A stretch of DNA of 37,460 nt from a virus (taxonomy: Duplodnaviria > Caudoviricetes), in the IMG/VR virus record IMGVR_UViG_3300031454_000259, positions 1-37,460 of that record, one strand, 5' to 3'. The notes under the pieces are model-generated. The model ran no database searches. It saw only the letters and a list, made by a program, of their open reading frames with translations, and was not told the origin of the DNA. A program made the translations under genes and the position numbers. Shown here one piece after another: positions 1-37,460 of the stretch (position 1 is its first letter; each line of letters opens with the position of its first letter).

Positions 1-786
1 ATGATCGGCCAATACCAGGACGCCTTCCAGTGTCGGCTCATCGTGATGATCGACGACGTGTTCCCGGACAGTGTCGGCTTCCTGGAAGACCTGATCCACG
101 ACGCAGACCCTGAGCAGGACCTGCACCTGCTGCTCGACAGCCCCGGCGGTGACGGGGAGACCGCCATCCGGTTGGTCCGCTCGATGCAGGCGCGGTGCCG
201 CGAGTTGACGGTGCTGATCCCGGACCAGGCCAAGAGCGCCGCCACGCTCCTGGCCCTGGGCGCTCACCACATCGTCATGGGTCCCACGAGCGACCTCGGT
301 CCCGTGGATCCGCAGTTCCGCGTCCCGCGCGGGTCGGGCGGCTACGACCTCGTGGCCGCGAAGGACATGCTCGAGGCCGTCGAACGCGCCGAGAAGGCGG
401 TGGCTGAGGAGCCGGCCACGTTCCCCCTACACGCCGCGCTGCTCGCTGATGTAACGGGACTGATGGCCGCAACGGCGAGGTCTGCGATCGCCCGAACTGA
501 CGATCTGGTCGTGGAGTGCCTGGCCAGCTGTAGCGGCCGGTCAGACGAGGAGGTCGCCGAGCTCGCTCAATCACTGCATGAACCGCTGATCGATGCACCT
601 CGCAGTCATGCTGCCGTCTTCGGCGCCGAGGCTGCTCGGCGCGCGGGGCTACCCGTGCGAGTTGTCGATCCCCGAAGTCCGCAGTGGCAGTTGATCTGGC
701 GCTTGTACATCAAGTACCGGACGCTCCCGCTGTCCGGAGTCTACGAGGGTGTGGCCGCCTCGCAGGTGGTGCCACCCATGCGCTAG
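1..786 (+). CDS. SDH (DUF114)/Clp-fold serine protease; true start may lie upstream of the window
   Basis: Motifs LLLDSPGG, AKSAATLLALGA and SDLGPVDPQ, plus a C-terminal SH, typical of the SDH_sah/S49-like family. Confidence 0.85.
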   Translation: MIGQYQDAFQCRLIVMIDDVFPDSVGFLEDLIHDADPEQDLHLLLDSPGGDGETAIRLVRSMQARCRELTVLIPDQAKSAATLLALGAHHIVMGPTSDLGPVDPQFRVPRGSGGYDLVAAKDMLEAVERAEKAVAEEPATFPLHAALLADVTGLMAATARSAIARTDDLVVECLASCSGRSDEEVAELAQSLHEPLIDAPRSHAAVFGAEAARRAGLPVRVVDPRSPQWQLIWRLYIKYRTLPLSGVYEGVAASQVVPPMR

Positions 787-813
787 GTCCGCCTTCCCCT
801 GGAAGGACAGTCG

Positions 814-1038
814 CTAGCGCTCCGTCAGCCTGGGCCTGTTCCGCTCCTCGATCTGCACCTCGCCGCGCGCGAACTTCCGCACGCCGTAGACCTCGTACAT
901 CTCGTAGCGCGCCGCCTCCTCGGACTCGTACTGCCGCGCGTTGCCCGGGTACGGCGTCCACCCGCGACCGCTCCGGTTCTCGCCCCACCAGTGCTTGCGC
1001 TCGCCCGGGCCCTCGCAGGTGATCACCCAGTGTCTCAC
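814..1038 (-). CDS. Small hypothetical protein (74 aa) coupled to the integrase
   Basis: Its GTG overlaps the integrase TGA (GTGA at 1035-1038). Trp/Tyr-rich, protein-like composition. Confidence 0.6.
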   Translation of the reverse strand: MRHWVITCEGPGERKHWWGENRSGRGWTPYPGNARQYESEEAARYEMYEVYGVRKFARGEVQIEERNRPRLTER

Positions 1039-2141
1039 TGCGTCCCCCTAACCCCTCGTGTGTCAGGCGCACCTGCCGAGCCAAAGGCCGCATCGACGAC
1101 CCGTCGCGTCTTCTCCGCGCTCTCCCGGAACAGGTGCGAGTACGTCTTCAACGTCTCGGTCGCGTCCTTGTGCCCGACGCGCCGGGCCACGACGACCACG
1201 CTCTCGCCGCCCTCGATGAGCATTGACACGTAGCTGTGCCGCAGGTCGTGGAAGTGCGTGCCCTTCGGCAGGCCGGCCACGCGTAGGGCGACGGTCCAGG
1301 TGCGGTGCAGGTTGCGCCGGTCGAGGCAGCCACCGCGGGTGTTCGCGAACACCAGGTTCCACGGCCCCCGCGGGTAGGCGGCGATGTGCTCGGCGAGCGC
1401 CTCGAGCACCAGGTCGGGCACCGGCACGGTGCGCCGGCTGCTCGGGGTCTTCGGCGGGCCCAGGTGCACCTCGGTGCCGGTGACGTCGACGAGCTGCTGC
1501 ACGACGTGCAGCTCGCGCCGCAGGAAGTCGATGCGGTCGACGGTGAGCCCGAGGCACTCCCCCAGCCGCAGCCCGGTGCCGCCGGCAAGCAGGATCAGCG
1601 CCCGGTACCGGAGGCCCGCCGCCTCGGCGACCGCCAGGACCTGCTCGACGGTCATCGGGTCGACGTCGCGGCGCTCGATCTCGGGCAGCCGGATCCGCCG
1701 GCATGGCGAGGCCGCCAGCATGCCGTCGAGGACGGCGCTGTTGAACACCGCGCTGAGAGTCTTGAGCACTCCGGCCACGGTGGCCGGCGCGAGCGTCTGA
1801 GCGAGGCCGGTCGCGAGGGCCTGAACGTCGCTACGGCGTACCTGGGACACCGCGCGGGCGCCGAGGGTCGGGTAGACGTGCAGGCGCAGCTGCCGCTCGA
1901 TGAGAGCGGCGCTGCCGGCTCGGTGCGGCTGGGCTGCCCGCCAGGCCTCGGCGACCTCGCGCAGCGTCGCCCTGCCGGCGGCCGCGTCGACGTAGGTGCC
2001 GCGGGCCATGTCGGCGGTGACGACGGCGGCTTGCCGGTCGGCGTCGACCTTCTTGGCGAAGTTCGCCTCGCGGCTGCGGCCGTCGGGGTCGCGCCAGCGG
2101 ACACGCCAGGCGCCGTTGTCGCGGCGCTTCACGCTAGCCAT
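1035..2141 (-). CDS. int: Tyrosine integrase
   Basis: N-terminal arm-binding-type domain (WRVRWRDPDG). Catalytic R (GLRLGE), K (PPKT), HxxR (FHDLRH), H (VGH) and Y (TYSH) all present. Confidence 0.97.
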   Translation of the reverse strand: MASVKRRDNGAWRVRWRDPDGRSREANFAKKVDADRQAAVVTADMARGTYVDAAAGRATLREVAEAWRAAQPHRAGSAALIERQLRLHVYPTLGARAVSQVRRSDVQALATGLAQTLAPATVAGVLKTLSAVFNSAVLDGMLAASPCRRIRLPEIERRDVDPMTVEQVLAVAEAAGLRYRALILLAGGTGLRLGECLGLTVDRIDFLRRELHVVQQLVDVTGTEVHLGPPKTPSSRRTVPVPDLVLEALAEHIAAYPRGPWNLVFANTRGGCLDRRNLHRTWTVALRVAGLPKGTHFHDLRHSYVSMLIEGGESVVVVARRVGHKDATETLKTYSHLFRESAEKTRRVVDAAFGSAGAPDTRGVRGTQ

Positions 2142-2147
2142 GGACCG

Positions 2148-2657
2148 TCACCCGACTCGCCACTGGTACTCGGTGACCCGGCCACTGGCCGCCAGTTCTG
2201 CCTTCACAGCATCTAATCGCATGTGTAGCCGTCGATCGCGTCGAGGATGCGCCAGCCGCGCACGCACGGGGTGCCAGGAATGGTCCGTCAGCAGGGCGCC
2301 TGCATCCCGCACAACATCCCCAAGCTCCGAGGGGATCGAGCCGGCGTATTCGGGATAGTCCTCCTCCAGGTGAACCTGCGAAACGCGGCGAGCAACCGTG
2401 GCAGCGTAGACGTAACGATCCAAGGCAGGGCGCGACGTAGCGGCCATGAGGCCGGCAGTCTCCAGGCCCAAGACTGCGCGCTTGAACGCCTCATAGTCAC
2501 CAGCGAAGGCCCATCGCAGTGTGTCCACGTTGCCCATCGCCTCAATCACAGCCACCCTGGCGGCGCGACGCTCCCGACCACTCGATAGGTACGGCCCCAC
2601 GATCGTGCCAAGGATCGCGGCAGCTGCAGTCGTGAGCAGCTCGGCACCGGTGGCCAT
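2148..2657 (-). CDS. Hypothetical protein with N-terminal membrane anchor
   Basis: Hydrophobic N-terminus LLTTAAAAILGTIVGPYL followed by basic residues. ATG overlaps the upstream stop at 2657. Visibly lower GC. Confidence 0.7.
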   Translation of the reverse strand: MATGAELLTTAAAAILGTIVGPYLSSGRERRAARVAVIEAMGNVDTLRWAFAGDYEAFKRAVLGLETAGLMAATSRPALDRYVYAATVARRVSQVHLEEDYPEYAGSIPSELGDVVRDAGALLTDHSWHPVRARLAHPRRDRRLHMRLDAVKAELAASGRVTEYQWRVG

Positions 2658-3472
2658 CAGCGCGACCTGGGCCGGCGCTGCACCCGGTGCTGCTCGCGGT
2701 AGTGCCCGTTGCTGCTGGCGCCGGAGATCATCCAGGCGTCGAGGTCAGCCGCCTTGAACGCCCAGGAGCTACGCGGCGTCTCGCGCACCCCGGCCAGACG
2801 GCCGACGAGCGCTGCTTGGCTGACCGCCGACCGTGACCGCCCGGTGTACTCCGCGGCCTGATCGGCGTTCAGCCAGCCGTCCCGCGCGGACTCCTTCGAC
2901 GCCGCCTCGAGCCGCTCGGCTCGCTGCAGGACCGCCCTGGTCTCGTACACCAGGTCCTCGACGACGTCGGTCAGGGCGTAGAGGCCCTCGAGCACGCGGC
3001 CGTCCGGGCGCTGCCAGAGCTGCTGCCGCGCCACCCGGTCCTGCTTCACCTCGGCGATCGTGTGCGGGCCGACCGGTGGGTCGGGGTGGTGCTGGCGGCA
3101 CCAGCGCTCGCCGTCGAGGACGCCGCGGCCGCACCGGAGGTTGAGGCGCACGGCCACGCCCGCCTGGCAGCGGGGCCGCCCGTCGGGAGCCGACTCCGGC
3201 ATCCCGCTGTGGCGCTCGACCTTGACGAACCTTGTGTAGTGCGAGACGTCGCTCTTCTGCCCGAGCGCCCGGACGATGTCGGCGTCCTTCATGCCCAGGT
3301 AGGGCGTCAGGTCGACGTACGGCGGCGGGGCCGCCCTCCGCTTCCGGCTGGGGTTCGCCTTCTCGGACGCCGCGAGCTGCTGCTCAGCGAGCCGCTGCTG
3401 AGCGTCGCGGACGACCTCGCCGAGCAGCTCGGAGAGGTGGTGATGGTCAGGGACAGGGGCTTCCACGGTCAC
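2657..3472 (-). CDS. Zn-finger plus C-terminal excisionase-type (HTH_17) DNA-binding protein
   Basis: CCCH motif RCQAG...RCGRG...WCRQH and C-terminal WLNADQAAEYTGRSRSAV...WAFKAADLDAW. Confidence 0.75.
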   Translation of the reverse strand: MTVEAPVPDHHHLSELLGEVVRDAQQRLAEQQLAASEKANPSRKRRAAPPPYVDLTPYLGMKDADIVRALGQKSDVSHYTRFVKVERHSGMPESAPDGRPRCQAGVAVRLNLRCGRGVLDGERWCRQHHPDPPVGPHTIAEVKQDRVARQQLWQRPDGRVLEGLYALTDVVEDLVYETRAVLQRAERLEAASKESARDGWLNADQAAEYTGRSRSAVSQAALVGRLAGVRETPRSSWAFKAADLDAWMISGASSNGHYREQHRVQRRPRSR

Positions 3473-4567
3473 TCAAGGCGCTCCGTCGACGGCCTGGTCG
3501 ATCGCTTCGATCGACTCCTTGGTAGCCGGGGGCGTATCGAAACCGCCGTCCGCCGCGTTCCGATAGTGACTCTCCGCGAGAGCCATAGCCACGCGCACCC
3601 ACTCCTCAATAGGTGCATTGCCCTTGGCCGCTTCCACCATGTGCAAGATGGTGCGCTCGGTAATCGGCTCTAATGCGCTCGCCCGTTCTGCTCGGCTACG
3701 CGGGCGGCGCCGGCTTGCCATCACTAGGTCGTTACCGACCTGCCCCGACGCAGCCTCCTGCAACTCCCGCGCGAGGTCCAGGTCAATGCCGTCCCGAATG
3801 CGCACAGCCTCTGCGCGCTGCTCGTCCCCATCAAGGTCGACAAGCTTAGGCAGCATGTCCTGGTAGCGGTCATGCCAGACGGTGTCGATTGGCGCGCCAA
3901 AGCATCGCTCACCCCAGACCTCAACCGCTTCCGTATCCCAGCCAAGCCGCTTGGCGAGGCGCCGCTCCACGCCTGAGTGCCGAAGCAGCGCTCTATCCCC
4001 AATGGGATAAGCAAGCGACTCCTCGGCCTTGGCAGTCTGCGACAAGAGGTGCGCCGTCTCCCGCATGGCTGACGCGTGCTCGCGCAAACGATCCGCGTCG
4101 GCGAGCAGCATCGCAGAACGTTCTGCGGCCAAGCCCTGCATACGCTGTAACTGGCCGCGAGTGAGGCGGACTCCGGCGCCTTTGAAGAACTCACGAAGTC
4201 GCTGCCACAGGTCCGGGGTATCGCGCTGTAGCACCTCTACAAGTTCCGCAGCCAGCATGAGGCCGGTACTGCTGGGTCCAGGAACCTGCACCGCCCTAAC
4301 GGGTAAGGGCGGAATCAAGAACCAGACCAACGGCAGATCGAACGCTCGACTGAAGGCAACCAGGTCGTCAGCTGTGAACTCACGTAACCGGCCGCCGGCC
4401 ACTGAGCGCTCAACCGCACTCCACACAGCCTTGGACCACCTAGTGCCCAGGTAGGGCGCGAGACGGTCCGCCGCATCCTGCTGCGTCAGGCCCAGGTTGA
4501 GACGGGCTCGACGAAGGTTCGCAGCAACGATCTGGTTCGGGGTCAGTACGTCTGGTCCCTCAGTCAC
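3473..4567 (-). CDS. XRE-family HTH repressor (putative immunity repressor) with long C-terminal region
   Basis: N-terminal NLRRARLNLGLTQQDAADRL...WSAVER...DDLVAFSRAFDLP. Divergent from a cro-like gene. Confidence 0.8.
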   Translation of the reverse strand: MTEGPDVLTPNQIVAANLRRARLNLGLTQQDAADRLAPYLGTRWSKAVWSAVERSVAGGRLREFTADDLVAFSRAFDLPLVWFLIPPLPVRAVQVPGPSSTGLMLAAELVEVLQRDTPDLWQRLREFFKGAGVRLTRGQLQRMQGLAAERSAMLLADADRLREHASAMRETAHLLSQTAKAEESLAYPIGDRALLRHSGVERRLAKRLGWDTEAVEVWGERCFGAPIDTVWHDRYQDMLPKLVDLDGDEQRAEAVRIRDGIDLDLARELQEAASGQVGNDLVMASRRRPRSRAERASALEPITERTILHMVEAAKGNAPIEEWVRVAMALAESHYRNAADGGFDTPPATKESIEAIDQAVDGAP

Positions 4568-4573
4568 GCGCTG

Positions 4574-4603
4574 ACCCTACGGGCGTCGTTGCCGTGTAGT
4601 CAA
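4574..4603 (-). promoter_or_regulatory. Leftward sigma70-type promoter; leaderless repressor mRNA
   Basis: Minus strand TTGACT (4603-4598), 18 nt, TAGGGT (4579-4574), 6 nt, GTG start at 4567. Confidence 0.7.
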
Positions 4604-4630
4604 CACGCAGGCAACTCGTCCAGCTGCTGC

Positions 4631-4659
4631 TTGACCAACGCACTGCGGAGCACTACAAC
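4631..4659 (+). promoter_or_regulatory. Rightward sigma70-type promoter; leaderless cro-like mRNA
   Basis: TTGACC (4631-4636), 17 nt, TACAAC (4654-4659), 6 nt, GTG start at 4666. Confidence 0.65.
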
Positions 4660-4665
4660 AGGTCT

Positions 4666-4881
4666 GTGGCCGCGCAGTCGACATGCACCGAAGCAGACTC
4701 CCGGCTGCGAGCCGCGAGGGTGCAAGCAGGTCGAGGCCTGCGCGAGACGGCCCGAGCCGTCAACCGGGACCCGAGCCACTACCTGCGGATGGAGCGCGGG
4801 ATAGCGCGCCTCGACGCACGCACGCTCCTGCAACTCGCTCAGTTCCTTCAAGTCCCCGCGACTGATCTCGTAGCGCTCTGA
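4666..4881 (+). CDS. Cro-like XRE HTH protein
   Basis: RLRAARVQAGRGLRETARAVNRDPSHYLRMERG...LLQLAQFLQV. 71 aa, divergent from the repressor. Confidence 0.85.
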   Translation: MAAQSTCTEADSRLRAARVQAGRGLRETARAVNRDPSHYLRMERGIARLDARTLLQLAQFLQVPATDLVAL

Positions 4882-4927
4882 GGGTCGGAGTAGCCAGGCC
4901 GCGACGACAACCGCCGTCGCGTTCAGC

Positions 4928-4964
4928 AAAAGCCGCGGCCAGGTGCTGGAACACCTGCCGCGGC
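4928..4964 (-). terminator. GC hairpin followed by a U-run on the minus strand (possible intrinsic terminator)
   Basis: GCCGCGGC-C-AGGTG, loop CTGGAA, CACCT-GCCGCGGC (4932-4964), preceded on the + strand by AAAA (4928-4931). Confidence 0.45.
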
Positions 4965-4982
4965 GTGACGGGAAGGAACCCC

Positions 4983-5960
4983 GTGACCAGCACAGTACGC
5001 AACCCGATCCAGAACAACCAGTCCCCTGTTCAGGTGATCGCACCGCCCACCATCGCCACCCTGCCCCCCCTTCCGTCGTGGGCGGCGCACATCAGCGTCG
5101 AGGGCCCCTACCTCGATGCCACGTCCGAGGACGTGGGCGGTCCGATCACCGTCGACGGGGAGCTCCCCGGCATGCAGGACGAGCTGAAGGTCAACCTGCG
5201 GATCACCGAGGAGATGCGGGCCGATCGCACGGTCACCCGCACCTCGCCCGTCGTCGAGGTACACGCCGGCTGGGCGCTGCAGCTCGACGCAGCGCAGGCC
5301 GGCACGCTGCGTGAGAACCTCAGCCTCGCGCTCTCCCTGCTCGAGGGCAAGCAGCCGGACGAGGACAAGCGTGAGGCCCGGCACGAGCCGGTGGCCAGGC
5401 CGAACAACGCGCCCGAGGTGCCCGACAGGACGACCAGCCAGCGCCTCGTGCCGCTGCCCGTCTCCGACCACTACGCGCGCGGCTACACCGCACACGTCGG
5501 TGGCCGCACCGGCCAGCCGGACCCGAACGACCCGTCGGACACGATCGAGGTCTGGGGGCACTGCAGGCCCTTCTGCAGCGCGACCGAGGGCATCCGCACC
5601 GATGGGCTGACCGTCGGCGAGCACGGCCCGTTCTGCCAGTCGCAGATGACCGCTGGCATCGACGGCCGCGACATGGCCGGGGAGCGCGCCTCGATCTACG
5701 CGACCGTCGTCCAGGCGTACCAGCACGGGACGTACCTGCGCGCCGACCTGTACGGGCGCCACTTCGAGCCCGAGGTCCAGCTCGACCTGGTGCTGCGTGG
5801 CATCGAGCCGGACGAGGGCGACAGCGACGCCCGGAAGGTCAACATCTCGATCGGTGACGCCCGCCGGCTCGCCGCCGGCTTGATCCGCGCGGCCGAGGTG
5901 GCCGACCGCCTGGACATCGACCTGCAGGACGCCAAGCGGGCCCGGGCGGAGAACCGATGA
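4983..5960 (+). CDS. Hypothetical early protein, two loosely similar halves (DUF6907-like by eye)
   Basis: RBS GGAAGGAA before GTG 4983. Each half ends in an amphipathic helix (LDAAQAGTLRENL; ISIGDARRLAAGL). Second half has CRPFC...H. Confidence 0.7.
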   Translation: MTSTVRNPIQNNQSPVQVIAPPTIATLPPLPSWAAHISVEGPYLDATSEDVGGPITVDGELPGMQDELKVNLRITEEMRADRTVTRTSPVVEVHAGWALQLDAAQAGTLRENLSLALSLLEGKQPDEDKREARHEPVARPNNAPEVPDRTTSQRLVPLPVSDHYARGYTAHVGGRTGQPDPNDPSDTIEVWGHCRPFCSATEGIRTDGLTVGEHGPFCQSQMTAGIDGRDMAGERASIYATVVQAYQHGTYLRADLYGRHFEPEVQLDLVLRGIEPDEGDSDARKVNISIGDARRLAAGLIRAAEVADRLDIDLQDAKRARAENR

Positions 5961-6280
5961 GCCGCGCCGCCGAGCAGGCCGAGCTGAAGGCTCGCCTGCG
6001 CGTCCTGCAGGCGGACGACCCGCTGCACGACGAGGTCTTCGCCCGGCTCGTGCTGCTCGACAGCCTGCAGCGTGCCGAGGACAAGGCCGCGGCAGCCGAG
6101 CTGTCCCCGTGGCAGCTGCTCGAGCGAATCGAGCTGGCCCGCGCCCTGATCCTCCACCACTTCGGCATGGACGGCCGCGGCGCCCGGGAGGTCCTCGCCG
6201 CCCTGAACGGCGCGACCGGCGAGCAGATCAGCCGTCCCGAGGTCACCCGGCTCGCGGAGCGGCGCGTGCCCCATGGCTGA
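5957..6280 (+). CDS. Hypothetical protein
   Basis: ATGA overlap with the upstream gene; GC3-biased codons. Confidence 0.7.
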   Translation: MSRAAEQAELKARLRVLQADDPLHDEVFARLVLLDSLQRAEDKAAAAELSPWQLLERIELARALILHHFGMDGRGAREVLAALNGATGEQISRPEVTRLAERRVPHG

Positions 6281-6515
6281 GCCCGAGCCGCTGCTCACGC
6301 CGGCGGACGTCGAGGCGTGGCTCGCGCTGCCGCAATCGACGCAGCGCAACATGCGCTCGGCACGGCGCATCCCGTACCTGCGGCTCGCGGGCGGGGCGGT
6401 GCGCTACCGGCGCGCCGACCTCGAGCGCTGGCTCAAGGAGGCCGAGAAACCGGTCGTCGTCCACCCGCCGCTGCCGCTCGGGCGGCCGCGGAAGCGGACG
6501 GCGGGTGCGCGGTGA
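6273..6515 (+). CDS. Excisionase-like HTH_17 DNA-binding protein
   Basis: LLTPADVEAWL...IPYLRLAGGAVRYRRADLERWL, with a C-terminal GRPRKR tail. Confidence 0.85.
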   Translation: MAEPEPLLTPADVEAWLALPQSTQRNMRSARRIPYLRLAGGAVRYRRADLERWLKEAEKPVVVHPPLPLGRPRKRTAGAR

Positions 6516-6742
6516 CCGTCCACAGCAGCACTAGCGCGCTGCGCCACGAAGTCGACCCGATCAACGCCGGCCGGCCGTGCTTCACCTGTGATAGGCCGCT
6601 CGTCGACCGGCCGCCGCTGGTGCTACACGACGGCGTCGACACGGCGCCGCAGGGCATGTGGCTGCACGCGGAGCGCGCTGTCCGACTCGCCGGACACCGG
6701 CTGCGTGACGGGCTACGCGCACCCGGCGGAGGCGCCGGATGA
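6512..6742 (+). CDS. Small CxxC...H protein (possible Zn binder)
   Basis: GTGA overlap at 6512 and ATGA overlap at 6739. Contains PCFTCDRP...WLH. Confidence 0.55.
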   Translation: MTVHSSTSALRHEVDPINAGRPCFTCDRPLVDRPPLVLHDGVDTAPQGMWLHAERAVRLAGHRLRDGLRAPGGGAG

Positions 6743-7848
6743 CGGCACCAGTCGACGACGACCTGCGGGCTGCCCTGGCGCTGCGCGAGGACGAGACCGT
6801 CGAGGTGGTCTCGATGCCGGCCGAGCGTGGCAACAGCGCCACGCTCGGCCGGGCGTTCACGATCCCCGCCCAGCTCGACGACGCCGTGGCGTTCGCCGCA
6901 GCCGAGGCCGCTCGCGAGGCACGCACCGTCTCCGTCGGCATCGGCTGCCTGACCCCGGCCGCAGCCGACCGCATCGGCGTGCCAGGAGGCTGGGCTCGAG
7001 CAGGCACCTCGAACGCGGAGGCCGAGGGGATCGACCTGCTGCTCGGCTACAGGTGGATGGCCGTCGACATCGACCCCGACAAGCAGCAGCCCGAGACTCT
7101 CGCCGAGCTCTACGGCCGGCTCAGTACGCTGCCACCCGCGACCGCTCTGGTGGCCTCGGGGGCCGGCCTGCACGGCTGGTGGCGGCTAGACAGGATGGTG
7201 CGACCGGAGCAGGGCCGGCGCCTCCTCGCCGCCCTTGCCGACGCGGTCGGCGGGGACCGAGGCACCGTCCAGGCCGCACGCGCCCTGCGCCTGCCCGGGA
7301 CGTTCAACGCCAAGCCGCACGTCCAGCTGCACGCGCGGCTTGCCTTGCCCGCGCACACCACCGACCACGACCCGAACATCCTGCTCGAGGCCGCACTGGC
7401 GCTGGCTCCCCCTCCCGCGCCGGTCGCGCAGCCCCGCACGCCCCAGCCGCGCGCCTACGACGGCAACGACCTCAAGGAGCGGGTGCGCGCCCGCTACGAC
7501 CTCGCCGCCGAGCTTGACCGCGTCTGCGGACCCGCCCGCCGAGGTGACTGGTCGTGCTTCGCCCACGAGGACCGCACCCCGAGCCTGCGGCTGGTGCAGG
7601 GCGCCGACACCGCGGCGATCTGCTACGGCGGAGGCCACCCCGACGGGGTCGGGCTGCGCAAGGACAGCGGCCACGTCCTCGACGTCTTCGACCTCCTGGC
7701 ATGGGAGAACGGCATCTCCACGCGGCAGATGCTGTCCGATCTGGTCACCGAGGAACGCGGCCGCAAGGCCGTGGTGGTGTCGGCGCCCGTCGGGCCTGGC
7801 CTGCCGCGTCTCGCCGAAGTCCTGCGCCGGACGGCCTCACGTGCATGA
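6739..7848 (+). CDS. RepB'-type (AEP superfamily) DNA primase with C-terminal CHC2-like Zn finger
   Basis: Motifs AVDID, VASGAGLHGWW and RALRLPGTFN. C-terminal WSCFAHEDRTPSL...ICYGG...DVFDL. Confidence 0.75.
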   Translation: MTAPVDDDLRAALALREDETVEVVSMPAERGNSATLGRAFTIPAQLDDAVAFAAAEAAREARTVSVGIGCLTPAAADRIGVPGGWARAGTSNAEAEGIDLLLGYRWMAVDIDPDKQQPETLAELYGRLSTLPPATALVASGAGLHGWWRLDRMVRPEQGRRLLAALADAVGGDRGTVQAARALRLPGTFNAKPHVQLHARLALPAHTTDHDPNILLEAALALAPPPAPVAQPRTPQPRAYDGNDLKERVRARYDLAAELDRVCGPARRGDWSCFAHEDRTPSLRLVQGADTAAICYGGGHPDGVGLRKDSGHVLDVFDLLAWENGISTRQMLSDLVTEERGRKAVVVSAPVGPGLPRLAEVLRRTASRA

Positions 7849-9146
7849 GCGCGCTGTGCACCCCGCGGCCGGGCCTGCCCGTGCCCGACCCGCGCATGTT
7901 CCACGGGTACGCAGGTGATGTCGTCCACGTCCTGGACCCCAGCACCGAGGCCGACCCGGTGGGAGTCCTCGTGACCCTCCTCGCGACCTTCGGCGCCTGC
8001 GTCGGCCCCGGCCGCTACACCCGCGTCGGGTCGAGCAAGCAGGGCGCGCGCATCTGGCCGCTGCTCATCGGGCCGACCGGTGCCGGCCGCAAGGGCACGA
8101 CGTGGGCGGTCACGTCCGAGTTCTTCTCGCGCGCCGGCGGCGACCACTTCCTGCGCTTCAACACCGTGCACGGTGGCCTCTCCACCGGCGAGGGCTTCGT
8201 CAACCTGGTGCGGGACCCGCCCGTCGACGACGCCAAGCCCGAGAAGAAGGCCGTGCAGGCGCCCGCGACCTCGTTCGACCGGTACACCGACAAGCGCCGG
8301 CTCATCGTTGAGCCGGAGTTCGCGCGCCTGCTCGCCGCCGGCCGCCGGGACGGCAGCACTCTCAGCCCGGTCCTGCGCTCCGCCTGGGACAGCGGCCACC
8401 TCAGCGTCGTGACCCGCGGCGACCCGCTGGTCGCCAGCGGCGGGCACGTCAACATCGTCGGGCACGTGACCAGGCGCGAACTGCTGGCGAAGGCCACCGA
8501 CACCGACATCAGCGGTGGGCTGCTCAACCGCTTCCTGCCCGTGCTCGTACGACAGAGCAAGGACCTGCCGCTCGAGCACGAGGCTGACGAGTGCGCAGTG
8601 ACGTCACTGGCCGAGCAGTGGCGTCACAAGGTCAACGACGCCCAACGCGGGACCTACGTGCGCCGCTCCCCCGCCGGTGACGAGCTGTGGGAGGCCGAGC
8701 TGTACCGGGTCTTGAAGGTCCCGGAGGCCGACGAGGACAACGTCGTCGGCGAGCTCCTCGTGCGCGGGCACGCCTACGTCATGCGGCTCGCCCTCACCTT
8801 CGCGCTGCTCGACAACGACGACCTGATCGAGCCCGAGCACCTGCTCGCTGCCGCGGCCCTCTGGGAGTACGCCTCGTCATCCGCCCGCGCTGTGTGGGGA
8901 GCTCAACAAGCCGAGACCGACGAGGCGCGGCTCGCCCGGCACGCGCAAGGCGCAGGCGAGGCCGGCGTCACCCGCAGCCAGGCGTCGAAGCTGTTCAGCG
9001 GGCACCGGACCACCGCCGAGATCGACGCGCTGTTCGCCGGCCTCGTCGGCGAGGGCAAGGTCAAGCAGACCATCCGCGCGACAGGCGGCCGGCCGGCCGT
9101 CGTCTACGTGTGGTCCGGCCCCTCCGAGCAGAGGGTCGCGTCGTGA
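7845..9146 (+). CDS. DUF3987/YfjI-type P-loop ATPase (putative replicative helicase/initiator) with C-terminal wHTH
   Basis: ATGA overlap at 7845. TEADP, Walker A GPTGAGRKGT, LSTGEG, LRSAWDSG, GLLNRFL, C-terminal TGGRP. Confidence 0.8.
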   Translation: MSALCTPRPGLPVPDPRMFHGYAGDVVHVLDPSTEADPVGVLVTLLATFGACVGPGRYTRVGSSKQGARIWPLLIGPTGAGRKGTTWAVTSEFFSRAGGDHFLRFNTVHGGLSTGEGFVNLVRDPPVDDAKPEKKAVQAPATSFDRYTDKRRLIVEPEFARLLAAGRRDGSTLSPVLRSAWDSGHLSVVTRGDPLVASGGHVNIVGHVTRRELLAKATDTDISGGLLNRFLPVLVRQSKDLPLEHEADECAVTSLAEQWRHKVNDAQRGTYVRRSPAGDELWEAELYRVLKVPEADEDNVVGELLVRGHAYVMRLALTFALLDNDDLIEPEHLLAAAALWEYASSSARAVWGAQQAETDEARLARHAQGAGEAGVTRSQASKLFSGHRTTAEIDALFAGLVGEGKVKQTIRATGGRPAVVYVWSGPSEQRVAS

Positions 9147-9151
9147 CGACC

Positions 9152-9246
9152 CTTCTTTCGCACTTCTTCCGCACCCCTCGCGGAACAAGAAGGAGCCGCT
9201 GACCTGCACTTCTTCTACTTCCTTCGCTTCTTTCGCTTCTTCCGCA
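9152..9246. repeat. Pyrimidine-rich iteron-like repeats (CTTCYTYCG); candidate replication origin
   Basis: CTTCTTTCGCA 9152-9162 and CTTCTTCCGCA 9163-9173, then four tandem 9-mers CTTCTTCTA/CTTCCTTCG/CTTCTTTCG/CTTCTTCCG at 9209-9244. Confidence 0.65.
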
Positions 9247-9362
9247 GGAACAGGCGACAGAGCACCAACTTCATCAGCACGTCGAGGGCCACGTAGTGGG
9301 TGGTCAGGGAGGGCTGTGTCCTCCGCTGGCGGACCCGGCCAGGAAGAGCAGAGGTGGTTGCG

Positions 9363-9605
9363 TTGAGAGATCGCGTTGCGGCTGAGCTGGTCGCTCGCCC
9401 CTCCGGGGCCGCTCCGGCCGCGGCTGGCGTCGGGCGGGTCGGCTGCGGTACGCGGGTCGTGACCTGCCGCTACCTGCGTCGCTCCGGCGCTCAGTGCACG
9501 GCCGAGGCGGCGGACGAGCAGGTGCTGCTGTGCACCCGGCATCTCGGCGAGGTCCTCGTGCAGCTGCAGCAGGCCGGGATGCTCAGCGGCAGGAACGGAC
9601 GGTGA
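9363..9605 (+). CDS. Small CCCH Zn-finger protein (start uncertain)
   Basis: GAGGTGG before TTG 9363. TCRYLRRSGAQC...LLCTRH. GTGA overlap with the next gene. Confidence 0.6.
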   Translation: MRDRVAAELVARPSGAAPAAAGVGRVGCGTRVVTCRYLRRSGAQCTAEAADEQVLLCTRHLGEVLVQLQQAGMLSGRNGR

Positions 9606-10504
9606 CTGGCCTGGACCTGACGTCGGCCGCGGTCGACCTCAACGAGCTGGCGGACTGGTGGGCCGAGCTCGAGGCCGACCGCGAACATGGAACCCGCCGT
9701 CGCTGGACCGAGCAGCAGCAGGACGTCGACGCGTCCGGACGCCGGGTCCCGCTGCCCGCGCAGACCGCCTGCCCGGAGTGCGGCGCTGAACTGCTGCGCC
9801 GGCAGCACACCTTGCCGGCCGGCGCCGTCGTGCTCGACGGTCAGCCCTGGTGCCCGAGCGGCCACCTGCCGCCCGTCACCTGGAAGGCCAGCGCCGCACC
9901 CGGCCGCCTCGACGTGCTCGAGGTCCTCGTCGACCTCGTGCCCGCCGCGCTCGAGCTGGAAGCGGAGGTGCGGGAGCACCTGTGCGAGCCGGTCAGCGAG
10001 CGCAACGCTCACCTGGGAGTGGCCGAGCCGGTGTTCCAGCGCGCCGCCGACCGCGAGCAGGTGCTGACCGGCGGGACGGCTCGACCTGACGACGTCGACG
10101 CCCGCATGCCCGAAGCGCTCCGTTGGCTGGCGGTCCACGCCCACCGCGTCACGGACGCCGACCTGCGTGACCACATCGACCGGGAGGCCGGGCGGATGGC
10201 CCGCGCCGCTCGGCGCAAGCTCGGCACGGCTGAGCGCACCCAGCAGCTCCGCAAGCCCTGCCCGGTCTGCGGCCACCTCTCGCTCGTCGCCTTCCTCGAG
10301 CGCTGCCCGCGCAACCACTGGGAGCGCTGCACCGACCTCCGCTGCACCGCGGACCACGGGCAGGTGGTCTGCACGGCCAACGTCCGCGGCGAGCAGCCGC
10401 TGTGCGAGTGCGGGCTCGAAGGTTGCTCCTGCCACCGCGGCGGGCGTCACCGCTGGGACCCCGAGGACTTCCGTCGCCTCGGGCTCGTGCTGGACGCCGG
10501 GTGA
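9602..10504 (+). CDS. Cys-rich multi-Zn-ribbon protein (possible late transcription regulator)
   Basis: GTG 9602 overlaps the upstream stop. CPEC, CPSGH, CPVC and further Cys clusters. Located at the end of the early region. Confidence 0.7.
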   Translation: MTGLDLTSAAVDLNELADWWAELEADREHGTRRRWTEQQQDVDASGRRVPLPAQTACPECGAELLRRQHTLPAGAVVLDGQPWCPSGHLPPVTWKASAAPGRLDVLEVLVDLVPAALELEAEVREHLCEPVSERNAHLGVAEPVFQRAADREQVLTGGTARPDDVDARMPEALRWLAVHAHRVTDADLRDHIDREAGRMARAARRKLGTAERTQQLRKPCPVCGHLSLVAFLERCPRNHWERCTDLRCTADHGQVVCTANVRGEQPLCECGLEGCSCHRGGRHRWDPEDFRRLGLVLDAG

Positions 10505-10719
10505 TCCAGACCCTGCTCACCGCGCGGGAGGCCGCCGCGATGGTGCAGCGCGAGCCCTCGACCATCCGGTGGTGGGCGCACCGCGGACTGCTGCAGGCGG
10601 CGGGCCGGCAGTCCGAGACGGGCGCTGTGCTGTACCGCCGGCGCGACGTCTGGCTCGTCGAGCGAGCGGCGCGCCAACGCCGCTCTCCTGGGCGCCCTCG
10701 CCGGGCAGCGTCGTCATAG
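10501..10719 (+). CDS. MerR/HTH_17-type DNA-binding protein
   Basis: GTGA overlap. LLTAREAAAMVQREPSTIRWWAHRGLL...LYRRRDV, with a GRPRR tail. Confidence 0.8.
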   Translation: MIQTLLTAREAAAMVQREPSTIRWWAHRGLLQAAGRQSETGAVLYRRRDVWLVERAARQRRSPGRPRRAASS

Positions 10720-10739
10720 GTCCAGACGGTTGAGGGACG

Positions 10740-11117
10740 TCACTTCCTCGGCAGACGCTTCAGCCGAGGCTGCTTGAGCAATGCGCTTGGCTGCCTTGCG
10801 GGCCAGTCCCGCGTCCTTCGAGAACCAGCGATCACCCAAGGCACCGCATGCCGGCCACGCCACCCTTCGAAGTTCCAGGGCGCAGGCAGCTCGCTGACCG
10901 GTGTCGCGTCTCCGACGGGGACGCGCTCGAGAAGCACGCCGAGAAGGAACGGCGCTCCTCTTGCGGCTCGTAGGCCGTGTCGCAGCAACGTCCGCCAGGA
11001 GGAGGGTGTGCGCTTGTACGAGTACATGGCGACGTCCGCGAGCAGCTTGCCGAGGAAGCCGCTGAAGAGGCCAGCGCTTGCGCCGGCCAGCAGCGCTTGC
11101 GTCAGTGCGTCGTTCAC
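10740..11117 (-). CDS. Hypothetical antisense moron-like protein with hydrophobic N-terminus
   Basis: Fills the gap on the opposite strand; GAGG upstream; ALLAGASAGLFSGFLGKLL; lower GC. Confidence 0.5.
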   Translation of the reverse strand: MNDALTQALLAGASAGLFSGFLGKLLADVAMYSYKRTPSSWRTLLRHGLRAARGAPFLLGVLLERVPVGDATPVSELPAPWNFEGWRGRHAVPWVIAGSRRTRDWPARQPSALLKQPRLKRLPRK

Positions 11118-11158
11118 GAGGACAACCTCACACCGCAGTGTGCATCGGCGCCGGGTGC

Positions 11159-11194
11159 TTGACCTAAATCACCAACACCCTCATCTTCTATCAT
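11159..11194 (+). promoter_or_regulatory. Candidate late promoter
   Basis: TTGACC (11159-11164), 17 nt, CATCTT (11182-11187); alternative -10 TATCAT at 11189-11194. AT-rich patch upstream of the HNH/terminase operon. Confidence 0.45.
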
Positions 11195-11420
11195 GAGGCG
11201 TAGCCCCAGCGGAGAGCGAGCGAGTGGGGCAACAGCTGGGCCTTTCGGCCCGCTGCACCTCCTGACGACCCCCGCTCTGCTGGGGGGCGAGCTGTGCCAG
11301 CGGCCTGTCGTCCCCTCGGGCCCGCCGGGGTGCAGCCGGCGCACGCGCTGCGGTGGCTGGGCTGAGCGCTCCGCGCGCCCGGCCCCGGCCCCTGTCGCTG
11401 AGCAGCCGGAGGCGCCGCCC

Positions 11421-11717
11421 TTGCCCACCCGACCGCAGACCACCACCGAGCGCGGCCTCGGGCACGAGCACCAGAAGGCCCGCGTCGCCCTGCTGGCCCG
11501 ACACGTCGATGGCACGCCGTGCTGGTGGTGCGGCCAGCCGATGTACCGCAGCCAGGCGCTGGAGGCGGATCACAGCACCTCGCGGGCGAAGGGCGGCACC
11601 CGGGCCGACCGCCTCCTGCACGACCTGTGCAACCGGCAGCGCGGTGACGGCAGCCGCGACGGTGAACGCCCGGCGCTGAGCGGCGCACCGCCACGATGGA
11701 CGACGCGGGAGTGGTAA
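11421..11717 (+). CDS. Packaging-associated HNH endonuclease
   Basis: GGAGG RBS before TTG 11421. RGLGHEHQKAR, CWWCG, EADH...GG...LLHDLCN. Immediately upstream of terS. Confidence 0.85.
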   Translation: MPTRPQTTTERGLGHEHQKARVALLARHVDGTPCWWCGQPMYRSQALEADHSTSRAKGGTRADRLLHDLCNRQRGDGSRDGERPALSGAPPRWTTREW

Positions 11718-11790
11718 AAACAATGGCCCCAAAAAATCCAGCCCTATTCTTTCCTGACTCCTCGCCAGTCACCGTTTTCTCCCCCCGCGG
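11718..11790. other. Candidate cos (cohesive end) region
   Basis: Non-coding gap between HNH and terS. Dyad TGACT-CCTCGCC-AGTCA (11755-11771) flanked by an A-run upstream and TTTTCTCCCCCC downstream. Confidence 0.5.
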
Positions 11791-11828
11791 CCTGACCGGG
11801 GGTCGCGGGCGCGAGGGCGTGGCCTGAC

Positions 11829-12146
11829 GTGGGCGACCTCGAGGTGGCTACGGAGGAGGCGCTGGCGGCGGCCAGTCACCTGACGGGCATGGACTCCGGC
11901 GCCGTGAAGGCGCTCCGGACGCTGGCGCGCAAGATCGATCAGGACGAGGAGCGGTGGGCGCTGGCGCTGGCGCATGCGGCGGGGAGCAAGACGAAGCCGC
12001 CGTCCCCGGACAACGTCTCGCTCCCGACCTACCTGAAGTACTGCGAGTCGCTGGGGCTGACGCCTGCCGGGCGCCTGCGCTTCACCCCGTCGAAGGGCGC
12101 TGAGGGTGGCAAGCTCGGCCAGCTCCGCTCGGTCGCGAGCACCTGA
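11829..12146 (+). CDS. terS: Terminase small subunit
   Basis: YLKYCESLGLTPAGR (P27-like LGLTP motif), directly upstream of terL. Confidence 0.85.
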   Translation: MGDLEVATEEALAAASHLTGMDSGAVKALRTLARKIDQDEERWALALAHAAGSKTKPPSPDNVSLPTYLKYCESLGLTPAGRLRFTPSKGAEGGKLGQLRSVAST

Positions 12147-13653
12147 CCGTCTCGGCTCGGAGACCCCGCGCGTCTGGACGCCGCCGCTTCGGCCGCTGAC
12201 GCCGCAGACCTCGCTGGGCTTCGCGATGATCGACTTCGCCCGGGACGTGGTAGGCGTCCCTCTCCTGCCCTGGCAGCGGTGGCTGGCGATCCACGCGCTC
12301 GAGCTGCTGCCGGACCGGACGTTCCGCTTCCGCACCGTCGTGCTGCTCGTGGCCCGGCAGAACGGCAAGAGCACGTTCCTGCAGGTGCTGGCCCTGTTTT
12401 TCCTGTACGTGCGCGGCGTGCCGTTGGTGATCGGGACGGCTCAGAACCTCGACATCGCCGAGGAGGTCTGGCGCGGCGCGGTCGACATCGCCCGCGACGT
12501 CCCGGAGCTGGCTGCGGAGATCACGCAGGTGGTCGAGGTGAACGGCAAGAAGGCGCTGGTCCTCGCGGGTCGGCAGCGCTACAAGGTGCAGGCGGCGAAC
12601 CGCCGCGGTGGCCGTGGCCTCGCGGGTGACCTCGTGATGCTCGACGAGCTCCGCGAGCACCAGACGTGGGCGGCCTGGTCGGCGGTGTCGAAGACGACGA
12701 TGGCCCGCCCGCTCGCGATGGTGTGGGCGGTCAGCAACGCCGGCGACGCTTCAAGCGTCGTGCTGGCGCACCTGCGGGTGATCGCGCACATGGCGCTGGG
12801 CAACCCGGACGGGCTGGAGTTCCCGCCGGACGCGGCGCCGGAGGACGTCGACCTCGACGACGGCGACGAGTCGCCGGGCATCTTCGAGTGGTCGGCGGAG
12901 CCGGGCTGCAGCGTCCGGGACCCGGTCGGGCAGGCGCAGGCAAACCCGTCGCTGGGGAACACGATCACGCAGCGGGCGATCGACTCTGCGGTCCGGACGG
13001 ACCCGGAGGCGGTGCTGCGCACCGAGGTGCTGTGCCAGTGGGTGGACCGGCTGGTCCCGTCGGTGATCGACCCGCAGGTGTGGGAGGCCGCGGGCGACCC
13101 GGACTACGGGCCGCTCACCCCGGTGGCGTTCGGGTTGACGGTGGCCCCGGACCGCTCGCACACCTGGATCGGGGTCGCCGGCCGGCGCCGAGACGGGCTG
13201 GTGCAGGTCGAGGTGGCCGCTGAGGGCCCGGGGGTGGATTGGGCGGCGGACTGGCTGGTCGAGCGGGCCGAGTCGTGGGATCCGTGCGCGGTCGTGCTGG
13301 ACGGCACCGCGAAGGCCCTCGCGCAGCCGCTGCTGGCGGCCAAGGTCGACCCGGTCCTGACCACCACGCCGGATCGCGTCCAGGCGACGGTGGGTCTGTA
13401 CGACGCGCTGGGCGCCGGCCAGCTGCGGCACACCGGCGACCCAGCGCTGGCGGAAGCGGCCCGCACCGCGACGCGCCGCCATTTGGGTGACGGGTGGGTG
13501 TGGGAGGGCGAGCCCGTCGGCCCGCTGGTTGCCGTCGGGCTGGCCCGCTACGGCCTCATCGCCTTCGGCAGCAAGCGCCCGCCGCCGCCCCCGGAGTCGA
13601 TCCCGACCACCGACCACTTCCAGAGCCGCTCCGTGGCCACCGCGGGCTTCTAA
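12106..13653 (+). CDS. terL: Terminase large subunit
   Basis: LLPWQ adenine-binding motif, Walker A VARQNGKS, Walker B LVMLDELREH, SNAG coupling motif, ANPSLG. Confidence 0.95.
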   Translation: MASSASSARSRAPDRLGSETPRVWTPPLRPLTPQTSLGFAMIDFARDVVGVPLLPWQRWLAIHALELLPDRTFRFRTVVLLVARQNGKSTFLQVLALFFLYVRGVPLVIGTAQNLDIAEEVWRGAVDIARDVPELAAEITQVVEVNGKKALVLAGRQRYKVQAANRRGGRGLAGDLVMLDELREHQTWAAWSAVSKTTMARPLAMVWAVSNAGDASSVVLAHLRVIAHMALGNPDGLEFPPDAAPEDVDLDDGDESPGIFEWSAEPGCSVRDPVGQAQANPSLGNTITQRAIDSAVRTDPEAVLRTEVLCQWVDRLVPSVIDPQVWEAAGDPDYGPLTPVAFGLTVAPDRSHTWIGVAGRRRDGLVQVEVAAEGPGVDWAADWLVERAESWDPCAVVLDGTAKALAQPLLAAKVDPVLTTTPDRVQATVGLYDALGAGQLRHTGDPALAEAARTATRRHLGDGWVWEGEPVGPLVAVGLARYGLIAFGSKRPPPPPESIPTTDHFQSRSVATAGF

Positions 13654-13673
13654 GCCGAACAGGGGGCGCAACC

Positions 13674-14906
13674 GTGACCAGTCCGGGCCCCGCGTCGACC
13701 CGTGCGACCGGCTACGCGAACGGCACGGCCAACTGGTGGCAGATGGTGGAGCTCGAGGAGACCCCCGAGCTGCGCTGGCCGCAGTCGATCCCGGTCTACC
13801 GGCGGATGCGCACGCAGGACTCGCAGGTCTCCTCGGTGCTGCGTGCGGTCACCTCCCCGATCATGCGGACCCGGTGGTACGTCGAGCCCGGCGATGCCCG
13901 CCCGGAGGTGGCGCAGCAGGTCGCCGACGACCTCGGTCTGCCGCTCAAGGGCGCTCCAGGTCCTCGGGTGCTGCGCACCCGGGACCACTTCTCCTGGCGC
14001 GAGCACCTGCAGCACACGCTGCTGATGCTGTCCTACGGCCACATGTTCTTCGAGCCGGAGTACCGGTTCGACGACCGCGGCATGGCCAGGCTCCGCAAGC
14101 TGGGCGCCCGGCCGCCGTGGACCATCTCGAAGATCGACGTGGCGCAGGACGGCGGCCTGGTCGCGATCGAGCAGCCCCCGCTGCGCGGCGAGACCAAGCC
14201 GCGGCGGATCGAGGTCGACCACCTCGTCGCCTACGTGTACGAGCGCGACCCGGGCAACTGGCTGGGCAACTCGCTGCTGCGGGCGGCGTACAAGAACTGG
14301 TTCCTCAAGGACCCGACGCTGCGGGTGTGGTTCCAGACCATCCAGCGCAACGGCATGGGCATCCCGCTGTACACCGCCGCCGAGGAGGAGACGGACCTCG
14401 AGGCCGGCAAGAAGATGGCCCGGGAGTGGCAGGCCGGCGACAGCGCCGGCGGCGCGATCCCGAACGGCTCGAAGATGCAGCTGCTCGGCGTGGAGGGCGA
14501 GCTGCCGGACGCGCGGCCGGCGGTGGAGTACCACGACCGCGCGATCGCCAAGGCGGTGCTGGCGAACTTCCTCAACCTCGACGCGCAGGGCGGCTCCTAC
14601 GCCCTGGCGTCGGTGCAGGCCGACACGTTCGTCCAGTCGCTGCAGGGCGTCGCGGAGCAGATCGCCGATGTGACGACGCAGCACGTCGTCGAGGACATGG
14701 TCGACCTCAACTGGGGGCCGTCCGAGCCCGCCCCGCAGGTGGCGTTCGAGGAGATCGGCACCCGCCAGGCCGCGACGGCGCAGGCCCTCAAGGCGCTGTT
14801 CGACGCGGGCGCCATCTTCCCCGACCGCAACCTCGAGGAGGCTCTGCGCCAGACCTACGGCCTGCCGCCTAAGGACCAGCCCGCCCCCGTACAGGAAGGC
14901 ACCTGA
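13674..14906 (+). CDS. Portal protein (DUF935/Mu gp29-like)
   Basis: GTG 13674 after AGGGGG. GNSLLRAAYKNWFLK, RNGMGIP, IAKAVLA, GSYALASVQ. Follows terL. Confidence 0.9.
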   Translation: MTSPGPASTRATGYANGTANWWQMVELEETPELRWPQSIPVYRRMRTQDSQVSSVLRAVTSPIMRTRWYVEPGDARPEVAQQVADDLGLPLKGAPGPRVLRTRDHFSWREHLQHTLLMLSYGHMFFEPEYRFDDRGMARLRKLGARPPWTISKIDVAQDGGLVAIEQPPLRGETKPRRIEVDHLVAYVYERDPGNWLGNSLLRAAYKNWFLKDPTLRVWFQTIQRNGMGIPLYTAAEEETDLEAGKKMAREWQAGDSAGGAIPNGSKMQLLGVEGELPDARPAVEYHDRAIAKAVLANFLNLDAQGGSYALASVQADTFVQSLQGVAEQIADVTTQHVVEDMVDLNWGPSEPAPQVAFEEIGTRQAATAQALKALFDAGAIFPDRNLEEALRQTYGLPPKDQPAPVQEGT

Positions 14907-15061
14907 TGGACAGCAGCCCGCGTCGCGACCACGCGCACGGCGGCCTGATCGGCGGCCGCGCGGTCACCCGCCCGGCCCTCCGGCCCGAGTGGGTGCTGAC
15001 GTTGCGCCAAGCCGCCGCGCTCGCGCTCGTTCTGCACCGCCCCCGCAGGGGCGACCGGTGA
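14906..15061 (+). CDS. 51-aa ORF (absent from the ORF track) resembling the tape-measure C-terminal motif
   Basis: RBS CAGGAAGG, TGATG overlap with the portal and GTGA overlap with the protease. MDSSPRRDHAHGGLIGGRAVTRPALRPEWVLTLRQAAALALVLHRPRRGDR. Confidence 0.6.
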   Translation: MDSSPRRDHAHGGLIGGRAVTRPALRPEWVLTLRQAAALALVLHRPRRGDR

Positions 15062-16353
15062 CCACGCGCGCCTCCCGTCGGGCGCTCGCCCTGACCGCCG
15101 GGTCCGGGCCCGCTCCCTGGTACCGCGTCGGCCCCGTGATGGCCGTCGCCGCTGAGGAGCCGGACACCGCGACCACGACGAGCGCGGACGTGTACGTCTA
15201 CGACGTCATCGGCGGCTGGTTCGGCATGACCGCCGACGACTTCGTGCGCGACGTCGCCTCGCTCGACACCGACCGCATCGTGCTGCACCTGAACACCCCG
15301 GGCGGCGCGGCGTTCGAGGCCGTGGCCATGGCCAACGTCCTGCGCGCGCACCGCGCCGAGATCGTCGTGCACGTCGACGGCCTGGCGGCCAGCGCCGGGA
15401 CGATCCTCGCGATGGCCGGCGACGAGATCGTCATGGGTGCCGGCAGCCAGCTCATGGTCCACGAGGCGTGGAACAGCGCGGTCGGCAACGCCGCAGACCT
15501 CATCAAGGAGGCCGAGTCGCTGAGCAAGCTCAACGCCTCGATCGCCTCGCTCTACGCCGGCCGAGCCGGCGGCACCACCGACCAGTGGCTCAGCGTGATG
15601 GCGGCCGAGACCTGGTACACGGCTGAGGAGGCCGTGCAGGCCGGCCTCGCCACCCGCCTGGCGAGTGCCGACGACAACGGCAGCGCCACCGGCGAGCAGG
15701 TCGTCCCCGGCTCGACGAGCTACGGCGGCCTCTGGGACTTCTGGGACACCTACCGCTCCCAGGACCGCTTCGACCTCAGCGTCTTCGCCCACGCCGGGCG
15801 CGCCAACGCGCCCGCCCCCGCCATGCCGGCGGGCCCCCGAACCCCGGCCGCGTCCGCGCCCGGCACCACCACCCCCACTGGAAGGAGCACCGCCGTGGCG
15901 TTCAGCGACGAGCAGCTCACCACCATGCGGCAGCGGCTGGGTGTCGCCGACACCGCCGACGAGGCGACCATCGTGGCCGCCCTCGAGGAGGCCCTCGACG
16001 AGGCCGCCGACCCCGCGGCCGCCTCCGCGCTGCGGCTCCCCGAGGGCCAGGTGCTGATCCCGGCCGCGGCCCTCGCCGACCTGCAGGCCTCGGCCGCCAC
16101 CACGCAGGTCCTGGCCCGCCAGCAGCACGAGCGGGACCGCAACGAGGTCCTGAACACCTACCGCGACCGGTTCGCCCCGACGAACCGCGCGGCGTGGGAG
16201 GCGGAGTACGACCGCAACCCGGGCGGCACCAGGGCCTACCTCGACGCCGCACCCGTGATCGTGCCCACCGGCTCGTCCGGCTACAACGCCTCCGAGGACG
16301 ACCCGACCACCGAGGTCCGCCAGACCGAGGCCTACCAGAACTGGAGCAGCTGA
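15058..16353 (+). CDS. ClpP-type head maturation protease fused to scaffold domain
   Basis: YDVIG, LNTPGG, DGLAASAGT, LMVHEAW, ETWYTAEEA, then a Pro/Thr linker and an acidic helical C-terminus. Confidence 0.92.
   Translation: MTTRASRRALALTAGSGPAPWYRVGPVMAVAAEEPDTATTTSADVYVYDVIGGWFGMTADDFVRDVASLDTDRIVLHLNTPGGAAFEAVAMANVLRAHRAEIVVHVDGLAASAGTILAMAGDEIVMGAGSQLMVHEAWNSAVGNAADLIKEAESLSKLNASIASLYAGRAGGTTDQWLSVMAAETWYTAEEAVQAGLATRLASADDNGSATGEQVVPGSTSYGGLWDFWDTYRSQDRFDLSVFAHAGRANAPAPAMPAGPRTPAASAPGTTTPTGRSTAVAFSDEQLTTMRQRLGVADTADEATIVAALEEALDEAADPAAASALRLPEGQVLIPAAALADLQASAATTQVLARQQHERDRNEVLNTYRDRFAPTNRAAWEAEYDRNPGGTRAYLDAAPVIVPTGSSGYNASEDDPTTEVRQTEAYQNWSS
15895..16353 (+). CDS. Nested in-frame scaffold protein (internal start)
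   Basis: Strong internal RBS GGAAGGAG (15880-15887) before in-frame GTG 15895 (MAFSDEQLTTMRQRLG...). Confidence 0.65.
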   Translation: MAFSDEQLTTMRQRLGVADTADEATIVAALEEALDEAADPAAASALRLPEGQVLIPAAALADLQASAATTQVLARQQHERDRNEVLNTYRDRFAPTNRAAWEAEYDRNPGGTRAYLDAAPVIVPTGSSGYNASEDDPTTEVRQTEAYQNWSS

Positions 16354-16354
16354 C

Positions 16355-16792
16355 ATGGCGGCAGTCGTGCAGGTCACCAAGACCGGCCCCAAGACCTTCA
16401 CCCCGGCCGAGCCGATCCTCGGCGGCCAGCTGGTGGAGGCCCGCGCGGCGGGCCGGATCGGCGTCGCTGCCGCCGGCTCCCTCAAGGTGCTGGGGGTGGC
16501 GGTCACCGACGCCCAGTCCCCCGACGCGGTCGCTGGCACCGCGACGGTCGTCGCCGGCCGCTCGGTGCTGAACGCGGCGATCCTGCCGGTGAACGTCGGC
16601 GTCGCCTACGGCGGCATCGAGGTCCCGGTCCTGTACGCGGCGGCCGCGGCCTTCGGCGACAAGCTCGTCGCGGCCGCCAACGGCCAGGTCACGCCCGCGG
16701 GCGCCGCACCGGACGCCCGCTCCATCGTCGGCACCTGCACCGCCCCCGCCGGGGTCGCGCTGGGCGCCGCCGGCCTCATGCGCACCGTCTAG
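16355..16792 (+). CDS. Head decoration/cement protein (DUF2190-like)
   Basis: Small Ala/Gly/Val-rich beta protein between scaffold and capsid. Confidence 0.75.
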   Translation: MAAVVQVTKTGPKTFTPAEPILGGQLVEARAAGRIGVAAAGSLKVLGVAVTDAQSPDAVAGTATVVAGRSVLNAAILPVNVGVAYGGIEVPVLYAAAAAFGDKLVAAANGQVTPAGAAPDARSIVGTCTAPAGVALGAAGLMRTV

Positions 16793-16826
16793 GCCGCGCG
16801 CACCCCAACCCGGAAGGACCACCGCC

Positions 16827-17759
16827 GTGCCCGTGGACATCGTGAGCGTCAGCGACGGACCGCGTACCACCGTCGCCGACCTGATCGGCAACCCCCTGCT
16901 CATCCCGACGCGGGTCCTGGACCTGCTGCGCAACCGCTTCCTGTCGCAGGCCCTGCTCCGCGACGCCGGCCGCAACGCCAACGGCCTCGTGCAGTTCAAC
17001 GACACCACCCCGCTCTACCTCGGGTCCGACGTCGAGAACGTCGCCGAGTTCGCCGAGATCCCCATCGGCGTCGGCCAGGTCGGGACGGCTCGCATCGCCT
17101 ACGCCCTCAAGCGCGGCCTGGGCGTGCGGCTCAGCCGCGAGATGCGCGACGAGAACCGGGTCGACGACGTCAACCGGCAGATCACGCAGCTGACGAACAC
17201 GATGGTCCGCGCGCAGGAGCGGGCCCTGCGGGCGCTGCTGCTCGACCCGGCCGTGCCCGTCATCGCCGCCACCGCCGCGTGGACCGGCCCCGGCGCCAAG
17301 GTCCGCCGCGACATCGCGAATGCGATGGAGGTCGTGGCGTCGGCGACGCCCAACGCGACGGCCGCCGACGACCTGCTCGGCTTCGACCCGAACACGGTCG
17401 TCCTGCCCGGCAGCCTCACCCCAGCGCTGCTGGACAACCCCGAGTTCCTGGAGGTCTACAAGACCGCGGCGCCGACCGAGAACATGCTCTACACGGGCAA
17501 GCTGCCCAACGACGTGCTCGGGCTAGCCGCGCTGACGTCCCGGTCGTGGCCCAAGGACCGCGTGCTGGTGTGCGAGCGCGGGACGATGGGCTTCTACTCC
17601 GACACCCGGCCGCTCGAGGCGACCGGCCTGTACGGCGAGGGCAACGGCCCCAACGGCGGCCCCACGGAGTCGTGGCGGTCCGACACCACCCAGAAGCGCG
17701 CGATGGGCCTCGACCAGCCCAAGGCCGCCTGCTGGATCACCGGCGTCCAGGCCGCGTAG
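16827..17759 (+). CDS. Major capsid protein
   Basis: RBS GGAAGGA. VAEFAEIP, KRGLGVRLSREM, C-terminal DQPKAACWITGV. Position in the head operon. Confidence 0.9.
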   Translation: MPVDIVSVSDGPRTTVADLIGNPLLIPTRVLDLLRNRFLSQALLRDAGRNANGLVQFNDTTPLYLGSDVENVAEFAEIPIGVGQVGTARIAYALKRGLGVRLSREMRDENRVDDVNRQITQLTNTMVRAQERALRALLLDPAVPVIAATAAWTGPGAKVRRDIANAMEVVASATPNATAADDLLGFDPNTVVLPGSLTPALLDNPEFLEVYKTAAPTENMLYTGKLPNDVLGLAALTSRSWPKDRVLVCERGTMGFYSDTRPLEATGLYGEGNGPNGGPTESWRSDTTQKRAMGLDQPKAACWITGVQAA

Positions 17760-17778
17760 CAGAGAGAGGACTGAGACC

Positions 17779-18147
17779 ATGGAGATCGACCAGGTGCAGG
17801 CCGGCGAGTACGAGCTCGTCGCCGAGCAGTTCGACCAGCCGCTGTCCAAGCCGGGCGAGCCGTTCAACTTCAAGCGCTACGTCCGCGGGGACAAGGTCAC
17901 GCTCGACGTGGCGGAGGCCCGCCGGCTGTACGCCGGCGGTGCCGTCGTGCTGCCCGGCGAACGGGAGAAGCTCGCGGCGCAGGCCGCGGTCGCCGCCGCG
18001 GCCGCGGCGCTGGCGCTGGTGCCCGAGGAGTTCCGCGACCAGATCAGCGTCGACGGGCTCCAGCCGGAGCCGTCCGTCGCGCCCGGCCCCGAGCAGGCGC
18101 CCGGGGAGCGGCTCGTGACCGGGCCGACCCGGGGCGCCCGCAGGTAG
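17779..18147 (+). CDS. Hypothetical head-associated protein
   Basis: RBS GAGGA; RGDKVTLDVAEARRL motif; follows the capsid gene. Confidence 0.7.
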   Translation: MEIDQVQAGEYELVAEQFDQPLSKPGEPFNFKRYVRGDKVTLDVAEARRLYAGGAVVLPGEREKLAAQAAVAAAAAALALVPEEFRDQISVDGLQPEPSVAPGPEQAPGERLVTGPTRGARR

Positions 18148-18156
18148 CCCGAGCAC

Positions 18157-18540
18157 ATGGCCCTCGTGTCGGCGGAGGACCTCGAGCTGTTCCTGCAGCG
18201 CAACGTCAAGCTCGACACCGCCGAGGTCGCGATCCGGGTCGCGGAGGGCTGGCTGCGCTCCGCGACTCGGATCGCCGGCGACTGGCCGTACCCCGTCCCC
18301 GAGGACCTGTTCTCGTGGTGCATCGAGCTCGCGGCCCTGGCCTACGACAACCCCACGGGGCTGTCGGACCTGACGGTGGGGCCGGTGGCCCGCACCTGGG
18401 CGGTCACCCGGCGGGCCGAGATCCTCACGGCCGCCGCAGGGCGGTACGGGTCCAGCGCCGCCGGGCCGTCGGGTTCGTTCCCGCCGCCGACGCCCTACCC
18501 GTCTGACCTGCCGCTGCTGGGCGTCTGGGAGGCGCGGTGA
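18157..18540 (+). CDS. Head-to-tail adaptor
   Basis: LVSAEDLELFL...YDNPTG...TVGP; synteny. Confidence 0.7.
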   Translation: MALVSAEDLELFLQRNVKLDTAEVAIRVAEGWLRSATRIAGDWPYPVPEDLFSWCIELAALAYDNPTGLSDLTVGPVARTWAVTRRAEILTAAAGRYGSSAAGPSGSFPPPTPYPSDLPLLGVWEAR

Positions 18541-18860
18541 CGATCCCGGCGGTCGACCTCACCGAGGAGGTCACGGTGACGTCCTACGCCGGCGAGGGCG
18601 GCTACGGGCCGGTGTACAGCGACCCGGTCACGACGCTGTGCAACCTGCAGGCGAGCCGCAAGCTGGTGCGGAACAAGGACGGCGACGAGGTGGTGTCGGA
18701 GACGACGCTGCTGCTCAGCCCCGACCAGGGCGTCGACGTCGAGGCGCTGTTCCAGCCCGAGTCGCTGGTGACCGTCCGGGGCCGGCAGTCCCGGGTCATC
18801 ACCGTGCAGCCCCACCTCGACCGAGGCCTGCTGTGCTCGCTCGAGGTCACCACGACCTGA
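18537..18860 (+). CDS. Head-to-tail stopper
   Basis: GEGGYGPVY...KLVRNKDGDEVVS; synteny. Confidence 0.7.
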   Translation: MTIPAVDLTEEVTVTSYAGEGGYGPVYSDPVTTLCNLQASRKLVRNKDGDEVVSETTLLLSPDQGVDVEALFQPESLVTVRGRQSRVITVQPHLDRGLLCSLEVTTT

Positions 18861-18871
18861 GAGGCACGACG

Positions 18872-19198
18872 ATGACCTGGGACCAGGCCGGCCGGGCCGC
18901 GCGCACCGGCGGCGCCCGCGGTCTGCGGGACGCCGCCGGGCACCTACTCAAGGCCTCGACCGCGATCGCGCCGTACGAGCGGGACGAGCTGATCGACTCG
19001 GCGTCGGCCGACGTCGACGAGGCGGACCTGACGGCTGCCGTGTCGTACGACACCGAGTACGCGATCGTGCAGCACGAGGACCTGAGCGAGCGGCACGACC
19101 CGGGGCGGCAGGGCAAGTACCTCGAGCAGCCGCTGCACGACCAGGCCCGCGAGCTCACCGCTCTGATCGCCCAGGGGGTGCGTCGTGGGCTGGACTGA
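18872..19198 (+). CDS. Neck/tail completion protein (HK97 gp10-like)
   Basis: RBS GAGG before ATG 18872. APYERDELIDS, YDTEYAIVQHE, GKYLEQP. Confidence 0.75.
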   Translation: MTWDQAGRAARTGGARGLRDAAGHLLKASTAIAPYERDELIDSASADVDEADLTAAVSYDTEYAIVQHEDLSERHDPGRQGKYLEQPLHDQARELTALIAQGVRRGLD

Positions 19199-19637
19199 CG
19201 ACCTGCTCGTCGGGCTCGCGCAGCTGCTCGAGGACGGCGGCGTCGGCGCCTGGCAGACCGCCGGCGCCTACCCGGCCGACGCGCAGACGATCATCAAGGT
19301 CAGCGACCTGGGCGGCGACGCCCCGGCCAGCCAGGTGCAGCAGAACATCGTGAGCCTCACGCCGTACCCGGTGGCCGACGACCCGACGTTGAGCGACAGC
19401 GTCCAGGGCGTGCAGGTGCGGCTGCGGGGCAGCCGCGACTCCCGGTCGGTCGACGACCTCGACGACCTGGTCTTCGACCTGCTGCAGGGCCTGGGCCCGG
19501 TGACCCTGCACGGCGTTCGCGTGTCGCTGGTGGTGCGCCGCGGCGGCGCCCCGCTGGGCCCGGACGCCAACGGCCGGCACCAGCGCTCGAGCAACTACCA
19601 CCTGACGGCGCACCGGCCGTCCCGCCACCGCACCTGA
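19185..19637 (+). CDS. Tail terminator (minor capsid-3-like)
   Basis: VQVRLRG, LGPDANGRHQRSSNY; synteny. Confidence 0.75.
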   Translation: MGWTDDLLVGLAQLLEDGGVGAWQTAGAYPADAQTIIKVSDLGGDAPASQVQQNIVSLTPYPVADDPTLSDSVQGVQVRLRGSRDSRSVDDLDDLVFDLLQGLGPVTLHGVRVSLVVRRGGAPLGPDANGRHQRSSNYHLTAHRPSRHRT

Positions 19638-19648
19638 GGAGCCGCAAC

Positions 19649-19987
19649 ATGTCCCAGCCCAAGGGCAACGCCTCGCGCGACGAGTGGGCGGCGTTCGCGC
19701 TGGCCGCCGGCGCCCCGGCCGACGTCGTCGAGCCGCTGACCCGCGACGAGCTCCGCGACCAGTTCGGCGCGCCGGACGTCGACCCGGAGCCCGAGACGGT
19801 CAAGCCCGAGCGCCTGCCGACCTCGGAGGAGGTCACCGCGTCGTACTTCGACTCCACCGTCGGGACGCGCGTCGTGCACGTCGACCCGCTCCCGACCTCC
19901 CAGCAGGTGTCGGAGGGCTACCTGCCGCCGCCGCCGCCGATGGTCGCCGACGCCCCCTCCGTCCTCGTCGTCCACCCCGAGCAGTAG
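19649..19987 (+). CDS. Hypothetical protein with N-terminal helix-extension-helix-like motif
   Basis: RBS GAGGAG; PKGNASRDEWAAFA...LTRDELRDQFG. Confidence 0.65.
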   Translation: MSQPKGNASRDEWAAFALAAGAPADVVEPLTRDELRDQFGAPDVDPEPETVKPERLPTSEEVTASYFDSTVGTRVVHVDPLPTSQQVSEGYLPPPPPMVADAPSVLVVHPEQ

Positions 19988-19996
19988 GAGCCCGAC

Positions 19997-20515
19997 ATGA
20001 CCACCCCCACCCCGTCTGTGCCCGCCCGCGTCCAGCTCGGCGCCAGCACCGTCAACCGCAAGTGGTACCTCGACGTCAACACCGCCCTCGGCGGCGCCGC
20101 GGCGACGTGGACCCCGGTCGGCGGCATGACCGACTTCAAGCCCGGCCGCGACGCCAACAAGGAGGACAGCTCCGACTTCGACTCCGGCGGCTTCATGAGC
20201 AAGACCAAGACCGGCGAGGCCTGGTCGGTCGTGCTCAAGGTCGCCCGCAAGGTCCGGCGCGCCACCCCCACCGCCTACGACCCCGGCCAGGAGTTCCTGC
20301 GCGCCAAGGGCCAGGGGAAGATGGGTGTCGCGAACAGCTGCGAGATCCGGTTCTACGAGATGGAGGAGGGCGGCCCGCGCGTCGAGGCCTTCCAGGGCCT
20401 CTGCTCGGTCGACTACTCCGACGACGGTGGCGGCATGACCGCGCTGTCGACGGCGAGCATCACGCTCGACGGCCAGGGCGCGCTCGTCGCGATCGCGCAC
20501 CCGGCCGCGGCGTAG
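19997..20515 (+). CDS. Major tail (tube) protein
   Basis: RBS AGGAG. DSSDFDSGG, YDPGQEFLR, IRFYE, TLDGQG. Precedes the tail assembly chaperone. Confidence 0.85.
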   Translation: MTTPTPSVPARVQLGASTVNRKWYLDVNTALGGAAATWTPVGGMTDFKPGRDANKEDSSDFDSGGFMSKTKTGEAWSVVLKVARKVRRATPTAYDPGQEFLRAKGQGKMGVANSCEIRFYEMEEGGPRVEAFQGLCSVDYSDDGGGMTALSTASITLDGQGALVAIAHPAAA

Positions 20516-20518
20516 CCG

Positions 20519-21031
20519 ATGGGGTTCGTCGACCTCGGCACCTACCTCGACGACGACGGGCTGGACGTCCCGGTCGGCGACCGGGTGTTCCGCATCCCCT
20601 CGCCGGACCACGCCACCGGCCTGCGGCTGACCGCGATGGTCAACCTCGGCGTGTCGTTCGCCGCCGGCGCCGAGCTGAGCAAGAAGGACGCGGCGAACCT
20701 CAACCTCGACGACGAGCAGGAGCGCGACTTCCTCGAGCTGGTGCTCGGCCCGGCGTACCCGGAGATGGTCGGCGCCGGCGTCTCCTGGGTGCGCATCCAG
20801 CGAGTCGGCCGGTACGCGCTGCTGTACTTCACGCTCGGCCCTGAGGCCGCCGCCGAGTCCGTCCAGCGGACCGCTGAGGCGTCGCCGTCGGGGGAAGCGC
20901 CGGCCCCGAACCGGGCGGCCCGCAGGGCGCCCTCGTCGAAGGCGTCGTCGGGTACGGCGAAGTCGTCGACCCGGGCTCGGGGCTCCAGCGCTGGTACGAC
21001 ATCCCGACCCAGCCGGCGCAAGGCGACCTGA
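20519..21031 (+). CDS. Tail assembly chaperone (G-like)
   Basis: Between the tail tube and tape measure; PNRAARRA motif after the slippery site. Confidence 0.85.
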   Translation: MGFVDLGTYLDDDGLDVPVGDRVFRIPSPDHATGLRLTAMVNLGVSFAAGAELSKKDAANLNLDDEQERDFLELVLGPAYPEMVGAGVSWVRIQRVGRYALLYFTLGPEAAAESVQRTAEASPSGEAPAPNRAARRAPSSKASSGTAKSSTRARGSSAGTTSRPSRRKAT

Positions 21032-21225
21032 GCTGGCCGCAGCTGTTCGAGCACTGGGCGCTCGTTGAGCCCGACCTGCACAGCGAGTTCGGCATCGACC
21101 TGTCCGACCCCGCCCTGCGCGGCCGCAGCTGGCGGTGGCTGCAGTCCCGCATCTTCGGGCTGCTCACCGCCGACACCCGGCTGTCCCGCGCGCTGCGCCC
21201 CCCTGACGCGCCCGCGTCCACCTGA
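20519..21225 (+). CDS. Tail assembly chaperone GT-like fusion via -1 frameshift at G GGG GAA (20890-20896)
   Basis: The -1 frame is open from the slippery site to TGA 21223-21225 and encodes HWALVEPDLHSEFGIDL...SWRWLQSRIFGLL. No separate good start seen. Confidence 0.8.
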
Positions 21226-21244
21226 CCACCGAGAGGGGTTCCGC

Positions 21245-24200
21245 GTGGCCCTGAACGTCGGTGTGCTGGTGGCTGAGCTCCGCCTGGACGACAAGCAGTA
21301 CCAGCGCGGCGTCGACCAGGGCGAGAAGCGGTTCTCGCGCCTCGGCTCGTTCCTGGCCGGCTCGGCGAAGGCCGTCGGGGCGGCTGGCGCCGGCGCGATC
21401 GCCGCAGCCGGCGCAGTAGGCATCAGCACAGCCGCGCAGATGGAACAGGCGAAGATCGCCTTCACGACGATGCTCGGGTCGGGGCAGAAGGCCGACGCGT
21501 TCCTGCGCGACCTGTCGGCGTTCGCGGCCAAGACGCCGTTTGAGTTCCCCGAGCTGCAGACCGCGGCGTCCTCGCTGGTGTCCGCAGGCATTGAGGCCGA
21601 CAAGGTCATCCCGATCATGACGACGCTCGGCGACGTCACGTCCGGCATGGGCACCGGCAGCGAGGGCGTGAAGCGCGCGACGGTCGCGCTGCAGCAGATG
21701 AACGCCGCCGGCCGGATCACCGGCGAGGACCTCAACCAGCTGCGCGACGCCGGCATCCCGGTCTACGACCTGCTCGCGTCCGCGACCGGCAAGAGCAAGG
21801 CCGAGGTCGTCGCGCTCGCCCAGGCCGGCAAGCTCGGCAAGACCGAGCTCGGCCAGATGATGGAGGCCCTCGAGTCCGGCAAGGGCCTGGAGCGCTTCTC
21901 CGGCCTGATGAAGGAGCAGTCGCAGTCCCTGACCGGGCTGTGGTCGACCCTCAAGGACACCTTCTCCGTCGGCATGGCTACCGCCATCGAGCCGCTGATC
22001 CCCCTGATCAAGCAGGGGCTGGGTGGCGCGTCGGACTTCCTCGCGAAGGTGCTGCCGAAGGTGGCCGTCGGGCTGACCGGGTTCGCGAACGGCCTGACCG
22101 GGCTCGGGCCGGTGCCCGGCTACACGGGCTGGCTGAACACCCTGGGCGACACCCTCAACCAGCTGTGGTCGGGGTTCACCCTCGGCAAGGACGGCCTCGA
22201 GGAGATCGGCGGCCCGCTCGAGGGCTTCGCGGCCAAGGGCTACCGGGCCCGCGAGATGCTGACCGCGGTGACCTCGGTCGCCAGCCAGTTCTTCGCGGGG
22301 CTCCGCGGCCGGGGCGAGCTGCAGGCGCTCGGCTCCGGGCTGACCGGCGTGCAGGCCGCCGGGCTCAAGGTGCGGGGCTGGCTGCAGCAGATCCCCCCGA
22401 TGTGGGACGCACTGATCGAGAAGGTCCGCTCGGCGCGGCAGGAGTTCGGCGGGGTCAGCCTGTCGACCGGCGAGGCGTCGGGCGGCATGTCCCTGCTGGG
22501 CGGCGTGATCGGCACGCTGGTGACCGTCGCCGGCGGACTGGAGCCCGTGGTCCGGGTCGCCGGCGTCGTCTTCGGCTTCCTGGCCAGCCACACCGACACG
22601 CTCGCGAAGTACATGCCGCTGCTCATCGGCGCCTTCATCGCCTACAAGGCGGCGCAGGCCGCGGCGAACATCGCGGCGATCGCGGCCGTGCCTGTGCAGG
22701 CCGCGCAGATCGCGAGCAACTTCGCGCTCGCTGCAGCGCTGCGCGCGCACGCCGCGGCCCTGGGCTACGAGCGCGTCGGGATGCTCACCCGGATCGGGAC
22801 CTTCATCAGGAGCACCGCCGTCACGATCGGCCACACGATCGCGCTCGCAGCGTTGCGCGTCGGCATCCTGCTCACCTCCGGCGCGATCCACGCGATGACC
22901 GCGGCTCAGTGGCTGCTCACCAGGGCGATGAGCATGAGCCCGATCGGCAAGGTCATCACGCTGATCTCGCTGCTGGTGGGTGGGCTGGTCGTGGCCTACA
23001 AGAACAGCGAGACGTTCCGGCGCATCGTCGACGGCGCGTTCCGGGCGGTCTCCGACGCCGGCCGGTTCATGTGGAACGACGTCCTCAAGCCCGTCTTCCG
23101 CACAATGCTCGGCGTCTGGCTGTCCGCCGCTGACGGCATCATCGGGGCTGCCAGCCGTGTCGCGCGGGCCCTGGGCATGGACGGCCTGGCCGACAAGCTC
23201 GACGCGGCCAAGGGCGAGCTCCGCGACTTCAAGGACTCGGCGATGCGCTCGCTCGACATCCCCGACCAGAGCGTCACCGTGACCGCCTTCGGCAAGCTGG
23301 TGCTGCCCGCCGGCTTCACCTCCCGCGACGCCGCGTCGTTCGCCCGGCGCGACGCCGCCATGGCGAACCGCCAGAACCGCGCGACCGGCGGACCGATCAA
23401 GGGCGCAGGCACCGGGACGTCGGACAGCATCCCGGCGATCGGCCCGGGCGGCGCCCAGTACGCGCTCAGCGACGACGAGCACGTGTGGACGGCTGAGGAG
23501 GTCCGCAAGGTCGGCGGGCACGGCAACATGCTGGCGCTGCGCGAGCAGGTCCGCCGGCTCGCCGACGGTGGCCCGGTCCTGTCGGTCCGCGCCGCCGGCC
23601 GCACCGGCAACCTGCGGCAGGGCGCGCAGACGCTCAGCGACCGGCAGGCCGCGCAGATGCGCAACCTCGGCCAGTTCGCCATCAACGGCGGCGCCGCGGC
23701 CGTAACACGGGGCTACGCGGCCTCCGTCGCGGCGACGGCTCGTGCCGCGGCGCCATCGGCGTCGAGCGCCGGCCGGGGCAACATCGACGCGGAGCTGCTG
23801 CGCCGCTTCGACCTGTTCAACCGGTCGGTCGGCGGTGCCCTGCGCGTCGTGTCCGGCTACCGGTCCTCCGCCAAGCAGGCGGCGCTGTACGCGGCGTACC
23901 TCAACGGCACCGGCAACCTCGCCGCCCGCCCGGGCAGCTCGAACCACGAGAAGTCCCCGGCGCGGGCGATCGACTACGGCCCGGCGTCGTGGGCCAGGAC
24001 CGCCGGCGCCTACCGCTTCGGCCTCGCGGCCCCGGTCCGGTCCGAGCCGTGGCACCTCGAGCGGGCGTACGACCGGGGCGGCGAGGCCCGCGGGCCCGGC
24101 TGGATGCGCAAGGCCACGCTCCGCCCGGAGCGGGTGCTGTCGCCGCGCCAGACGACGGCCTACGAGCGGCACATCGCTCTGCTCGAGCGCGACGGCAGCA

Positions 24201-24355
24201 CGTCGTCCGGGCCGGTGACGCTGAGCCGAGAGTCGCTCCTGGACCTGGCGCAGGCCATCAACGGCCGACCGGCGGTCCTCACCGTCGACGGTGAGGTCCT
24301 CGCCGAGCTCGGTGAGCGCAAGCGCCGCCGGCAGCTGGCGCAGGCCGGCCTGTGA
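21245..24355 (+). CDS. Tape measure protein with C-terminal M15 (VanY-like) peptidase
   Basis: RBS GAGAGGGG before GTG 21245. FAAKTPFEFPEL, GRITGEDLNQL, hydrophobic central region, SGYRS...SNH...AID...EPWH. Confidence 0.93.
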   Translation: MALNVGVLVAELRLDDKQYQRGVDQGEKRFSRLGSFLAGSAKAVGAAGAGAIAAAGAVGISTAAQMEQAKIAFTTMLGSGQKADAFLRDLSAFAAKTPFEFPELQTAASSLVSAGIEADKVIPIMTTLGDVTSGMGTGSEGVKRATVALQQMNAAGRITGEDLNQLRDAGIPVYDLLASATGKSKAEVVALAQAGKLGKTELGQMMEALESGKGLERFSGLMKEQSQSLTGLWSTLKDTFSVGMATAIEPLIPLIKQGLGGASDFLAKVLPKVAVGLTGFANGLTGLGPVPGYTGWLNTLGDTLNQLWSGFTLGKDGLEEIGGPLEGFAAKGYRAREMLTAVTSVASQFFAGLRGRGELQALGSGLTGVQAAGLKVRGWLQQIPPMWDALIEKVRSARQEFGGVSLSTGEASGGMSLLGGVIGTLVTVAGGLEPVVRVAGVVFGFLASHTDTLAKYMPLLIGAFIAYKAAQAAANIAAIAAVPVQAAQIASNFALAAALRAHAAALGYERVGMLTRIGTFIRSTAVTIGHTIALAALRVGILLTSGAIHAMTAAQWLLTRAMSMSPIGKVITLISLLVGGLVVAYKNSETFRRIVDGAFRAVSDAGRFMWNDVLKPVFRTMLGVWLSAADGIIGAASRVARALGMDGLADKLDAAKGELRDFKDSAMRSLDIPDQSVTVTAFGKLVLPAGFTSRDAASFARRDAAMANRQNRATGGPIKGAGTGTSDSIPAIGPGGAQYALSDDEHVWTAEEVRKVGGHGNMLALREQVRRLADGGPVLSVRAAGRTGNLRQGAQTLSDRQAAQMRNLGQFAINGGAAAVTRGYAASVAATARAAAPSASSAGRGNIDAELLRRFDLFNRSVGGALRVVSGYRSSAKQAALYAAYLNGTGNLAARPGSSNHEKSPARAIDYGPASWARTAGAYRFGLAAPVRSEPWHLERAYDRGGEARGPGWMRKATLRPERVLSPRQTTAYERHIALLERDGSTSSGPVTLSRESLLDLAQAINGRPAVLTVDGEVLAELGERKRRRQLAQAGL

Positions 24356-25323
24356 CGCTGCTGCTCGGCGGTGCTGTCGGTGCGCCGGACGGTGGGCAGG
24401 GTGGCGGGCAGGGGCCGGTCGTCCCGGTCGCCCCGCCCAGCGCCCCGCCGCCGCTGCCCGAGCGGGACTCGACCCCGCTGCGGCAGCTGCTCACCGGCGG
24501 CGACGGGTCGGTGTGGGAGCTGACCGGCCGGACGTCGGGGGTGCAGCTCAAGCGCGGGCTCCGCGGCTTGTGGTTCGCGCCTGAGGAGGCGTACCGCGAC
24601 GAGTCGCCGGCGGCCGCGGGCAGCCAGTACCGGGGCTCCCGCACGCTCGAGCGGGAGGCGGCGCTGCGCGTCGGGATCTACAGCGACGGCTCTTCCGCCG
24701 ACTGGTACGCCCACGCCGCCGCGTTCGCGCGAGCGCTGAACCCGCGGCGCGAGGTCGTGTGGACGGTCATCTCGCCGAGCGGCACGACGCGGCACCTGAC
24801 GATGCGCTTCGTCCCGAAGGACGGCGGCTTCGACGTCGACCCCGGCCAGGCCGGCTGGACGCTGCTGGACCTCGAGTTCGTCGCCGCCCAGCCGTACTGG
24901 CGCGGCGCCCCGGTCGTCCGGCCGTTCGAGGAGTCGGCTCCGCAGGACTTCCGGGCCGGCCCGCAGCGGTTCATCTCGGCGTCGAACACCCTGGGCCGGG
25001 CGAGCATCACCAACCCGGGTGACGTGCCGGCCTACTCGCTGTTCACCGTCGAGGGCCCGACGACCAGCGTCGCGGTCGGGGTCAACGGCCAGGTCACCGA
25101 GGTGCCGTTCGTCTTGCCCGCCGGCCGCAGCCTCGCGATCGACACCAGCCCCACCGGGCAGCTGGCCGTCGACAGCGCCGGGGTCGACCGGACCGCCGAG
25201 CTCGGCCAGGTCGCGTTCGTCCCCGTCCCGCCCGGCGAGCGGGTGCCGCTGACGCTGCGCATGGCCGGCACCGGCCGCGTCGTCATCTCCCTCACCCCGG
25301 AGTACGACTGTGCGTTCGCCTGA
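24352..25323 (+). CDS. Distal tail (Dit-like) protein
   Basis: Follows the tape measure; AAQPYWRG, ITNPGDVPAY, VEGP. Confidence 0.8.
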   Translation: MTLLLGGAVGAPDGGQGGGQGPVVPVAPPSAPPPLPERDSTPLRQLLTGGDGSVWELTGRTSGVQLKRGLRGLWFAPEEAYRDESPAAAGSQYRGSRTLEREAALRVGIYSDGSSADWYAHAAAFARALNPRREVVWTVISPSGTTRHLTMRFVPKDGGFDVDPGQAGWTLLDLEFVAAQPYWRGAPVVRPFEESAPQDFRAGPQRFISASNTLGRASITNPGDVPAYSLFTVEGPTTSVAVGVNGQVTEVPFVLPAGRSLAIDTSPTGQLAVDSAGVDRTAELGQVAFVPVPPGERVPLTLRMAGTGRVVISLTPEYDCAFA

Positions 25324-26671
25324 CGACGGCACGCCCCCGTTCCAGATCGAGGTCCTGGACCGGGACCGGAAGCTCAAGCAGTACGTGACGGCGCCGCTCG
25401 CGGTCAGCCTGGCGATCCGGCACAACGGCGCCGCCTACTGCTCGGTGGAGCTGAGCAACCTCGCTGCCGCGGTGCCGGCGCTGCTGGCCGAAGGCGCCCG
25501 GCTGCGGGTGACCTACGCCGGCGAGGTCCACACCGGCCCGGTCCGGCAGATCACCACGACCGGTTCGCGGCTGCGGGGCCGGGTCATCGCCGAGATGGAC
25601 GGTGACCTGCGGGTCGCGCTGATCTGCATGCTCGGCTGGCCGGTGCCCACCGCCGGGCTGACCGCGCAGACCCGGGAGTACGACGTCCGGTCCGGCCCGG
25701 CCGAGACCGTCGCGAAGGGGCTCACCGCCGCCAACGCCGCCCGGCTCGGTATCCGGCTGCGGGTGCTGCCCGACCGGGGCCGTGGCCGCCACGTCCGGGT
25801 CAACGGCCGGATGCACCCCACCGGCGACCTGCTGATGCCGCTCATCGACAAGGCCGGCATCGGCCTGACGCTGGTGCAGCAGGGCGCCGAGTTCGTTCTC
25901 GACGTGTACGAGCCCCGGACGTACCCCCGGACGCTGAGCGAGGCCGGCGGCACCGTCGTCGAGGCGAAGGTGACCCGGCAGGGCCCGACCTCCACGCGCG
26001 TGGTCGTCGGCGGCGGCGGCGAGGGCGTCAGGCGCGAGTTCATCCAGGTCGTCGACGAGGCCCGCGAGACCACGTGGGGCGACGTCGTCGAGGTCTTCCG
26101 CGACGCCGACGACGCGGCCTCGGACTACAACAGCGCGAAGACCGACCACCTGCAGGCGAAGAAGGACCTGGACGAGCGCAAGCGCGACGTCACCGAGGCC
26201 GACCTCGACCACCGGCTCGCGATCAAGGAGGAGTCGGGTGTCGCGGACTCCCTGACCCGGCTCACGGCTGCTCGTGCCGCGCGGGACAAGGCAGTCGCCG
26301 CCGTTGAGAGCGCCCGTGCCGCGGAGGCGAGCGAGCGCGCGAAGTACCGGGCCGAGCTGCTTGAGCGGGGCGCCGAGACCCTCGCCGAGGGCGCCCCCAC
26401 CTTCGGCCTGTCGGTGACGCTCAGCGAGACCAAGCACTTCCGGTACGGCGGCCCGTCCGGGCCGCGGGTCGGTGACCTGGTGCCGCTCGAGGTGGCCCCC
26501 GGCTTCGTGCACACCGACGTGCTGCGCGAGGTCGTCATCGACTGGACCACGCGCGGCGGCCTGCAGATCAAGCAGCTCGTCGGCGAGGTCGCGGGCGACA
26601 CCACCGACCGGATGGTCGGCGCTCTGACCGCGACGGCACGAGCCGTCCGGCGCTTCCTGGCAGGAAGGTAG
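25310..26671 (+). CDS. Minor tail/hub protein (ReqiPepy6 Gp37-like) with coiled-coil insert
   Basis: SGPAETVAK, TRVVVGGGGEG, EVFRDA, VGDLV; helical insert at about 26102-26370. Confidence 0.75.
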   Translation: MRSPDDGTPPFQIEVLDRDRKLKQYVTAPLAVSLAIRHNGAAYCSVELSNLAAAVPALLAEGARLRVTYAGEVHTGPVRQITTTGSRLRGRVIAEMDGDLRVALICMLGWPVPTAGLTAQTREYDVRSGPAETVAKGLTAANAARLGIRLRVLPDRGRGRHVRVNGRMHPTGDLLMPLIDKAGIGLTLVQQGAEFVLDVYEPRTYPRTLSEAGGTVVEAKVTRQGPTSTRVVVGGGGEGVRREFIQVVDEARETTWGDVVEVFRDADDAASDYNSAKTDHLQAKKDLDERKRDVTEADLDHRLAIKEESGVADSLTRLTAARAARDKAVAAVESARAAEASERAKYRAELLERGAETLAEGAPTFGLSVTLSETKHFRYGGPSGPRVGDLVPLEVAPGFVHTDVLREVVIDWTTRGGLQIKQLVGEVAGDTTDRMVGALTATARAVRRFLAGR

Positions 26672-26677
26672 GCCCGC

Positions 26678-27556
26678 GTGGTCGCCATCGTCAGCTCCGG
26701 CTACGCCGGCCCGATCTTCGACCCCGACTGGGCGGCGCAGGCCAACGACCTTCTCGGCAACGGCAGCCGGATCGTGTCCGGCTTCCGGGGCACGCCGGTC
26801 GCGGCCGGCACCCGGCAGACCAGCGTCTCCGCGGGCGTCGCCTACGGCTGCGGGGTGCGCGACGTGATGCCCGGCGCGACCGTCGTGCAGCACCCGACGG
26901 TGACCAGCGGCAGCCGGTGGGACGCCGTCGCGCTCCGCCGGGACTGGGGCACCCGCACGACCGCCCTGGCCGTCGTGCCCGGCGGGCCGAGCGAGGTGCT
27001 GCCCGGCAGCCTGCGCAACGAGCCGGGGGTGCTGCACGACGAGCCGATCCTGCTCGTGCAGGTCACGGCCGGGCAGACCGTTCCGACTGCGGTGCGCAAC
27101 CTCACGACCCCACCTCGACACGAGTCGCACGTGTTCGCCTACGCCCTGTCGGGTGACACCGTCGACGCCGCGAACGTGCTGGCGCCTTCTGGCGAGGAGT
27201 GGCCGCAGGAGGCCGCCGTCGCCCTGTTCATCCCCCGGTGGGCGAACCGGATCGCGGTCGCGACGACGTGGGGCGGCGTTCAGATCCCGCCGACCCCGGC
27301 GATCACCAGCACCGTCTACGGGGCGGCCTGGACGCGCCTGGAGACGTTCGACTTGCAGCCGTCCCGCTACTGGCTCAAGCCCGGCGACCAGGGCAGCACG
27401 AAGACGCTGCACGCCGCCGCGGAGATCGTCATCCCGGCGGTGCTGAAGGGCCGGGTCGCCCGTCTCTGCCCGCGCGCGCACGGCCCCACGTCCGGTCCGC
27501 AGGCGGTGCTCGACAACGTCTCGAGCGTGTCCATGCTCGTCGACCTCAAGGAGTAG
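26678..27556 (+). CDS. Minor tail protein
   Basis: RWDAVALRRDW...DEPILLVQV baseplate-type N-terminus. Confidence 0.7.
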   Translation: MVAIVSSGYAGPIFDPDWAAQANDLLGNGSRIVSGFRGTPVAAGTRQTSVSAGVAYGCGVRDVMPGATVVQHPTVTSGSRWDAVALRRDWGTRTTALAVVPGGPSEVLPGSLRNEPGVLHDEPILLVQVTAGQTVPTAVRNLTTPPRHESHVFAYALSGDTVDAANVLAPSGEEWPQEAAVALFIPRWANRIAVATTWGGVQIPPTPAITSTVYGAAWTRLETFDLQPSRYWLKPGDQGSTKTLHAAAEIVIPAVLKGRVARLCPRAHGPTSGPQAVLDNVSSVSMLVDLKE

Positions 27557-27560
27557 GCCC

Positions 27561-28160
27561 GTGGCCGTGCGCATCGTGAACGACGTCAAGCACTACGAGT
27601 TCGGCATCGCCACGTTCGTCTTCGAGAAGCCCGACGGCACGGTCGGCCTCGACAAGGACAAGGCGCTCACGCTGTACGCCAGCGAGACGAGCCCCGACGC
27701 GCCGATCGCGCTCGGCGCCGACCGGCTGCCCCTGACCGCGCCCAGGACCAACCAGTCCGGACAGAGCCCGTCCCTGTGGTCGCCGCAGTTCGACACGGTC
27801 TTCGCCGACGCCGGTGCCGGCCGGCTCCCGCTGGTCTGCCTCGACTTCGCCGAGGCGATCAACGACGTCGCCGCGACCGCCGCGTCGCTGGCTGCCGCCA
27901 GCCTGGAGGACCGCCTGCAGAAGATCGAGGCGGACGTCGCCGGCAAGTCCATCGGCCGGCTGGCCCTCGGGCAGATGCCCGAGGGACTGGCCGTCGTCGT
28001 CGACTACGAGAAGGGCACGCACGGCGCCGCCCCGAACAGCTGGCCCACTGCCCGGCCGACAACCCGCCCCGACATGCCGGTCTTCACCATCGGGCCGCTG
28101 CCGCACCCCGCATGGCGCCTGACGGGCGACCAGGAGCTCCGCCCGGAGACCACGGCGTGA
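27561..28160 (+). CDS. Minor tail/adaptor protein
   Basis: Coupled operon gene; C-terminal WPTARP...VFTIG..P.W...GD. Confidence 0.65.
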   Translation: MAVRIVNDVKHYEFGIATFVFEKPDGTVGLDKDKALTLYASETSPDAPIALGADRLPLTAPRTNQSGQSPSLWSPQFDTVFADAGAGRLPLVCLDFAEAINDVAATAASLAAASLEDRLQKIEADVAGKSIGRLALGQMPEGLAVVVDYEKGTHGAAPNSWPTARPTTRPDMPVFTIGPLPHPAWRLTGDQELRPETTA

Positions 28161-30997
28161 GGTTCTACCGCCTCATGGCGGACCGCACCAGCCGGCTGCA
28201 CCGGCTGCGTCGGCTGTCAGCCGGTGCGGTCGTCTCGCCGTACGCCTACCTGCGGGGCGTCAACGCAGCCGGCGGGGAGTTCGGGGTCAACCACAACAAC
28301 CCGGCGGACACGACCGACCCGGCGACCCTGCCTGGCCGCCTCGACAGCGACGCCAGCTTCGCGTTCTACGCCGCGCGCGGGCACAAGGCCGTCCGGCTGC
28401 CGTTCCTGCTCGAGAAGGTCCAGCCGCTCCCCGGCGGCCCGCTGGACATGGGCTACATCGACGGCACGCTGTCCCCGGCCGTGCGGTCCGGGACGAGCCG
28501 CGGCATGGTCGTGATCCTCGACATGCACAACTACGCGCGGCGCAAGGGCGCGGGCTCGTCGAGCACCACCGGCGGGCTGCCGACCGGCTTCCGGGCGACG
28601 TTCAACTGCGACACGCTCGCGGACAAGCAGCAGTGGGCGCAGGCCGGCGGTACGCACGTCGTCATCCAGGCGCTGTGGTCGGACCTCGAGCCGACGAAGG
28701 GGACGCTGAACGCGGGCAAGCTGGCCGTGCTCAAGCAGCAGTTCGCGGACTGCGCGACCGCCGGGGTCGGTGTCATCTTCAGCTTCGCGACGCACTACAC
28801 CCCCGATTGGATCAAGTCGGGGCCGGCTGCGGCGCCCCGGTTCCAGGCCAACACCTACGCCGAGTGGGCGTCCGCGAACCACCTCGGCGACGACATCCCC
28901 GATGTGGTCTTCTCGAAGGTCGCGCGTGACGCGATCAGCGCCTTCCAGGCCCGCCTCTGGGCCGCCCTCACGGTCGCCGAGAAGGCGCTGATCCACGACG
29001 TGCGGCTCGGTGGCGGCCCGTACGGTGAGCTGCACTACCCGAGTCCGGGCGACCCCCGCCGCTGGTGGGGCAACAGCGCCCCCGCAGCGACCGGCGTCGG
29101 CCTGGCCGACGGGATGGTGAAGTGCCCGGTCTCCCCGGTGTTCACCGGCACGCCGAGCCCCGCGTACGTCGAGTGGTACCTCGACGCGTTGGTGCGCTAC
29201 ATGCTCTGGCAGATCGACCAGCTGCGCCGGCTGCTGGGGTACGCCGGCGAGACGCACATGCTGCTGCCGTCCTTCGGGCTGCGCGACAACATGGCCTACG
29301 GCGAGACCGGCTGGTCATACCAGGCCGCCGAGGGCGTCGCCTTCGAGCGGCAGATCGCCGCCTTCCGGGCCGTCGACAAGCACGTCTGGCCGCAGTGCAC
29401 GTGGGTCAACGGCGAGGACCCGGTGCCCGGCGGCATCCCGGACTCCGACCGCGCGGCGCACCGCAAGATCGGTGAGCTGGCGGTCAAGTACGGCTGCACG
29501 CAGTACTTGGCCGGCGAGAACACCGGTGGCAACGCGCAGGCCGGCTTCGATGACAACGCCGACATCGACCGCATGTTCAGCGCGGACGGGGCGTACGGCG
29601 GCGGGGGCTACAAGGGCCTGTCGTGGCTCAACTTCCCGCGCCTCGTCGGCCGGGAGGCGGGCGTGCACGCCACGCTCGCCCACCTGTCCCAGCGGATGCC
29701 GTCCCGCACGAGTGGGACGGCGGGCAGCAGCGGTCAGCACCTGGTGCTCGGCGAGCCCGGTTTTCCGCACGAGCACCTGGCCGACGTCTGGGGCCGCCTC
29801 GCCGCGATCTACAGGACCGACCCGCTGGTGCACTTCGGCTTGATGAACGAGCCGCACGACCTGCCGGCCGTGTCCGGCGCCTTCGAGGGCCGGGTCGTCT
29901 ACGCCTTCGACACCTCGGCGCAGGGCTGGGGTGGCGACGCCTGCACGGTGGCGTGGACCAGCGCGGTGAAGCGCGACGGCGCCGGCAGCCTCGCGGTCAC
30001 CGCGAACGACCTGACGAACGCCGCCAACAAGGTCTTCATCGCCAACGACTCGAACGGCAACACGATGGTCCCGGCGGCCGGGAAGACCCTGCGGGCGTGG
30101 GTCCTCGTGCCCGCCGGGGCGACCGGCGGCAACTGGCGGGCCCGGGTGCTGCTGCAGAACGGCTCCTACGCCTACCAGTCCGGCCCCGACACGGCCCTGA
30201 CGCCCGGCACGTGGGCCGAGGTGTCCTTCACTCCGCCGGACGCGCTGTGGGCCGACCACAAGGCCGTCGCGGTCCAGTTCACCGTCGACAGCCCGACCGG
30301 CACGACGCAGACCGTGCACGTCGACACGGTGCGGCAGGGCACGGTCGCGAACGCCCGCACGCCCGCGCAGAGCTGGGAGGTCCCGGCGCAGCTGTCGCTC
30401 GACGCGATCCGCGCGGCCGGCGCGAGCAACTGGGTGTGGGTCGCGGGCTACGAGTGGAGCAACGCCCGGCGGTTCTGGGACATCCACCCCACCTGGTGGA
30501 TCAAGGACCCGGTGCTGCGGTCCGGTCCGGAGGCGCACTACTACCCGGACCCGGACGGCAACGGGGTGTTCGGCGACAACGGCGACAGCTACGCGTCGGC
30601 GACCACTGCGGCGAAGGCCGCCGGCTACCCGACGCTCGAGTCGCGGGTGCGCGCCGAGCTCGGGCGCTTCCTCGACGGATGCACGGCCCGTGGCCTTCGC
30701 GGGCTCATCGGCGAGATGGGCTGGCCGAAGGCGGACGACTCGGCGCAGTGGAACGGCGCCGGCGAGCTGATCTACGACCTGTGCGACGCCGCCGGCGTCG
30801 ACGTCACCTACTGGGCGGCGGGCGAGCCGTGGGGCACCGGCTACGAGATGTCGATCTACCACGGCACCCCGCAGTCGGTCCCGACGGCGGTCGCAGCCGT
30901 CGTCGAGGCGCACCCGAGCGTCGCCGCCGGCAGCGGCACCGGCCCGACCCCCACCCCGACGGCCGACACCTACTCCGGCTACGAGCTCGGCTACTAG
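28157..30997 (+). CDS. 946-aa multi-domain glycoside hydrolase: GH5 barrel interrupted by a GH14/GH42-like barrel and a CBM-like domain
   Basis: GH5 motifs RGVN..G.EFG, VRLPF, ILDMHNY, MNEP (E 29849), EAHYY, IGEMG (E 30713), YWAAG. Insert motifs WSDLEP, HYTPDW, GGGPYGELHYPS, LAGEN. Confidence 0.8.
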   Translation: MRFYRLMADRTSRLHRLRRLSAGAVVSPYAYLRGVNAAGGEFGVNHNNPADTTDPATLPGRLDSDASFAFYAARGHKAVRLPFLLEKVQPLPGGPLDMGYIDGTLSPAVRSGTSRGMVVILDMHNYARRKGAGSSSTTGGLPTGFRATFNCDTLADKQQWAQAGGTHVVIQALWSDLEPTKGTLNAGKLAVLKQQFADCATAGVGVIFSFATHYTPDWIKSGPAAAPRFQANTYAEWASANHLGDDIPDVVFSKVARDAISAFQARLWAALTVAEKALIHDVRLGGGPYGELHYPSPGDPRRWWGNSAPAATGVGLADGMVKCPVSPVFTGTPSPAYVEWYLDALVRYMLWQIDQLRRLLGYAGETHMLLPSFGLRDNMAYGETGWSYQAAEGVAFERQIAAFRAVDKHVWPQCTWVNGEDPVPGGIPDSDRAAHRKIGELAVKYGCTQYLAGENTGGNAQAGFDDNADIDRMFSADGAYGGGGYKGLSWLNFPRLVGREAGVHATLAHLSQRMPSRTSGTAGSSGQHLVLGEPGFPHEHLADVWGRLAAIYRTDPLVHFGLMNEPHDLPAVSGAFEGRVVYAFDTSAQGWGGDACTVAWTSAVKRDGAGSLAVTANDLTNAANKVFIANDSNGNTMVPAAGKTLRAWVLVPAGATGGNWRARVLLQNGSYAYQSGPDTALTPGTWAEVSFTPPDALWADHKAVAVQFTVDSPTGTTQTVHVDTVRQGTVANARTPAQSWEVPAQLSLDAIRAAGASNWVWVAGYEWSNARRFWDIHPTWWIKDPVLRSGPEAHYYPDPDGNGVFGDNGDSYASATTAAKAAGYPTLESRVRAELGRFLDGCTARGLRGLIGEMGWPKADDSAQWNGAGELIYDLCDAAGVDVTYWAAGEPWGTGYEMSIYHGTPQSVPTAVAAVVEAHPSVAAGSGTGPTPTPTADTYSGYELGY

Positions 30998-31009
30998 AGG
31001 AGACCGCAC

Positions 31010-32257
31010 GTGGCAACCACCCCTCCCGCCCTCGACGCCGTCACCGACCTCACGGTCGACGTCGACCTGGCCTTCGGCGACGACCAGGCCCGGCCTGGTG
31101 TCGTCGTCCACCAGCGCGACCACGACCGCATCCACCGGGCCCTGCGGGCGATCCGCGAGGTGTGGGGCAACGTCCTGGTCGCCGCGCAGCTGGGCGTCCC
31201 GACCGCGAACGGCACCGTCGGGATCGCGACCCTGGACAGCTCCGGCCGGGTCCCCGGCTCGCAGCTCCCGCCGGCCAGCGCCGTGCCGGGCGCCGTCACG
31301 ACGTTCTCCGGCACCAGCCGCACCCTCGTGGCGGCCGACGCCGACCGGCTGCTGCGCTCGCTGAGCGCCACCGCCTGCACGGTCGTGTGCCCGTCCGACA
31401 CCGCCCAGACGATCCCGGTCGGCAGCGCCTTCGCTCTCATGCAGGGCGCGTCTGGTGAGCTGACCGTCAGCGGCGGCGCGTCCGGGGCGAGCAGCGCGGT
31501 GCGACGCAACCTGCTCGAGGGCGGCACCGACGGGCAGCCGGTGACGACCGCCTACAGCGCGGGCGGCGACCCGTTCGACGAGGTCGTGGGCGTCACCTTC
31601 TCCGCGGCCGCCGCCGCTGAGGGCACCATGGGGATGCGCGCGACGCTCGCGAACAGCCTCGCCGCGTACATCGGCTGGTTCTGGAGCTTCGGGCCGGCCG
31701 TCGCCGTGCGCGACGTCTGGAAGGTCCCGACCGCGCCGATGAACCACAACGTCCGGCTGGTCCGCGCCGTGCAGTCCGGCGGCGCCGTCGCCTTCGAGGT
31801 GCGCTACAACCAGGCCGGCGAGATCGACCTGGTCAACACCGCGGGCGGCCAGGTGGGCATCGCCAAGGACGCCGGCGGGGTCAACTTCAAGCCGGCGGCG
31901 AACACCACCTACACGACCGAGGTGCTGGTCAACACCACGACCGGCGCGTGGACGCTCAACGTCTACACCGGCCGGTGGGCCGGCACCGGCAGCCCCGTCG
32001 CGTCGGCGTCCGGCACCTCGTCCTTCGCCGCGGTGACGATCGTCCGCATCGGCGACCTGTCCGGGACCGTCATCGCCTCGGCGTACGTCGACCACGACGA
32101 CCTCGCGCTCGGCACCAGCCTGCCGCTGGGCGCTCAGGGCGCCGTGACCGTCCGGTCCTACGGCAGCGGCCGCACCCTCGCCGGGCAGTGGGCGGGCGCG
32201 ACGCTGACGAAGATCGGGCCGAACGAGTGGTGGCTCGAGGGGAACGTGGCCGCGTGA
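31010..32257 (+). CDS. Tail adaptor/fibre protein with inserted beta-sandwich (lectin-like) domain
   Basis: RBS GAGGAG. ATLDSSGRVPGSQLP; RTLVAADA...PVGS...Q; insert; then LAGQWAGATLTKIGPNEWWLEG. Confidence 0.7.
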   Translation: MATTPPALDAVTDLTVDVDLAFGDDQARPGVVVHQRDHDRIHRALRAIREVWGNVLVAAQLGVPTANGTVGIATLDSSGRVPGSQLPPASAVPGAVTTFSGTSRTLVAADADRLLRSLSATACTVVCPSDTAQTIPVGSAFALMQGASGELTVSGGASGASSAVRRNLLEGGTDGQPVTTAYSAGGDPFDEVVGVTFSAAAAAEGTMGMRATLANSLAAYIGWFWSFGPAVAVRDVWKVPTAPMNHNVRLVRAVQSGGAVAFEVRYNQAGEIDLVNTAGGQVGIAKDAGGVNFKPAANTTYTTEVLVNTTTGAWTLNVYTGRWAGTGSPVASASGTSSFAAVTIVRIGDLSGTVIASAYVDHDDLALGTSLPLGAQGAVTVRSYGSGRTLAGQWAGATLTKIGPNEWWLEGNVAA

Positions 32258-34269
32258 CCCGCGTCCGCCGCCTGGGCCTGGCCGCCGCCCGCCGCCGCCC
32301 GCGGGTCGCCGCCCCTGTCGACCCGCCGCCCACGAGCCCGACCGGCCCGATCCCGCTCATGGGCGGCGTCCACCGGCACCTCGTGTGGAACCGCGAGGGC
32401 AGCAGCTTCGGCGCCATCGGGCTGGACGTGAACGCCAAGCTGCAGGCGATGAACACCGCGATCGTGCGGGTCGACACCGAGTGGTCCGGCTTCGAGCCCC
32501 GCGCGCCGATCAACGGCGTGCGCACCTTCGTCACCGACCCGTGGGCCGGCAAGCTCACCAACGGCCTCAAGGACCTCCGGGACCGCGGCATCAAGGTGAT
32601 GGTCGCCGTCAACAGCACCCCGACATGGGAGTCCGGGCACACCGGCGTCCGGGTGCTGCCCAAGGACCCCAACTCGGTCGGGCCGTTCGCGAAGTGGCTC
32701 GTCGAGACGTACAGCCCGGCCAACGGCTACGACAACATCATCGGCTTCGAGTACTACAACGAGCCGAACCTCGCGGGCTTCGACGAGCTCGGCCCCCGGC
32801 CGGCGCACTACGCCAACTGCCTCAAGGTGTTCTACGACGCGGTGAAGGCGTCGAGCAACCCGACGGCGAAGGTCATCAAGTGCGGCCAGGCCGAGAACGC
32901 CGTGTCGGCGAACGGCGCCGCCACCGACCTGCGGTTCCACTTCGACAACTTCATCTACCAGCGGGTCGCCGCGGCCGGCTGGGGCTACTTCCCGTGGGAC
33001 GTGTGGGGCACGCACTGCTACCCGGGCACGAACCCGCCGTCGGCCGTCAGCCCCGGGAACGCCTACTACCTGCTGGACCACCTGCGCTACCTGTTCGCCG
33101 AGATGGTCCGGCGCGGCGACACCTCCGACGTGTGGATCACTGAGGGCGGCTACAGCGCGCACAGCAACACGATCCCCTCGGCCCTCGGCGAGCCGCCGTC
33201 GTGGCAGGCCGGTGTGTCCGAGCAGCAGCGCGTCGACTACACGCTCGCCTACTTCGACCGGCTGCGCCGCGACTTCCCGCGGGTCAAGGCCGCGATCATG
33301 TACAACGACTGGGGCAAGGGCAACGCGCTGGCCGCGACGAGCAACGTCGACCGGCACGAGTTCGGCTACGGCCTGCTCGACCACCAGCGCGCGACGACCC
33401 TCCCGATCTACTCGGCGCTGCGGGGCAAGTACGCCGACCTGCACGGGCTCCAGACGACAGCGCCGACCGCGCCGCCCGAGCCGGCCCCCGCGACTTGGCC
33501 GACCGCGTACACGCGCCTGTCGAACATCGAGCCGGCCGCCGCGTTGACCGAGGTGTCCGGCATGGTGATGAGCACCCGGCACACCGACGTCGCCTACGTG
33601 CACGACGACAGCAGCACCAACCACGTCGAGATGGTCAACGTCCGGACCGGCAAGCGCCTCGCGACGATCACTCTGGCGGGTGTGCCGCAGGGCGACTGGG
33701 AGGACATCACCCGCGGGCCCAACGGGACCCTGCTCGTCGGCGACATCGGCGACAACGCCCGGAACAGGACCAACCAGCGGCTCTACGGCTTCCCGGAGCC
33801 GACCACGATCGCCAACGTCACCGTCACCCCGACGATCTACCCCGTCCGCTTCTCCGACGGCGTCGGCCAGGACTGCGAGAGCCTGCTGTGCGACCCGGTC
33901 ACCGGCCGCTGCTTCCTCGCCTCCAAGCGCACGCAGGACGAGCTCAACGCCGGGCTGGTCGCCAAGTGGTACGAGGGGCCGACGTCGCTCAGCACCAGCG
34001 GCAACGTCTTCACCCTGACGTCGCGCAAGCACCCCGGCAACCAGTTCGGCGGCGACTGGGCGCCCGACGGGCAGACCTACGTGCTGCAGCACTACCTGTC
34101 CGCGCGGGTCTACGACCGCAACGGCGTCGAGCTGAAGCGGTCGCCGTACAGCCAGGCCGACCTCGTGCAGGCCGAGTCCGTCTGCTTCGTGCCCGGGCAG
34201 GTCGGCGCGCTCGTCTCCACCGAGACGACCGCGACGACCGGCCCGCCGATCTTCTACCTGCCGCTGTGA
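32254..34269 (+). CDS. Clan GH-A hydrolase (GH39/GH5-like) plus C-terminal beta-propeller
   Basis: GTGA overlap. WSGFEP, TPTW, FEYYNEPN (E 32761), THCY, VWITEGG (E 33142). Propeller motifs EVSG, DWEDI, VGDIGDN, DCES, QAES. Confidence 0.8.
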   Translation: MTRVRRLGLAAARRRPRVAAPVDPPPTSPTGPIPLMGGVHRHLVWNREGSSFGAIGLDVNAKLQAMNTAIVRVDTEWSGFEPRAPINGVRTFVTDPWAGKLTNGLKDLRDRGIKVMVAVNSTPTWESGHTGVRVLPKDPNSVGPFAKWLVETYSPANGYDNIIGFEYYNEPNLAGFDELGPRPAHYANCLKVFYDAVKASSNPTAKVIKCGQAENAVSANGAATDLRFHFDNFIYQRVAAAGWGYFPWDVWGTHCYPGTNPPSAVSPGNAYYLLDHLRYLFAEMVRRGDTSDVWITEGGYSAHSNTIPSALGEPPSWQAGVSEQQRVDYTLAYFDRLRRDFPRVKAAIMYNDWGKGNALAATSNVDRHEFGYGLLDHQRATTLPIYSALRGKYADLHGLQTTAPTAPPEPAPATWPTAYTRLSNIEPAAALTEVSGMVMSTRHTDVAYVHDDSSTNHVEMVNVRTGKRLATITLAGVPQGDWEDITRGPNGTLLVGDIGDNARNRTNQRLYGFPEPTTIANVTVTPTIYPVRFSDGVGQDCESLLCDPVTGRCFLASKRTQDELNAGLVAKWYEGPTSLSTSGNVFTLTSRKHPGNQFGGDWAPDGQTYVLQHYLSARVYDRNGVELKRSPYSQADLVQAESVCFVPGQVGALVSTETTATTGPPIFYLPL

Positions 34270-34291
34270 CCGTGACCGTCGAGGAGCCGTC

Positions 34292-34468
34292 ATGACGATG
34301 CACCTGGGCGCCTTCACCGGCGCCCCCGCCCCCGCCCCCGTCCTGCCACTCACCCCCGTCCTGCCACTCACCGCCGCGCAGATCACCGCGGTCCGCAGGC
34401 TCGCCGCGACCGCCACCTGCCCGGGCTACATCCGTAGCGCGTTCGCCAACGTGCTGTCGGTGGCGTGA
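34292..34468 (+). CDS. 58-aa hypothetical protein (absent from the ORF track)
   Basis: RBS GAGGAG before ATG 34292; stop overlaps the start of the next gene. Confidence 0.55.
   Translation: MTMHLGAFTGAPAPAPVLPLTPVLPLTAAQITAVRRLAATATCPGYIRSAFANVLSVA
34335..34370. repeat. Perfect 18-bp tandem duplication CCCCCGTCCTGCCACTCA
   Basis: Copies at 34335-34352 and 34353-34370, in frame (PVLPLT x2). Confidence 0.9.
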
Positions 34469-34824
34469 TGCTCAGCGAGTCGGTGTCCGATCTCGCGCGC
34501 ACCCTCGTCGTCATCTTGTCCGGCGGCGCGTTGGGTGTGCTCGTCGTGGCCTTCAACGTGACGGTGAAGACCTACCGGGAGGACCCGCGCCCCGTGCACG
34601 CCGAGCTGCTGGGCACAGGCCTCGCCGCACTGGGGCTAGCCGGCCTGATCGTGATCAACGCTGCCCGTTCGATCGAGCGCATCGGGAACCCTGCCCCGAC
34701 GTGGCACCTGTTCGCCTCGCTGCTCGCCCTCGTGGTGCTGCTCGCTGGCCTCGTATGGGTCGCCCGCTTCAACTGGAAGGCCCGGATCGATCGGGCAGCC
34801 AAGCGAACGGTCTTGGGCGAGTGA
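34465..34824 (+). CDS. Three-TM membrane protein (holin-like; start 34465 or 34468)
   Basis: Three hydrophobic segments and a basic C-terminus; upstream of the endolysin. Confidence 0.7.
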   Translation: MMLSESVSDLARTLVVILSGGALGVLVVAFNVTVKTYREDPRPVHAELLGTGLAALGLAGLIVINAARSIERIGNPAPTWHLFASLLALVVLLAGLVWVARFNWKARIDRAAKRTVLGE

Positions 34825-35174
34825 GCCCGGAACAGATCACAGCCCTGGTGGCGGGTCTCATCGCGATGCTCGGCGCGGTCGTAACTGGCTACTCCAAGCT
34901 GAGCGAGACCCGGACCGCTCGGGCTAAGCGCGAGCGCGAGGAAGAGTTGGCTGACCGGCGGGACTTCGTGCCGCGGGCCGACGTCGAGGCGATGCAGAAA
35001 CGTCACGACGCGCAGCTCGCCGCGATGCAGGAGCGCTGCGACCGCCAGATCGAAGCTGTGCGCGCCGACCTACGGCGGCGAGAGGAAGAGATCGCCGAGC
35101 TGCGCCACCTGATCGGAAAGATCATGGAGCGGCCGGCCGGCTCAAAGGACCGGCGCAGCGACACGCACGGCTGA
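34821..35174 (+). CDS. Single-TM plus coiled-coil lysis accessory membrane protein
   Basis: GTGA overlap; ITALVAGLIAMLGAVVTGY followed by a charged coiled coil. Confidence 0.75.
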   Translation: MSPEQITALVAGLIAMLGAVVTGYSKLSETRTARAKREREEELADRRDFVPRADVEAMQKRHDAQLAAMQERCDRQIEAVRADLRRREEEIAELRHLIGKIMERPAGSKDRRSDTHG

Positions 35175-35180
35175 GCACCC

Positions 35181-35204
35181 GCCGGCCCGCACCTGCGGGC
35201 CGGC
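35181..35204. other. 10-bp perfect GC hairpin upstream of the endolysin (no U-tract)
   Basis: GCCGGCCCGC-ACCT-GCGGGCCGGC. Confidence 0.6.
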
Positions 35205-35228
35205 TCCCATCCCTGCCCAGGAGGCACC

Positions 35229-36092
35229 GTGGCTCTGCCATACCTGATCAAGAACGCGCCCGCACGGTCGCAGTTCCGGTCCCCGCGTCGTTCGCGCCCG
35301 AGCGGCCTGACCGTCCTGCACACCGCCGAGTCGGTGATGGACACCGTCGGGCCCGACACCGGAGCCGAGAACGTCGCCAACTTCATCCGCACCCGGCGCG
35401 AGGCCGGCTCCTACCACGACCTCGTGGACAGCGACAGCGCCCTCCAGCTCGTGCGGTACGGCGACGAGGCGTACCACGACGGGACGGGCAGCAACGCCTG
35501 GTCCCTGTCGATCTCGTGGGCGCTCGCCGCCGCGGACTGGCCGAAGCTCACCGCAGAGCGCCGCGACGCCTTCCTGCGACAGGGCGCCGTCGCGTTCCGC
35601 CGGCAGCAGGCGTGGCTGACCAGCCACGACTACCCGACGACCCCGCTGCGGCGGCTCACGAAGGCCCAGTCCGACGCCGGCCTGGCCGGCTTCATCAAGC
35701 ACGGCGACCGGGACCCCGGTCGCCGCTCCGACCCGGGCATGCGCTTCCCGTGGGAGCGCTGGTTCGAGCTGTGCGCCCCCACCCCCGCGCCCCCGGCCGC
35801 GCCCACCCCGCCCCTGACGTACACGGAGGTCAACGTGCCCAAGCTCCCCCAGCTCCAGGTCGGATCGCGCGGCGAGGACGTGCAGACGCTGCAGAGCCTG
35901 CTCGTCGCCCGGCGCCCGGCGCTGCACGCCAAGCTCGCCCGCACCCCCAGCGCCCTCGCCGCCTGGGTCGACGGCATCCTCGGCGACGGCACCGCCAAGG
36001 TGCTCCGCGAGTTCCAGAACGACGCGGACGTCCCCGTCACCGGCAAGACCGACGCGGCGACCTGGGCCAAGCTCCTGCGCGTGCGCGAGTGA
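35229..36092 (+). CDS. Endolysin: Amidase_2 plus C-terminal peptidoglycan-binding domain
   Basis: RBS GGGAGG. VLHTAES, GSYH, EAYH, KH...RSDPG.RFPW; GSRGEDVQTLQ...DGILG..T...FQ...TW. Confidence 0.93.
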   Translation: MALPYLIKNAPARSQFRSPRRSRPSGLTVLHTAESVMDTVGPDTGAENVANFIRTRREAGSYHDLVDSDSALQLVRYGDEAYHDGTGSNAWSLSISWALAAADWPKLTAERRDAFLRQGAVAFRRQQAWLTSHDYPTTPLRRLTKAQSDAGLAGFIKHGDRDPGRRSDPGMRFPWERWFELCAPTPAPPAAPTPPLTYTEVNVPKLPQLQVGSRGEDVQTLQSLLVARRPALHAKLARTPSALAAWVDGILGDGTAKVLREFQNDADVPVTGKTDAATWAKLLRVRE

Positions 36093-36916
36093 GCGCCCGC
36101 CGGTCGCTGCACTTCGGCGCGAACTACCCGGGCACGTCGGCGGAGCTCGCCGGGTGCGTGAACGACGCCGAGGACTGGGCGCTCGCCGCGCACGGCCTGG
36201 GCTACCTGCCCGCGCTGCACCGCGAGCCGACCCGCGAGACGCTGCTGAAGCAGCTCACCGACGCCGTCACGGGCCTGCGCTACCGCGACCGGCTCCTCGT
36301 CACCTACAGCGGCCACGGCACCTGGGTGCCCGACCGGGACGGCGACGAGCCCGACGGCCGCGACGAGGCGCTGGTGCCCGTCGACTACCGCACCGCCGGC
36401 CTGGTCCTCGACGACCACCTGCACGCGATCTGGCAGCAGGTGCCGTTCGGCGCCCGGGTGGTCTTCGTGTCCGACTCCTGCCACAGCGGCAGCGTCAGTC
36501 GGTTCATGCAGCCGCGCGCCACCCCGGTCGTCGCCTACGGCGTGCACAGGGACCTCAACCGCGCCCGGTTCCTCTCACCGATCGAGGTCCTGCCATGGGG
36601 CAGTGATGTCGTCCGGATCGAGCGGGCCGCAGCGCTCCCCGTCACCGGCACGCCCCGCCCCTCCCGCGTCGCCCTGCTCTCCGGCTGCCGCGACGACGAG
36701 GTGTCCTACGACGCCCACATCGGCGGGCGCCCGCGCGGTGCGGCGTCGTGGGCGTACCTCGATGCGCTGCAGGTGCTGGCCGGCTCGGGCCGCCCCAGCC
36801 CGTCGCTGCGGACCTGGCACGCCGCCGCGGCGGACATCATCAGCCGCAGCCCCTACTCGCAGCAGCACCCGCAGCTGCAGGCGAGCACCTGGCAGCAGCG
36901 CACGTGGACGCTGTAA
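36089..36916 (+). CDS. Metacaspase (peptidase C14, caspase family), 275 aa
   Basis: GTG 36089 overlaps the endolysin TGA. GANY...LAGCVNDA, YSGHG (His codon 36314), DRDGDEPDGRDEALVPVD, SDSCHSGS (Cys codon 36479), p10 motifs LLSGCRDDEVSYDA and GAAS. Confidence 0.93.
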   Translation: MSARRSLHFGANYPGTSAELAGCVNDAEDWALAAHGLGYLPALHREPTRETLLKQLTDAVTGLRYRDRLLVTYSGHGTWVPDRDGDEPDGRDEALVPVDYRTAGLVLDDHLHAIWQQVPFGARVVFVSDSCHSGSVSRFMQPRATPVVAYGVHRDLNRARFLSPIEVLPWGSDVVRIERAAALPVTGTPRPSRVALLSGCRDDEVSYDAHIGGRPRGAASWAYLDALQVLAGSGRPSPSLRTWHAAAADIISRSPYSQQHPQLQASTWQQRTWTL

Positions 36917-37209
36917 CCCGCGCGCCGGCCGCTGAGCGGCCGTGCCAGCTCTACGGGCCGCACTACCCCGCGGTGGTCATCACCGAAGGCCACCACCGCC
37001 ACCCCGCCTACATGCAGAACGAGGTGTACGGCCAGATCCGCGACACCGAGCTGGCGTGGCTTTGCTCGAACTGCCATGAGGCCGTGCACGCGTGGCTCTA
37101 CCACCTCACCGGCAAGCGCCGGCAGCCCGACCCCATCCCGCCGCCGCGCGCCCGCGCTGAGGCCGAACGCACCTACGCCTGGTACCTCACCGCTCAGGAG
37201 GCCCCGTGA
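36904..37209 (+). CDS. HNH-like (beta-beta-alpha-Me) protein, about 101 aa
   Basis: EGHHRHP...LAWLCSNCHEAVH. Likely GTG start at 36904 overlapping the metacaspase end; GTGA overlap with the next gene. Confidence 0.65.
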   Translation: MDAVTRAPAAERPCQLYGPHYPAVVITEGHHRHPAYMQNEVYGQIRDTELAWLCSNCHEAVHAWLYHLTGKRRQPDPIPPPRARAEAERTYAWYLTAQEAP

Positions 37210-37460
37210 AGTCCACCGCCCAGGGCACGTTCCTCACCGTCGTCGGCTTCCTCGGCATGACGCTGCTCCTGTGCGTCGTCGCGATCGCGCTGCTCGCCGG
37301 CTACGACAAGGACGTCCCGACGATCCTCGAGACCCTCGCCGTCGCCGCGCTCGGCACCATCGGGGCGCTGCTCGCCAAGACACCCAACGACAGCACCCCG
37401 CAGGCTGTGCAGGTCATCAACCGGGCGGCCAACCCGGTGAAGGTCGAGCAGGCATCGTGA
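37206..37460 (+). CDS. Two-TM holin-like membrane protein
   Basis: RBS AGGAGG; two hydrophobic helices and a polar tail; last gene of the lysis cassette in this window. Confidence 0.7.
   Translation: MKSTAQGTFLTVVGFLGMTLLLCVVAIALLAGYDKDVPTILETLAVAALGTIGALLAKTPNDSTPQAVQVINRAANPVKVEQAS

Follow-up and report, generated by a model that had tools for sequence, protein, structure and literature searches.

In the textbook picture phage lysis is the work of holins, endolysins and spanins, to which some actinophages add lipid esterases; a protease is not included. The extra lysis genes of actinophage Ms6 encode a chaperone (Gp1) and a lipid esterase (LysB), and no protease. Metacaspases and related proteases have been described in other settings. 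GSU0716 from Geobacter sulfurreducens (3BIJ) is a single-domain protein of 285 aa without a prodomain; it is a structural-genomics product without assigned function, and its gene is chromosomal with no lysin alongside. The Microcystis orthocaspase MaOC1 is a bacterial p20-p10 protease that is Arg/Lys-specific, Ca2+-independent and self-processing. Orthocaspases such as MaOC1 are cellular genes, often with additional C-terminal domains. The metacaspase fold is also encoded by giant viruses of eukaryotic hosts (Fadolivirus, Clandestinovirus, medusavirus and others). Clan CD proteases take part in cell death around phage infection, as in the gasdermin-activating proteases, Craspase Csx29 and type IV Thoeris, for which caspase-like effectors are described (PMC13069673). 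These immune proteases are host-encoded and work with a partner that senses or signals (TIR, CRISPR RNA, gasdermin), whereas the metacaspase discussed here is phage-encoded and coupled to an endolysin.

The window, the whole stretch of 37,460 nucleotides that was analysed, is a prophage of a high-GC actinobacterium. Its gene layout is that of a complete temperate siphovirus, which runs from the integrase through the tail genes to lysis, with the metacaspase operon at the prophage end. The operon consists of six genes that overlap or nearly abut, in the order holin-like protein, coiled-coil protein, endolysin, metacaspase, HNH-like protein and 2-TM protein. The features of the operon are the following.

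34465..34824, + strand: holin-like membrane protein, 119 aa, three predicted TM segments, the operon's first gene (GC3 gene call, Kyte-Doolittle)
34821..35174, + strand: 117-aa protein that has a single TM segment at the N-terminus and a charged tail resembling a coiled coil (gene call, TM scan)
35229..36092, + strand: endolysin with a PGRP/Amidase_2-type catalytic domain and a C-terminal PG_binding_1 domain (phrog_12609, PF01471)
36089..36916, + strand: stand-alone metacaspase gene, 275 aa (PF00656 at 3e-22, AF2, Foldseek)
36314..36316, + strand: codon of the catalytic His76, in SGHG (154 of the 155 family domains have His here)
36479..36481, + strand: codon of the catalytic Cys131, in DSCHSG (all 155 family domains have Cys here)
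36494..36550, + strand: Arg-rich loop, residues 136-154, between the p20-like and p10-like parts (pLDDT below 50)
36904..37209, + strand: HNH-like small protein, 101 aa (gene call)
37206..37460, + strand: 84-aa protein with two predicted TM segments, class-II-holin-like (gene call, TM scan)

The metacaspase gene is co-oriented and contiguous with the holin-like and endolysin genes. It overlaps the endolysin gene by 4 nt and the HNH-like gene by 13 nt, and the HNH-like and 2-TM genes overlap by a further 4 nt (GTGA). The GC3 of the last six genes of the window equals that of the late genes. The holin-like 119-aa protein has no match in Pfam or PHROG. The gene of the 117-aa protein overlaps the preceding gene by 4 nt, and on a longer ORF (34701-35174) its product gave weak PHROG matches to a holin (E 1.6e-3) and an Rz-like spanin (5.7e-3). 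The endolysin matches phrog_12609 endolysin (7.5e-21) and PF01471 (5.9e-09) and has a single catalytic domain; its homologues bear PF01510, and one of them is annotated as an N-acetylmuramoyl-L-alanine amidase. The Arg-rich N-terminus of the endolysin was considered as a cleavable propeptide, but this idea was ruled out because the stretch is conserved across homologues as part of the catalytic domain. The HNH-like protein matches phrog_740 HNH endonuclease (E 7e-4, on a longer ORF). A mobile caspase-plus-HNH cassette was also ruled out, since this protein is unlike the caspase-adjacent HNH genes of two other viral loci (L022 and L024). A scan for promoters and terminators in the lysis region showed none, although such a scan is uninformative at the GC content of the window. 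Among sequencing runs, the DNA turned up in the probable source metagenome only, and no RNA run was listed for it. A comparison of the integrase side with the right flank showed no direct repeat of 19 bases or more that could mark att sites, and the window has no tRNA, which leaves the boundary of the prophage approximate.

The arrangement of these genes suggests that the metacaspase may be an accessory lysis-phase protease, predicted to be made late from the same operon as the holin-like proteins and the endolysin. This is a tentative reading, and we put it somewhat short of probable. Position by itself is weak evidence for a lysis role, because accessory genes are known to settle directly behind lysis cassettes.

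The reading frame of the metacaspase is well defined. Positions 36089-36916 of the + strand hold 275 codons without an internal stop, and the start is the GTG of a GTGA that also holds the endolysin stop codon (36090-36092). The GC3 frame plot switches frame at about 36089, and GC3 is 0.967 for the metacaspase and 0.962 for the endolysin. In the alignment, stand-alone homologues have their N-termini level with that of the window protein, which supports the GTG start. In relative synonymous codon usage the gene resembles the phage late genes (correlation 0.99), as expected from the codon style noted in the preliminary description, but it resembles the flanking non-phage genes almost as closely (0.98), and codon usage is thus uninformative on the origin of the gene.

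Several lines of evidence place the protein among the metacaspases, family C14B of MEROPS. Residues 9-267 of its 275 match PF00656 Peptidase_C14 at E 3e-22 and 79.9 bits (cut-off 21.4 bits), covering profile positions 7-227 of 233. A profile search of the PDB matched 3BIJ (3.3e-49, positions 5-245), Yca1 (1.5e-46), AtMC4 and TbMCA2; of the solved structures, GSU0716 is the best sequence match. The AF2 model is confident (pLDDT 87.4, pTM 0.87), and its best Foldseek matches are AtMC9 (E 8e-19), AtMC4, 3BIJ and Yca1, with TbMCA2 also matched. The significant viral structure matches, 25 at E<=1e-3, are giant-virus metacaspases only, with no tailed phage among them, and the first phage row appears at E 0.02. 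His76 and Cys131 are invariant in the alignment with homologues (A1), and the acidic loop DRDGDEPDGRDE occupies residues 82-93. Judged from its sequence and its model, the 275-aa protein is a complete p20+p10 metacaspase with the caspase-haemoglobinase fold and the His-Cys dyad. The preliminary description had claimed a complete C14 protease that starts at the GTG overlapping the endolysin stop, carries the SGHG and DSCHSG motifs and an acidic loop, is embedded in the lysis cassette, and lacks a prodomain, a signal peptide and a sensor domain; each of these points was confirmed by the results above and by the searches described next, and the profile search and structure prediction that it had proposed both returned metacaspases.

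The hydropathy scan predicted no TM segment, no signal sequence was seen, and the Pfam search returned neither a second domain nor a wall-binding domain. The N-terminal prodomain that characterizes type I metacaspases is absent, as the domain begins at residue 9. The eukaryotic type I and II metacaspases (Yca1 4F6O, TbMCA2 4AF8, AtMC4 6W8S and AtMC9 9N3E) have the fold, the dyad, the acidic loop after the His and the Asp residues in common with the window protein, but the latter lacks both an N-terminal prodomain and a long linker between p20 and p10, and it occurs in a viral context. Three Asp residues are strongly conserved among the 155 family domains: D26 in 154, D129 in 155 and D208 in 150. 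These positions presumably line the S1 pocket, as described for TbMCA2, and Arg/Lys specificity is predicted because they are kept. D92/E93 and D108/D109 are conserved in the same family alignment. This acidic cluster presumably provides Ca2+ ligands, as would a further Asp in Yca1. At the position of this Asp, after the catalytic Cys motif, the window metacaspase has R138, as GSU0716 also has a basic residue there, and Arg or Lys is found in 151 of the 155 sequences. The Ca2+ dependence of the window metacaspase is uncertain for this reason, and the earlier statement that such proteases are usually Ca2+-activated may not apply to it. By analogy with the traits of MaOC1, the window metacaspase is predicted to be Arg/Lys-specific, Ca2+-independent and self-processing. 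The loop of residues 136-154, which is rich in indels across the homologue alignment, is a candidate autoprocessing site.

These features also bear on whether the metacaspase could be a second true lysin, one that would escape with the endolysin through the holes made by the holin and attack peptide links, either in the wall itself or in a protein surface layer. The slot between the endolysin and the downstream 2-TM holin-like gene mirrors the lysA-lysB-holin order, in which mycobacteriophages have LysB, and the Ms6 cassette (Gp1-LysA, LysB) likewise has an accessory gene between endolysin and holin-like genes. The single catalytic domain of the endolysin is also in keeping with such a role. 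On the other hand, the metacaspase carries neither a wall-binding domain nor a signal sequence, and no clan CD peptidase is known to cut peptidoglycan. A second lysin is therefore very improbable. Complex prediction for the metacaspase and the endolysin gave a score of 0.01, which speaks neither for nor against contact.

Homologues of the metacaspase are numerous: more than 1160 were found at E<=1e-5, and those at E<=1e-30 form 179 clusters at 50% identity. None of the PHROG families matches it, and isolated phages are nearly without the gene (1 of 50,697 records). The closest relatives (P0003-P0006) are 48-65% identical, come from contigs of 1.6-59 kb and are absent from the viral collection searched. 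Among 401 genomes of one class, that of the Dactylosporangium genome G001, there were 8 matches at E<=1e-20, none of them above 46% identity. Scanning the viral sequences again, this time with the clade alignment (A4), brought in a further 11 loci that are more distant (L190-L200), and homologues are also present in very large, probably lytic, phages. In the IQ-TREE phylogeny the window metacaspase falls in a 19-row clade (SH-aLRT 99) whose members come only from viral contigs, metagenome contigs and proteins with unknown context. On these sequence comparisons the window metacaspase is not a one-off capture, an idea contradicted by the viral clade and by recurrence.

The gene recurs beside lysis genes in some of these viruses. 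Genomic context is known for eight members of the 19-row clade, and three of the eight lie in lysis operons (the window, L007 and L065), or two of seven when the window is left out. L007 has the order tail fibre, caspase, Amidase_2-like endolysin, 2-TM protein and 1-TM coiled-coil protein, and L065 has Amidase_3, a TM protein and the caspase, followed by an integrase. Outside the clade, an NlpC/P60-like lysin gene is followed by the caspase with a 4-nt overlap in L014, the caspase precedes a muramidase in L021 (a myovirus of 28% GC), and a tail lysozyme precedes it in L051. The caspase-adjacent lysins are mutually non-homologous, and the three lysis operons of the clade each have a different endolysin family. 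Sequence look-ups in the PDB for unannotated neighbours in L058 and L065 gave no useful match. On viral contigs small TM proteins occur within two genes of the caspase in 33 of 194 cases against 63 of 581 (OR 1.69, Fisher p 0.03), a borderline enrichment for which genes were called by a crude in-house procedure and TM proteins recognized by a hydropathy rule; at genome loci no such enrichment was seen.

Taken over all viruses, the association is much thinner. Of the 52 viral loci where a caspase gene was called, 4 have a lysin or lysozyme gene within three genes of it. Random placement in a phage of 60 genes would yield roughly this number for a 3-gene span, and direct adjacency shows a weak excess only. 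The expectation of recurrent lysis synteny was thus borne out in part, by the five loci above with their non-homologous lysins and by the viral clade, but not by the remaining 48 of 52, which are not beside lysis genes. Terminase or portal genes are near the caspase at 5 of the 52, and other viral neighbours include RusA, SSB and DNA methylase genes, with sigma-factor and phosphoesterase genes in the very large phages. A lysis role is not suggested for the caspases at terminase/portal, early-gene and very-large-phage loci.

Such widely varying positions, which include terminase/portal and early genes and the sigma-factor regions of jumbo phages, fit an accessory gene that was parked after the lysis genes and whose product cleaves proteins of the host, either to take the cell over or to counter its defences, for instance caspase/CHAT-based immunity. 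The catalytic residues are kept in all clades. Close cellular homologues have a conserved partner in a giant DUF7379-lipase-CHAT-TPR-S protein, and a lipase-bearing giant partner is found at 34 of 80 genome loci. This pair looks like a conflict system with which a phage copy could interfere. However, in the tree the clade with the giant lipase-CHAT-TPR partner and the viral clade of the window stand apart, and in four high- or mid-GC phages the caspase gene lies within the lysis operon and is coupled to it in translation. Such coupling implies late expression, which is late for counter-defence. We consider a parked accessory gene possible but doubtful.

Pairing with membrane-attacking enzymes (patatin, lipase) is a theme among the caspase relatives and counts in favour of the lysis-phase reading. 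A patatin gene lies directly upstream of the caspase gene in viral contigs L009, L013, L030 and L067, and one homologue (P0210) is a caspase-GDSL lipase fusion. The viral patatin-caspase pairs also look like effector modules, with patatins that match phospholipase effectors of the CBASS type. In this respect the pairs favour a role for the window metacaspase as a prophage defence or abortive-infection effector (lysogenic conversion), which would be expressed in the lysogen and kill the cell upon superinfection. The right end of the provirus record, whose last base completes the stop codon of the 84-aa gene, is about 550 bp away from the metacaspase gene, and the genes adjoining this end are of toxin-antitoxin type (DUF5615/DUF433, SocA_Panacea and a truncated Panacea fragment). 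The caspase-like effectors of type IV Thoeris (PMC13069673) would be a precedent. Nevertheless, this role is unlikely for the window metacaspase. The six operon proteins and the flank include no TIR, gasdermin or type III CRISPR partner, and no STAND or cyclase was found among the neighbours of the metacaspase. The match to the PADLOC caspase model is weak and partial (E 0.0017). In addition, the gene overlaps the endolysin gene on the same strand with matching GC3, unlike typical morons, and the homologues in very large, probably lytic, phages do not fit an effector of lysogens.

Under the lysis-phase reading, translation of the metacaspase would accompany that of the endolysin. In the cytoplasm the protease would do no damage, since it would still be an unprocessed zymogen, and loop 136-154 is where autoprocessing would likely take place. 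It would become effective once the holin breaches the membrane and may then cleave protein targets after Arg or Lys. Candidate targets are envelope or wall-associated proteins of the host, or the phage's own lysis proteins. The wider proposal, that metacaspases are recurrent, undescribed lysis-cassette enzymes that are co-made with the endolysin, armed by the holin and directed at envelope proteins or lysis regulators, and that they add a proteolytic step to the holin-endolysin scheme in phages with very different hosts, is open to more doubt than the reading of this one locus and must be called rather unlikely. An ion-flux lysis timer, the hijack of a host death pathway and the destruction of defence proteins, all three put forward in the preliminary description, are conjecture. 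As a whole, its interpretation is partly supported.

No published phage lysis scheme that includes a caspase-type protease was found in the literature, in agreement with the earlier remark that no caspase-type lysis gene was known. If the metacaspase is a parked accessory protease instead, it remains an example of a caspase rarely carried by phages, and its targets in the host would be of interest. If it does aid or time the burst, it would add a new step to lysis, and this would be the first role assigned to the widespread stand-alone bacterial metacaspases. It would also tie phage lysis to bacterial caspase-driven cell death, a link that has so far been studied from the host side only. Under the wider proposal the two processes would share an effector logic, since the same family is also wired to lipases in cellular suicide systems.

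The gene for the metacaspase is located in a compact block of six genes that follows the GH5 proteins at the right end of the window (GC3-based gene calls and a TM scan).

Genes of the lysis block
34465-34824, + strand: 119-aa protein with three predicted TM segments (gene call, TM scan)
34821-35174, + strand: 117-aa protein with one TM segment and a charged coiled-coil-like tail (gene call, TM scan)
35229-36092, + strand: endolysin (PHROG/Pfam)
36089-36916, + strand: metacaspase (Peptidase_C14 match)
36904-37209, + strand: HNH-like protein, 101 aa (gene call)
37206-37460, + strand: 84-aa protein with two TM segments (gene call, TM scan)

The overlaps are 4 bases for the 119-aa and 117-aa genes, 4 for the endolysin and metacaspase, 13 for the metacaspase and HNH-like gene, and 4 for the HNH-like and 84-aa genes; a gap of 54 bases between the 117-aa gene and the endolysin is the sole non-overlap. 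The endolysin combines a PGRP/Amidase_2-type amidase with a PG_binding_1 domain. Among its relatives, those with a name belong to Blastococcus, Modestobacter, Pseudokineococcus and Nocardioides, so the host of the prophage is probably an actinobacterium of this kind. Codon usage does not discriminate between phage and host here.

The window, 37,460 bases long, is a provirus record of IMG/VR that was excised from a 282-kb metagenome contig, and its completeness is estimated by CheckV at 64%. PHROG annotation gives a complete temperate siphovirus layout.

Layout of the prophage upstream of the lysis block
1035-2132, - strand: integrase (PHROG)
between the integrase and the HNH/terminase genes, in listed order: regulators and replication genes (PHROG)
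11193-13653: HNH endonuclease and large terminase (PHROG)
after the terminase: portal, prohead protease, scaffold, major capsid (PHROG)
after the major capsid: connectors, major tail protein, chaperone, then tape measure, 21245-24355 (PHROG)
after the tape measure: minor tail proteins (PHROG)
after the minor tail proteins: two large GH5-domain proteins (Pfam domain matches)

The last two, at 28157-30997 and 32359-34269, are very large tail-region proteins with glycosyl hydrolase family 5 (cellulase) domains and are probably tail-fibre depolymerases. At the left record edge a gene for a ClpP-like SDH-type serine protease (1-786; PF01972, phrog_11747) adjoins the integrase. The final base of the record is the end of the last gene's stop codon, and the genes to its right on the parent contig are non-phage: a truncated SocA/Panacea fragment, a DUF5615/DUF433 pair, a full SocA_Panacea, a NikA-like gene and a GIY-YIG gene. 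The fragment, just right of the window on the parent-contig piece L057 (9553-12551), is a 73-aa N-terminal piece resembling the start of the full SocA_Panacea antitoxin gene, which lies 2.4 kb beyond it with the DUF5615/DUF433 pair in between; it may mark a gene disrupted at the prophage junction. No att repeat was found when the integrase side was compared with the right flank, and no tRNA was found within the window.

The 275-aa product matches Pfam Peptidase_C14 (3e-22, residues 9-267) and no PHROG family; matches to the PADLOC caspase model and to one NCBIfam caspase subfamily are weak. Searched against solved structures, a 30-homologue profile found GSU0716 (3BIJ, 3e-49) and also yeast Yca1, Candida MCA1, AtMC4, TbMCA2 and AtMC9. 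The AlphaFold model (pLDDT 87.4) is confident save for residues 136-154, and in fold comparison it is closest to these solved metacaspases, with MALT1 and caspases next. Among 155 family domains C131 and D129 are kept in all, H76 and D26 in 154 each and D208 in 150, and the acidic-loop residues are near-invariant. Position 138, an Arg in the window's protein, is R or K in 151/155, and the aligned Yca1 residue is Asp; therefore this family may lack the Ca2+ dependence seen in classical metacaspases. D26, D129 and D208 are putative S1-pocket residues, and the acidic residues D92/E93 and D108/D109 are candidate Ca2+ ligands. That the metacaspase is a true second lysin, the third-ranked alternative, is highly improbable.

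More than 1160 of 8000 candidate proteins scored match at E<=1e-5, and most of these stand alone, with lengths of 250-290 aa and identities of 40-48%. At E<=1e-30 there are 179 50%-identity clusters, and the family pattern occurs in an estimated ~2100 stored stretches of species-representative genomes from many phyla. One homologue, P0223 (622 aa), has an intein with an HNH endonuclease inserted near residue 80. IMG/VR yielded 54 contigs with a member in a first scan and 11 more in a second. Of 50,697 GenBank phage records only a 485-kb uncultured phage gave a tblastn match (30% identity), and the 25 matches among predicted viral structures at E<=1e-3 all belong to giant viruses of eukaryotes or to viruses of insects, none to tailed phages.

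After removal of 14 partial domains, trees were built with FastTree (166 rows) and IQ-TREE (quick, LG+C20; 76 rows, namely the complete 19-row clade of the window and 57 representatives of other groups from the FastTree rows), and their topologies agree. The window's metacaspase groups with its closest relatives, P0003-P0006 (SH-aLRT 98-99), the metagenome-contig homologue L065 joins next (89), and all are inside the 19-row clade (99). This clade contains only viral contigs (L003, L005, L007, L018, L031), metagenome contigs (L058, L065) and proteins of context not known. Its sister is a single clade of patatin-linked caspases (support 90); caspases with a giant partner fall into a clade of their own (99). 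As a tree label, lysin adjacency requires 6 changes for 6 rows and is therefore unclustered.

Neighbours were called by a home-made rule (longest ORFs, with GC3 contrast for high-GC DNA), giving 270 annotated neighbours within 3 genes of the caspase at 52 viral loci; two further viral loci, where no caspase gene was called, are outside this count. A lysin or lysozyme directly adjoins the caspase in 4/52, a weak excess over chance.

Lysin-associated loci (viral contigs unless stated)
L007: tail fibre, caspase, Amidase_2-like endolysin, 2-TM protein, 1-TM coiled-coil protein
L014: NlpC/P60-like lysin, then caspase, with a 4-nt overlap
L021: caspase, then muramidase; 28% GC; tail sheath gene adjacent
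L051: tail lysozyme, then caspase
L065 (metagenome contig): Amidase_3, TM protein, caspase (4-nt overlaps), two unknown genes, integrase

The lysins of these five loci do not match one another. Within the window's clade, lysis-operon placement is seen in 3/8 members with known context, or 2/7 without the window; the binomial p values (~0.01 and ~0.08) are back-of-envelope figures for a post hoc choice, and they assume that a gene of a 60-gene phage has a rough 7% chance of being no more than two genes from the endolysin. On viral contigs, genes up to two positions from the caspase show a mild excess of small TM proteins (17.0% vs 10.8%, Fisher p 0.03), and genome loci show none (4.7% vs 7.1%). 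At two loci (L037:5708-7004, L038:5705-7526) the caspase lies between or next to small multi-pass membrane proteins: each has a 3-TM protein upstream, and L037 also has a 2-TM protein downstream. Neither locus showed a lysin within three genes.

Other viral neighbours include terminase or portal (5/52), RusA, SSB, DNA methylase and HNH genes, and in very large phages the caspase is in a block of sigma-factor and phosphoesterase genes. In L011:2083-4164 the portal protein directly upstream has an ADP-ribosyltransferase-like C-terminal region (phrog_3895). The main alternative, a parked accessory protease directed at host proteins or host caspase/CHAT systems, is possible if somewhat doubtful. 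A patatin-like phospholipase is directly upstream of the metacaspase at L009:4851-6795, L013:2700-4815, L030:4188-6792 and L067:6943-8801; these patatins are closely related to one another (E about 1e-100) and similar to the phospholipase effectors of CBASS. A role as a prophage defence effector, the second-ranked alternative, is unlikely.

The dominant cellular pattern is unlike the viral one. In 34/80 genome loci, and in 6 metagenome loci, the caspase adjoins a giant protein of 1,800-1,980 aa with DUF7379 repeats, an LCAT/DUF676-type lipase domain, a CHAT protease domain and TPR-S, for which PADLOC has no model. The partner is downstream everywhere except in L150, where it is upstream on the other strand. 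An example of this conserved two-gene system is L099:5998-12256 (a metacaspase of about 264 aa, then the partner); the pair also occurs at L096, L113, L130, L136, L172 and ~30 more genome loci, mostly in Proteobacteria. In P0210 (582 aa) a metacaspase and a GDSL lipase are joined in one fusion protein. The caspase of L098, from the unpublished genome G002 (otherwise used for tree rows alone), neighbours TetR and ABC-transporter genes.

Full-text literature searches found no description of a caspase-type lysis gene of a phage in the titles, abstracts and passages retrieved. Related mentions in those passages are of eight metacaspase operons in Clostridium botulinum that are phage-related (PMC3501461), metacaspase-1 in five vOTUs, where it is listed as an auxiliary viral gene (bioRxiv preprint 10.64898/2026.01.21.700432), a caspase-like effector on the host side in type IV Thoeris (PMC13069673) and, in preprint 10.1101/2023.05.30.542743, only a CHAT-domain protein of a mycobacteriophage.

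In four independent lysis operons, each with a different lysin, the gene is tightly coupled, which argues that the protease would be co-produced with the lysis proteins in those phages that have the lysis-operon copy. Phages would retain the metacaspase as a working enzyme, as its viral-only clade and the conservation of its catalytic residues argue. From these features and the pairings with envelope enzymes, the window's metacaspase can tentatively be viewed as a lysis-phase accessory protease. It is conjectured that it would process itself within loop 136-154 and become active once the membrane is breached. The envelope-attacking partners of the family are four kinds of peptidoglycan hydrolase, a patatin, an alpha/beta-hydrolase lipase and a GDSL lipase. 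This repeated pairing with enzymes that attack the envelope suggests that the family follows a shared logic, that of a protease together with an envelope-damaging effector.
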